DNA of 55,885 nucleotides from Acidobacteriota bacterium. GTDB lineage: Bacteria > Acidobacteriota > Thermoanaerobaculia > Multivoradales > JAHEKO01. The notes beneath the pieces were generated by a model. The model was not told where the DNA came from. It saw only the letters and a program-made list of their open reading frames with translations, and did no database searches. Positions 1 to 55,885 of this stretch are shown piece by piece. A program made the position numbers and the translations under genes. How positions within the stretch are numbered: position 1 is the first letter of the stretch; each line of letters begins with the position of its first letter. Where the stretch lies: positions 1-55,885 of the forward strand of contig JAJCXP010000139.1 in the NCBI GenBank assembly GCA_029263375.1. The letters run 5' to 3'.

Positions 1-192
1 CGCGAGATGGCGGACGAGCTGCGGCGCCGGGCGCCGGATCTCAAGGTGCTCTTCATGTCGGGCTACACCGCCGATGTGATGGTGCGCCACGGACTCACGG
101 ACGAGCGCATCAACTTCCTTCAGAAGCCGTTCTCGGCCAGCCAGCTGGCTCATCAGATCCAGCGAGCGCTCGGGCGGCAGCCCGTCGTCTAG
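1..192 (+). CDS. C-terminal response-regulator receiver domain, probably of a hybrid sensor histidine kinase (5' truncated by window edge)
   Basis: KVLFMSGY...FLQKPFS motifs of the receiver beta4/beta5 region; frame is open from position 1. Confidence 0.8.
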   Translation, partial: REMADELRRRAPDLKVLFMSGYTADVMVRHGLTDERINFLQKPFSASQLAHQIQRALGRQPVV

Positions 193-214
193 CCGGGCGT
201 AGCCCAGGGCGCCG

Positions 215-2317
215 CTACTCGACCCGCAACGCCTCGTAGACCCCATCCGGCTGGTAGAAGATCACTTTGGTCACTCTGCCGGTCTCGTCGCTCTCGAACC
301 CGAGGCTGATGATTCGAGCTTCGGCGAGGACGAACCGGCCGCTCAGGTCGGGCTCGAGGGTGTAGACGGGCTGGCCGGGTACGACAGCGGTGAGCCTGCT
401 GCCGGCGAGCTCGATTCGAACCTTCTGGCCGGGCAGCTCGTACTCGCCGACAAACCTCGCGAGGTACTCCGGATCGGACAGCCGGCGATCGGGCCGGCGC
501 TCGAAGACGATCGGACCGGTGCGCACTTCGAGAGTCGACTCCACGGTCGCGACGTTGCCGTCCAGATCGCTGCCGAACAGGAATTTCGAGTCCTTGAAGC
601 TCGGGTCGCCGTCGGTCTCGGCGCCGTTCCAGACGTCGTAGTGCCAGTGCTCGAGAGGCGCGCGGATGTCGTTGTAGACCAGGTTGAGCGTTTCGCCGTC
701 GAGCTCGACACGGAGAGTGCCGTAGCCCGGGTGTTGGTAGTCACCGGCGTAGTCACCGAGCGAATGAGACGGTGAAGTGCCCTCGACCCGGGTCGCGCCC
801 TTCTTTGCCTCGGCCTCCTCCTGGACCGCCCGCCCGGCCTGAAGCTCGGCCAGAGCCTCGCCTGTCCAGTCGATCGGCTCGAGGCCGAGAATCAGGTCGG
901 CGGCGTGCTGGTTGACGAGCGCCGGCAGACCGGAACCGACGTTGGTGAAGGCGACCAGGCCGAGGTCGTCGTCGGGAAAGAGCATCACCGAGGTGATGAA
1001 TCCGTCGATGCCGCCGCCGTGAGCGACCCGTCGGTGGCCGCGGTAGGTGTCGATGCCCCAGCCGAGCCCGTAGGTGGCCTGCGAGACGTCGGGGCGCTCG
1101 GGTGTCTCGCCGGTGGTCATGTGGGGCGAGTGGATGTCGGCCAGAGTGGTCGGCTGGATCAGCTGGCGATCGCCGAGCTTGCCGGAGCGCAGATTGAGCA
1201 GCAGCCAGCGGCTCATCTCGGTGACGCTCGAGTTGACCGAGCCGGCGGGTCCGATCAGGTCGATGTTGCGGAATGGGATCACGTTCAGATTGCGATCGTC
1301 GTCTTCGCGGTAGGGGAGGGCGTGATCCGGGTCCTGCTGCGATTCGAGCACCGAGAAGTTGGTGCGCGTCATGCCCAGAGGTTCGAAAAGCCGCGCGCGC
1401 ACCGCCGCCTCCCAGGTGCCGCCCGTGAGCTGCCCGGCCAGGAAGCCGGCGGTCATGAAGAGCAGGTTGTTGTACTGGAATTCGGCGCGCAGGTCGGCGG
1501 AGAGCTCGAGATGCCGCAGACGCTCGACGATCTCGGCGCGGGTGGAGCGTTGGTTGTTGTACCAGAGGAAGTCGTGCCGGGGCAGACCGGAGCGGTGGGT
1601 GACCAGGTCGCGCGGTGTGATTCGCGAGCTGATGATCTCATCGGAGAGCGCAAAGCTCGGCAGGTAGGTTCTGACTGGCACGTCCCACTCGAGCGTCCCC
1701 TCGTCGACCAGTGTGCCGAGGACGGTGGCGGTCATCGCCTTGGTGGTCGAGCCGATCGGGAACAGGCTGTCGGCGGTCATCGGCTTGTCGTTCTCGCGGT
1801 CGCGCTTTCCGAACCCCGACGCGAGCACCAACTCGCCGCCGGAGACGATTGCCAGGCCGACGCCCGGTACGTTGAAGTCCGCGATCGCCTTGTTGACGAA
1901 CTGGCCGAAGCCTTCGAGGGTCGTCTTGGCCCGGGTCGCCTGGTCGGCGCCGCGAATCAGGCTGAACTCGAGGTCGGCGCCGCCCTGGGTGAACTGCCCG
2001 GTGATCCCGGAACCGTCCTCGGTCAGAGCGCCGTCGAAGGTCGGGTCACCGGGAATGTCCGGAATGCGGAAGTGGACCGAAACGCCGTCGCTCGTGACGT
2101 CCTCGAGGGCGAGGTCGCGCAGTCCCTGAACCGGAATCGAGATGTCGCCGCTCAGGGCGCCGTCGTTGTCGGTCGAGAGGTCGACGGCGATCTCGAGCGC
2201 GCCCGCCGGTGTGCGGATCTCGCCCTCCCAGTGACCGTCGAAGTCGGCGATCTGGGTGGCGGCGATCTGTGCGAGCAGCAGGAAGCCCGTCAGGGCCAGG
2301 GTGAACCTGGTTCTCAT
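215..2317 (-). CDS. Secreted serine hydrolase, beta-lactamase/AmpC-like family, with C-terminal DUF3471-like domain(s)
   Basis: SxxK (GSTTK), YxN (YNN), HGGG and DLVTHRSGLP motifs; signal peptide MRTRFTLALTGFLLLAQIAA; start set at ATG 2317 with GAAGGAG SD. Confidence 0.85.
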   Translation of the reverse strand: MRTRFTLALTGFLLLAQIAATQIADFDGHWEGEIRTPAGALEIAVDLSTDNDGALSGDISIPVQGLRDLALEDVTSDGVSVHFRIPDIPGDPTFDGALTEDGSGITGQFTQGGADLEFSLIRGADQATRAKTTLEGFGQFVNKAIADFNVPGVGLAIVSGGELVLASGFGKRDRENDKPMTADSLFPIGSTTKAMTATVLGTLVDEGTLEWDVPVRTYLPSFALSDEIISSRITPRDLVTHRSGLPRHDFLWYNNQRSTRAEIVERLRHLELSADLRAEFQYNNLLFMTAGFLAGQLTGGTWEAAVRARLFEPLGMTRTNFSVLESQQDPDHALPYREDDDRNLNVIPFRNIDLIGPAGSVNSSVTEMSRWLLLNLRSGKLGDRQLIQPTTLADIHSPHMTTGETPERPDVSQATYGLGWGIDTYRGHRRVAHGGGIDGFITSVMLFPDDDLGLVAFTNVGSGLPALVNQHAADLILGLEPIDWTGEALAELQAGRAVQEEAEAKKGATRVEGTSPSHSLGDYAGDYQHPGYGTLRVELDGETLNLVYNDIRAPLEHWHYDVWNGAETDGDPSFKDSKFLFGSDLDGNVATVESTLEVRTGPIVFERRPDRRLSDPEYLARFVGEYELPGQKVRIELAGSRLTAVVPGQPVYTLEPDLSGRFVLAEARIISLGFESDETGRVTKVIFYQPDGVYEALRVE

Positions 2318-2499
2318 CGTCTTCTCCTTCTTCTGGCGGCAACTCCTGTTGCCATGGAAGGTACTACGGCCATCTGGCCTGTTGTATTCAGTAGCGCATC
2401 CTAGCGCTAAGGTCCGCACTGCCGTCGGAACTCCGGCGGTTGGAACGGGAGGGCCTCGCGCCTTGCCGCGCCTACCGACTCAGGCGGGCAGGCGTGCCG

Positions 2500-5400
2500 T
2501 TACGCGGTCGCCGCTTGCTCTTCCTGGGCGAGGTCGTCGAGCTCGACCGATACCAGGTTGGAAACGCCACGCTCCTGCATGGTGACGCCGTAGAGGGTCG
2601 AGGCGGCTTCCATGGTGATCTTGTTGTGAGTCACCACGATGAACTGCGTGTGCGCCGAGCGTGTCTTCAGCAGCTCGACGAAGCGCATCGTGTTGACGTC
2701 GTCGAGCGGCGCGTCGACTTCGTCGAGGATGCAGAACGGCGAGGGCTTGGTATGAAACAGCGCGAACAGGAGCGCGATGGCGGTCAGTGCCTTCTCGCCG
2801 CCCGACATCAGCATGATGTTCTGTAGCCGCTTACCCGGCGGGCGGGCGACGATCTCGATGCCGCTTTCGAGCGGATCATCCTCGTCCATGAGTCGCATCT
2901 CAGCGACGCCGCCGCGGAAGAGCTCGGTGAAGGTCTTGCCGAAGTGCTCGTTGACCTCTACGAAGGCGGCCATGAAGCGCTCGCTCGAGGTCAGATTGAT
3001 CTCGCGAATGGTGCGTTGCAGGCTGGCGACCGAGTCGGCGACGTCGGCGCGCTGGGTGGTCAGGAACTCGTGACGCTCGGACTGTTCGTCGAACTCCTGA
3101 GCCGCCAGCAGGTTGACCGGACCGATGCTCTCGAGCTTCGCCCGGCAGCGCTCGAGATCGGTTTCGAGCTCGGTGAGCGGGCGCTCCGGGGCTTCGGGGT
3201 TCTCCGGGAGCTCCTCTTCGAACTCGCTGCGGAAGGACGCTGCCAGGTGCTCGACCTCCTGCACCACGGTAGCCTGGTCGACGCGCAGCTCGGAGAGTCC
3301 CGCTCGGGCCTGGTCACGGGCCTCGCGCGACGCCTCGATGCGCTGCTCCATGAGCTTGAGGGCGGCGCGCTTGTCGTCGACCGCCTGCTGCTCGTCGAGG
3401 ATCTCGTCCAGTAGCTTCTGGCGCTGCTCGAGGGCCTCCTGAAGCTCGGTCTCGGCGCTGTCCATCGCTGCGCCGAGCTCCTTCTTCCGGTTGAGCAGCC
3501 GCTCGGACTCGTCCTGCCAGAGCGCGATCTGCTTCGTGCCGTCGGCGATCTCGGTCTCGATGCGGGTCGACTCAGCGCGCTGAGCGTCGAGTCTGGCCTC
3601 GATGACCTCGAGCCGGCCGCGGCGATCGGCGCCCGAGGTGCGAGCTGTCTCGCGCTCGGCGCGCGCCAGGTCGACGCTGCGCTGCGCCTCGTCAAAAGCC
3701 TTTTCGAGGGCGACGTGGGCCTGCTCGGTAGCTGTCAGCTCGGCGGCCAGGCGCTCGGCCCGGCCCGATATCAGGCCCAGCTCGCTCTCGACCTCAGTCT
3801 GCTCGTTGACCAGAGTCTCGTGCTCGACCTCGAGCCGGTGCAGACGGGCCTGGGCGTCTTCCTGGCGGGCGATCGCGATCCCAAGCTCCTGGCGAACCTC
3901 GGCGAGTCGGACGCTCTCGCCTTCGAGCTGCTCGCGCAGGGCGGTGAGCCCCTCGACGATCTCAACCTGCAACGCTCGGGTCTCGGAGAGCTCCTGCTCG
4001 AGTGGCGGAACCTGCTCGCGCAGCCGCGTGAGCTCCTGCTCGCGGGCAAGCGCACCGGGGCTAGCCTCCCGTCCCTGGACGTGAACCAGACCCGACTGCG
4101 CCCAGATGCGGTCCTTCGAGATGAACGCGGTTCCCGGATGCCGGACCGCGAGGCGCTCGGCGTCCGCTGCGCTGTCCACCAGGTACGCCGGCGGCAGCGC
4201 TCCCGCCAGCTCCGAGGGCAGGCCGACCGCCGTGCCCAACGAGCTGCGCACAGCAGGGTCGGAGATCTCGTCCGCTCGCTCGACGCCGGTCGAGGAGGCG
4301 CCCAGCAGCCGGAAGGTCCCGCGGCTGGCGGCGAGGGTCTGGGCGACTCCGAGGCCGCTCTCGCCCGGGGGCAGGATCACGGCGTCGGCGAGCTCCCCGA
4401 GATACAGATCGAGGCTCTGCTCCCATCCCGCCGGAACCTTCAGACTTTCGGCGAGAAAGGTGAGCGACTCGATGCCGCTCTCACCGAGCGCCTGTTCGAC
4501 TTCGCGGCGCCGCGCGGCCTGGGCGCGGGCCAGCTCCTCGAGCAGCTCGGCGCGGCGCTCGAGCTCCTCGACCTGCGACTCCAGGCGCTCGTTGCGCTCG
4601 GTGACCTCGGCCTCACGGGCCATGGTCTCGTCGCGCTGGCTCTCGACCTTCTCGATGCCCTCGGCGAGCTCGGTCTCGCGCTGGCGCAGCTCTTCGACCT
4701 TCTCGGCGACGCTGTGCGCCTCCCTGCCGGCCGTTTCGAGGTCGGCGCTCTTCTTGGTCAGCTCGTCGCGGAGGTGGCGTTGTCGGAGCTGTCCTTTCTC
4801 GTGCTCGAGCTGCTCCTGATGGAGCCGGTTCCGGGTGCCGCTCACCTCGCCGACCGAGGTCAGGAGCCGCCCGCGATAGGACTCGAGGATCTCCTCCGCT
4901 TCGGCGACCGAGTGTTGCACCGCGTTGATCTGTTGGTCGTTCTCGTCGACGACCGTGGCGGCGCCGTCGCGCTCCTCGGTGAGCTCCGCCAGCCGGCTGC
5001 CGAGCCCGATCAAGCGCTCACCGAGCTCCACGATCAGTTTCTGCTTTGCCTCGCTCTGGGCGCTGCCGCCGCCGATGCGCTCGCCGAGCTCGTCGATGCG
5101 ATGTCGCGCGCCTTTCAGGAACTCCTGCTTGCCCTCGATCTTGGCGGCCAACTCGGAGTCGGATCGGTGCAGCTCGGCGAGCTGCTGCGCCAGGCGCTCG
5201 AGCTCTTCACGACCGGTGGCGAGGTCGGCCTCCTCGGAGTGCAGGGCGGCGTTGAGCTTGCTCTCCTTGGCGACCTCGCGTTCGATCGCGGCGCGCGCCG
5301 ACTCTCGACGGGCGGCGAGGTCGATCCAGCGACCCATCAGCGCCTGACGAAGCAGCTCCAGATACTCGGCCTTCCTTTCCTGCAGCCGCTTGGCCGCGCT

Positions 5401-6030
5401 CGCCTGGCGCTTCAGTGAGCGCAGCCCGCGCTCGACCTCGGAGATGATGTCGTCGAGGCGCGAAAGGTTGTCGCGCGCCTCCTCGAGCTTCATCTCGGCG
5501 ATACGCCGCCGCTCCTTGTAGCGGGTGACGCCGGCCGCCTCTTCGATCAGCCGGCGGCGCTCCTGCGGCTTGCCGGAGAGGATCAGACCTATCTTGCCCT
5601 GCTCGATCACGGAATAGGCGCGAATCCCGAGCCCGGTGTCCATCAGCGTGTCGCGGACGTCTTTGAGCCGCGAGCGCTTGCCGTTGATCAGGTACTGACT
5701 CTGGCCGTCACGGTAGAGCCGTCGACCGATGGTCAGGCGGTGGTTGTCGGCGCCCTCGAACTCGTCGTCGGCGGAGAAGGTGAGCTGGACCTCGGCCATT
5801 CCCAGCTTCTTGCGGTTCGCCGAGCCGGCGAAGATGACGTCCTCCATGGTGTCGCCACGCAAAGTCTTGGCGCTGCGCTCACCGAGCACCCAGACCACCG
5901 CGTCGGCGAGGTTGCTCTTGCCGCAGCCGTTGGGACCGACGTTGGAGGTCATCCGGCCCGCGAAGTCGAGCCCACGGGGGTCGACGAACGACTTGAAGCC
6001 GGACAGTTCGAGGCGTTCTAGCTTGAGCAT
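2500..6030 (-). CDS. smc: Chromosome segregation protein SMC
   Basis: GFKSF, Walker A GPNGCGKSN, Q-loop VIEQG, long coiled coils, signature MSGGEKAL, Walker B ILDEVDAPLD; 1176 aa. Confidence 0.96.
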   Translation of the reverse strand: MLKLERLELSGFKSFVDPRGLDFAGRMTSNVGPNGCGKSNLADAVVWVLGERSAKTLRGDTMEDVIFAGSANRKKLGMAEVQLTFSADDEFEGADNHRLTIGRRLYRDGQSQYLINGKRSRLKDVRDTLMDTGLGIRAYSVIEQGKIGLILSGKPQERRRLIEEAAGVTRYKERRRIAEMKLEEARDNLSRLDDIISEVERGLRSLKRQASAAKRLQERKAEYLELLRQALMGRWIDLAARRESARAAIEREVAKESKLNAALHSEEADLATGREELERLAQQLAELHRSDSELAAKIEGKQEFLKGARHRIDELGERIGGGSAQSEAKQKLIVELGERLIGLGSRLAELTEERDGAATVVDENDQQINAVQHSVAEAEEILESYRGRLLTSVGEVSGTRNRLHQEQLEHEKGQLRQRHLRDELTKKSADLETAGREAHSVAEKVEELRQRETELAEGIEKVESQRDETMAREAEVTERNERLESQVEELERRAELLEELARAQAARRREVEQALGESGIESLTFLAESLKVPAGWEQSLDLYLGELADAVILPPGESGLGVAQTLAASRGTFRLLGASSTGVERADEISDPAVRSSLGTAVGLPSELAGALPPAYLVDSAADAERLAVRHPGTAFISKDRIWAQSGLVHVQGREASPGALAREQELTRLREQVPPLEQELSETRALQVEIVEGLTALREQLEGESVRLAEVRQELGIAIARQEDAQARLHRLEVEHETLVNEQTEVESELGLISGRAERLAAELTATEQAHVALEKAFDEAQRSVDLARAERETARTSGADRRGRLEVIEARLDAQRAESTRIETEIADGTKQIALWQDESERLLNRKKELGAAMDSAETELQEALEQRQKLLDEILDEQQAVDDKRAALKLMEQRIEASREARDQARAGLSELRVDQATVVQEVEHLAASFRSEFEEELPENPEAPERPLTELETDLERCRAKLESIGPVNLLAAQEFDEQSERHEFLTTQRADVADSVASLQRTIREINLTSSERFMAAFVEVNEHFGKTFTELFRGGVAEMRLMDEDDPLESGIEIVARPPGKRLQNIMLMSGGEKALTAIALLFALFHTKPSPFCILDEVDAPLDDVNTMRFVELLKTRSAHTQFIVVTHNKITMEAASTLYGVTMQERGVSNLVSVELDDLAQEEQAATA

Positions 6031-6059
6031 GAGTGGGGCGCTCGGTTACGGACGGCGAG

Positions 6060-6089
6060 AGAGTAGCAAACAGTTGGCGGCGGCCACAA
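6060..6089 (-). promoter_or_regulatory. Candidate smc promoter (TTGTGG-N18-TACTCT, with extended TG)
   Basis: Minus strand TGcTACTCT (hexamer 6065-6060); -35-like TTGTGG at 6089-6084. Confidence 0.35.
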
Positions 6090-6130
6090 GGCGTTGGGGT
6101 AACTCTCCTCGGGACCGCCAGATGTGGTGC
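6084..6130. promoter_or_regulatory. Tandem NrdR-box-like operators
   Basis: 16-mers ccaCaAggcgTtGggg (6084-6099) and ccgCcAgATgTgGtgc (6115-6130), 31 bp start-to-start; compare consensus acaCwAtATaTwGtgt. Confidence 0.5.
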
Positions 6131-6139
6131 CCCTCTAGT

Positions 6140-6168
6140 TTGACACGAACCAGGGTCCAGCATACGAT
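6140..6168 (+). promoter_or_regulatory. Sigma-70 promoter of pyrR operon
   Basis: TTGACA-N17-TACGAT, 28 nt upstream of the pyrR start. Confidence 0.75.
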
Positions 6169-6196
6169 TTCGCGGCCCCAAGGGGGGGGTCGCGCC

Positions 6197-6754
6197 TTGT
6201 CGCCGGAAGTGCACCTCAAGCGAACCATTCTCGAAAGCAAGCAGATCTCGCGGATCATCCGTCGCATGGCGGTCGAGATCCTCGAGCGCGAGGGCAGTGG
6301 GAAGGATCTCATGCTGGTCGGAATCCGGACTCGCGGTGTGCCTCTCGCTGAGGCGCTGGCGGCCGAGATCCTGAAGATCGAGGAGGTCGAAGTGCCGGTG
6401 GGGGTGCTCGACATAACGCTCTACCGCGACGACCTCTCGACCATCGCTCCCCAACCCGTGGTCAAGGAGACCCATTTCCCGACCACGCTCTCCGATCGCT
6501 GCCTGGTGCTGTGCGACGACGTGCTCTACACCGGGCGCACGATCCGCGCCGCGATGGACGCGGTGATCGATTTCGGCCGGCCACGCGTCATTCGGTTGGC
6601 GGTGCTGATCGATCGCGGACATCGCGAGCTGCCGATTCACGCCGACATTGTCGGCAAGACGCTCCAGACGCAGGCGAACGAGGTCGTCGACGTTCACTTC
6701 ACCGAGACCGACGGCGAGAGCAAGGTCCTCCTGCTGGAGAAGAGCGGAGGATGA
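6197..6754 (+). CDS. pyrR: Bifunctional pyrimidine regulatory protein PyrR / uracil phosphoribosyltransferase
   Basis: [41 protein letters not shown] motifs; TTG start (GTG 6209 alternative). Confidence 0.95.
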
Positions 6755-7692
6755 CCGAGCTCAGCTGGACGAGGAAGGATCTGCTGGGTATCGCGGATCT
6801 GTCGGCCGCCGAGATCCAACTGCTGCTCGACACCGCGGAATCGTTTCGCGAGGTTTCGCTCCGGCCGATCAAGAAGGTGCCGACGCTGCGCGGTCGGACG
6901 GTCGTCAACCTGTTCTTCGAGCCGTCGACGCGCACCCGCTCGAGCTTCGAGATCGCGGAGAAGCGACTCTCGGCCGATTCGCTGAACTTCTCGTCGGCCA
7001 CCTCCGGATTGGTCAAGGGGGAGAGCCTGGTCGATACCGCGCTCAACCTGCAGGCCATGTCGCCCGACCTGATCGTGATCCGGCACGGACACCCGGGGGT
7101 GCCGCACATGCTGGCCAAGCGGGTCGCGGCGGGCGTGATCAACGCCGGCGACGGCGCCCATGAGCATCCGACCCAGGCTCTGCTCGACGCCTTCACCATC
7201 CGTCAGCACAAGGGCGGCTTCGAAGGGCTCAAGGTCTCGATCGTCGGCGACATCGAGCACAGCCGCGTGGTCCGTTCGAACGTTCTGCTGCTCCACAAGC
7301 TCGGCGCCGAAGTGACGGTGGCCGGACCGCGCACGATGATGCCGGTGGGGGTCGAGGCGCTTGGGGCGCGCGCGGTCTATTCGCTCCGGGAGGCGCTCGA
7401 GGGCGCCGATGTGGTCATGATGCTGCGGGTTCAGCTCGAGCGCCAGAGTCAGGCGGCGTTCCCATCGGCGCGTGAGTACTTCGAGCTCTTCGGGTTGACT
7501 CAGGCGCGACTCAAGGCGGCCAAGCGCGACGTGATCCTGATGCACCCGGGGCCGATGAATCGCGGCATCGAGATCGCGAGCGACGTGGCTGACGGCCGCT
7601 ACTCGGTGATCCTCGAGCAGGTCGCAAACGGCGTGGCTGTGCGCATGGCTGTCCTCTATCTTCTGTCAGGCGTGCACCGGGAGGCCGAGTAG
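6751..7692 (+). CDS. pyrB: Aspartate carbamoyltransferase catalytic subunit
   Basis: [33 protein letters not shown]; ATGA overlap with pyrR. Confidence 0.97.
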
Positions 7693-8978
7693 TGGAGCGA
7701 TTGCTGATTCAAGGCGGGCGTCTGGTCGATCCCGGACAGGGAGTCGACGATCGGCTCGACATTCTGATCGAGGACGGCCGGGTCGAACGGATCGGCAAAG
7801 GACTCAAGGCGGGTCGCGGCGGCGAGACGGTCGAGGCCGAAGGGCTGATCGTAGCGCCCGGGCTGATCGACATGCACGTCCACCTGCGCGAGCCGGGACA
7901 GGAGTACAAGGAGACCATCGAGAGCGGCACCCGGGCCGCGGCGGCGGGCGGGTTCACCGCGGTCGCCTGCATGCCCAACACCCAGCCGCCCAACGACAGT
8001 CGCCCGGTCACCGAAGCCATCCTCAAAGAGGCGAACCGTCACGGTTATGCGCGGGTCTATCCGATCGGCGCGATCAGCAAGGGGCAGAAGGGTGAGCGGT
8101 TGGCCGAGGTCGGCGAGATGGTTCGCGCAGGCGTGGTGGCGATCTCGGACGACGGCTGGCCGGTGATGAGCCCCGAGCTGATGCGCAGCGCGCTGCTCTA
8201 CGCCCAGCACTTCGGGGTGCCCGTGATCCAGCATGCCGAGGATCTCGGCCTGGGCGCGGACGGCGTGATGCACGAGGGGGAATGGTCGGCGCGGCTCGGG
8301 CTGCCGGGGCTCCCAGGAGCGGCCGAGGACCTGATGGTGGCGCGCGACATTCTGCTGCTCGAACAGACCGGTGGCAGATACCACGTGGCCCATCTCTCGA
8401 CCGCCCGCAGCCTGGAGCTGGTGCGCGAAGGCAAGAGCCGCGACCTGGGACTGACCTGTGAGGTCACGCCGCATCATCTGTTGTTGACGGACCGCGAGGT
8501 CGCCGACAGCGACTTTTCGACCCAGACCAAGATGAAGCCGCCGCTGCGCAGTGAGTCCGACCGCCTGGCGCTGATCGCGGGCCTCCAGGACGGCACCGTG
8601 GACGCGATCGCCAGCGATCACGCGCCGCATCACGCCGACGAGAAAGATGTCGAGTTCAGCGCGGCGCCGTTCGGCATCGTCGGACTCGAGACCACGCTCG
8701 CGCTCGGGCTCGACCGGCTGGTCCGTGCCGACCTGGTGAGCCTCTACCGGCTGGTGGAGCTGCTGTCGACCGGTCCGGCGCGCGCGCTCGGGATCGAGGG
8801 CGGGCGGCTGGCGCCGGGCGACGTGGCCGACGTGACGCTGTTCGACACCGAACCCCGGCGCATGGTCAGCCCGAAGCGCTTTCAGAGCCGCAGCCGGAAC
8901 ACGCCGTTCCTCGGTTGGCGACTGCGCGGCCGCCCCGTAGCGACCTTCCTGGCCGGCCGGCGGGTTGAGCTCTCGTGA
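7692..8978 (+). CDS. pyrC: Dihydroorotase
   Basis: DMHVHLREPG, EVTPHHL, KMKPPLR, ASDHAPH motifs; follows pyrB. Confidence 0.95.
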   Translation: MERLLIQGGRLVDPGQGVDDRLDILIEDGRVERIGKGLKAGRGGETVEAEGLIVAPGLIDMHVHLREPGQEYKETIESGTRAAAAGGFTAVACMPNTQPPNDSRPVTEAILKEANRHGYARVYPIGAISKGQKGERLAEVGEMVRAGVVAISDDGWPVMSPELMRSALLYAQHFGVPVIQHAEDLGLGADGVMHEGEWSARLGLPGLPGAAEDLMVARDILLLEQTGGRYHVAHLSTARSLELVREGKSRDLGLTCEVTPHHLLLTDREVADSDFSTQTKMKPPLRSESDRLALIAGLQDGTVDAIASDHAPHHADEKDVEFSAAPFGIVGLETTLALGLDRLVRADLVSLYRLVELLSTGPARALGIEGGRLAPGDVADVTLFDTEPRRMVSPKRFQSRSRNTPFLGWRLRGRPVATFLAGRRVELS

Positions 8979-9826
8979 GCGACTCCGGGAAGCTCCTGGC
9001 GGTGGCCGAAGCGGCAGCCCGCGCCGGTAGCCGGGAGCTCCAGAAGCGCTACCGGGACCCGACGCTGGTGGCCGAGCTCAAGGCCGAGTTCGACTACGTC
9101 TCCGACGCCGACCGGGCCAGCGAAGCTGCGATCATGGAGCTCGTGCGCCGGGACTTTCCGGACCACGACTTCCTGGCCGAGGAATCCGGCCGCAGCTCGC
9201 CGTCCGGAAGCGAGTATCAATGGGTCATCGATCCGCTCGACGGCACCACGAACTTTCTCCAGGGACTACCGGTGTTCGCGGTCTCGATCGCATGCCTGCG
9301 CGCCGGCCGCACCGAAATCGGCGTGGTTCTGGATCCGCTGCGCGACAACCTGTATTCCGCGGTGCGCGGTGGCGGCGCCTTCCTGAACGGCCGACCGATG
9401 CACGTCTCGGAGCGTGCCGACGTCGGCGGGGCGTTCGTCGCGACCGGCTATCCCTTCCGCGCGCGACCGGCGCTCGACGTCTATCTGGAGGTGTTCCGCG
9501 ACGTGTTTCTGCGGGCACGTGGGCTGAGGCGCTGCGGCGCCGCGGCTCTCGACCTGGCGTTCACGGCGTGCGGCACGTTCGACGGCTTTTTCGAATTCCG
9601 GCTGGCACCGTGGGACATCGCCGCGGGAGCCCTGCTGATCGAGGAGGCGGGAGGTCGAGTGACCGACCTGGATGGGGGAGACGGCTATCTGGAAAGCGGA
9701 AATGTGGTCGCGGGCGCGCCGGGTGTGCACGCGGAGCTGCTCGCGCTGTTGGGAAGGCACACGTCGGAGAGCCGGATGGACGATCTTGTGCCGATCGCCA
9801 CAGGCCAACCGACCGGCGCGTGCTAG
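8975..9826 (+). CDS. suhB: Inositol monophosphatase family protein
   Basis: AEES, WVIDPLDGTTNF, RRCGAAALDL, PWDIAAG motifs. Confidence 0.9.
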   Translation: MSDSGKLLAVAEAAARAGSRELQKRYRDPTLVAELKAEFDYVSDADRASEAAIMELVRRDFPDHDFLAEESGRSSPSGSEYQWVIDPLDGTTNFLQGLPVFAVSIACLRAGRTEIGVVLDPLRDNLYSAVRGGGAFLNGRPMHVSERADVGGAFVATGYPFRARPALDVYLEVFRDVFLRARGLRRCGAAALDLAFTACGTFDGFFEFRLAPWDIAAGALLIEEAGGRVTDLDGGDGYLESGNVVAGAPGVHAELLALLGRHTSESRMDDLVPIATGQPTGAC

Positions 9827-9839
9827 CCTGAATTCGGCC

Positions 9840-10907
9840 ATGTCGGCCCCGGAAACCAAGCGGAAGAAACCCGCACCCTATCTGGAAATCCAGATCCACC
9901 CGAGCCAGATCCGGCGCGGTGTCTGGTACTTTTTTCTGAGCCGGCGTCAGGTCCAGCTCTCGCTGGTGGCGCTCGGCCTCCTGTCGGTCTTCGTCCTGGT
10001 CAACATGGTCTCGGCGCCGCGCGTCCTCGGCGACCTGTTGAGCCGCAGCACCTACCGGATCTACATCGATGACCGCCAGGAGCACGGCGAGCGGCTACAG
10101 AGTCTGGTGAACGAGCTCGGCGAGTTGCGCGAGCGCACCGACGAGCTCGATCTCCGGATGAGCCGTATCTTCGTCGCCTACGGGTTGAACAGCGAGGAGT
10201 CGATCGGGCAGGGTGGTTTTCCGTTCGAGCCCGCCGCGGTGCCCGAGTCGATCTACTCACGCCAGATCCAGCGCGGCCTGAAGATCCAGGCGCGCGTCAG
10301 CGAGCAGCTCCGGGTGCTGGATACCTTCGTGCGCGAGGTGCAGAGCTTCGAGGCCGCGCACGGTGACCAGGTGGAGACGACGCCTTCGACCTCGCCGCTG
10401 CGTCCCGAGAGCTTCGTCCTGACCAGCCCGTTCGGTACCCGGCGCAGCCCGTTCACCAAGCAGAGCGACTTTCACCCCGGGATCGATCTCGCGGCACAGG
10501 TCGGGACGCCGATCTACGCCCCCGCGGACGGGAAGGTCGTTTTCGCCGGGCGCATGCCGTTGCGCCAGAGCGTCGGCTGGTGGCGCTACGGCAACCTGGT
10601 CGCGATTCGCAACGGCGACCGGTTCATCACGCTGTTCGGCCATTGCGATGAGGTGATCGTGCGCAACGGACAGAGCGTCAAGCAGGGCGACCTGCTGGCG
10701 ACGGTCGGCAACACCGGCTGGAGCACCAGCCCACACCTGCACTACGAGGTGCGAGCGCGCAACGACGACGGCGACTTCGAGCCGGTCGATCCGCGGATCT
10801 ATATCCTCGACCATCGGTGGCGCGACGCGGAGCAGCTCCTGGTGCGCGCCCGTCGCGCGCCGGAGCACCGCGACTTCGAGCCGCTGCCGAAGATCATCGG
10901 CCGCTAG
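9840..10907 (+). CDS. M23 family metallopeptidase with N-terminal TM helix and coiled coil
   Basis: TSPFGTR, HPGIDL (HxxxD), PHLHYEV (HxH); hydrophobic segment LSLVALGLLSVFVLV. Confidence 0.9.
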   Translation: MSAPETKRKKPAPYLEIQIHPSQIRRGVWYFFLSRRQVQLSLVALGLLSVFVLVNMVSAPRVLGDLLSRSTYRIYIDDRQEHGERLQSLVNELGELRERTDELDLRMSRIFVAYGLNSEESIGQGGFPFEPAAVPESIYSRQIQRGLKIQARVSEQLRVLDTFVREVQSFEAAHGDQVETTPSTSPLRPESFVLTSPFGTRRSPFTKQSDFHPGIDLAAQVGTPIYAPADGKVVFAGRMPLRQSVGWWRYGNLVAIRNGDRFITLFGHCDEVIVRNGQSVKQGDLLATVGNTGWSTSPHLHYEVRARNDDGDFEPVDPRIYILDHRWRDAEQLLVRARRAPEHRDFEPLPKIIGR

Positions 10908-10929
10908 ACGGAGCCAGACAGGAGAGATC

Positions 10930-11757
10930 ATGGGACTCGGAGAAAAGATGGCCGCGAGGGTCAGTGGCCAGGGCTCGGACAGCCCGACGATGATCATCCC
11001 CCAGGGCACCGACATCCAGGTCGACGTTCACGGGCAGCTCTCGATTCGAACTCCGGGCAACCTGGTGATCCAGAACTCGGGCCACTACGCGACGCTGGAG
11101 TCGCTCAACGGCTCGATCCGAATTGACGCGCAGGCGGACGTCGAGGCGGTCAGCATCCGCTGCGCGCAGACCTGCTATGTCGAAGGCAGTCTCACCGCCT
11201 GGAAGGTGACTGCTCAGGCAATCCATCTGGAGGACGCTGCCAAGGCGAACATCGTCCTGCAGGAGACCGAGCGTCTCGAAATCGGCAGCGACGCCCGCCT
11301 GGTCGGCAACTTCTCCTCCGAGAAGGAGCTGTTCTATCTGTTCTCGCGTTTCGCCAGCGAGCTGCGCTCGCTGCCGGTGTTCGCCGACCGCAAGCGCGGG
11401 GCCGCCGAGCTGGCGGGTGACGCGGAGCCGGAGAATCTACTCTCCGAGGGAGCGGCTCCCGCGGCGGCCCCGACCGCGAGCGAAACGATCGAGGCTCCGG
11501 GCGAGGCGCGACGCCCGGTCAGCGCCGAGCTCGCCGACCCGCTGTTCTACTCGCTGGTCATTCTCGAGCGCGAGTTCTCCCGCCCGAGCTACGGCCCGAC
11601 CTCGCGCAAGATGATCGAGGAGCTGATCAAGCTCCTGCGCGCGCGCGATCTGGAGGGCTTGTCCAAGAGCTATCAGACCCTGTTCGGTCGGATCGTCGAG
11701 CCGGGGAAGGATCTGCAGCGGGTGTTCAAGGCGATGCAGGGGTACTTTCGGGGATGA
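10930..11757 (+). CDS. Hypothetical protein with divergent bactofilin-like (polymer-forming cytoskeletal) N-terminal domain and helical C-terminal extension
   Basis: IIPQGTDI...GSIRID...VEGSLTA...IHLEDAAK...RLEIGSDARLVGNF aligns by eye to bactofilin beta-helix repeats; AGGAG SD; adjacent to M23 gene. Confidence 0.6.
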   Translation: MGLGEKMAARVSGQGSDSPTMIIPQGTDIQVDVHGQLSIRTPGNLVIQNSGHYATLESLNGSIRIDAQADVEAVSIRCAQTCYVEGSLTAWKVTAQAIHLEDAAKANIVLQETERLEIGSDARLVGNFSSEKELFYLFSRFASELRSLPVFADRKRGAAELAGDAEPENLLSEGAAPAAAPTASETIEAPGEARRPVSAELADPLFYSLVILEREFSRPSYGPTSRKMIEELIKLLRARDLEGLSKSYQTLFGRIVEPGKDLQRVFKAMQGYFRG

Positions 11758-12077
11758 TGGCGGCTTGGATCCACCTGTCCGTCGGCGTGCTCCTCGCCGT
11801 GGTCTCTATCCCGCTCTGGATGGAGAAGGTGCCGAGGAACGGTTGGTACGGCCTACGCATCCAGAAGAGCATGGAGTCCGATGAGAACTGGTACCGGATC
11901 AACCGGTTCGGGGGGCAGGGCATGTTCGTGGTCGGCGCCCTGATCGCCATGATCGGGCTCGCCAACTGGCTCCGGCCGCCGCAGAGCGAGGCGATGACGG
12001 TCCTGTTGTTGACGGTGCCGCTCTTCCTGGTGCTGCCGTGGCTGGTGGTCGTGGTCTGGTACGCCGGCCGGCTCTAG
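11754..12077 (+). CDS. SdpI/YhfL family small membrane protein
   Basis: PRNGWYGLR...SDENWYRINRFGG pattern and three hydrophobic helices. Confidence 0.75.
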   Translation: MMAAWIHLSVGVLLAVVSIPLWMEKVPRNGWYGLRIQKSMESDENWYRINRFGGQGMFVVGALIAMIGLANWLRPPQSEAMTVLLLTVPLFLVLPWLVVVVWYAGRL

Positions 12078-12078
12078 C

Positions 12079-13842
12079 CTAGATCGCGGTCACCCGAACC
12101 ACCTCTTCAAAGGTGGTCACGCCCTCGGCCAGCTTCCTGAGCGCCGACTGGCGCAGCGTGTTCATGCCGCCGGCGACCGCTTCGCGCTTGATCTTCGGCG
12201 CGTCCGCGCCCTCGATCGTCAGGTGCTGGATGGTCTCGTTCATCGGCAGGAGCTCGAAGATGCCGGTGCGCTCGAGGTAGCCGGTGCCGCGGCACTCGAA
12301 GCAGCCCTCGCCGATCTTGCTGCGAGCGCGCTTGCCCTCGGGAATGGTCAGCCGCAGGGCCTTGATCTCGTCCTCCGTCAGGAAGTGATCGACGGTGCAG
12401 TGGCTGCAGACCTTTCTCGCCAATCGCTGGGCGACCGAGCCGATCAGGATCGAGGCGATCAGGTAGCGCTCGAGGCCGAGGTCGGCCAGGCGGGTGATCG
12501 ACGAGGCGGCATCGTTGGTGTGCAGGGTGGAGAAGACCAGGTGACCGGTGAGCGCCGCCTGGGCGGCGTACTGGGCGGTTTCCTGGTCGCGGATCTCACC
12601 GACCATGATGACGTCGGGATCCTGCCGCAGGATGTGCCGCAGCGCGGCTCCGAAGGTCACACCCGCCTTGGGGTGGACGGCGGTCTGGTTGAACTCTTCG
12701 TAGACCATCTCGATCGGGTCTTCGATGGTGGTGACATTGATCTCGCGGCTGGCGATGGTCTTGAGCGCCGAGTAGAGCGTGGTCGTCTTGCCCGAGCCGG
12801 TCGGGCCGGTCACCAGGATGATGCCGTGCGGCCGGGTGATGAACTCGCTGAAGACCCCGAGCTCGTCGGCATTGAAGCCGAGCTGGCCGAGGTCCTTGAG
12901 CAGCACCTCGGGGCCGAAGATGCGTAGGACGACCTTCTCCCCGAAGGCGGTCGGCAGGGTCGAGACCCGCAGTTCGATGTCGGTCGAGCCGCGCCGCGTC
13001 TTGAGGCGGCCGTCCTGGGGGCGGCGTTTCTCGGCGATGTCCAGGCGCGACATGGTCTTCAGGCGGCTGACCACCGCCTTGTGAACCACCTTGGGGATGG
13101 TCTGGATGTCGTGCAGTACGCCGTCGATCCGGAATCGGATCAGGCAGAGCTCCCGCTTCGGCTCGATGTGAATGTCGCTGGCGCGGGTGTCGTAGGCGTG
13201 TTGGAGCATGAACTCGACCGCATTGACGATGTGCTGATCGCTCGACTCGATCTCGGTCTCGCTCTTCAGGTGAACGAGCTGCTCGAGATTGCCGAGGTCG
13301 ATGCCCGAGGAGAGGTCGCGCTCGGCGCGCTTGACCGAGTGGCGGAGGCCGTAGACCTCGTTGATCGCCTTCAGGATGTCGGGCTCGGAGGCGACCACCA
13401 GGCTGACGTCGCGCTCGACGATGCGGCGGAAGGAGTCGATTCCTTCGATGTCGTAGGGGTTCGAGCAGGCGACCTTGAGCTTGCCGTTGTCCACCTGGAG
13501 CGGCAGCATCCGGTGTTTGCGTGCGAACGGCCGCGAGATCTTGGCCTCGATCAGGTCGGCGTCGAGCGCCAGGGTGTCGATACGGACGAAGGGCAGGCCG
13601 GAGTCCTTGGCCAGCGCCTCCGCGATCTCGAACTCGCCGAGCACGCTGTTCGGAGTGCCGTTGTTTGGCAGCCGCAGGCGCTCGACGACGTCGTAGGCCA
13701 CCGCTTTCTGCTCGTAGGCCCGAGGATCCCGCTGACGTGCCGGCATCGAGGCTGCCTCGCGAACAATCTCCTGGACTTGAACGCGGTTGATAAGTCCTTG
13801 TCTTTCAAGAACTTCTGCTATCGATTGCGGGGTCAGATGCAT
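12079..13842 (-). CDS. GspE/PulE/PilB family secretion ATPase (orphan)
   Basis: ASDIHIEP, DIAEKRRPQDGR, Walker A GPTGSGKTTT, TIEDPIE, LRQDPDVIMVGEIRD, STLHTND, CxxC..CxxC zinc motif. Confidence 0.93.
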   Translation of the reverse strand: MHLTPQSIAEVLERQGLINRVQVQEIVREAASMPARQRDPRAYEQKAVAYDVVERLRLPNNGTPNSVLGEFEIAEALAKDSGLPFVRIDTLALDADLIEAKISRPFARKHRMLPLQVDNGKLKVACSNPYDIEGIDSFRRIVERDVSLVVASEPDILKAINEVYGLRHSVKRAERDLSSGIDLGNLEQLVHLKSETEIESSDQHIVNAVEFMLQHAYDTRASDIHIEPKRELCLIRFRIDGVLHDIQTIPKVVHKAVVSRLKTMSRLDIAEKRRPQDGRLKTRRGSTDIELRVSTLPTAFGEKVVLRIFGPEVLLKDLGQLGFNADELGVFSEFITRPHGIILVTGPTGSGKTTTLYSALKTIASREINVTTIEDPIEMVYEEFNQTAVHPKAGVTFGAALRHILRQDPDVIMVGEIRDQETAQYAAQAALTGHLVFSTLHTNDAASSITRLADLGLERYLIASILIGSVAQRLARKVCSHCTVDHFLTEDEIKALRLTIPEGKRARSKIGEGCFECRGTGYLERTGIFELLPMNETIQHLTIEGADAPKIKREAVAGGMNTLRQSALRKLAEGVTTFEEVVRVTAI

Positions 13843-13851
13843 GCCGGCGGC

Positions 13852-13896
13852 AGTGTAGCAACGACGGTGGCGACTGGCTGTGAACGGTCTTACAAT
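13852..13896. promoter_or_regulatory. Divergent -10 boxes for gspE-like gene (TACACT, minus) and EamA gene (TACAAT, plus)
   Basis: Hexamers lie 9 and 10 nt upstream of the respective ATGs; no clear SD. Confidence 0.55.
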
Positions 13897-13906
13897 GCGG
13901 GTCTCG

Positions 13907-14785
13907 ATGGCAGCTCCCCTCTACCTGCTGGCGGCGGTGGTCAGCGCCCTGGCCTACTCGGCGGTAGACGTGTCACGCAAGATTCTGGTGGAGCGCGTCC
14001 GGCCGATGCCGCTGCTGTGCGTGTTCTCGCTCGGCAGCGCACCTCTGTTCGCCCTCTGGTGGGGTTGGCTCGGTAACTACGAGGTCGGCGCGGGCTACTG
14101 GCTTCCGGGCGGCGTCTCCGTGGTGCTGAACATCGTGTCCAACGTGCTCTTCCTCGAGGCGGTGCGGGTTTCGCCGCTGAGCGTCACGATCCCGATGCTG
14201 TCGCTCACCCCGGTGTTCACGACGCTCCTGGGTGTGCCGATGCTCGGTGAGGTGCCAAGCCCGAGCCAGGCGGTCGGAATCGCCCTGGTGGTGGTGGGCG
14301 CATTCGCGATCAATCTGGGGATCGGCGACGGGTTGTCGCCGCTCCGCGCCTGGCGGTCGCTATGCCGAGAGTCGGGCTCGCTGTTGATGGCGATCGTGGC
14401 GCTGCTCTGGTCGGTGGCGACGCCGCTCGACAAGCTGGCGATGGGGCACGCGAGCCCTGCATTCCACGGCCTGGCGCTCAACGCCGGCGTCGGCGTCGGC
14501 GTGCTACTGCTGTTGATCGGGCGCGGCAGGACCCACGAGTTGCGACTGCCATCCGGCACGCGCTGGACCGCGGTCGGGTCGATCGCCGGCAGTACGCTCG
14601 CGATCGGGCTCTACCTGGTCGCGATCTCTCACCTCTGGGTCGGGCTGGTGGAGAGCTTGAAGCGCGGCCTCGGCTCGGCTGGGGCGCTCGGTCTCGGCCG
14701 CCTGCTGTTCAGGGAGCGGATCGGCAGGGCGCAGATCATGGCGGTCGGCCTGATGATCGTCGGCGTCGTTCTGGTGCTCGTCTGA
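13907..14785 (+). CDS. DMT/EamA family transporter
   Basis: About 10 hydrophobic helices, two EamA-like halves (SPLSVTIPMLSLTPVF; FRERIG..QI); start could be 13895. Confidence 0.85.
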   Translation: MAAPLYLLAAVVSALAYSAVDVSRKILVERVRPMPLLCVFSLGSAPLFALWWGWLGNYEVGAGYWLPGGVSVVLNIVSNVLFLEAVRVSPLSVTIPMLSLTPVFTTLLGVPMLGEVPSPSQAVGIALVVVGAFAINLGIGDGLSPLRAWRSLCRESGSLLMAIVALLWSVATPLDKLAMGHASPAFHGLALNAGVGVGVLLLLIGRGRTHELRLPSGTRWTAVGSIAGSTLAIGLYLVAISHLWVGLVESLKRGLGSAGALGLGRLLFRERIGRAQIMAVGLMIVGVVLVLV

Positions 14786-14797
14786 GGCGCAGCCGCG

Positions 14798-15988
14798 TCA
14801 GGTCGAACGTGGCTCGGGCCAAGCTCGCTGAAGTCGCACCGTGGCTTCGAAGTGCGCGCGCACTTCGGCCATCGAGTCGCCGCCGAGCTTTTCGAGCAGG
14901 GCGTCGGCGAGGATCAGGGCGACCATCGATTCGGCGATCACGCCGGCCGCCGGCAGGGCGGTGACGTCGCTGCGCTCGTACTGCGACCGGTGCGGCTCCA
15001 TGGTGTCGAGGTCGACCGAGGGCATGCCCTTGCGCAGCGTCGAGATCGGCTTCTTGTAGGCCGTGATCACGACATCGGCGCCGTTGGTGACGCCGCCCTC
15101 CAGGCCACCCGCATGGTTGGTGGGCCGCGAGAAGCCACCGCCGTCGCCCAGCTCGATCGGATCGTGCGCGGCGCTGCCCGGACCGGCGCTGGCGGCGAGT
15201 GCGGCGCCGATCTCGACCGCCTTGACCGCCGGTACGGACATCACGGCGCGTGCCAGGCGTCCGTCGAGCTTCTCGTTCCATTGCACGTAGGAGCCGAGAC
15301 CGGCGGGCACTCCGTGTGCGATCACCGTGACCGCGCCGCCCAGCGTGTCGCCCTCGTCCTTGGTGCGATCGACCAGCGCCACCATCTCGTCCTCGAGATC
15401 GTGGTGGATGGCGCGCAGCGGCGAGCTCTCGTCGACTCTCTCGATCTCGGCCCAGTTTGGGACCGGCCGGTCGACGCCGATCGGCCCGAGCGACCGCACC
15501 CCGCTGCGGATCTCGATTCCGAGGTCGCTTAGCAGTAGCTTGGCGATCGAGCCGCAGGCGACCCGCGCCGCGCTCTCCCGGGCGGAGGCGCGCTCGAGCA
15601 CGTCACGGAGATCGCTCCGCAGGTATTTGAGGCCGCCGGCCAGGTCGGCGTGGCCCGGGCGCGGGGCATGCACGCGGCGCTTTTCGACCCGCGCGGGATC
15701 GGTCTCGATCGGATCCATCACCGCGCTCCAGCTCCGGAAGTCGCGATTCTCGATCCAGATGGCGATCGGCGAGCCGAGGGTCTCGCCGCCACGCACGCCG
15801 CCGCGGATCTCGACGGCGTCGGTCTCGATCTTCATACGGGCGCCGCGGCCATAGCCGTGCATTCGGCGTTTCATCTCGCGATGGATGAACTCGAGGTCGA
15901 CGGCGAGGCCCGCGGGCATGCCGGTGAGCACCGCCGTCAGGCCGGGCCCGTGGCTCTCGCCGGCGGTTGTGAGTAGCACGCGTCTCAT
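14798..15988 (-). CDS. aroC: Chorismate synthase
   Basis: TAGESHG, PRPGHAD, ERASARESAARV, NHAGGLEGGVTNG, KPISTL motifs. Confidence 0.97.
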   Translation of the reverse strand: MRRVLLTTAGESHGPGLTAVLTGMPAGLAVDLEFIHREMKRRMHGYGRGARMKIETDAVEIRGGVRGGETLGSPIAIWIENRDFRSWSAVMDPIETDPARVEKRRVHAPRPGHADLAGGLKYLRSDLRDVLERASARESAARVACGSIAKLLLSDLGIEIRSGVRSLGPIGVDRPVPNWAEIERVDESSPLRAIHHDLEDEMVALVDRTKDEGDTLGGAVTVIAHGVPAGLGSYVQWNEKLDGRLARAVMSVPAVKAVEIGAALAASAGPGSAAHDPIELGDGGGFSRPTNHAGGLEGGVTNGADVVITAYKKPISTLRKGMPSVDLDTMEPHRSQYERSDVTALPAAGVIAESMVALILADALLEKLGGDSMAEVRAHFEATVRLQRAWPEPRST

Positions 15989-16012
15989 CTGCAGACATTC
16001 TAGTTGGTCTAT

Positions 16013-16041
16013 TTGTCCGTGTTTCTATGGAGACATATACT
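16013..16041 (+). promoter_or_regulatory. Sigma-70 promoter of 16110 gene
   Basis: TTGTCC-N17-TATACT in an AT-rich intergenic stretch; aroC -10 TAGAAT on the opposite strand at 16002-15997. Confidence 0.6.
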
Positions 16042-16109
16042 GTGCCGGATCCAATAGAAAAACGTGGCCCGGAGAATAGCCGGGTCGCAAGGCAGAAGGA
16101 GGAGGAGTC

Positions 16110-17144
16110 ATGAGAAGACCTATGGTCTCATTTGCTCTGGCGCTCCTGGCTGTCGCGGTTGTCGCGGCGCCGGTGGCGGGCCAGAAGCTCGACCTGAACG
16201 GAGGTAGTGGCGGACCGCCGTCGATCCCCTCGGGCGGGATCGACTACAACGTCACCGTTGACGACACCGGTGCTGCGTACGAATTCGTCGATGCGACAGC
16301 AGGAACACAGATCTTTCCGGGCGACGACGAGTACATCGCAGTCGTCTGGCCGTTCGATTTCTCGGTCTACAACAACAGCTATGTCGGTGGCGTCGACTCG
16401 TTCGAGATCAACTCGAACGGCAGTGTTCACTTCGACATCGGCGGTCCGAGATCATTGTGGATCAACTGTGGTGACGCGCCGTCGACGATCGATGGGCAAT
16501 GGGTCGCGGTGCTCGGCGACGACCTCGACCCGACCGCGGCCGGCTCAGTCTGGTGGCATGTCACTGGCACCTCGCCGAATCAGACCCTGACCGTCGCCTG
16601 GCTCGGTGTTCCGGAGTTTGGCGGCACCGGCTCGGTCGACATTCAGGCCAACTTCTTCGAGGGCACCAATGCCATCGTCACGCAGTACATCGAGAACAGC
16701 CCACCAGACTTCGTCGGTGACGGCGTCATCGGGATCAACGCCGGTGATGGCGTGACCGGTACTCAGGTGTTCTGCGCCGCGTCCGGTGAGCTACCGAGTC
16801 GGGTCTTCGACGTCGAGTACATTCCGAAGTGCGCGATCACTGCGACCGTGAACGACAATCGTCCGCTTCACGGCGGTGATGCGCTGTGGGTCGACTTCGC
16901 GGTGGAGCACGCCAAGCCGGGCACGGTCAGTGCGAGTGCCACGGTGCTGGTCCGGGATCTCGCGACCGGACAGATCGTCGGTCGAACCCGCTATCGTGGT
17001 TTGGTCTTCGAGCAGTTCCAGCGCACGAACTTTGGTGGTCAGCTATCCGACGGTCTGCCGGCGGGGCGTTACGAGCTCAGCATCACTCTCAATGGGATGT
17101 CGGGCTGGAACTCGCGCTCTCGCGACCTGATCGTCATCGAGTAG
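16110..17144 (+). CDS. Secreted hypothetical protein, nidogen (NIDO)-like beta domain plus C-terminal beta-sandwich
   Basis: Signal peptide, strong AGGAGGAGG SD; PFDFSVY...INSNGSVHF...LGDDLDP...LTVAW...QANFFE pattern. Confidence 0.6.
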   Translation: MRRPMVSFALALLAVAVVAAPVAGQKLDLNGGSGGPPSIPSGGIDYNVTVDDTGAAYEFVDATAGTQIFPGDDEYIAVVWPFDFSVYNNSYVGGVDSFEINSNGSVHFDIGGPRSLWINCGDAPSTIDGQWVAVLGDDLDPTAAGSVWWHVTGTSPNQTLTVAWLGVPEFGGTGSVDIQANFFEGTNAIVTQYIENSPPDFVGDGVIGINAGDGVTGTQVFCAASGELPSRVFDVEYIPKCAITATVNDNRPLHGGDALWVDFAVEHAKPGTVSASATVLVRDLATGQIVGRTRYRGLVFEQFQRTNFGGQLSDGLPAGRYELSITLNGMSGWNSRSRDLIVIE

Positions 17145-17170
17145 GTACTCTTCAGACCTGAGCACGCTCG

Positions 17171-17207
17171 AGCCCGGCCCGGTGATCACACCGGGTCGGG
17201 CTTTTTC
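17171..17207 (+). terminator. Rho-independent terminator
   Basis: 14-bp stem agcccggcccggtg/caccgggtcgggct with ATCA loop followed by TTTTCTT. Confidence 0.85.
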
Positions 17208-17211
17208 TTCG

Positions 17212-17655
17212 TCAGCCGTCGACGCTACCGGTCAGGAGCGCCCGGAACGGCCGCTCCAGCGGCCCGGGAATCCGGCAGGCTCGACCCTTGGCGACGTCGA
17301 CCCATACGTGGTTGGTCGATCCACGCGCCAGGAGGGTGGAGTCGCGAAAGATCCGATACGCGAAGGTGAGGCCGCGGCTGGCCAGCTGCTCGAGACTGCA
17401 AGCGACGCGCACAACGTCGCCGTACCTGGCGCCCTTTCGGTACTCGAGGTGCGCGCCGGTGACCTGGAGCTGGAAGCCCATGCCTTCGATGTCGCGATAG
17501 TGGAAGCCCGCCTTCTGACACAGGGTCGTGCGAGCGAGCTCGAACCAGACCAGGTAATTGGCGTGATGGACCACGCCCATCTGATCGGTCTCGGCGTAGC
17601 GCACCTCGACGTCGATCTGGATCTCGGTCGGACCCTCGGGCTGGGCGCGAATCAA
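17212..17655 (-). CDS. Acyl-CoA thioesterase, YbgC/FadM hotdog family
   Basis: VRYAETDQMGVVHHANYLVWFELART; TTGA overlap with the upstream GT2 stop. Confidence 0.9.
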   Translation of the reverse strand: MIRAQPEGPTEIQIDVEVRYAETDQMGVVHHANYLVWFELARTTLCQKAGFHYRDIEGMGFQLQVTGAHLEYRKGARYGDVVRVACSLEQLASRGLTFAYRIFRDSTLLARGSTNHVWVDVAKGRACRIPGPLERPFRALLTGSVDG

Positions 17656-18368
17656 CGACTCTTGCCTCGCTTGGAGCTCACGGTACCGAAACTGTGGCGG
17701 AACACGGTCAGCAGGATCTTGTAGCCGGCCAGGAACGTCCCTTTGAGCGTGCCGGTGATCTTCGAGACGCCGACCCGTTTGCGATAGCTGACCGGCACCT
17801 CGACCACCCGCATCCCATGGCGCAGCGCCTTGACCTGGAGCTCGGCCGTCCAACCGAAGTCCTGGTCTTCCATCGCCAACCGCTCGAAGGCGTTCCAGCG
17901 GGCCGCCCGGAACGGTCCGAGATCGGTGTAGCGGTGGCCGTAGAGCAAGCGGATCAGAGTGCAGGCGACGAAATTGCCCATGCGCGCCTGGGGCAGGAGG
18001 GCGCCGGCCTCGCGGCGGCCGAGCGTGCGCGAGCCGATGACGACGTCGGCTTCGCCGGCGACGATCGGCGCGATCACCGCTGGCAGCTCCTCGGGGTGAT
18101 CCGAGTAGTCGCCGTCGAGAAACACGACGATCTCGGGTGGGTCGTTCTCGCGCAGGTGACTCAGGGCGCGCAGGCAGGCTGCGCCGTATCCGGGACGGGG
18201 CTCGAACACCACCATGGCGCCGCCCGCTCGGGCGACCTCGGCGGTGGTATCGGTCGAGTTGTTGTCGGCGACCACCACCCGGCGCACCGGCGGTCTGGGG
18301 ATCGCCGCCAGGACCAGCGGCAGCGAGCTCTCTTCGTTGAAGGCGGGGATGACGACGTCGACGCTCAA
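17652..18368 (-). CDS. Glycosyltransferase family 2 (polyprenol-phosphate mannose synthase-like)
   Basis: VVIPAFNEE, DNNSTD, FLDGD (DxD), YTDLGPFRA, EVPVSYRKR. Confidence 0.9.
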   Translation of the reverse strand: MSVDVVIPAFNEESSLPLVLAAIPRPPVRRVVVADNNSTDTTAEVARAGGAMVVFEPRPGYGAACLRALSHLRENDPPEIVVFLDGDYSDHPEELPAVIAPIVAGEADVVIGSRTLGRREAGALLPQARMGNFVACTLIRLLYGHRYTDLGPFRAARWNAFERLAMEDQDFGWTAELQVKALRHGMRVVEVPVSYRKRVGVSKITGTLKGTFLAGYKILLTVFRHSFGTVSSKRGKSR

Positions 18369-18376
18369 GATCGGGC

Positions 18377-18404
18377 AGCTTATCGAACGTCCGCCGGGTA
18401 AACT
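18377..18404. promoter_or_regulatory. Back-to-back -10 boxes for GT2 (TAAGCT, minus) and hisS (TAAACT, plus)
   Basis: 8 nt and 7 nt upstream of the respective start codons in a 43-bp intergenic gap. Confidence 0.55.
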
Positions 18405-18411
18405 CGGCCGG

Positions 18412-19674
18412 ATGTCGACGAGGTTCAGAAGCGTCAAGGGCACCCGAGATCTGTTACCGCCGGAAACGGCGGTCTGGAACGCTGTCGAGGCCTGCGCTCG
18501 TCGCGTCTTTGAGAGCTACGGCTACGGCGAGGTCCGCACGCCGCTGCTCGAGGACACCGGTCTGTTCGAGCGCGGGGTCGGTGAGTCGAGCGACATCGTC
18601 GGCAAGGAGATGTACAGCTTCGAGGACCGCAAGGGGCGGCGGGTGAGCCTGCGGCCGGAGAGCACCGCGGCTGTCGGACGGGCATTCATCCAGCACAACC
18701 TGCAGGAGCTGCCGCCGCCGGTGCGGCTGTTCTACATCGGTCCCCACTTCCGCTACGAACGTCCGCAGAAGGGGCGCTACCGTCAGTTCCATCAGATCGG
18801 CGCCGAGCTGCTGGGCGATCCGGGGCCGCACTCCGACGCCGAAGTGATCCTCATGCTGGTCGAGTTCCTGCGCCAGCTCGAGTTTCGGGATCTCGCGGTG
18901 CTGGTCAACACGGTGGGCGACGAGGAGAGCCGTGCCTCGTTCCGCGCCGCCCTGGTCGCGTACCTCGAGCCGCACCGGGAGCGGCTCGGCGAAGACAGCC
19001 GACGGCGGCTCGAGACCAATCCGCTGCGCATCCTGGACACCAAGGACCCGGCCGAGCGCGAGCTACTGGAGGCCGCCCCGACCCTGGCCGACCATCTCAG
19101 CCCGGCGAGCCGCGAGCACTTCGATCAGGTGCTGGCGATTCTGGAGCGGTTCGAAGTGCCGTTCGAGGTCGCGCCGCGACTGGTTCGCGGCCTCGACTAC
19201 TACACCAAGACCGTCTTCGAGATCGTGTCCAAGGGACTCGGCTCACACGATGCCGTGGTCGGCGCCGGCCGCTACGACGGCCTGATCGCGGAGTTGGGCG
19301 GACCCCCGGTCGAAGGGATCGGCTTCGCCATCGGCCAGGACCGGCTGATCGACGTCCTGCCGGAGAGCTTTCTGGCAGCGGTCGCCGGCGAGCCGCCCGT
19401 CATGTTGATTCCGATCGGCGAGGAAGCGCGGGTCGAGGGCCTGGCCATGGCCGAGGCGCTGCGCGCCGAGGGCGTGGCGGTAGTCGCCGAGCTTTCCGGC
19501 CGGTCGATGCGCGCCGCTCTCAAGCAGGCCAACCGCCGCGGCGTCCGCTACGTGGCGCTGGTCGGCGAGGAGGAGATCGCCAGCGGCGAGTTGACCTTGC
19601 GTGACCTCGAGTCGGGCGAACAAGAAACCCTGTCGGCGGCCCAAGCTGCGCGCCGGCTCAAGGAGCAACGATGA
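18412..19674 (+). CDS. hisS: Histidine--tRNA ligase
   Basis: KGTRD, KEMY, LRPESTA, FRYERPQKGRYRQFHQ, LVRGLDYYT, GRYDGL. Confidence 0.97.
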   Translation: MSTRFRSVKGTRDLLPPETAVWNAVEACARRVFESYGYGEVRTPLLEDTGLFERGVGESSDIVGKEMYSFEDRKGRRVSLRPESTAAVGRAFIQHNLQELPPPVRLFYIGPHFRYERPQKGRYRQFHQIGAELLGDPGPHSDAEVILMLVEFLRQLEFRDLAVLVNTVGDEESRASFRAALVAYLEPHRERLGEDSRRRLETNPLRILDTKDPAERELLEAAPTLADHLSPASREHFDQVLAILERFEVPFEVAPRLVRGLDYYTKTVFEIVSKGLGSHDAVVGAGRYDGLIAELGGPPVEGIGFAIGQDRLIDVLPESFLAAVAGEPPVMLIPIGEEARVEGLAMAEALRAEGVAVVAELSGRSMRAALKQANRRGVRYVALVGEEEIASGELTLRDLESGEQETLSAAQAARRLKEQR

Positions 19675-21449
19675 AGCGAACCCCCGCTGGGGATCTCAGA
19701 AGCGATCACGTCGGCACGCGGGTGCTGCTCAAGGGCTGGGTGGACAGTCGGCGCGATCACGGCGGTGTGACCTTCCTCGATCTGCGCGATCGCAGCGGGC
19801 GCGCTCAGGTCGTGCTGCGCGAGGATGAGCATCCGGGGGCAGTCGAAGCGCTGACTGCGGTTCGCAATGAGTGGGTGATCGAGATCGAGGGCGAGGTACT
19901 GACACGCGCGACGGCGAACCCCGAGCTCGCCACCGGCGAGGTCGAGGTGCTGGCCGATCGTGCCGAGGTCCTTTCGTCGACTCGCGGCTTGCCGTTCAGC
20001 TCCGAGACCGCCCTCGACGCGACCGAGGAGACGCGTCTCAAGTATCGCTACCTGGATCTGCGACGGCCGGAGCTGCAGCGCAATCTGCTGCTGCGCGACC
20101 AGATCGATCTCGAGATCCGGCGCTACTTTCACGAACAGGACTTCGTGCACATCGAGACGCCGATCCTGACCCGCTCGACCCCGGAGGGCGCGCGCGACTA
20201 CCTGGTGCCAAGCCGGGTCCAGCGTGGGGCGTTCTACGCCCTGCCGCAGTCGCCACAGATCTTCAAGCAGATCCTGATGGTCTCCGGTTTCGAGCGTTAT
20301 GTTCAGATCGCTCGCTGTTTTCGCGACGAGGATCTGCGCGCCGATCGGCAGCCGGAGTTCACCCAGGTCGATGTCGAGATGTCGTTCCCGACCGAGGAGG
20401 ACATTTTCGAGTTGATCGAGGGCCTGTTCGCGCGGATCTTTCCGCTGGTCGAGATCGAACCGCCAACGCCTTTCCGGCGGATGACCTACGCCGAGGCCGA
20501 GCGGCGCTTCGGCACCGACCGACCAGATCTGCGTTTCGGTCTGGAGATAGTGGATCTGACCGAAGGCCTGGCCGAGAGTGGCTTCCGAGCGTTCCAGGCG
20601 ACCGCTGCCGCGGGCGGTGCAATCCGGGCGATCTCGATTCCCGACGCTGCCGACGCCACCCGCAAACAGGTGGACAGCTGGGTGCGGATCGCTCGCCAGC
20701 ACGGCGCGGCCGGAGTGCTGACGCTGCGCAATCGCGACGGCGAGATCTCGTTCCAGGTCAAGGACGTCCTGAAGCCGGAGGAGCTCGCCTGGGCGGCCGA
20801 TCGGCTGGAGCTCGTGCCCGGGAGCCTCGGGCTGATCGTCGCCGCCGAGCCCGCCGTCGCCGCGGCGACCCTGGGCGCCCTCCGCCTCGCGCTCGCCGAG
20901 GAGTACGACCTGATCGACAAGGACCGCAACGAGTTCCTCTGGATCACCGAGTTCCCGCTGGTTGAGTGGGTGGAGGAGGACGGCCGCTGGTACTCGGTCA
21001 ACCATCCATTCACGGCGCCGATGCCGGAGGACCTCGGCGCTCTCGACGTCGACCTCGGGTCGGTGCGCGCGCGTGCCTATGACGTGATCCTCAACGGCGT
21101 CGAGCTCGGCGGTGGCTCGATCCGTATTCACGAGCCCGGCCTTCAGGAGCGGGTGTTCGAGCTGCTCGGAATCGAGCCGGCGGAGGCCGAGTCGCGGTTC
21201 GGCCATCTGCTCGACGCCCTCCGCTTCGGAGCGCCGCCGCACGGAGGCATCGCACTCGGACTCGACCGGCTGGTTATGCTGATGGCGGGCGCCGAGTCGC
21301 TGCGCGAGGTGATCGCGTTTCCCAAGACCACCTCGGCGTCGTGCCTGATGAGTGGCGCGCCCGCGCCGGTCGAGGCGGAGCAGCTGGCCGAGCTGTCGAT
21401 TCGCGCGATCGAGGACGCGGACGCGTCGGATCCGGCCGGTGACGGCTAA
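19671..21449 (+). CDS. aspS: Aspartate--tRNA ligase (possibly non-discriminating Asp/Asn)
   Basis: RRDHGG, RLKYRYLDLRR, ALPQSPQIFKQ, FRDEDLRADRQPEF, PPHGGIALGLDR. Confidence 0.97.
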   Translation: MKRTPAGDLRSDHVGTRVLLKGWVDSRRDHGGVTFLDLRDRSGRAQVVLREDEHPGAVEALTAVRNEWVIEIEGEVLTRATANPELATGEVEVLADRAEVLSSTRGLPFSSETALDATEETRLKYRYLDLRRPELQRNLLLRDQIDLEIRRYFHEQDFVHIETPILTRSTPEGARDYLVPSRVQRGAFYALPQSPQIFKQILMVSGFERYVQIARCFRDEDLRADRQPEFTQVDVEMSFPTEEDIFELIEGLFARIFPLVEIEPPTPFRRMTYAEAERRFGTDRPDLRFGLEIVDLTEGLAESGFRAFQATAAAGGAIRAISIPDAADATRKQVDSWVRIARQHGAAGVLTLRNRDGEISFQVKDVLKPEELAWAADRLELVPGSLGLIVAAEPAVAAATLGALRLALAEEYDLIDKDRNEFLWITEFPLVEWVEEDGRWYSVNHPFTAPMPEDLGALDVDLGSVRARAYDVILNGVELGGGSIRIHEPGLQERVFELLGIEPAEAESRFGHLLDALRFGAPPHGGIALGLDRLVMLMAGAESLREVIAFPKTTSASCLMSGAPAPVEAEQLAELSIRAIEDADASDPAGDG

Positions 21450-22539
21450 CCCGGTCGACCTCGAGCTCCGGCACCCGCGCGGCCGAACTCAGATCCGCAT
21501 CGGGGCCGGCGCGCTGGCGGAACCCGGCGCCGAACTGCTCACGTCGCTCTCGGGGCGGACATGCTTCGTCGTCACCAGCGCGCAGGTGCGCGAACTCCAC
21601 GAGCGGCGACTCTCACCGCTGCTCGAATCGTGTCGGCAACGACAGGTGCTCGAAGTGCCGGTGGGCGAAGGCGCGAAGGACCTCGAGATCGCGGCCGACC
21701 TGTGGCGGCGGATGGTGCGCGGCGGCGGCAAGCGCGACAGCGTCGTGATCGCGTTCGGTGGTGGCACGGTGGGTGACCTGGCCGGGTTCGTCGCCGGCGG
21801 CTTCCTGCGCGGTATCGACTACGTTCAGATCCCGACGACGCTGCTAGCTCAGGTCGATGCGGCGATCGGCGGCAAGACGGCGGTCAACCTGCCCGAGGGC
21901 AAGAACACCATCGGCCTGTTTCATCACCCGCGAGCGGTGATCTGCGACACCGAGATGCTTTCGACACTCGACCCCGCCGAGCTCCGATCCGGCCTCTTCG
22001 AGGTCCTGAAGATCGGCGCGATTCGGGCTGCCGAGCTGCTCGGCGTCCTCGAGCGTGTCCTGCCCGAGCTGCTCGCGAGGGACGCTCATGCGCTGGCACC
22101 GGTGGTCGCGGCCGCGGTCGCTGCCAAGGCCGAGATCGTCGAGGCGGATCCCGAGGAGGGGGATCTGCGACGACTGCTGAACTTCGGCCATACGCTCGGC
22201 CACGCGCTGGAGTCGCTGTCCGGATACTCGGGGCTGCGGCATGGCGAGGCGGTCGGATACGGGATGCTGTTCGCGCTCGAGCTCGCGCGCGAAAGGGGGC
22301 TCGAGGCGCGGGTCGCCGAGCGATTGGTGGCGCTAATCCGGAAGATCGGTCTGCCGCCCTTGCCGCGCGCCTCGGTCTAAGACCTGGTGACGAGCATGGC
22401 TCGAGACAAGAAGGCGCGCGAGACCGGTCTGGCCTGGGTCTACCCGCGGGCGCTCGGGGAAGGCGTCATCGATGAGAGCGTCGAGATGGCCGACGTCGAG
22501 CGCCTGCTGCGTGAATTCCTGCGCGCCGAGTGCGGCTGA
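21439..22539 (+). pseudogene. aroB: 3-dehydroquinate synthase interrupted by in-frame TAA at 22378-22380 (true pseudogene or base-call error)
   Basis: GGGTVGDLAGF, PTTLLAQVDAAIGGKTAVN, LNFGHTLGHALE, HGEAV; after the TAA the frame continues DLVTSMARDKK... (conserved DKK motif) to TGA 22537-22539. Confidence 0.85.
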
Positions 22540-22618
22540 CCGACTTCGGACCGGCTGCGGTCGGAGCGGAATACACAACAGGAGAGACGCCGGCGTTCGG
22601 CTATATTGCCTTCAGGTC

Positions 22619-24565
22619 ATGTTGCACCTCGGCGCAGTGTTCTCCGGCTGGAAGATCCGCAATATCCTCTTCCTCCTCCTACTCCTGACGGGGATCGTGC
22701 CGTTGGCGATCTCCGGAGCTCTGCTGGTGCGGCAGAACAGCGAGATCTTCGAGACCCAGGAGAAGAGCTCCCTCGCGCGCTCGGCGATGTTCCTGTCGAT
22801 CGGGCTGAACGACTATCTGGTCGAGGCCCGGCGCAATCTGGAGCAGTTGGGACGGTTGGTGATCACCCTCTCCACTCACCCCGACAGCCAGGGGCTGGTG
22901 ACCGAGGCGACGCTCCGGGGTGGGTACCTCGGCGAGGGCACCAAGCAGGGTCGCTGGCTCGAGTCGTACCTCGAGAGCTACCTCGACGAGGGCCCGCGCT
23001 GGAGCGGACTGCGAATCCTGGATTCCAGCGGCAGCGGTCCCTACTCCTTCCCCAAAGTGCTCGACGAATCGGTGATCGAGGCGCTCGCTTCGACCTACCG
23101 TGACGCGGTCGTCGGAGAGCAGTCGGTCTGGCGGCTGGTCGGCGACTCGAGCGCCAACTCGAGCGCCAACTCGGGATCGTCGGATCGCACGCCGTTGCCG
23201 TTTGCGGTGGTCACGACGCCGGTCTCGGCGGTCGGCTTCGAGGGCCGCATCTTCGTTCAGGGAGTGCTCGAGATCGAGCCCTTGCGAAGCGGCTTCGGTC
23301 GCGGCGCCTTCAGCGACGTCGGCGTGTTCCTGGTTGACGACTCCGGGGGCATGCTCTGGTACAAGGGAGCGGATGCGAAAACCGCTGCCGCGGTGGAGAG
23401 GTCGCAGCCGATTGCCGATTTCTCCGAGTTTCCGCTCAACCTGACCGCCGAGTACGAGCTGCCCGTGGACGGCATCGATACCCGTCTGGTCGTTCGGATC
23501 AGCCCGGTCGACGAGGCCTCGTGGGGAGTCGTGCTGCACAAACCGGTCGCCACGGCCTTCCGAGCGTCCGATCAGATGCTCCTGAACACCGCGATCGCCA
23601 GCGCCGTGGTCATTGTGCTGGCCCTTGTGGTCGCCGGCTTGGCCGCGCGTCGCATCAGCCGGCCGATCTCGCGCCTGGCGGAGAGCACCAAGGAGATCGC
23701 GGCCGGCAACTTCGGCAAACGGATCGAGGCCAGCGGGCCGGGAGCCGAGATCGGCGAGCTGGCCGAAGACTTCAACCGCATGGGCGACCAGCTCCACCGC
23801 CACGTCCTGCAGCTGGAGCGGGCGGCGCAGACAAATCGCGAGCTCTTCATCGGCTCGATGCGCGCCTTCGTAGCCGCGGTCGACGCCAAGGACCCCTACA
23901 CCCGCGGTCACTCGGAGCGGGTGGCGGCTCACAGCCGAACGATTGCGCGCTTCTTGGGGCTCTCGGCCGACGCCCAGCACCACGTCTGGGTCGGGGCTCT
24001 GCTGCACGACGTGGGCAAGATCGGCGTCGACGACAGCATCCTGCGCAAAGGAGGCGTGCTAACGGCCGAGGAGTACGAGCAGATGAAGCTGCACCCCGTG
24101 ATCGGGGCGGAGATTCTGAGCCGGATCGAACAGCTGCGCGAAATGATGCCCGCCATCCGGTGGCATCACGAAGCGTGGAACGGGATGGGCTACCCGGACG
24201 GCCGCAAGGGCGAGCAGATTCCGCTGATGGCGCGCATCGTCGGTGTGGCGGACACGTTCGACGCAATCACCACCAGCCGACCCTATCAACGCGCCTATGA
24301 GGTCGAGTTCGCGCTCGAGACGATCCGCAAGCTCGCCGGTACGCGCTTCGATGCCAAGGTGGTGACCGCGTTCCTGCGCGCGTTCGAGGCGGGCGAGGTT
24401 CAGCTCCGGCGCGAGACCGAGCCCCATGCCGAGCAGACCGAACTCCAGACCGAGCTCCTGACCGAAGAACCAGAGACCGAGTCCCTGACCGAGCCCGAGG
24501 GCGACGTCCTGCGCGAGCCCGACGGCGACGTGCTGCGCGAACCGACCGCCACGGTCGCCACCTGA
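22619..24565 (+). CDS. Membrane-bound HD-GYP domain protein (periplasmic Cache-like sensor, HAMP); putative cyclic dinucleotide phosphodiesterase
   Basis: Two TM helices, HAMP (EIGELAEDFNRM), DAKDPYTRGHSERV, LLHDVGKIG, HHEAWNGMGYPDG, VADTFDAITTSRPY. Confidence 0.92.
   Translation: MLHLGAVFSGWKIRNILFLLLLLTGIVPLAISGALLVRQNSEIFETQEKSSLARSAMFLSIGLNDYLVEARRNLEQLGRLVITLSTHPDSQGLVTEATLRGGYLGEGTKQGRWLESYLESYLDEGPRWSGLRILDSSGSGPYSFPKVLDESVIEALASTYRDAVVGEQSVWRLVGDSSANSSANSGSSDRTPLPFAVVTTPVSAVGFEGRIFVQGVLEIEPLRSGFGRGAFSDVGVFLVDDSGGMLWYKGADAKTAAAVERSQPIADFSEFPLNLTAEYELPVDGIDTRLVVRISPVDEASWGVVLHKPVATAFRASDQMLLNTAIASAVVIVLALVVAGLAARRISRPISRLAESTKEIAAGNFGKRIEASGPGAEIGELAEDFNRMGDQLHRHVLQLERAAQTNRELFIGSMRAFVAAVDAKDPYTRGHSERVAAHSRTIARFLGLSADAQHHVWVGALLHDVGKIGVDDSILRKGGVLTAEEYEQMKLHPVIGAEILSRIEQLREMMPAIRWHHEAWNGMGYPDGRKGEQIPLMARIVGVADTFDAITTSRPYQRAYEVEFALETIRKLAGTRFDAKVVTAFLRAFEAGEVQLRRETEPHAEQTELQTELLTEEPETESLTEPEGDVLREPDGDVLREPTATVAT
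23145..23173 (+). repeat. 12-bp in-frame tandem repeat (SSAN x2) in HD-GYP sensor domain
   Basis: actcgagcgcca x2 plus partial actcg. Confidence 0.8.
24491..24544 (+). repeat. 24-bp in-frame tandem repeat (EPxGDVLR x2) in acidic HD-GYP C-terminal tail
   Basis: gagcccgagggcgacgtcctgcgc / gagcccgacggcgacgtgctgcgc / partial gaaccg. Confidence 0.8.
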
Positions 24566-24637
24566 TCCTCCGCGTAGCCGGCCTGTTCTTCGGTGCGGCT
24601 TTCGGCCAGAATGCCGTGCGAAGGACCGCACCACGGC

Positions 24638-25024
24638 ATGCCCTACCAGTACATCCTGGCCAACCTGCTCGCCGAGGCCGACGACGTCGATGGGGTGCTG
24701 TTCGTCGATGACGAGGGGGAGACCGTGGACGTGGCGGGTCGCCCGGACGGCGAGATGGATCTCAAGATTCTGGGCGCCTATCTGGGTATTTACGTCCAGC
24801 GTGTGGTATCTCTGACGCAGGCGCAGGATCTCGGCAAGCCGAAGGTGCTGCTGGTCGAGCGCCGCGGGCTGACGCTCGTGGCTCGCGCCCTCTCCGGCGG
24901 CTACTGCCTGGGCCTGGTTCAGAAAGCCAAGCGGGGCATCGGTCGATCGCTACGGAGCCTGGAGCGAGCGGCGGCCGATCTGGAGCGCGAAGTGTTGGGT
25001 GAGATTCAGAGCCATGACGACTGA
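24638..25024 (+). CDS. Roadblock/LC7 (MglB/MglC-like) domain protein
   Basis: About 128 aa; ILANLL...VDGVLFVDDEGETV...YCLGLV...IGRSLRSLERAA pattern typical of the roadblock fold. Confidence 0.7.
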   Translation: MPYQYILANLLAEADDVDGVLFVDDEGETVDVAGRPDGEMDLKILGAYLGIYVQRVVSLTQAQDLGKPKVLLVERRGLTLVARALSGGYCLGLVQKAKRGIGRSLRSLERAAADLEREVLGEIQSHDD

Positions 25025-26003
25025 CGAATCATTCGATCCGGCGCCGGCGCGCGAGCTGCCGGCGCCCGAGAACGCCGGCTTCTGGAAGAAGCTTCGCCGC
25101 GGCCTGCAGCGCACGCAGAGCGGCATCTTCGACCGCTTCGACGCGGCCGCCGCCGGCAAGACGACCCTCGACGAAGAGACCATCGAGTACCTCGAAGAGA
25201 GTCTGATCGCCGCCGACCTCGGTATCGAGACCGCGCTCGAGCTGATCGAGCGCATGCGCGACGGTCTACGGCCGAGCGAGGCGATCGACGTCCTGAAGTT
25301 GCGTGAGCGCCTGGTCGACGAGATGGCCGTCCTGCTGCTCGACGCGCCACAGCCTCGCCGGCGCTCGGGCGATCCACTGATCACTCTCCTGGTGGGGGTC
25401 AACGGCACCGGCAAGACCACGACCGCCGCCAAGCTCGCGCGACGATCCCTCGACCGCGGAGAGACGGTACTGCTGGCCGCCGCCGACACTTTCAGAGCGG
25501 CAGCGATCGAACAGCTGGCGTTGTGGGGGGAGCGTCTGGGCGTCGACGTCATACGGCAGCAGACCGGCGGCGATCCGGCGGCGGTCGTGTTCGATGCCCT
25601 GCAGGCGGGGCGGGCGCGCAAGATCGATCATCTGATCGTCGACACCGCCGGCCGGTTGCACACCAAGGAGCACCTGATGGCCGAGTTGGAGAAGATCAAG
25701 CGGGTGATCGATCGCGAGGGCGATGGGTGGGAGCGGCGCACAGTGCTGGTGTTGGACGCGACCACCGGACAGAACGCGATCACCCAGGCGCGCGAGTTCA
25801 CCCGCGTCGTCGACGTCGATGGCGTGGTGCTCGCGAAGATCGACGGCACCGCGAAGGGCGGCGTCGCGGTCGCGGTCGCGCGCGACCTGCGGCTGCCGAT
25901 TCTGCACCTTGGCGTCGGCGAGAGCCCTGGCGATCTGGTCGACTTTCACCCGCGGGACTTCGCCAGGGCACTGCTCGGTCCGCCGACAATGGCGCCGGTC
26001 TGA
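25014..26003 (+). CDS. ftsY: Signal recognition particle receptor FtsY
   Basis: GVNGTGKTTT, DTFRAAAIEQL, DTAGRLH, DATTGQN, KIDGTAKGG, GVGE. Confidence 0.96.
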   Translation: MTTDESFDPAPARELPAPENAGFWKKLRRGLQRTQSGIFDRFDAAAAGKTTLDEETIEYLEESLIAADLGIETALELIERMRDGLRPSEAIDVLKLRERLVDEMAVLLLDAPQPRRRSGDPLITLLVGVNGTGKTTTAAKLARRSLDRGETVLLAAADTFRAAAIEQLALWGERLGVDVIRQQTGGDPAAVVFDALQAGRARKIDHLIVDTAGRLHTKEHLMAELEKIKRVIDREGDGWERRTVLVLDATTGQNAITQAREFTRVVDVDGVVLAKIDGTAKGGVAVAVARDLRLPILHLGVGESPGDLVDFHPRDFARALLGPPTMAPV

Positions 26004-26015
26004 GCCGCTCCGCCG

Positions 26016-26963
26016 ATGCCGTCGCTAGAGAGCTACCGGCCGGGTCCTGAGCGCGTCTGGATCCGTTATCGGCCGCGCAATTGGCCCTCGGCGGCCGGCC
26101 TCTGGACCGATTTCGGCCGCGCCGCGCTCGGTCAGCAGGGAAGGTCCGATGCTCGGCTACCGAGCGCACCGCCGCGGGCTGCGAGCGACGTTGTCTATCT
26201 GCCGCCTGTGGACCCCGAGCTCGAGCCGCATCGTCGTGAGCTGGCCCGGGCTTGGGCTTTCACCGGCACGCCGGTCCTGGTTCAACGGCGGCTGGGAGAC
26301 GGCGCTGCGGAGGCCGAAGAGATCGCTGAGGTCTGGGATCTGCTGCCGACCCTGCTCGACCGGGACCTGAGCCCGCTCGGCGGATTGCCCGACGGTGCGC
26401 AAGCGGTCTGGCCACTGATCCCGGCCGTTACCGACGAAGCCGAGGTCGTGGCCGAGGGGCTGGATCGGCTGGCAGACGCCGGAGTCGCAGCGGTCCAGCC
26501 GCTTGTGTTGGACCTCTCCGCCCAGGCCAAGAGGCGGCTGCTCGAAAGCGCCGGTGAGGGCGCGTTCGATCGTCTGTTCCACGGGCCGCCCCCGGCAGAG
26601 CGGGAGTTTGCGGCGTCGGCGCGCGAGCGCGGAATGAAGCTGTTCGTCTCGAGGCCGCTACCAACCGGGAATCCGCGGCTCGCGCTGCGTCGCAGGTGCG
26701 CCGGCGAGCTCAGACTCGCGGCCTACCTGGCGTACCGCCTCGGCTGGCCGGAGGCGGAGAGCCAGGCGTTCCTCCGGGCCGCACGCTGGATCGACCGTGA
26801 GGACCACGACGTCGCCGCGCTAGCCGAGGAGGGTAACCTCGAGATCGTCGATTGGATCGACGCCCGGAGCCGCGCGGTGGTCGAGAGCATCGTCGAAAGC
26901 GGCAACTCGCCGCTGGTCGAGAGCCTGATTGTCGAGTTCGCGGGCGGAACCTCGGCGGGGTAG
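26016..26963 (+). CDS. Hypothetical protein: degenerate radical-SAM-like (SPL family) region plus C-terminal PolX-type helix-hairpin-helix (HHH_8-like) region
   Basis: PLIPAVTD...LADAG..AV resembles SPL/Rv2578c-family C-half; AFLRAARWI...VAALAEEGNL..VDWID...VESIVESG resembles the PolX N-terminal HhH; no CxxxCxxC. Confidence 0.5.
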   Translation: MPSLESYRPGPERVWIRYRPRNWPSAAGLWTDFGRAALGQQGRSDARLPSAPPRAASDVVYLPPVDPELEPHRRELARAWAFTGTPVLVQRRLGDGAAEAEEIAEVWDLLPTLLDRDLSPLGGLPDGAQAVWPLIPAVTDEAEVVAEGLDRLADAGVAAVQPLVLDLSAQAKRRLLESAGEGAFDRLFHGPPPAEREFAASARERGMKLFVSRPLPTGNPRLALRRRCAGELRLAAYLAYRLGWPEAESQAFLRAARWIDREDHDVAALAEEGNLEIVDWIDARSRAVVESIVESGNSPLVESLIVEFAGGTSAG

Positions 26964-27007
26964 CGGGCAGGGGTCCGTCCCGACGCCACGCGGCGAAGGG
27001 TGGCCTG

Positions 27008-27385
27008 CTAGGGAATGCGAGCGATGAGATCGATCTCGACTTTGCCGCCCTTGGGCAGCGCCGAGACCTGGACGGTCGACCGCGCCGGCCGATGGTCCGC
27101 CATCGCCTCGGCGTAGAGCGCGTTGAGCTGTGCGAAGTCCGCGAGGTCGGTGACGTACACCGTGGCCCTGACGACGTCGCCGAAGCCGCAGCCCGAGGCC
27201 GCGAGCACCCGGCCCAGGTTCTTCAGCACCTGACGCGCCTGGCTCTCGAAGTCGTCGGCGACCAGTTCGCCGGTCGCTGGATCGATGCCCACCTGGCCCG
27301 AGGTGAAGAGCCAGCCGTCGAGGTCGACGGCTTGCGAGTAGGGTCCGATGGCTTCCGGGGCGTCGGCTGTGTGCACTCGCTTCAT
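27008..27385 (-). CDS. ridA: RidA family reactive intermediate deaminase
   Basis: APEAIGPYSQA, SGQVG, PARSTVQVSALPKGGKVEID. Confidence 0.92.
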   Translation of the reverse strand: MKRVHTADAPEAIGPYSQAVDLDGWLFTSGQVGIDPATGELVADDFESQARQVLKNLGRVLAASGCGFGDVVRATVYVTDLADFAQLNALYAEAMADHRPARSTVQVSALPKGGKVEIDLIARIP

Positions 27386-27924
27386 TCGGTTGCGTCTCCG
27401 TCGAATACGCCGATGTAGGTCAGGTTGCGGTAGCGCTCGTCGACATCGAGGCCGTAGCCGACGACGAACTGGTCTTCGATCTCGAAGCCGCAGTAGTCGA
27501 TCTGGACTTCGGCCTGGCGCGCCTCTTTCTTGTCGAGCATCGCGCACAGCTTGACGCTGCGGGCGCCGCGAAAGCGAAACAGGGCGAGCACCGTATTGAG
27601 AGTGAAGCCGGTGTCGACGATGTCGTCGATCAATAGGACATCGCGGCCGCGGATCGATAGGTCGACGTCCTTGAGAATGCGGACCTCGCCTGGCTCGGTG
27701 CCGGAGCCGTAGCTCGACGTCTGAAGAAAGTCGACGTGCAGCGGCAGCTGGATCCGTTTGAGGAGGTCGCAAAGAAAGAACACCGAGCCCTTGAGTACGC
27801 CGATGCAGAGTGGCGGCTCGCCGCCGCGATAGTCGCGCTCGATCTGGGCCGCAAGCTCGGCGATTCGCGCCTGCAGGCGCTCCTCGGAGATCAACTCCCG
27901 AGGGTTCGTGTCGCTGGCAGTCAT
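27382..27924 (-). CDS. hpt: Hypoxanthine phosphoribosyltransferase
   Basis: GVLKGS, SSYG, LIDDIVDTGFTL, FVVGYGLD..ERYRNL. Confidence 0.95.
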   Translation of the reverse strand: MTASDTNPRELISEERLQARIAELAAQIERDYRGGEPPLCIGVLKGSVFFLCDLLKRIQLPLHVDFLQTSSYGSGTEPGEVRILKDVDLSIRGRDVLLIDDIVDTGFTLNTVLALFRFRGARSVKLCAMLDKKEARQAEVQIDYCGFEIEDQFVVGYGLDVDERYRNLTYIGVFDGDATE

Positions 27925-27931
27925 GGACGCG

Positions 27932-27994
27932 AGTATACGGTTACTCGAAGGCGGATGCGGCGCGGCCGCGCGTGGCTGCGCCGCCGGTTAGAAT
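27932..27994. promoter_or_regulatory. Divergent -10 boxes for hpt (TATACT, minus) and lolC/E (TAGAAT, plus)
   Basis: 7 nt and 6 nt upstream of the respective start codons; no clear SD. Confidence 0.6.
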
Positions 27995-28000
27995 CGAGCG

Positions 28001-29197
28001 GTGCTCGGCGCCGCCTTCCGCTCCTCGGTCCCCTTCCTGGTGGCAAGCCGCTACCTGCGGAGCACCCGCCGCGATGCCTTCATCAGCTTCCTGACCCTCA
28101 CCGCAGCCGGCGGCCTGGCGTTGGGTGTGGCAGCGCTGATCCTGGCCCTGGCCATGCTCACCGGGTTTCAGGGGGCTCTCAAGGCGGAGATCCTGGGTCG
28201 TACCCCGGAGATCGAGGTCAGGCTGGCCAGGGGTGCGAGTCGAGACGAGGCCTTTGCGGTGCGCGATCGCGTCGCCGCCGAGCGCGACGTCCGGAGCGCG
28301 CAACTGATTACCCACGGCCAGGGCTGGATCCTTGCGGACGGGCGAGTGCGCGCGGTCGAGATCGTCGGCTTCGACGGCGATCTCCCGGTGTCCTTCCCTG
28401 GCCCCTCGCCGAGTCGTCGCCCCGGCCTCTACCTCGGCGACCGCCTGGCCGAGGCTTGGAACGTCGCCGACGGCCAGACGATCGAGGTCGCTTCCAGCCG
28501 GCCGACCCTGACCCCGCTCGGTCCTCAGCCTCGGGTGCGCCGGATGCCGGTCGAGGGACGCTTCGTCTCCGGCCGCACTGAGCTCACCGAGCGGGTCGCG
28601 CTGCCGCTCGAACAGGCCGCGGCGCTGCTCGGATCGCGTCGCTACAGGTTGCACGTGGCGACCGGTGATCTGTCGACTGCGCTCACGCTGGCGGCGCGAC
28701 TCGACGAGCTGCTGCCGGCCGGCAGCGAGATCTGGACCTGGCAGCGGCTCAATCGTGGGCTCTTCTTCGCCCTGCGGCTCGAGAAGACGATCACATTCAT
28801 CGCCGTGTTCCTGATCGTCGCGGTCGCGGCGCTGGCGTTGGTCTCGGATCTGACGTTGATCATCACCAGCAAGCGCCGCGAGATCGGAATCCTCGGCGCG
28901 ATGGGGGTCGACCCGCGCGCATTGCGCAGGATCTTCACGTTGCTCGGCGGCCTGCTAGCCGGCATCGGCGTTGCGGTCGGCGGTGCTGTGGGCATTGCCG
29001 TGGCGATCGTGTTGGACCGCAACCGCCTGATCCGGATCCCGGGCGACGTCTATTTCCTCGACTACGTGCCGTTCCAGGTCCGCGGTCTGGATCTCGGGGT
29101 CGTGCTGGTCGCAACGGTGGTGGTGGCGGTGCTGGGAGCGGGCTACGCGGCCCGGCGAGCCGCCGCCCTGCACCCGGTGGAGGCTCTGCGGCGGTGA
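28001..29197 (+). CDS. Lipoprotein-releasing ABC transporter permease (LolC/E family)
   Basis: ASRYLR..FISF, KRREIGILGAMG, YFLDYVP, AAALHPVEALR. Confidence 0.88.
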   Translation: MLGAAFRSSVPFLVASRYLRSTRRDAFISFLTLTAAGGLALGVAALILALAMLTGFQGALKAEILGRTPEIEVRLARGASRDEAFAVRDRVAAERDVRSAQLITHGQGWILADGRVRAVEIVGFDGDLPVSFPGPSPSRRPGLYLGDRLAEAWNVADGQTIEVASSRPTLTPLGPQPRVRRMPVEGRFVSGRTELTERVALPLEQAAALLGSRRYRLHVATGDLSTALTLAARLDELLPAGSEIWTWQRLNRGLFFALRLEKTITFIAVFLIVAVAALALVSDLTLIITSKRREIGILGAMGVDPRALRRIFTLLGGLLAGIGVAVGGAVGIAVAIVLDRNRLIRIPGDVYFLDYVPFQVRGLDLGVVLVATVVVAVLGAGYAARRAAALHPVEALRR

Positions 29198-29880
29198 CGG
29201 TAGCGGTCAAGGCGGTGGGGCTGCACAAGGCGTACGTCGATGGCGCACGCTCGGTCGAGGTGCTACGCGGAGTCGATCTCGAGGCCGAGCCGGGCGAGGC
29301 GATCGCGGTCGTCGGGCCGTCCGGCTCCGGCAAGTCGACCCTCCTGCACCTGCTCGGCGCCCTCGACTCACCGGACGCGGGCTCGATCGAAATCGGTGGC
29401 ATCGCGATTGCCGGCCTGGACCCTGCGGAGGCGGCGCGCTTCCGCAATCGGACTGTCGGCTTCGTCTTTCAGTTCCAGGAGCTGCTCGCCGACTTCGACG
29501 CGCTCGAGAACGTCATGATGCCGGGACGGATCGCGGGCTGGTCGGCGGCCAGGGCACGCGACCGCGCCGTCGAGTTGCTCGAGGAGGTCGGGCTCGCGCA
29601 GCGCGCCGACCACTATCCGAGTCAGCTCTCCGGCGGCGAACGTCAACGGGTGGCGCTCTGCCGCGCACTGCTGCTGGATCCACCGCTGCTGCTGGCCGAC
29701 GAGCCGACCGGCAACCTGGATCCGGCGAGTGCGGTGCGGGTGTTCGACCTGATGATCGAGCTCCAGCGGCGCCACGGGACGACCGCTCTGGTAGTGACAC
29801 ACAACCCAGACCTGGCCAATCGCTGTGGTAGACTTTTGCAGCTCGATAGGGGGCGTCTCGAACCCTACGAGCCTGCGTAA
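29194..29880 (+). CDS. lolD: Lipoprotein-releasing ABC transporter ATP-binding protein
   Basis: GPSGSGKSTLL, GFVFQF, LSGGERQRVA, LADEPTGNLD; coupled to lolC/E. Confidence 0.88.
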   Translation: MTVAVKAVGLHKAYVDGARSVEVLRGVDLEAEPGEAIAVVGPSGSGKSTLLHLLGALDSPDAGSIEIGGIAIAGLDPAEAARFRNRTVGFVFQFQELLADFDALENVMMPGRIAGWSAARARDRAVELLEEVGLAQRADHYPSQLSGGERQRVALCRALLLDPPLLLADEPTGNLDPASAVRVFDLMIELQRRHGTTALVVTHNPDLANRCGRLLQLDRGRLEPYEPA

Positions 29881-29960
29881 GTAGCGATCGAAAGTGGAGA
29901 AACCGGAGTCGCGACCGTCGCCACGACCGACCGGAAGCGCCTCAGCGACGATAGATCGAC

Positions 29961-32387
<2,427 letters not shown>

Positions 32388-32415
32388 TCCAAGCCCCGGT
32401 TTGGATGTAGAGTCG

Positions 32416-32431
32416 TGGCTCGGTTTTTGCA
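32416..32431 (+). promoter_or_regulatory. Sigma-54 (-24/-12) promoter candidate upstream of bamA
   Basis: TGGCTCGGTTTTTGCA with exact GG-N10-GC spacing, one mismatch to TGGCACG-N4-TTGCW. Confidence 0.65.
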
Positions 32432-32510
32432 CCTTGCCCACGCTCGTTCAAGTCGGACCTGGGTAGGTCGAAAGATCGCTGCATTCCCGGAGATCGTCAT
32501 CAGACAAACA

Positions 32511-34877
32511 ATGAGAAGGCCTGCCTTTTTGGCCAGCTTAGGGCTGGTGCTCGCGCTTGTCGCCTCGCCGCCGGTCCTGGGCCAGGATCTCGATGGCCTG
32601 CCTATCCGGTCGGTCGAGTACCGAGGCCTCCAGTCGCTCGCCGAAGACTCGGTCAACTTCTATCTTGGCATCGAACTCGGTGGCTCCTACGACGCCGCGG
32701 CGCTCAATCAGAGCGTCCACGAGCTGTGGGATCGGAACCTGATCAATGACATCAAGGTGGAGGCGGAGCGCTCGGCCGATGGCGTCGCGCTGGTGATCGA
32801 GATCACCGAGCGGCCGACCTTGAGGTCGATCGAGTATCAGGGGATCAAGCGCCTCAGTCGCACCGATATCAACGAGGAGATCACGCGCAATCAGGTGCGA
32901 GTGCGTGAGGGCGATCCGGTAAACCTGGGCGAGCTGCGCCGTCTGCAGCGCCTGATCGAGACGCTCTACGCAGAGAAGGGCTTCCGGCTCGCGGACGCCA
33001 GCTACCGCATCGAGCCGATCGAGAACGATCGCCGGGTGATCTTCACCATCGATGAGGGGGACAAGGTCCGAATCGAGGACATCGATTTCGAGGGCAACAC
33101 GGTCTTCTCCGATCGCCGGCTGCGCTTCGCGATGAAGAAGACCAAGGAGAGCGGCTTCATCACCAAGTTCCGAAAGAAGGACATCTACAAGGAGCCGACT
33201 CTCGAGGAGGACCTCGACTCGGTGCGGACCATCTACCGCCGGGCGGGCTACAAGAACGTCGTCCTCGGCGAGCCGAAGGTCGAGATCCGGGCCAAGAATC
33301 CGAATGCGGCCACCCTCAAGCAGCAGAATCGACGCCTGTATCTCACGCTGCCGATCGAAGAGGGCGCGCGTTGGAAGCTCGGTGAGATCACTGTCGTCGG
33401 CAACGAGAAGATCGACGACGAGCTTCTGCTGCGTCAGTTCGAGAAGCCGCGCGGCGGTTGGCTGCGCTCGAAGGCTATCGAAGAGGGCGTCGAGACCATC
33501 AGCGAACTCTACAAGAACACCGGTCATGTCTTCTCGCAGGTCGAACCGGAATTGATCGAGCGCGAGAATCAGGTCGCCGACGTCGTGATTCACGTCGACG
33601 AGGGGGATCAATTCCGGATCGGCAGCATCGAGTTCCGGGGCAACCGGCGAACCCGCGACAAGGTGCTCCGTCGCGAGCTCGGCATCCAGGAGTCGCTGGT
33701 GCTCAACTCGGGCGCCCTGCGCAACAGCCTGCTGCGCATCGGTCAGCTGGAGTTCTTCGAGGTCAATGAGGACGATCCGGTGTCGTTCGATTTCGACACC
33801 GAGGAGAAGACCGTCGACCTGACCATTCAGGGCGACGAAGGCGACCGCACCGAGCTGCTGTTCGGCGCCGGCTTCAGCGAGATCGACGGCTTCTTTGGTC
33901 AGTTCTCGTTCCGAACGCGGAATTTCCTGGGCCGGGGAGAGACCCTTGGAGTGTCGGTTCAGTCGGGGCGCCGTCAGGACGTGTTCGACATCTCGTACCT
34001 GATCCCCTGGTTCTTGGATCGGCCGCAGTCCGCGGGCATCCAGATCTTCGTTCGCGATCTGAACTTCCAGCTATTGCCAGGGCAGCGGCTGGAGCAGAAG
34101 ACCGAGGGCGCCACCCTTACCTACGGCCGCCGTCTCGGCCTGTTCAGCAACCTGTCTTTCAGTTTCAGCAGGTTCGACTCGGAGGATCGCCGGCCGATTC
34201 AGCTGGCTACCGGCGAAGTGACCACGCAGGAGTTCAACCGGGAGGTGTCGAGCGTCCAGGTGCAGTTGATCCGAGACCGGCGCGACAGCCGACTCCAGCC
34301 TACGGTCGGCACTCGATATAGCGCCAGCTTGGAGTTGGCCGGAGGGGCGCTCGGCGGCACCACCGATTTCGTGCGCCAGCGCGTGAATTTCACCCGCTAC
34401 CAGCCGCTCAGCAAGACCGGTCTGCGTACGGTCGCGGCGGTGAACGTCGAGGCGGGTTTCATCGAGCCGATCGGCAGCAACGATCTGTTCTTCTTCGACC
34501 GGTTCTATCTGGGCGGCGAGAACAGTGTGCGTGGTTTCCGGTTCCGCTCGCTCTGGGCGCGTGACGAGTTCGGCAACACGATCGTCGACCAGTTCGGCGT
34601 GCCGATCGGTGGTGACCGTTTCGCGCGCGCCAACTTCGAGGGGATCATTCTCATGGGCGGTCCGTTCCGTCTGATCGGATTCTTCGACGCCGGCGGTGTC
34701 TGGGTGTCCGAACAGGAGATCAGCTTCGACACCATGCGGTTCTCGACCGGCGTCGAGTTGCAGGTGAACGTGCCGCTGTTCGGCGCGCCGCTGAGATTCA
34801 TCTATTCGGAGAACCTCGATCCTTTCCCTGACGATCGTTTCGAAACCTTCCAATTCAGCATCGGTCCGAGCTTCTAG
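32511..34877 (+). CDS. bamA: Outer membrane protein assembly factor BamA
   Basis: Signal peptide, POTRA repeats (GNRRTRDKVLRREL), RNFLGRGE, FYLGGENSVRGF, C-terminal Phe. Confidence 0.94.
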   Translation: MRRPAFLASLGLVLALVASPPVLGQDLDGLPIRSVEYRGLQSLAEDSVNFYLGIELGGSYDAAALNQSVHELWDRNLINDIKVEAERSADGVALVIEITERPTLRSIEYQGIKRLSRTDINEEITRNQVRVREGDPVNLGELRRLQRLIETLYAEKGFRLADASYRIEPIENDRRVIFTIDEGDKVRIEDIDFEGNTVFSDRRLRFAMKKTKESGFITKFRKKDIYKEPTLEEDLDSVRTIYRRAGYKNVVLGEPKVEIRAKNPNAATLKQQNRRLYLTLPIEEGARWKLGEITVVGNEKIDDELLLRQFEKPRGGWLRSKAIEEGVETISELYKNTGHVFSQVEPELIERENQVADVVIHVDEGDQFRIGSIEFRGNRRTRDKVLRRELGIQESLVLNSGALRNSLLRIGQLEFFEVNEDDPVSFDFDTEEKTVDLTIQGDEGDRTELLFGAGFSEIDGFFGQFSFRTRNFLGRGETLGVSVQSGRRQDVFDISYLIPWFLDRPQSAGIQIFVRDLNFQLLPGQRLEQKTEGATLTYGRRLGLFSNLSFSFSRFDSEDRRPIQLATGEVTTQEFNREVSSVQVQLIRDRRDSRLQPTVGTRYSASLELAGGALGGTTDFVRQRVNFTRYQPLSKTGLRTVAAVNVEAGFIEPIGSNDLFFFDRFYLGGENSVRGFRFRSLWARDEFGNTIVDQFGVPIGGDRFARANFEGIILMGGPFRLIGFFDAGGVWVSEQEISFDTMRFSTGVELQVNVPLFGAPLRFIYSENLDPFPDDRFETFQFSIGPSF

Positions 34878-34894
34878 GGCCAGGAGAGTCACAG

Positions 34895-35491
34895 ATGAGT
34901 CACGAGATTTTACTGTTGTTCAGGCGGTCGCACCTCGTCCGCGCGCTGAGCGGCGTGGCGCTGGTAGCGGTCTCATTGTGCGCGCTGCCCGCGGTGGCGC
35001 GTGCGCAGGGCGCCGCCGGGATCGGCGTTGTCGACGCCGGCCGCGTCTTCCAGGAGTCGGACTACGGTCTGAGCCTGCTCGCGGACCTCAAGGATCTGCG
35101 CGAGAAGAAGCAGGTGACGGGCAGGAGTCTGCAGGAGACCGCCAAATCGCTCCAGGATCGGATCGAGCAGGGACGGCTGGCGCTGTCGCCGGACAAGATC
35201 GAGGAGCTGCAAAAGGAGCTCGAGGAGAAGGTGATCGAGCTGCAACGATTCGAGGACGACGCGAAGCGGGAGATCGATCTGGCTTCGTCACAGGCGATGA
35301 CCAGCTTCAACCAGCAGATCATGCCGGTGATCGACATCGTCGGTCGCGAGGAGGGGTTCACCTTGATCTTCAACAAGTACGAGGCTGGCCTGCTGTTCGC
35401 TGACGAGACGGTGGATATCACCGAGGCGGTGATCACGCGCTTCAATGAGCAGCACCCGGCGCCCACAGCCGACGCCGAGCCCAGCGAGTAG
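34895..35491 (+). CDS. skp: OmpH/Skp periplasmic chaperone
   Basis: IGVVD..RVFQES, coiled coil, DITEAVI; between bamA and lpxD. Confidence 0.9.
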   Translation: MSHEILLLFRRSHLVRALSGVALVAVSLCALPAVARAQGAAGIGVVDAGRVFQESDYGLSLLADLKDLREKKQVTGRSLQETAKSLQDRIEQGRLALSPDKIEELQKELEEKVIELQRFEDDAKREIDLASSQAMTSFNQQIMPVIDIVGREEGFTLIFNKYEAGLLFADETVDITEAVITRFNEQHPAPTADAEPSE

Positions 35492-35496
35492 GCCTC

Positions 35497-36522
35497 TTGC
35501 AGCGCCGTCTTTCCGAGCTGGCCGAACTGATCGGCGGCCGGGTGCAGGGCGACCCGGAGCGGATGATCATGGGCCTCGCCACCCTGTCGGAGGCTGGTGA
35601 GACCGATCTGTCATTCGTGATCGCCGGCTATCGGAAGCGCGCGGAGACCAGCCGAGCCGGGGCGTTTCTGGTCGGAGAGTCGCTCACCGATCTGCCGCGA
35701 GATCTCCTGATCTCGCCGTCTCCGAGACATGGGCTCGCGCGCCTGATCGACGAGTTCCATCCGGTGCGGGAGACGGTCGAGGCCGGGGTCCATCCGACGG
35801 CGGTGGTCGATGCCGAGGCGAAGGTCGACCCGACCGCCACGATTGGGGCGTTTGCGGTCGTCGGGCCCGGTAGCGAGATCGGCGCGCGCGCAGTGATCCA
35901 CCCGCACGTTGTCGTGGGGCGCGCCTGCACGATCGGCGCGGCCGCCGTCCTGTATCCGCACGTGGTGGTCTACGATCGCACCGAGATCGGGGAGCGGTCG
36001 ATCATCCACGCAGGAGTCGTACTGGGGGCGGACGGGTACGGTTTCGCCTCCGACCGGCATGGGCATACGAAGCTCAGGCACGTCGGGCGCACGGTGATCG
36101 AGGCCGATACCGAGATCGGCGCCAACACGACGATCGACCGAGCGCTGCTGTCGGAGACCAGAATCGGTGCCGGCACCAAGATCGACAACCTGGTGCAAGT
36201 GGGGCACAATGCGCGCATCGGTCGGGGCTGTTTGCTGGTTTCGCAGGTCGGTATCTCGGGCAGCACGACACTCGGCGACGGCGTGGTTGTCGCGGGGCAG
36301 TCAGGGGTGGCCGGGCACCTGGAGCTCGGGGACGGGGCTCGGGTGGTCGCGAAATCGGCGGTCTTCAAGTCGATTCCTGCCGGGGAGACCGTCGCGGGTA
36401 TCCCGGCGATGGAGGTCGGGCGCTGGCGCCGGTTGCAGGCGCTGCTCAACCAGCTCGACAGCATCAGAAGACGTCTGCTGGGAATCGAGAAGAAGTTGCG
36501 ATCCGAGAACGAGGAGGACTAG
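35497..36522 (+). CDS. lpxD: UDP-3-O-acylglucosamine N-acyltransferase
   Basis: Hexapeptide repeats, [28 protein letters not shown]. Confidence 0.95.
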
Positions 36523-36526
36523 ACCA

Positions 36527-36967
36527 GTGAGCGAACCGCGCGACATCCGCTGGATCATGTCGGTGCTTCCTCATCGCTATCCGATCCTGTTGGTCGATCG
36601 GGTGCTCGAGCTCGAGCCGGGCAAGCGCATCGTGGCGATTAAGAACGTCACCGTCAACGAGCCGGTGTTCAACGGGCATTTCCCGGGCCACCCGGTGATG
36701 CCCGGGGTTCTCCTGGTCGAGGGCATGGCGCAGGCGGCGGGCATCCTGTTGATGCACGATCTCGAGGACCGCGAGTCGAAGTTGATCTACTTCGCCGGTA
36801 TCGATCGCGCGCGCTTTCGGCGCCCGGTGGTGCCGGGGGATCAGGTGACCTACGAGGTCGAGCTGCTCAGGCACAGGTCCTCGTTCGCCAAACTCGAGGG
36901 CCGGGCCCTGGTGGACGGGAAGGTGTGCGCCGAGGCCGTGTGCAGCTCCAGCATGGTGGATCGCTAG
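36527..36967 (+). CDS. fabZ: 3-hydroxyacyl-ACP dehydratase
   Basis: [42 protein letters not shown]. Confidence 0.96.
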
Positions 36968-36982
36968 GCGGGCGTTGGCGGC

Positions 36983-37810
36983 ATGGGGATGGAGAGCTCG
37001 GTACACCCGACCGCGATCGTCGACCCGAGCGCCGAGCTGGACGCCGGCGTCGTCGTCGGCCCGTTCGCTGTGATCGGCCCTGACGTCGTGATCGGTGCCG
37101 GCTCCGAGATCGGCGCCGCGGCTCAGATCCAGGGACCGGCCCGGATCGGTCTGCGCAATCGAATCTTCGCTCAGGCGTGTGTGGGCTTCGAGCCGCAGGA
37201 TCTCAAGTTCCAGGGCGAGCGGAGCGTTCTCGAGATCGGCGACGACAACACGATCCGCGAGTTCGCCACCGTGCATCGCGGTACCGAGCACGGTGGCGGT
37301 CGGACCCGCATCGGCAACGGCAACCTGTTCATGGCCTACACCCACGTTGCGCACGACTGCATCGTTGGCGATCGGACGATCTTCGGCAACGCCTCGACCC
37401 TGGCCGGCCACGTCGAGGTTGCAGACGACGCGATCCTGAGCGCCTTCTGCGCGGTGCATCAGTTCTGCAGGGTGGGCCGTCACGCCTACATCGGCGGTTA
37501 CACCATTGTCACCATGGACGCCCTGCCGTATGCCAAGACGGTCGGCACGAAGGCGGTGTGCCTGGGGATCAATCGGATCGGTCTGAAGCGTCGGGGCTTC
37601 GACGACGAGCGGTTGCGGTCGCTCGAATCAGCCTATCGCACGGTCGTGCGCTCCGGATTGAACACCGCCGAGGCGATCTCCCGCCTGCGCGAGCAGCATG
37701 CCGACAACGGCGACATCGACTACCTGATCGAGTTCATCGAGTCGACCACCCGAGGCGTGCTGAAGACACCGCCGGGACGTGGCGGCGCGCGAGGTGGCGC
37801 GCCTGACTGA
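36983..37810 (+). CDS. lpxA: Acyl-ACP--UDP-N-acetylglucosamine O-acyltransferase
   Basis: VHPTAIV, PQDLKF, IREFATVHRGT, HVAHDC, LAGHV, VHQF. Confidence 0.95.
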   Translation: MGMESSVHPTAIVDPSAELDAGVVVGPFAVIGPDVVIGAGSEIGAAAQIQGPARIGLRNRIFAQACVGFEPQDLKFQGERSVLEIGDDNTIREFATVHRGTEHGGGRTRIGNGNLFMAYTHVAHDCIVGDRTIFGNASTLAGHVEVADDAILSAFCAVHQFCRVGRHAYIGGYTIVTMDALPYAKTVGTKAVCLGINRIGLKRRGFDDERLRSLESAYRTVVRSGLNTAEAISRLREQHADNGDIDYLIEFIESTTRGVLKTPPGRGGARGGAPD

Positions 37811-38741
37811 TCTGACGACGGCGGCTCCGGTGCGGCTAGGCGTGGTCGGTACCGGCGCGATGGGCCGCCATCACGTTCGGATCCTGAGCGACCTGCCGGG
37901 CGCTGAGCTGGTCGGGATCTTCGACAGCGATTTCGAGGTCGCGGCAGCGATCGGCGCGGAGCACGGGGCACGCGCTTTCGCGAGCGTGTCCGAGCTCAGC
38001 GAGCGAGTCGACGCCGTGGTGCTGGCGGTACCGACGGTCCGCCATGCCGAGCTCGGTGTCGACCTCCTGAGACGCGGCCTCCACGTTCTGGTGGAGAAAC
38101 CGATCGCGTCCTCGCTCGAGGAGGCCGATGCGCTGATCGAAGCGGCCGGCAACTCGGTGCTGGCGGTCGGACACGTGGAGTTCTTCAACCCCGCGGTGCA
38201 GGCGCTGGTCGGGCTGGGAGTGCCGCCGGGATTCCTCGAGATCCATCGCATGTCGGTCTTCAAGCCGCGCAGCCTCGATATCGACGTGGTGCTCGATCTG
38301 ATGATCCACGATCTGCAGATCCTGCACGCTCTCGATCCGAGCCCGATCGAGGAGATCCGGGCAACCGGGATCAACGTGCTGACCGATCGGGTCGACATCG
38401 CCAGCGTCCGGCTCGCGCTCGAGTCCGGCTGCGTGGCCAACGTGACCGCCTCGCGGATCTCGGGCGAGACGGTGCGCAAGCTGCGGGTCTTCCTGCAGAA
38501 CAGCTACTATTCTCTGGACTACCACGAGCAGAGTCTGCAGGGCGTGCGGCTGCTGGCCGGAGACTCGAAGCGCCAGCTCGTGCCCCATCTTCCGGAGATC
38601 GAGCGCGCCGAGCCCCTGCGAGTAGAGTTGGCGGCGTTCGTCGCCGCGTGTCAGGGAAATCGAGAGGGGATCGTGAGCGGCGAGCAGGCCAGACGGGCGC
38701 TCAAGACCGCGATCCGGATCGCGCGGGCGATCGAAGGCTGA
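37794..38741 (+). CDS. Gfo/Idh/MocA oxidoreductase (GnnA-like)
   Basis: GVVGTGAMG Rossmann, EKP, DVVLDLMIHD, TASRIS; overlaps lpxA end; start uncertain. Confidence 0.88.
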   Translation: MARLTDLTTAAPVRLGVVGTGAMGRHHVRILSDLPGAELVGIFDSDFEVAAAIGAEHGARAFASVSELSERVDAVVLAVPTVRHAELGVDLLRRGLHVLVEKPIASSLEEADALIEAAGNSVLAVGHVEFFNPAVQALVGLGVPPGFLEIHRMSVFKPRSLDIDVVLDLMIHDLQILHALDPSPIEEIRATGINVLTDRVDIASVRLALESGCVANVTASRISGETVRKLRVFLQNSYYSLDYHEQSLQGVRLLAGDSKRQLVPHLPEIERAEPLRVELAAFVAACQGNREGIVSGEQARRALKTAIRIARAIEG

Positions 38742-38776
38742 GCGGCACGACGATGACCGCGACTGGAGGAAACGGG

Positions 38777-39640
38777 ATGGATAAGATCGAGATCGGTGTG
38801 ATCGGCGGCAGCGGCCTCTACGCGATGGAGAGGCTCGAGGTGCTCGAAGAGCGCCAGATCGAGACGCCGTTCGGCGATCCCTCCGACGCCTTCATCATCG
38901 GCGAGCTCGAGGGACGCAAAGTAGCTTTTCTACCGCGCCACGCGCGCGGCCATCGCCTGCTGCCTTCGGAGCTCAACTACCGGGCGAACCTGTACGGCAT
39001 GAAGGTGCTGGGCGTCGAGTGGGTGGTCTCGGTGTCGGCCGTGGGCTCGCTCAAGATCGACTACCCGCCGCGCGACATCGTGGTTCCTGATCAATTCTAC
39101 GACCGCACCCGGCACCGCGCCGACACCTTCTTCGGAAACGGCCTGGTGGGCCACGTGAGCTTTGGCGATCCGGTCTGCGCTGAGCTCTCGGGTTGGATGG
39201 CCGAGGGCGCCGAAGCGGCCGGGGCGACCGTGCACCGCGGCGGTACCTACGTCTGTATGGAGGGCCCCCAGTTCTCGACCCGGGCGGAGTCGGAAGAGTA
39301 CCGGTCGCGCGGCTTCGACGTGGTCGGGATGACCAACCTGCAGGAGGCCAAGTTGGCGCGTGAGGCCGAGATGAGTTACGGCACCCTGGCGATGGTCACC
39401 GACTACGACTGCTGGCACGAGGAGGAGGACGAGGTCTCGAGCGACGCGGTGATGGAGGTGATTCAGGCCAACGTCGAGGTGGCGAAGGAGGCCGTTCGCG
39501 AAACGGTCCGCCGGATTCCGGTCGGCCGAACCAGTCCCTTCCGCGGTATTCTCCGGCACTCTCTGGTCACCGACCCAGCGCTCGTGCCGCGGGCAACGCG
39601 CGAGGCCCTGGCGCCGATCGTCGGGCCCTACCTGGGCTAG
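38777..39640 (+). CDS. mtnP: S-methyl-5'-thioadenosine phosphorylase
   Basis: IGGSGLY, TPFGDPSD, FLPRH, MEGPQFSTRAES, GMTNLQEAKLAREAE, VTDYDCW. Confidence 0.94.
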   Translation: MDKIEIGVIGGSGLYAMERLEVLEERQIETPFGDPSDAFIIGELEGRKVAFLPRHARGHRLLPSELNYRANLYGMKVLGVEWVVSVSAVGSLKIDYPPRDIVVPDQFYDRTRHRADTFFGNGLVGHVSFGDPVCAELSGWMAEGAEAAGATVHRGGTYVCMEGPQFSTRAESEEYRSRGFDVVGMTNLQEAKLAREAEMSYGTLAMVTDYDCWHEEEDEVSSDAVMEVIQANVEVAKEAVRETVRRIPVGRTSPFRGILRHSLVTDPALVPRATREALAPIVGPYLG

Positions 39641-39711
39641 CCTGCCCTTCTCACCAGCTCCCGACTGCGAAACCGCATGCACCTGAATCCGCGAGACTCC
39701 CCCCTGGCCAG

Positions 39712-40473
39712 ATGACCCGGATCCTGGTCACCAACGACGACGGCGTCTTCTCGGAAGGGATCAAGCTCCTGGCCGCGGCGCTGGGCGAGCTCGGCGAGGT
39801 CACGGTGGTCGCGCCGGACCGAGAGCAGAGCGCGTCGGGGCACTCGCTGACGCTCCATCGCCCCCTGCGAATGCGGCAGATCGAGGAGCGGACCTACTCG
39901 GTGGACGGCACACCGACCGATTGCGTCAACCTTGCGGTCGCCTGGCTGATGAAGGACGAGCCGCCCGACCTGGTGGTTTCGGGAATCAACTTCGGCTGTA
40001 ATCTGGGTGAGGACGTCACCTACTCGGGGACGGTGAGCGCTACCTTCGAGGCATCCCTGCTCGGCATCCCATCGCTGGCGTTGTCGCAGGAGGTGAGCGA
40101 ACATTTCTCGTTCGAGCCCGCTGCTGGTGTGGCACGGACGCTGGTAGAGCGTCTGCTGCAGGCCGACGCACCGGCAGACCTGTTGCTCAATGTCAACATA
40201 CCGTCGGCGCCGCTCGGTGGCGCCGTGGTCACCAAGCTCGGTCGTCGGACCTACAGCCAGTCGGTGGTGGAGAAGCGCGATCCGCGCGGCCGGCGCTACT
40301 TCTGGATCGCCGGCACCCCGGAGTGGTCGGACGAAGATGGAACCGACATCGCGGCGATTGCCCGAGGTCGGGTCTCGATCACGCCGCTGCACCTCGACCT
40401 CACCGACTACCGTGGGCTGGGCTCCTACGATTGGCTCGTTGACAGCCTCGGCGGCCTGGCGGACGAGAGTTGA
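39712..40473 (+). CDS. surE: 5'/3'-nucleotidase SurE
   Basis: ILVTNDDG, GTPTDCV, SGINFGCNLG, YSGTV. Confidence 0.96.
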   Translation: MTRILVTNDDGVFSEGIKLLAAALGELGEVTVVAPDREQSASGHSLTLHRPLRMRQIEERTYSVDGTPTDCVNLAVAWLMKDEPPDLVVSGINFGCNLGEDVTYSGTVSATFEASLLGIPSLALSQEVSEHFSFEPAAGVARTLVERLLQADAPADLLLNVNIPSAPLGGAVVTKLGRRTYSQSVVEKRDPRGRRYFWIAGTPEWSDEDGTDIAAIARGRVSITPLHLDLTDYRGLGSYDWLVDSLGGLADES

Positions 40474-41138
40474 CGGAAGACTTCAGCTTTCAGCGGCGGA
40501 CGATGGTGCAGAAGTTGGGGGAGCGGGGGATCCGCGACGAGCGTGTCCTGGAGGCGCTCGGCGAGCTACCGCGTGAGCTGTTCGTCAAGGAACACCTGCG
40601 TAGTCAGGCCTACCAGGACTTCGCTCTACCGATCGGCAACGAGCAGACGATCTCGCAGCCCTGGATCGTTGCCCGAATGACCGAGCTGCTGAAGCTCGAA
40701 CGACGGCACTCGGTGCTCGAGATCGGTACCGGTTCGGGCTATCAGACCGCGATCCTGGCGCGCCTTGCGCAGTGGGTCTACAGTCTCGAACGGGTCTCGG
40801 AGCTCGCCAGTCTGGCGATCCGGCGGCTCCGCGAGCTGGGGGTCGACAACGTCAAGATCCAATCGTTCGACGGCTCGGTCGGCTGGAGCGACCGCGCGCC
40901 CTTCGACCGGATCCTGGTCACCGCCGGCGCGCCGGCGGCGCCGCCACCGCTCCTCGAGCAGCTCGCGGTAGGGGGCCGTATGGTGGTCCCGGAGGGCGGC
41001 CGCGAGCAGCAGCGGCTGGTGGTCTATCGCAAGCTTCGTCAGGGGGTTCGCCGAGAGGCGGGCGAGACGGTAAGCTTCGTGCCGCTCACCGGTCGGCACG
41101 GCTGGGGCGGCGAAGACTCCGACAGCTCCGATCGGTGA
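40470..41138 (+). CDS. pcm: Protein-L-isoaspartate O-methyltransferase
   Basis: QTISQP, VLEIGTGSGYQTAIL, APFDRILVTA, FVPL. Confidence 0.95.
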   Translation: MTEDFSFQRRTMVQKLGERGIRDERVLEALGELPRELFVKEHLRSQAYQDFALPIGNEQTISQPWIVARMTELLKLERRHSVLEIGTGSGYQTAILARLAQWVYSLERVSELASLAIRRLRELGVDNVKIQSFDGSVGWSDRAPFDRILVTAGAPAAPPPLLEQLAVGGRMVVPEGGREQQRLVVYRKLRQGVRREAGETVSFVPLTGRHGWGGEDSDSSDR

Positions 41139-41141
41139 CCC

Positions 41142-41804
41142 ATGGGCAAGCTCTACAACAGCTTTCACGACCTGATGACCCAGATGCTGGGCTGGGTCGA
41201 GGCGTTCGCAACGACACCCTACGGCGGTTGGGCGCTGTTCGTGCTGGCGTTCGCGGAGAGCAGCTTCTTCCCGATTCCGCCCGACGTGCTCTTGATCGCG
41301 CTGTGCCTCGGCGATCCGGGCAAGGCGTACTGGTTCGCGACCCTGTGCTCGGTCGGGTCGGTGCTCGGCGGCGTCGCTGGCTACGGCATCGGCTACTACG
41401 GCGGCCGGCCCCTGATGCGGCGACTGTTCAACGAACGAAAGATCCGGGCGGTGGAGGATCTCTACGACCGCTACAACGCGTGGGCGACCGGCGTCGCCGG
41501 ACTGACCCCGCTGCCCTACAAGCTGTTCACGATCTCGGGCGGGGTCTTCGCGATCAACTTCAAGATATTCCTGCTCGCCTCGGTGATCGCGCGGACGTTG
41601 AGGTTCTTCGTCGTCGCCGCGTTGATCAGCTTGGTAGGCGAGCCTGCCAAGCGGCTGATCGACGAGCACCTCGGGTGGCTCTCGATCGCCTTTGTTATTC
41701 TGCTGATCACTGGTTTCTACATCGTGGGCAAGGGGTTCGGAGGGATCGGGTCCGACCACGCAGAAGAAACGCACGAAGAGAGGGCTGACAAATCGAATGG
41801 ATGA
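41142..41804 (+). CDS. YqaA/DedA (VTT domain) membrane protein
   Basis: [25 protein letters not shown]. Confidence 0.88.
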
Positions 41805-42312
41805 CCTGAAGCGACACATTCGCGAAATACCCGACTATCCGAAGCCGGGAATCCTCTTCTACGACATCACGACGCTGCTCGGGAATCCGTGGGCGCTGCG
41901 CACCACGGCGGATCGGTTCGTCGAGCGCTTCATCGATCGGAAGATCGACAAGGTCGTTGGTATGGAGTCGCGCGGCTTCCTGTTCGGACCGATCCTGGCC
42001 TACAACCTGAACGCCGGCTTTGTGCCGGTGCGCAAGCCGGGCAAGCTGCCGTCCGACGTGGTCAGCGAGAGCTACGACCTCGAATACGGTACCGATTCGC
42101 TCGAGATGCACAACGATGGCATCAAGTCCGGCGAGAAGGTCCTGATCGTCGATGACCTGATTGCGACCGGCGGCACCGCGAAGGCAACCGCGAGCATCGT
42201 CGAGTCGGTCGGCGGTCAAATCGCCGGCTTCGGGTTCATCATCGAGCTGAAGTTTCTCAACGGCCGCGAGGTGCTCTCGGGCTACGAGGTCGAATCGCTC
42301 CTTCAGTACTGA
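41797..42312 (+). CDS. apt: Adenine phosphoribosyltransferase
   Basis: [43 protein letters not shown]. Confidence 0.97.
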
Positions 42313-42320
42313 GTTGCACG

Positions 42321-42326
42321 TATAAT
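42321..42326 (+). promoter_or_regulatory. -10 box of tRNA promoter
   Basis: Perfect TATAAT 14 nt upstream of the tRNA 5' end. Confidence 0.6.
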
Positions 42327-42340
42327 CCAGGCTCCGCGGA

Positions 42341-42417
42341 GCGGCTGTAGCTCAGGTGGATAGAGCGGGAGCTTCCTAAGCTTTAGGTCGGGGGTTCGAG
42401 TCCTCCCAGCCGCACCA
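42341..42417 (+). tRNA. tRNA-Arg, anticodon CCT
   Basis: Acceptor GCGGCTG/CAGCCGC plus ACCA, D-arm GCTC/GAGC, anticodon loop TTCCTAA, T-loop GGTTCGAGTCC; 77 nt. Confidence 0.96.
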
Positions 42418-42489
42418 ATTCGCCGGGCCTCCCAGCGGAACGTCCGACGCCCGCTCCAGAATCGTCTTCAGAAGACCCAAAGAGGGAAC

Positions 42490-43227
42490 ATGAGTTCGCG
42501 ACTGACCAGAAAAGACATCAAACGCGACGAAGTGCTCGAGACCATCGGCGGCTTCGTCGGATTCGTGACCAAACACGGCAAGTCGATCGTGCTCGCCGCG
42601 GTCGGCCTGATCGTCCTGATCCTCGCCCTGGTGGGCTACCGCGTGTACGCGATGGGCAGAGCGGAGGAGGGCAGCCGCGCCCTGGGTCGTGCTCAGCGGG
42701 TGTACGAAGCGCCGATCGATTCCGAAGCGCCCGAACCGGACGCTGCCGTCGCACCGAGCTTTGCCGACGAGGCCGGCCGCACCGCTCGTGCGCGTGAGCT
42801 GTTCGAGTCGGTGGCGAGCGAGTTCGGGGGCACCGACGCCGGCGACATCGCGTCGGCCTACCTGGGCTCGATCGCGGCCGCGGCGGGCGATCTCGAGAGC
42901 GCCCGCGAGCACTGGTCCGGGTTCGTCGATCGGCAACCGGACCATCTGCTGTCGCAGGAGATCCGGGTAAACCTCATGGCTCTGGACCGTAGACTCGGTC
43001 GCGGTGAGGATCTGGTCGACGAGTTGCGGGCCGAGCTCGCGTCGGCCAGTTCGAAGCTGCCGGAGGAGCTGTTGCTCAACCAGCTCGGCCTGACCCTCGA
43101 GGAGCTAGGTAGAGCGGACGAGGCGCTCGATATCTATCAGCGTCTGGTCCAGGACTTTCCGCAGTCGCCCTATTCGCGCGTGGCGAGCGACCGCATCTCG
43201 GAGCTCGAAGGGTCCGCGGCCGCCTGA
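42490..43227 (+). CDS. YfgM-like membrane-anchored tetratricopeptide repeat protein
   Basis: RKDIKRDE N-terminus, single TM helix, TPR-like helices ending YQRLVQDFPQSPY. Confidence 0.75.
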   Translation: MSSRLTRKDIKRDEVLETIGGFVGFVTKHGKSIVLAAVGLIVLILALVGYRVYAMGRAEEGSRALGRAQRVYEAPIDSEAPEPDAAVAPSFADEAGRTARARELFESVASEFGGTDAGDIASAYLGSIAAAAGDLESAREHWSGFVDRQPDHLLSQEIRVNLMALDRRLGRGEDLVDELRAELASASSKLPEELLLNQLGLTLEELGRADEALDIYQRLVQDFPQSPYSRVASDRISELEGSAAA

Positions 43228-43231
43228 GCCG

Positions 43232-44524
<1,293 letters not shown>

Positions 44525-44526
44525 CG

Positions 44527-45687
44527 CTATTCGGTCGTTTCGCCGAAGCGCGACGCGAGGATCGCCAGGTCGCGGCCGTCGATGATGCCGTCTTCGTTGA
44601 AGTCGAGCAGCAGATTGAAGCGTGGCTCGCCGATCTCGGCGCCGAAGCCGGTAGCGAACTGCTCGAGATCGAACTGCTCCACGGTGCAGTTGCCGTCGAC
44701 ATCCGCGGCGAGGTGCTCACGACCCTCGACCGAGTAGACCCAGAGCAGCGACGAATATTCGTTCGGCGGCTCGGCCCGGTCGCGCGAGTTGACGCTCAAC
44801 ACGACTCGGCAGCCGAGCTGCTTGCGATTGATGGTCGCCTTGAGGTTGGCGCGTCTCTTGGTGCTCGAGCCCTTACTGGCGGAGGCCATCACTTCGCCGT
44901 TGATGACGAAGGTGGTTTCGTTGAAGGCGATGCCGGCGCCGTTACTCGACTCGTACATGCTGGCGGTCAGGGTGGAGCCGCTCGACAGCAGGTCGACATT
45001 GGGCGCGAACCGGCCGGGTACCGGCGCCACCGTGTCGACCTCGAGGATCTGGTCCGCGAAGAGCTGAGCCAGCTCCTCATAGCCCTCAACGTTCGGATGG
45101 CCGATCGGATCCTTGCCACCCGCGTAGAGCCTGCGGTAGACGTCGGGGGTGAAGAAGGGGTTGAAGTGGGCCCAGCCGTCCGCGAACGGCAGGTTCCGGT
45201 CGGCCGTCAGGTCGTAGATCCCCCAGTTGAGCGCCTCCGTGACGGCGTTGCGACTGTCCCTCTTCGCCTTGGGCAGACGGGGAATGACGGTGCCCATGTA
45301 GACCCTCATGCCGCGAGGCTTCGCCTTGCTGACCATGGCGTCCAGATTGGCCAGCACCGACTCGAGTGAGAGGAGGCCTTCGGCGATCATCGTGACGTCG
45401 TTGGTACCCTCCATGAGCAGCAGGTGGTCGCCGCCCCCTGCCAGGACTTCGTCGAGGCGCTCGAGACCTTCGAACGAGCTCTCGCCGGCCAGGCCGTGGT
45501 TCTCGACCTTGGCGTCGAGGCCGGCGTCGCGCAGGATCTGCTGGAGCTTCGGGGGATAGCCCGGCGGGCTGCTGTTGTCGCCGACGCCCTCGGTGATCGA
45601 GTCGCCGAAGGCGACGTAGCGCTCCTCGGCGCCGGCGGGAAGCGCCAGCGACAGGATCAGCAGCGGAATCCAGAGGCGCCGGGTCAT
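44527..45687 (-). CDS. Secreted SGNH/GDSL hydrolase with Ig-like domain and C-terminal dockerin-like EF-hand pair
   Basis: GDSITEG, NHG, EGTND, GHPN; C-terminal DVDGNCTVEQFDL and DFNEDGIIDGRDL repeats; signal peptide. Confidence 0.82.
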   Translation of the reverse strand: MTRRLWIPLLILSLALPAGAEERYVAFGDSITEGVGDNSSPPGYPPKLQQILRDAGLDAKVENHGLAGESSFEGLERLDEVLAGGGDHLLLMEGTNDVTMIAEGLLSLESVLANLDAMVSKAKPRGMRVYMGTVIPRLPKAKRDSRNAVTEALNWGIYDLTADRNLPFADGWAHFNPFFTPDVYRRLYAGGKDPIGHPNVEGYEELAQLFADQILEVDTVAPVPGRFAPNVDLLSSGSTLTASMYESSNGAGIAFNETTFVINGEVMASASKGSSTKRRANLKATINRKQLGCRVVLSVNSRDRAEPPNEYSSLLWVYSVEGREHLAADVDGNCTVEQFDLEQFATGFGAEIGEPRFNLLLDFNEDGIIDGRDLAILASRFGETTE

Positions 45688-46706
45688 GGCACGTTCCAGT
45701 AGCCGCGCGCCGCCGCGCGCTCGGGCCAGTGCAGGTCGATCCCGCTGCCGTCGCGGAGCGCGATAGAAGGGCGAGTCGGCGCGGTGGCGAGGAAACCGCT
45801 GCGCCGTCGCTCGTCACCGCCGGCGTCGATCTCGAGCACGCCCCAGCCGCGTGGCTCGGCCGTGCGATGGAGTAGGTAGAGTCGGCCGTCCATCCGGTGG
45901 AAGCTGGGGAAGAGGCCGGCTCCCAGCGATCTGGGCGGCTGCCACCGGCCGCGCCGGAAGCGGGCGATCATCAGTTCGTAGCCGCTACCGTCGAAACGGC
46001 TCCAGGCGGCCAGGGCGCCTCCCCGGGTCGCGATCACTGTCGGCGTGACATCGGGCACTCGATTGCCGGGGCCGAGCCGGCGCGGCGCATCCCAGCCGTT
46101 GCCGTTGCTGAGGCTGTAGCGGATCTCGTCGTCATTGCCGTCGAAGGCGCTCCAGACCAGCAGCGACTCCCCGTCCTTCAGGGTCGCGACCGAAAGACCG
46201 GTCTGGCTGCCGGGCCCGGGACCGCTCACCGTCTCCAGCGGTCCCCAATCGGCGCCCGTCCAGGCCCGTGAACGTACGCTCAGCTCGCCCGTACTGCCGC
46301 CGGCCAGCCAGGTGATGCCGTCGAATCGGCCATCCCGGACCAGCAGCTGCGGCCGGACCTGAACGCGGTCCTCCGAGGCTGGCCGGTCGAGCCGCCGGAA
46401 GCCCAGGTTGTCGGCGGTCACGACGACCAATCGCGAGCTACCGTCCTCATCGCGGCGGCGGCCGGCGGCCACCCAACCGTCGCGGGTCTTGACGATGTCG
46501 GTCAGCAGCTCGCCGTCGGCGAGATCGTAGCTGCGCGCCTTGCCTTCGACCTCGACGCGAGCCTCTCCTGGACGGCTCCAGAGCAGTAGGCTCCTAGGCG
46601 CCTCGGACGGCTGCACCACGGTCCACTCCCCACGGTCCTCGGCTACGGCGACTGTGAGGGTGGAAACCAGGAAGGTCAGCGCTAGGAGGGATCCTCTCCT
46701 CAGCAC
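45684..46706 (-). CDS. Secreted hypothetical protein, beta-propeller-like repeats
   Basis: Signal peptide; repeated W..P..(V/L) / LLVWS.FDG...I.Y units; ATGA-coupled to the SGNH gene. Confidence 0.6.
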   Translation of the reverse strand: MLRRGSLLALTFLVSTLTVAVAEDRGEWTVVQPSEAPRSLLLWSRPGEARVEVEGKARSYDLADGELLTDIVKTRDGWVAAGRRRDEDGSSRLVVVTADNLGFRRLDRPASEDRVQVRPQLLVRDGRFDGITWLAGGSTGELSVRSRAWTGADWGPLETVSGPGPGSQTGLSVATLKDGESLLVWSAFDGNDDEIRYSLSNGNGWDAPRRLGPGNRVPDVTPTVIATRGGALAAWSRFDGSGYELMIARFRRGRWQPPRSLGAGLFPSFHRMDGRLYLLHRTAEPRGWGVLEIDAGGDERRRSGFLATAPTRPSIALRDGSGIDLHWPERAAARGYWNVP

Positions 46707-46712
46707 GGGGTA

Positions 46713-46809
46713 ATCGTAGGATGGCGACGGAACCGTGTCAATTGCGGGCTGGCCCCGTTTCGGTGGGCGTGTTTGCGCGAAACGGAGCGCCGCTCGATTC
46801 CGGTATCAT
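46713..46809. promoter_or_regulatory. Divergent -10 boxes for 46706 gene (TACGAT, minus) and cinA (TATCAT, plus), with an internal inverted repeat
   Basis: Hexamers 6 and 7 nt before the starts; CCGTTTCG-N15-CGAAACGG at 46755-46785. Confidence 0.5.
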
Positions 46810-46816
46810 CACGGCT

Positions 46817-48112
46817 ATGCGGGCCGCGATTCTCGCGGTCGGGTCCGAGCTGCTGGGAACCGACCGTCTCGACACCAATTCACTCCGGATCACGGAGACT
46901 CTCCACCGCTACGGCGTGGCGTTGACCCGCAAGAGCGTGGTCGGCGACGACCCGGAGGAGCTGGCGGCGGAGCTTGCCTATTCGATCGCTCGATGCGATC
47001 TGTTGGTGGTCACCGGCGGCATCGGCCCGACCTGCGACGACGTGACCCGGGAGGCGGTGGCGATGGCGCTCGGCCGGCGGCTCGTGCGCGACCAGGAGAT
47101 CGTCGAGGGGATCCGAGCGAAGTTCGCCAGCTTCGGACGCGAGATGCCGGACTCGAATGACAAGCAGGGCGATGTGATCGAAGGCGGCGTTGTCCTCCAG
47201 AACCATCGTGGGACCGCTCCGGGACAGCGCGTCGAACACTCCCGAGGCACCTTGTTCCTGCTTCCGGGGGTGCCGCACGAGGTCGAAGGGCTGATCGTCG
47301 GAGAGCTCGAGCCGTGGTTGAAAGAGCGCGGCTCGATGCCGATCGAGCTCGCCCACCTGAAAGTCGCGTGTGTGTCGGAGTCGAGCCTAGAGCATCTGAT
47401 CCAGCCCTACCGGGATCGCTTCGGCACCGTCGGTCTGTCGATCCTGTCGAGGCCCGGCGAGGTCCTCGTCAGACTGACAGGTGGCGAGCCGGGTTCCGAC
47501 GGCAGCCGAGGTCTTCGCGAGCGCGAAGCTTGCCTGGTGGATCTTCTGGGCGAGGCGGTCTACGCGCGCCGTCCCGAGCAGACCCTCGAGGCGACGGTTG
47601 GACAGTTGTTGCAGGCCGCCGGCTCGACCGTGGTCACCGCAGAATCGTGCACCGGGGGCCTGGTGGCCGAGCGCTTGACCCGCGTGCCGGGCAGCAGCGA
47701 GTACTTCCTGGGCTCGACCGTCACCTACTCGTACGAGCTGAAGGCGTCGCTCCTGGGCGTCGACCGGCGCGAGATTCAGCGGCATGGCGCGGTCAGCCGG
47801 GAAGTCGTCACGGCGATGGCGGAAGGGGCGCGGACCCTGCTTGCGGGGGACTACTGCATCGCTTTGAGCGGCGTGGCCGGTCCCGGTGGGGGCACCCCGG
47901 AGAAACCGGTCGGTACCATCGACATCGCCCTGGCCATGCCGGACGGCCCGACGCGGCATCTGCGAGTCCGCTTGCCGGGAGACCGCGGTCGAATTCGCGA
48001 GCAGGCCGCGCAGTGGGGCTTGGATATGCTGCGCCGCCGGCTGATCGGTGCCGTAGAGCCGGACGCTTCGTACCTCGCGCCCAGAACGGCCGAGGCAAGC
48101 CCGGTGAGCTGA
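46817..48112 (+). CDS. cinA: Competence/damage-inducible protein CinA (MoCF-like domain plus NMN deamidase PncC domain)
   Basis: AVGSELL, GGIGPTCDDVTR, GTAPG, LPGVP, TAESCTGGL, SGVAGPGGG. Confidence 0.94.
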   Translation: MRAAILAVGSELLGTDRLDTNSLRITETLHRYGVALTRKSVVGDDPEELAAELAYSIARCDLLVVTGGIGPTCDDVTREAVAMALGRRLVRDQEIVEGIRAKFASFGREMPDSNDKQGDVIEGGVVLQNHRGTAPGQRVEHSRGTLFLLPGVPHEVEGLIVGELEPWLKERGSMPIELAHLKVACVSESSLEHLIQPYRDRFGTVGLSILSRPGEVLVRLTGGEPGSDGSRGLREREACLVDLLGEAVYARRPEQTLEATVGQLLQAAGSTVVTAESCTGGLVAERLTRVPGSSEYFLGSTVTYSYELKASLLGVDRREIQRHGAVSREVVTAMAEGARTLLAGDYCIALSGVAGPGGGTPEKPVGTIDIALAMPDGPTRHLRVRLPGDRGRIREQAAQWGLDMLRRRLIGAVEPDASYLAPRTAEASPVS

Positions 48113-48678
48113 TGAGATTGTTCGTCGCCATCGAGCTGCCCGAGAGAGTCCGGGTCGCGGTGGAGGACCTCATCTCGAGGAGGCGGTCCGGCCTGCCCAA
48201 GGCCCGCTGGGTAAGCGGCTCCAGTCTTCACCTGACGCTGGTCTTTCTGGGGGACGTGCCCGAGCCGCGGCTGAGACCCCTCGGTGGCGCCCTGACCGAG
48301 GCGTGCGGGCGGCAGAGACCCTTCAGGCTCCAGCTCGAAGGGAGCGGTTGTTTTCCGGCAAGCGGCAAGGCGCGAGTCGCCTGGGTCGGGGTTCGAGGCA
48401 GTGCCGAGCTTGTTCGGCTGCAGGCGTCGCTAGCCGGAGCACTTCAGTCAGCGATCGGCTTCGAGCCCGAGAGGCGCCCGTACAGCCCCCACCTGACGGT
48501 GGGCAGGTGCGAGCCGCCATGGCCGGCGAGTGCTGCCAAGATCTGGTCCGAGGCGGTGAACGGCGATCTTGGCGAGGAGTTCCCGGTACCGACGGTAGGC
48601 CTGATCCAGAGCCGCCTGGGCGCGGCCGGTCCCACCTACACGACCTTGCATCGCGTCCCTCTTGGGGGAAAGTCGTGA
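48112..48678 (+). CDS. thpR: RNA 2',3'-cyclic phosphodiesterase (2'-5' RNA ligase family)
   Basis: MRLFVAI start, two HxT motifs (LHLTL, PHLTV), SRL...GPTY. Confidence 0.92.
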   Translation: MRLFVAIELPERVRVAVEDLISRRRSGLPKARWVSGSSLHLTLVFLGDVPEPRLRPLGGALTEACGRQRPFRLQLEGSGCFPASGKARVAWVGVRGSAELVRLQASLAGALQSAIGFEPERRPYSPHLTVGRCEPPWPASAAKIWSEAVNGDLGEEFPVPTVGLIQSRLGAAGPTYTTLHRVPLGGKS

Positions 48679-48750
48679 ACGGGTTGGGGGAGATGTTGTG
48701 AGCGGCTTTGGGGAGACGTCGTGAGCGGCTTTTGGGAGACGTCGTGAGCG
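48675..48750 (+). repeat. Three 23-bp tandem units, each encoding an 8-codon GTGA-coupled mini-ORF
   Basis: gtgaacgggttgggggagatgtt / gtgagcggctttggggagacgtc / gtgagcggcttttgggagacgtc / gtgagcg. Confidence 0.9.
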
Positions 48751-49346
48751 ACGTGCTGCTGCCGCTCGGGGCCTACCTGGTGGGTTCGATCCCGTTCAGC
48801 TTTGTCGTCGTCCGGCTCCTGCGCGGCGTCGATGTGCGTCGGGTCGGCAGTGGCAATGCGGGTGCGACCAATGCGCTGCGCGCGGCCGGGCTGGCGCCGG
48901 CGCTCGCGGTGCTTGTTCTCGATATCGGCAAGGGGGTCGTACCAGTGATGCTGGCCAGAGCATGGGGCGCCACTCCGACAGTGCTCGGAACGGTCGCCGT
49001 CGCAGCGGTCCTGGGGCATCTGTTCCCGATCTACATCGGATTCCGAGGGGGCAAGGGTGTGGCGACGGCGCTCGGGGCGTTCGGCGGGCTGGCGCTCTGG
49101 CCGACGATGACCGCGGCCGCCGCTATTCTGACGATGATCCTCTGGAAGCGCTACGTCTCGCTGGGCTCGATCGTCGGAATCGCGTTGGTGCCGTTGCTGA
49201 TGCTTGGATGGCAGCGACCGCTCTGGGAGGTAGGCGTCGCCGCGGCGATCGCAGTTCTGGTGGTGGCGCGCCACAGCAGCAACATCCAGCGGTTGCGCTC
49301 AGGCACGGAGCGGCGCCTGGGTGAGCGCGTCGGAGTTGCACGATGA
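48744..49346 (+). CDS. plsY: Glycerol-3-phosphate acyltransferase PlsY
   Basis: AYLVGSIPF, GSGNAGATNALR, LDIGKG, GHLFPI..FRGGKGVAT, HSSNIQRL. Confidence 0.95.
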   Translation: MSDVLLPLGAYLVGSIPFSFVVVRLLRGVDVRRVGSGNAGATNALRAAGLAPALAVLVLDIGKGVVPVMLARAWGATPTVLGTVAVAAVLGHLFPIYIGFRGGKGVATALGAFGGLALWPTMTAAAAILTMILWKRYVSLGSIVGIALVPLLMLGWQRPLWEVGVAAAIAVLVVARHSSNIQRLRSGTERRLGERVGVAR

Positions 49347-50356
49347 GGCGCGTCGGAGTTCTGGGCGCGGGCTCGTGGGGCACGGCTCTGGCGATTCAGC
49401 TGGCCAGGTCGGGGCTGGAGATCGACCTGTGGGCGCGCAATCCGACGCTGGCCGAGCAGTTGCGAGAGACGGGCCGGAACGAGGTCTACCTGCCGGACGC
49501 TCTCTTCCCGGATGGCCTGCGGGTGACCGACTCTCTCGAGCAGCTGGTGGGCAGCGACGCGCTGCTGATGGTGATTCCTTCGCACGGGTATCGAGCGGTG
49601 ATGCGCGACCTACTGGAGGTCTGGCCGACTGAGAAGGATCTGATCGTCGTCTCCGCGACCAAGGGGATCGAGACCGAAACGCTGGCTCGGATGAGCGGCG
49701 TGACCAGTGAAGAGGCCGAGAACGCCGGCTGCCGGCTGCGCTATGCCGTGCTTTCCGGTCCTACGTTCGCCACCGAGCTGGCCGCGGCTGTTCCCAGCGC
49801 CGCGGTGATCGCCTCGGAGGACGAGGCGCTGGCCGCCGAGCTGCGCGAGGCGTTCTCCGATTGGAACTTCAGGCTCTACTCGTCGAGCGACGTGGTCGGC
49901 GTCGAGCTGGGGGGAGCCGGCAAGAACGTGGTTGCGATCGCCAGCGGCGTGGTGACCGGCGTCGGATTGGGCCACAACACCACGGCCGCGCTGATCACTC
50001 GCGGCCTGCACGAGATCAGCCGGCTCGGCGTGGTGTGCGGTGGCGACCTTCAGACCTTCTCTGGACTGGCCGGTCTGGGTGACCTGGTGCTGACCTGTAC
50101 CGGCGGCCTGTCGCGGAACCGCCATACCGGTCTCGAGCTGGCCGCGGGCAAGAGCCTCGAGACCATCGAGGCCGAGACGTCGATGGTGGCGGAGGGTGTT
50201 CGCAACTCGCTCGCGATCAGTCGACTCGCCCATCAGGAGGGCATCGAGATGCCGATCACCGAACAGATGCGACAGGTGATCTACGAGGGCAAGGAGCCCG
50301 AGCTGGCGGTCGCCGAGCTGATGATGCGCGAGCGCAAGGCCGAAGCCGAACTCTGA
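49343..50356 (+). CDS. gpsA: NAD(P)H-dependent glycerol-3-phosphate dehydrogenase
   Basis: [41 protein letters not shown]...SRN. Confidence 0.96.
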
Positions 50357-50378
50357 ACGAGTCACGGGAGAAGAGCGG

Positions 50379-51944
50379 ATGAGTGAAGTGTACGGGTCGC
50401 CGGCGGAGCGGCATCAGACGGTTCTCATACTGGACTTCGGCAGCCAGTACACCCAGTTGATCGCACGCCGGGTGCGAGAGAACCGCGTCTACTGCGAGAT
50501 CCGTCCGAGCGATCTCTCGGCGGCGGAGATCCGAGAGCGTGCGCCGGTCGGTGTGATCCTCTCCGGCGGACCGCAAAGCGTTTACGCCGAGGGCGCGCCG
50601 CCGATCGACGCCGGCATCTTCGACCTCGGTTTACCGGTGCTCGGTATCTGCTACGGCCTACAGGCGATGGCGCACGCGTTGGGCGGCGGCGTCGTGCCGG
50701 CGGCGGCGCGCGAGTATGGCCGCGCCGAGATTCGGCTCGATCGGCGCGACGGGCTGTTCGACGGTCTCGCCGAGCGCGAGACCGTCTGGATGAGCCACGG
50801 CGACCACGTCGAGCGGCCCCCGGCCGGGTTCGAGATCACCGCCTTCACCGGCAGCGCGCCGGTGGTGGCGATGCAGCACACGGAGCGGCGCCTGTTCGGC
50901 ATCCAGTTTCACCCCGAGGTGTCACACACGGTCTCGGGTGGTGAGGTTCTGCGCAACTTCCTCTATGGCATCTGCGGGGCGCGCGGCGACTGGGGGATGG
51001 CCTCGTTTCTCGAAGAGACGGTCGAGTCGGTGCGAGAGCAGACGCGCGGACGCAACACGCTGTGTGCACTCTCGGGCGGCGTCGACTCCTCGGTAGTGGC
51101 CGTGTTGCTCAAGAGGGCTCTGGGCGATCGGATGACGGCGGTCTTCGTCGATAACGGCCTGCTGCGCAAGGGCGAGGCGCACCAGGTCCTGCACGGTCTG
51201 CGTGACGGCCTCGGTCTGCCGGTCAAGATCGCACACGCTCAGGACCGGTTCCTCGGCGAGCTCGCCGGGGTCGAGGATCCGGAGCGCAAGCGCAAGATCA
51301 TCGGCAAGGTCTTCATCGACGTCTTCGCCGAGGAGGCGGCACGGCTCGACGACATGGCTTTCCTGGCCCAGGGGACGCTCTATCCCGACGTCATCGAGTC
51401 GGCCACCGGGCATGGGCCCGCCGAGGTGATCAAGACCCACCACAATGTCGGCGGTCTACCGGAGCGGTTGGGCTTCGAACTGGTCGAGCCCTTGCGGATG
51501 CTGTTCAAGGACGAGGTGCGTCAGCTCGGCCGTGAGCTCGGGCTGCCCGAAGAGTTCATCGGCCGGCATCCGTTCCCGGGGCCTGGGCTGGCGGTGCGGA
51601 TCCTCGGCGAGGTGACCCGCGAGCGCGCCGACCTGCTGCGCGAGGCGGACGCGATCTTCCTTCACGAGCTGCGCGAGCGCGGCCTCTACGACAAGGTCAG
51701 CCAGGCGTTCGCGGTTCTGCTGCCGGTGAACAGCGTCGGCGTGATGGGGGACTACCGGACCTACGAGAACGTGGTGGCCCTGCGCGCGGTCGAGACCCAG
51801 GACTTCATGACCGCCGACTGGAGCCACCTCCCGCACGACCTCCTCGGTCTGGTCGCGAACCGGATCGTCAACGAGGTGAGTGGCGTCAATCGGGTGGTCT
51901 ATGACGTGACCAGCAAGCCGCCGGCGACGATCGAGTGGGAGTGA
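50379..51944 (+). CDS. guaA: GMP synthase (glutamine-hydrolysing)
   Basis: [48 protein letters not shown]. Confidence 0.98.
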
Positions 51945-51981
51945 CTGGCTGCTCGCAAAGCGAGCCGGTGCGAAGGGCGGG

Positions 51982-52233
51982 CTAGCGTCGACGGCGGATG
52001 ATCCGTTCGAGCCGCGCCGCGTCGACTCGAATCTTGGCGACCGCCCGGCCGTCGCGCAGCAGAACCGGGACGATCTCGCCATAGCGCCGGCGCAGCTGGT
52101 CGTCGGAGTCGACGTCCACCAGCGTGTAGTCGAGGCCGTGCCGCGGCAGGACCGTTTTCAGCTGCGCCTCCATCTGGTCGCAGAGGTGACAGCCACTGCG
52201 GGTCAGCAGCTCGAAACGCGGGCCGTTCTTCAA
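51982..52233 (-). CDS. Glutaredoxin-like protein (DUF836 family)
   Basis: TRSGCHLCD, VDVDSD..L..RYGE.VPVL; TTGA-coupled to the upstream gene. Confidence 0.85.
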   Translation of the reverse strand: MKNGPRFELLTRSGCHLCDQMEAQLKTVLPRHGLDYTLVDVDSDDQLRRRYGEIVPVLLRDGRAVAKIRVDAARLERIIRRRR

Positions 52234-52826
52234 GTCGTCGGGCCGAGCACGAAGCTGTTGCCTCGAAGCCACGGCGCTTCGATCAGTCCGGTCAGCTTCG
52301 AGCGCAGCTGATCCGTACGTTCCTGATCCTGGCTCCATCCGGCGTCGGCCAGCCAACCCAGCCACTCGTCGTGCGGCCGGCAGTTGATATGGCCGTGTCC
52401 CGCCTGACCCGGCGGAGCGGCGGTGAAGTAGATCCAACGGCGCGCCAGTCGACCCAGTGTCGTCACCAGCTCGCGGCTACGAGCCGGTTCGATGTGCTCG
52501 GCGACTTCGACGCAGCAGACCAGGTCCCACTCGCCGCGCGCCGCTGAGAAGTCGTCGATCGTCACGCGGTCGGTTAGCTGCGCCGGCAGAACGGCGAGCA
52601 CCTCCGGCGAGGCCTCGATGCCCGCCACCTGTCTGCCGGCGGCGGCGAACGCCTCGAGCAGGAAACCGTTCGCGCAGCCGACGTCGAAGGACGATTCGAA
52701 CTCCAGCTGCTCCAGTAGATGTCCGGCGAGGAGCAGGTAGTCGCCGCGATAGCGCAGCCGCCGCCGAAAGTCCCGCTCTCGATAGGGCTTCGGGCGCCGC
52801 GGCCAGGGCAGCCAGTTCAGGCTCAT
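52230..52826 (-). CDS. Class I SAM-dependent methyltransferase
   Basis: FDVGCANG motif I, WDLVCCVEVAEHI, GQAGHGHINC. Confidence 0.85.
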   Translation of the reverse strand: MSLNWLPWPRRPKPYRERDFRRRLRYRGDYLLLAGHLLEQLEFESSFDVGCANGFLLEAFAAAGRQVAGIEASPEVLAVLPAQLTDRVTIDDFSAARGEWDLVCCVEVAEHIEPARSRELVTTLGRLARRWIYFTAAPPGQAGHGHINCRPHDEWLGWLADAGWSQDQERTDQLRSKLTGLIEAPWLRGNSFVLGPTT

Positions 52827-53884
52827 GACGGTTCCACGGGCCGTGGCGCGAGCTCGATGCGCGCCAGGCGTTGCGGGTTCTTCTTGAGCGCCTTCGCCAA
52901 TCGCCCGGTCAGCGCGTCCTGGAGTCCTCGCGCCTGGGTGAGGTCGCCCTCCGGCAGCTCGATCCAGCCGCCCGCCATCATGCCGTGACCGCCGCCCTTG
53001 CCACGGCGCCCGAGTAGGCGCCGCATCAAACGACCGGCGTCGGCACGCGGGTTGGTCGTACGGATGGAAAGATAGATGCGATCGCCGTGGACGCCGGTAC
53101 AGAGCGACCAGGTCTTGCCCTCGAGCCGAAGCAGGAGATCCGCGATCTCGGGCACGATGTCGGGCTGATCGATGGTTCCGAGGTGGCTGACCACCAGGGT
53201 GCTGACGGTCTCCAGGTTCTCGAGCCCTTCGTGCAGATTACGGAAGTAGTTGAGCGGCAGGCGCGGCAGCTGAATCCGGGACAGCGCCCGAGAGTCGGAT
53301 AGCGGGTAGAGGCGGTCGAACATCTCCCGGTCGGCGGGCGAGTACTCGCGACCGAAGTCCTGGGTCTCCGAACGGATGGCGTAGACCAACGCCGTGGCGG
53401 CGGCCTTGGAGACCACCAGGCCGGCCTCTTCCAGGTACTCGGCGACGATCGTCGCCGTGGCGCCGTAGTCGGTACGGATCTCGGCGAACGGCACGCTGCG
53501 GGTGGCGCGGCGAATCGGATGGTGATCAAAAACGATCGTCGGCACCAGTGAGTCGGGCAGCTGATTGTTACCGGTGGTCGGCTGCGTATCCACCAGCGCG
53601 AAGTGCTTGTAGTGCTTCCAGTTCAGGTGCCTCACGTGGCTGAGTCGAAACCCGAGGACGCGAACCATCTCACGATTCTCCGCGCGACCGACAATGCCGC
53701 CGTAGGCAGTCGTGACCTGGCGCTTGAAGACGGACCGGAGCAGCTGCGTGAGACCGGCAGCGGCCGAGATAGCGTCCGGGTCGGGGTTGTCGTGCGTCAG
53801 CACGAGCCAACGCCCGGCCGAGGACCGGCGGGCCATGAGCTCCTGCAGAAGCGCGAAGCCCCGACGGGTGGCCTCGGTAGGCAT
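52823..53884 (-). CDS. DHH/DHHA1 family phosphoesterase (NrnA-like)
   Basis: HDNPDPDA, VDTQ, FDHH, GGGH..MAGG. Confidence 0.9.
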   Translation of the reverse strand: MPTEATRRGFALLQELMARRSSAGRWLVLTHDNPDPDAISAAAGLTQLLRSVFKRQVTTAYGGIVGRAENREMVRVLGFRLSHVRHLNWKHYKHFALVDTQPTTGNNQLPDSLVPTIVFDHHPIRRATRSVPFAEIRTDYGATATIVAEYLEEAGLVVSKAAATALVYAIRSETQDFGREYSPADREMFDRLYPLSDSRALSRIQLPRLPLNYFRNLHEGLENLETVSTLVVSHLGTIDQPDIVPEIADLLLRLEGKTWSLCTGVHGDRIYLSIRTTNPRADAGRLMRRLLGRRGKGGGHGMMAGGWIELPEGDLTQARGLQDALTGRLAKALKKNPQRLARIELAPRPVEPS

Positions 53885-53978
53885 AACCTGAGGATTCTAC
53901 GCGAGTCGGGGGCAACAAAGCCGATCGGCGTCCCGCTGTCGTATATTGCGCGCGGGCAGACGGACCCGGAGGCACACC

Positions 53979-54764
53979 ATGAACAGACATGTCCTAGCCG
54001 CTGTGATCGCGACCTGCACCTTCATCGCCGGGTGCGGCGACGTTCGACCAGGAGCTGTGGCCAGCACGGAGTCGACTCGGGATTTCTCGGAGTGGGCGCG
54101 CGTGCTCGACGCCTACGCCCGGGACGGCGGCCTGGACTACGCCGGTCTGGAGGCGAATCGGGAAGGTCTGGACCGCTTCCTGGGCGAGATCGAAGCTGCC
54201 GATCCGGACGGGTGGAGCGCCGCCGAGGAGCTCGCCTTCTGGAGCAACGCCTATAACGCGGTGGTGGCGGAGTTCGTGCTCGAGCTCTATCCGGACCTCG
54301 AATCGGTCAAGGACGTCGACGGCTTCTTCGATCGCAAGACGAGGTTGGTCGCGGGGGAGCCGCTGACGCTCGACGAGATCGAGGGCCGCGGCCGCGCTCT
54401 CGGCGACCCGCGCATCCACTTTGCTGTCGTCTGCGCCTCGACCAGCTGCCCCGATCTGCTCGGCGAGCCATTCGTGGCCGCGAGCGTCGACCAGCAACTA
54501 CAGCTCGCGACCGAGCGCTTCCTCGCCGATCCGGACAAGGGGCTGCGCTACGACGCCGAGAGCAACACGCTCTGGCTGTCGTCGATCTTCAAGTGGTACG
54601 CGGGAGACTTCACCGGCGGCAGCACCGTCGTGGCGTTCTTCGCGCGCGGCCAGGTGCTCGACTGGATCGTGCCGCACCTGCCGGCCGCGCTACGCGGTAC
54701 GCTGGTCGAGCGACAGCCGTCGATCAAGTATCTGGACTACGACTGGTCGCTGAACGATCGATGA
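53979..54764 (+). CDS. DUF547 domain lipoprotein
   Basis: Lipobox IAGC; LAFWSNAYNA, DPRIHFAVVCASTSCP, SSIFKWY..DF, YDWSLN. Confidence 0.88.
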   Translation: MNRHVLAAVIATCTFIAGCGDVRPGAVASTESTRDFSEWARVLDAYARDGGLDYAGLEANREGLDRFLGEIEAADPDGWSAAEELAFWSNAYNAVVAEFVLELYPDLESVKDVDGFFDRKTRLVAGEPLTLDEIEGRGRALGDPRIHFAVVCASTSCPDLLGEPFVAASVDQQLQLATERFLADPDKGLRYDAESNTLWLSSIFKWYAGDFTGGSTVVAFFARGQVLDWIVPHLPAALRGTLVERQPSIKYLDYDWSLNDR

Positions 54765-55570
54765 TCGAAGAGCTCTTCAGCGTAGGAAACGTCTCCATCA
54801 GCCCCTTCGGCGGGCTGATGGTCCTCGCCTTCCTGACCGGCTGGATGCAGCTGCGCTGGGGCATGCGGCGACTCGAGCTCGGCGACGAGGAAGACGCGAG
54901 CGCCCTGCTGCTGGCCGCCGGCATCGGCGGCATTGGCGGCGCCAAGATCTACTACGCAATTCTCTACGGTGACCCGGGTTCGCTGCTCGAGCGCTCCGGC
55001 CTGGTCTGGTACGGCGGTTTGATCCTCGGCGCGGCGAGCGTTCTGTGGGTCGCCCGGCGACGGGGCCTGCCGATGTTGAGAGCCGCGGACGCCGGCGCCC
55101 CGACCGTGGCGCTGGGCTACGCCATCGGCCGGATCGGCTGCTTTCTGGTCGGTGACGACTACGGGCTACCGACCGATCTGCCCTGGGGGGTGGCGTTCCG
55201 CTACGGCCTGCCGGGACCGACTACCGCCGGATTCATGCGTCGCGAGTACGGAGCGGCGGTCGCGCCCGAGGTCCCGGCGGACGAGCTTCTACGGGTCCAT
55301 CCGACGCAGCTCTACGAGACGGTTGCTTGCCTGGCGATCTGGGCACTGGGCGCGTGGTTGATCACCCGCCGGCCGCGGCCCGGCACGATCGCGACCGTCG
55401 TCCTCTCGCTGATGGCGGCCGAACGCTTCCTGGTCGAGTTCGTGCGCGCCAAGGACGACCGCCTGTTCGGGCACTTCACCGTCGCACAACTGCTCAGTGT
55501 GGCGTTGATTCTGGTGCTGGGAGTGCTCTGGCAGAAGCGGCGCCGCCCGCTGGCCGTAGGCGATGAGTGA
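54761..55570 (+). CDS. lgt: Prolipoprotein diacylglyceryl transferase
   Basis: [42 protein letters not shown]. Confidence 0.9.
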
Positions 55571-55885
55571 CCGACGCCGGATCCTGACGATCGCGGGCTC
55601 GGACTCGGGCGGTGGCGCGGGGATCCAAGCGGATCTCAAGACGTTCGCTGCCTACGGCGCGTACGGCATGAGCGTGGTCACCGCGGTCACGGCTCAGAAC
55701 ACGCTCGGCGTCAGTGCCATCCACGAGATCCCGCCGAGCGTGGTCGCCGCGCAGCTCGACGCGGTTCTGACCGACATCGGCGCGGACGCGGTCAAGATCG
55801 GCATGTTGGCGAACACCGAGGTCATCCGGACGGTCGCGAGGCGACTGGCTCGCGAGCCCGGGCTGCCGATCGTGCTCGATCCGGT
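55563..55885 (+). CDS. thiD: Hydroxymethylpyrimidine/phosphomethylpyrimidine kinase (3' truncated by window edge)
   Basis: Not in ORF track; reads [27 protein letters not shown]...TAQNT...VKIGML...VLDP. Confidence 0.93.

Follow-up and report, generated by a model that had tools for sequence, protein, structure and literature searches.

The thpR-plsY junction described here lies in a window of 55,885 nucleotides, which is the whole of contig C139 of a 442-contig MAG (5.48 Mb, 95% complete, 67% G+C) whose closest named relatives, judged by PlsY, are uncultured Acidobacteriota and Thermoanaerobaculia MAGs. The Pfam-supported cinA (46721-48112) is followed by thpR (48112..48678, + strand), which codes for a protein of 188 aa in the RNA 2',3'-cyclic phosphodiesterase/LigT family (PF02834 at 7.9e-20, PF13563 at 7.2e-19). 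Downstream are plsY (48744..49346, + strand), coding for a glycerol-3-phosphate acyltransferase of 200 aa (PF02660 at 1.1e-49), then gpsA (49343..50356, + strand), the next gene in the coupled chain, coding for an NAD-dependent glycerol-3-phosphate dehydrogenase (PF07479 at 2.4e-51, PF01210 at 1.5e-40), and the Pfam-supported guaA (50379-51944). By direct reading, the cinA stop and the thpR ATG share 1 nt (TGATG, 48110-48114), and the plsY stop and the gpsA ATG form a 4-nt overlap (ATGA, 49343-49346). Thus, cinA, thpR, plsY, and gpsA are an unbroken overlapped chain, and the array described below is inserted in this chain. The ThpR C-terminus, PLGGKS-stop, aligns with the ALGGAG-stop, PLGGSK-stop, and ALGGAA-stop tails of relatives. 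PlsY is read from a GTG with GGGAG at 48734-48738, and its N-terminus (VSDVLLPLGAYLVGSIPF) aligns with that of relatives whose start is the overlap.

Between thpR and plsY, GTGA stop/start overlaps occur at 48675, 48698, 48721, and 48744, at a spacing of exactly 23 nt. TRF reports a single array at 48661-48750 on the + strand with a period of 23, 4.0 copies, 85% matches, and a score of 117. The array (consensus CTTGGGGGAGACGTCGTGAGCGG; direct-repeat family D1, spacing 23, 23) comprises the tail of thpR as unit 0 and three inserted units. Unit 0 is degenerate and corresponds to the last 14 nt of thpR (CTTGGGGGAAAGTC); therefore, it is the junction itself that is repeated. The first-pass annotation had described three 8-codon mini-ORFs that lead from thpR to plsY with GTGA at every junction, and the ORF and overlap coordinates agree with this description. 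Mini-ORF 1 (VNGLGEML-stop, 48675..48701, + strand) starts at the GTG that overlaps the thpR stop TGA (48676-48678). It shares the reading frame of plsY but is closed by the TGA at 48699-48701. Mini-ORF 2 (VSGFGETS-stop, 48698..48724, + strand) represents unit B, and mini-ORF 3 (VSGFWETS-stop, 48721..48747, + strand), whose TGA overlaps the plsY GTG, represents unit C. The same annotation had placed a GGGAG 5 nt before each following GTG. This holds for the GTGs at 48698, 48721, and 48744 (GGGAG at 48688-48692, 48711-48715, and 48734-48738), but not for the first GTG at 48675, which is preceded by GGGGGAAAG and lacks GGAG. The unit identities given there were reproduced as well: units B (48698-48720) and C (48721-48743) share 22/23 positions, whereas unit A (48675-48697, mini-ORF 1) and unit B share 18/23. 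Unit A is the most diverged and, on this comparison, appears to be the oldest unit.

Each mini-ORF joins the first 3 codons of plsY to the last 5 codons of thpR plus the stop and is thus chimeric. The head of plsY, GTG AGC GAC, recurs as GTG AGC GGC, and the tail of thpR, CTT GGG GGA AAG TCG TGA, recurs with changes as TTT GGG GAG ACG TCG TGA. The G-run heading the SD shifts by one base from G to T per unit toward plsY (TTGGGGG, TTGGGGG, TTTGGGG, TTTTGGG), with shrinking runs at 48664-48668, 48686-48690, 48710-48713, and 48734-36. By direct reading, a G-quadruplex formed from these spaced G-runs would not fit the canonical motif, for which loops of 12-20 nt are too long. A start of plsY at the TTG at 48708, which would add an N-terminal MGRRRERLLGDV extension, is unlikely, because relatives start at the overlap and, on direct reading, the TTG has no SD.

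The junction in related genomes

For comparison, 40 related genomes were searched for plsY (27 of 41 had a match when the own genome is counted), and 80 metagenome-contig and 80 species-genome loci were added. In 23 non-self loci, thpR lies directly upstream of plsY, and a single -4 overlap start (GTGA, ATGA, or TTGA) is available at 21 of these 23 junctions. The two exceptions are L019, with a +3 spacer, and L116, which is unreadable and has an apparently broken plsY frame. The three same-genus loci (L003, L004, and L005) run through a G-run (GGGGG) to one GTGA and from there straight into PlsY; their junctions read ...CTCGGGGGGGCCGGGTGA (ALGGAG-stop), ...CTCGGGGGCTCGAAGTGA (PLGGSK-stop), and ...CTCGGGGGCGCGGCGTGA (ALGGAA-stop). 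The ancestral state therefore is one overlap, which was amplified in this genome, and the array is a local tandem amplification of the native thpR-plsY junction. The proposal in the first-pass annotation that the junction was duplicated as a self-consistent module thus finds support, as relatives have one overlap against four here. None of the 23 relatives with a thpR-plsY junction has the 23-bp array. A search by PlsY identity for a closer strain reached 66% at best (58-66% among the related genomes, with best values of 55% among genome contigs and 48% among metagenome contigs). In L116 (positions 1150-1230; CAVXIV010000014.1, an Acidobacteriota MAG), the N-terminal region of plsY shifts frame a few codons past the thpR stop, which represents either a frameshift or an assembly error.

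TRF was also run over 186 non-self plsY loci, a number in which one locus from an unpublished genome (L020) enters as part of the denominator only. At thresholds of at least 2.5 copies and a period of at least 10, an array that touches the plsY start was found solely in L109 (OY970373.1, an uncultured Acidobacteriota MAG with 55% PlsY identity). This array, at positions 1133-1180 of the locus, consists of 2.9 copies of a 15-bp unit and is built on the TTGA that joins the thpR stop and the plsY start (GCCGGTTGACCCCC / GCCGGCTGGACCCCC / GCGGGCTTGACCCCG). In the sister genomes L110 and L112, the junction has only one such overlap, GTGA or TTGA. With a unit length divisible by 3, the L109 array stays in frame with plsY, to which it would add a repeat at the N-terminus (LTPAG WTPAG LTPAV...), and it creates no mini-ORFs. 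The thpR-plsY junction, which is rich in G/C-runs, has thus expanded twice independently with different units, which points to a mutation-prone site rather than a designed module.

Copy number and repeats across the genome

Positions 48300-49100 were compared with contigs (Logan, k=31) of the public run X1, a biofilm metagenome and possibly the data set from which the MAG was assembled. Four pieces cover the array: R1 matches 48300-48727 within a 1068-nt record (0 differences, depth 7.9), R2 is a 35-nt piece that matches 48698-48732 (0 differences, depth 20.1), R3 matches from 48703 onward within a 3119-nt record (0 differences, depth 9.92), and R4 is a 48-nt piece that matches 48703-48750 with 1 difference (depth 10). 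All 31-mers of the array in the contig are unique, and a genome identical to the contig would therefore yield one unbroken piece. If unit B were present twice, five 31-mers would be used twice and give a 35-nt piece of double depth at 48698-48732, and 18 new 31-mers would give a 48-nt piece equal to 48703-48750 save at 48733. The pieces in X1 agree with this model in place, length, difference count, and depth ratio. The X1 contigs imply a loop from unit B to unit B at about 1x depth that is absent from the MAG contig, and the depths correspond to about two B units per genome on average in this sample. Either one unit is missing from the contig, and the genome has four mini-ORFs and five GTGA overlaps, or the population is of mixed copy numbers; the copy number in the contig probably is not the sole state, or not the true one. 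As an alternative explanation of R4, a SNP that converts unit C to B would reduce R2 to 1x depth, add a 43-nt piece, and break R3 at 48734, and none of these was seen in the X1 contigs, from which filtering may drop records. The contigs of run X2, from another study, cover 48300-48401 and 48440-48590 only, outside the array, and those of runs X3 and X4 cover next to none of the stretch.

These data also bear on the possibility that the array or its copy number was made by the metagenome assembler and that the real junction is single. Assemblers often err at short tandem repeats, the window belongs to a MAG of many contigs, and its copy number is at odds with the k-mer graph of X1. However, this disagreement points toward more copies, not fewer. 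The uniqueness of the array 31-mers also speaks against an artefact, as does the divergence of the units, which is unlike stutter products. Moreover, in an independent assembly (Logan), one piece spans unit A, unit B, and the start of unit C without a single difference, and another runs from unit C into plsY. An assembly artefact thus is hardly credible. The first-pass annotation had named a single junction in the reads as grounds for dismissing the array; the X1 contigs show the array instead, probably with an extra unit.

Chains of mini-ORFs as such are not unusual in this genome. Counted on both strands, NTGA-linked chains of ORFs of up to 20 codons include 5124 single links, 279 two-chains, and 37 three-chains, and with 37 such chains a chain of three mini-ORFs is not improbable in itself. 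Tandem arrays are not rare either, given that the genome contains 118 with periods of 10-60 and at least 2.8 copies. What sets the chain at the thpR-plsY junction apart is its origin from a tandem repeat and its precise attachment to two Pfam-supported genes. A dispersed repeat family could be ruled out, because unit B is confined to the array in the 5.48-Mb genome: a search of all 442 contigs on both strands with up to 4 mismatches returned this array's two units and one match with 4 mismatches on C51, which is at chance level. Across the genome, 16 NTGA-linked unit pairs share at least 75% identity. The four longest of those elsewhere (on C141, C427, C96, and C234) do not visibly bridge two long ORFs, as far as ORF reading alone can tell. 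Three of them are tandem repeats that form linked mini-ORFs of 17-24 codons. On C141 (reverse-complement coordinate 7309) the units are of 62 bp with 97% identity and have NTGA as their first letters, on C427 (reverse-complement 12941) NTGA-led units of 71 bp with 90% identity lie just upstream of a Fur-like ORF, and on C96 (reverse-complement 2833) NTGA-led units of 50 bp with 86% identity follow a 422-codon open frame.

Origin, translation, and selection

The best explanation of the array, to which we assign a probability of roughly 70%, is a minisatellite (VNTR) that was generated locally by slippage and probably is still changing, with the relay of mini-ORFs as a built-in by-product that renders the insertion harmless. 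Replication slippage or unequal exchange would have amplified a 23-bp segment that contains the thpR stop, the plsY start (GTGA), and the upstream ribosome-binding purines. With each copy of this segment come a start codon, a stop offset from it by one base, and an SD-like motif. As 23 is 2 modulo 3, every extra copy would then automatically yield an 8-codon ORF: for a unit length L, the next TGA lies at L+1 from the GTG and shares its frame for any L of 2 modulo 3. Units with L = 0 modulo 3 fall in the frame of plsY and extend it, and only L = 1 modulo 3 breaks the hand-over. Each mini-ORF would begin on the preceding stop and end on the following start, and the last copy would provide plsY with its former kind of initiation region; with both proteins unaltered, the insertion would be tolerated. 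The head-to-tail local copies, their identity gradient, and the putative B/B junction in X1 are all as expected of a slippage minisatellite, and the gradient (18/23 between A and B, 22/23 between B and C, identity between B and B) fits repeated recent duplication. A tolerated slippage product, which the first-pass annotation had offered as a fallback, is the best fit. As a counterpoint, unit A has diverged at 5/23 positions; if the array is neutral, it must be partly old, yet its starts, stops, and SDs are intact.

The mini-ORFs are probably translated, as their initiation signals suggest. In the same-genus genome G001 and the same-family genome G015, the 3' end of the 16S rRNA reads ...GGATCACCTCCTTTCT and contains the anti-SD CCUCCU. 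The only match to the 16S gene in the MAG itself (C279:15228-16047, locus L191) is partial and then continues as N. With the tail of G001 and G015, used because the 3' end of the own 16S is unassembled, the SD/anti-SD duplexes for the GTGs at 48675, 48698, 48721, and 48744 have energies of -8.4, -11.3, -7.8, and -7.3 kcal/mol, respectively. Corresponding values are -6.5 for gpsA, -7.8 for guaA, and -8.6 to -9.9 kcal/mol for the single junctions of the same genus. In this genome, GGAG precedes 485 of 1949 candidate overlap starts compared with a background of 10%, although the candidate set is noisy, given how readily long open frames arise at 67% G+C. The position of GGAG peaks at -12 to -9 before these starts, and in the array units it is at -9. 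Two routes would probably bring ribosomes to the mini-ORFs, namely re-initiation following termination and new binding at the SDs.

The energies also allow an adaptive uncoupling to be weighed, according to which the duplication was kept for moving the ribosome-binding site of plsY out of the thpR coding sequence. Within thpR, this site is fixed by the conserved LGG codons of the tail, and outside it would be free to evolve a canonical GGAG. Consistently, G-runs are all that the thpR tail and the junctions of the same genus offer (GGGGGAAAG, GGGGGGGCC, GGGGGCGCG), and GGGAG is present in all three inserted units. However, the new site of plsY (-7.3 kcal/mol) is no better than the one embedded in thpR or those of the relatives. 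One extra unit would also have been enough, which leaves three or four unexplained. We regard such an uncoupling as very unlikely.

In published reporter experiments, translation was coupled across 4-nt overlaps, and almost none of this coupling was left at gaps of about 20 nt (Huber et al., 2023; PMC10666635). Re-initiation was often aided by an SD (Huber et al., 2019; PMC6728339). If coupling is lost over such gaps, the 65-nt insert would break the coupling of thpR to plsY unless the mini-ORFs relay ribosomes. A relay through the mini-ORFs is mechanistically plausible, and their translation may carry some of the thpR-plsY coupling over what otherwise is a 65-nt gap. The -4 overlap in 21 of 23 relatives hints that coupling of thpR to plsY matters, and a non-relaying insert of 65 nt might then have been counter-selected, given the near loss of coupling that PMC10666635 describes for a gap of about 20 nt. 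The relay could even be a selected feature, a chain of -4 overlaps kept to hand ribosomes from thpR to plsY-gpsA, in which slippage in the number of units tunes coupling and thus makes a contingency locus, or copy-number rheostat, for the first steps of phospholipid synthesis. Such a function would agree with the conservation of the -4 overlap in relatives, with the dependence of coupling on overlaps or very short gaps stated in PMC10666635, and with short ORFs whose role is to 'deliver' ribosomes to the gene coupled behind them, for which PMC12548453 (section 11) gives MIRUs as a natural case. It would also agree with the GTGA and SD kept at every junction despite 6 substitutions and with the unit number, which apparently differs between the contig and run X1 or within X1.

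Several observations argue against a selected relay. The first-pass annotation had pointed out that the substitutions spare GTGA, SD, and frame, and the starts, stops, and SDs are indeed intact. In a simulation of 200,000 trials, two copies of unit B received substitutions at random, 5 in the first and 1 in the second, and all starts, overlapping stops, and SD cores survived in 12.6% of the trials, or in 20.0% with the thpR stop fixed. With survival in 13-20% of trials, the preservation of the signals therefore is not significant; mild purifying selection on the relay may be compatible with this figure. The variation in copy number equally is expected of any neutral VNTR. plsY retains its own SD of ordinary strength for fresh initiation and need not depend on coupling. 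We know of no stoichiometric relation between thpR and plsY. The 23 relatives lack the array, and the 15-bp array of L109 is unrelated, an in-frame extension that lacks mini-ORFs. Signals of regulatory RNA were not detected either: Rfam at E values up to 1 has no family in or near the array (one pRNA match at chance level, 48233-48272, is outside it), the fold of 48640-48790 (-63.4 kcal/mol, z -1.56) is unremarkable, and within 48300-49000 there are no promoter-like and no terminator-like sites. The ribosome relay or rheostat put forward in the first-pass annotation, for which nothing speaks beyond plausibility, with no array in relatives, P at 0.13-0.20, and no regulatory RNA signal, is accordingly unlikely. 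Quite unlikely, too, is its stronger form, a selected contingency locus driven by slippage, with each 23-bp unit as one serial step of termination and re-initiation. If it were true, gain and loss of units would set the share of thpR-engaged ribosomes that reach plsY-gpsA, and the population could vary its investment in phospholipid synthesis with no change of promoter or protein. Under the preferred reading as a slippage minisatellite, the relay would be a by-product of what was duplicated and not a device selected for regulation.

Comparison with known systems

Among known systems, the array comes closest to the MIRU-VNTR loci of mycobacteria (Supply et al., 1997, as cited in PMC3635867), which it resembles without being a member. 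According to PMC3635867, MIRUs are minisatellites, mostly intergenic in presumed polycistronic operons and with measurable changes in copy number, and PMC12548453 describes their insertion at start codons, with an internal ORF coupled at -4 nt and minimal impact on expression. Common to both are short tandem repeats between genes of an operon, in a copy number that varies in MIRUs and may vary here, and a small ORF coupled at -4, and the array likewise has internal ORFs coupled at -4 between operon genes. However, MIRUs are dispersed at many loci and thought to be mobile, whereas this unit derives from a native junction and occupies one locus. The hosts also differ, an actinobacterium for MIRUs and an Acidobacteriota MAG for the array. 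MIRU units, at approximately 40-100 bp, are larger than the 23-bp unit with its 8-codon ORFs.

The array shares with coupling by termination and re-initiation (PMC6728339, PMC10666635) the canonical NTGA overlap and an upstream SD at each step, with 4-nt overlaps at four GTGA junctions and duplex energies from -7.3 to -11.3 kcal/mol. The known cases couple two real genes directly, whereas here three (perhaps four) 8-codon ORFs lie between the genes. If the reading as a slippage minisatellite is right, a 4-nt overlap can be copied any number of times with neither gene broken, because the duplicated piece brings its own start, stop, and ribosome-binding site. We know of no measurement of the efficiency of serial re-initiation through several very short ORFs.

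A leader-peptide or uORF attenuator likewise has a short ORF immediately upstream that overlaps the start of a gene. In contrast to attenuators, the array has no terminator or antiterminator structure, no conservation in relatives, and no regulatory run of codons, and its ORFs are chimeras of the ends of the flanking genes. A leader-peptide attenuator or riboswitch was rejected on these grounds together with the lack of an Rfam match, the fold z of -1.56, and the lack of terminator-like sites and, in a search at the array, of inverted repeats.

MIRUs aside, a literature search (mostly without subscription journals) found no paper on a native stop/start junction that had been duplicated in tandem to give relay mini-ORFs. 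The locus opens no long-standing question, and MIRUs are in print as a similar case. For genome annotation, the rows of tiny ORFs that such arrays create ought not to be annotated as genes, and MAGs from short reads may understate the copy number of the arrays. The array itself is a natural construct for the efficiency of re-initiation through serial, very short ORFs.
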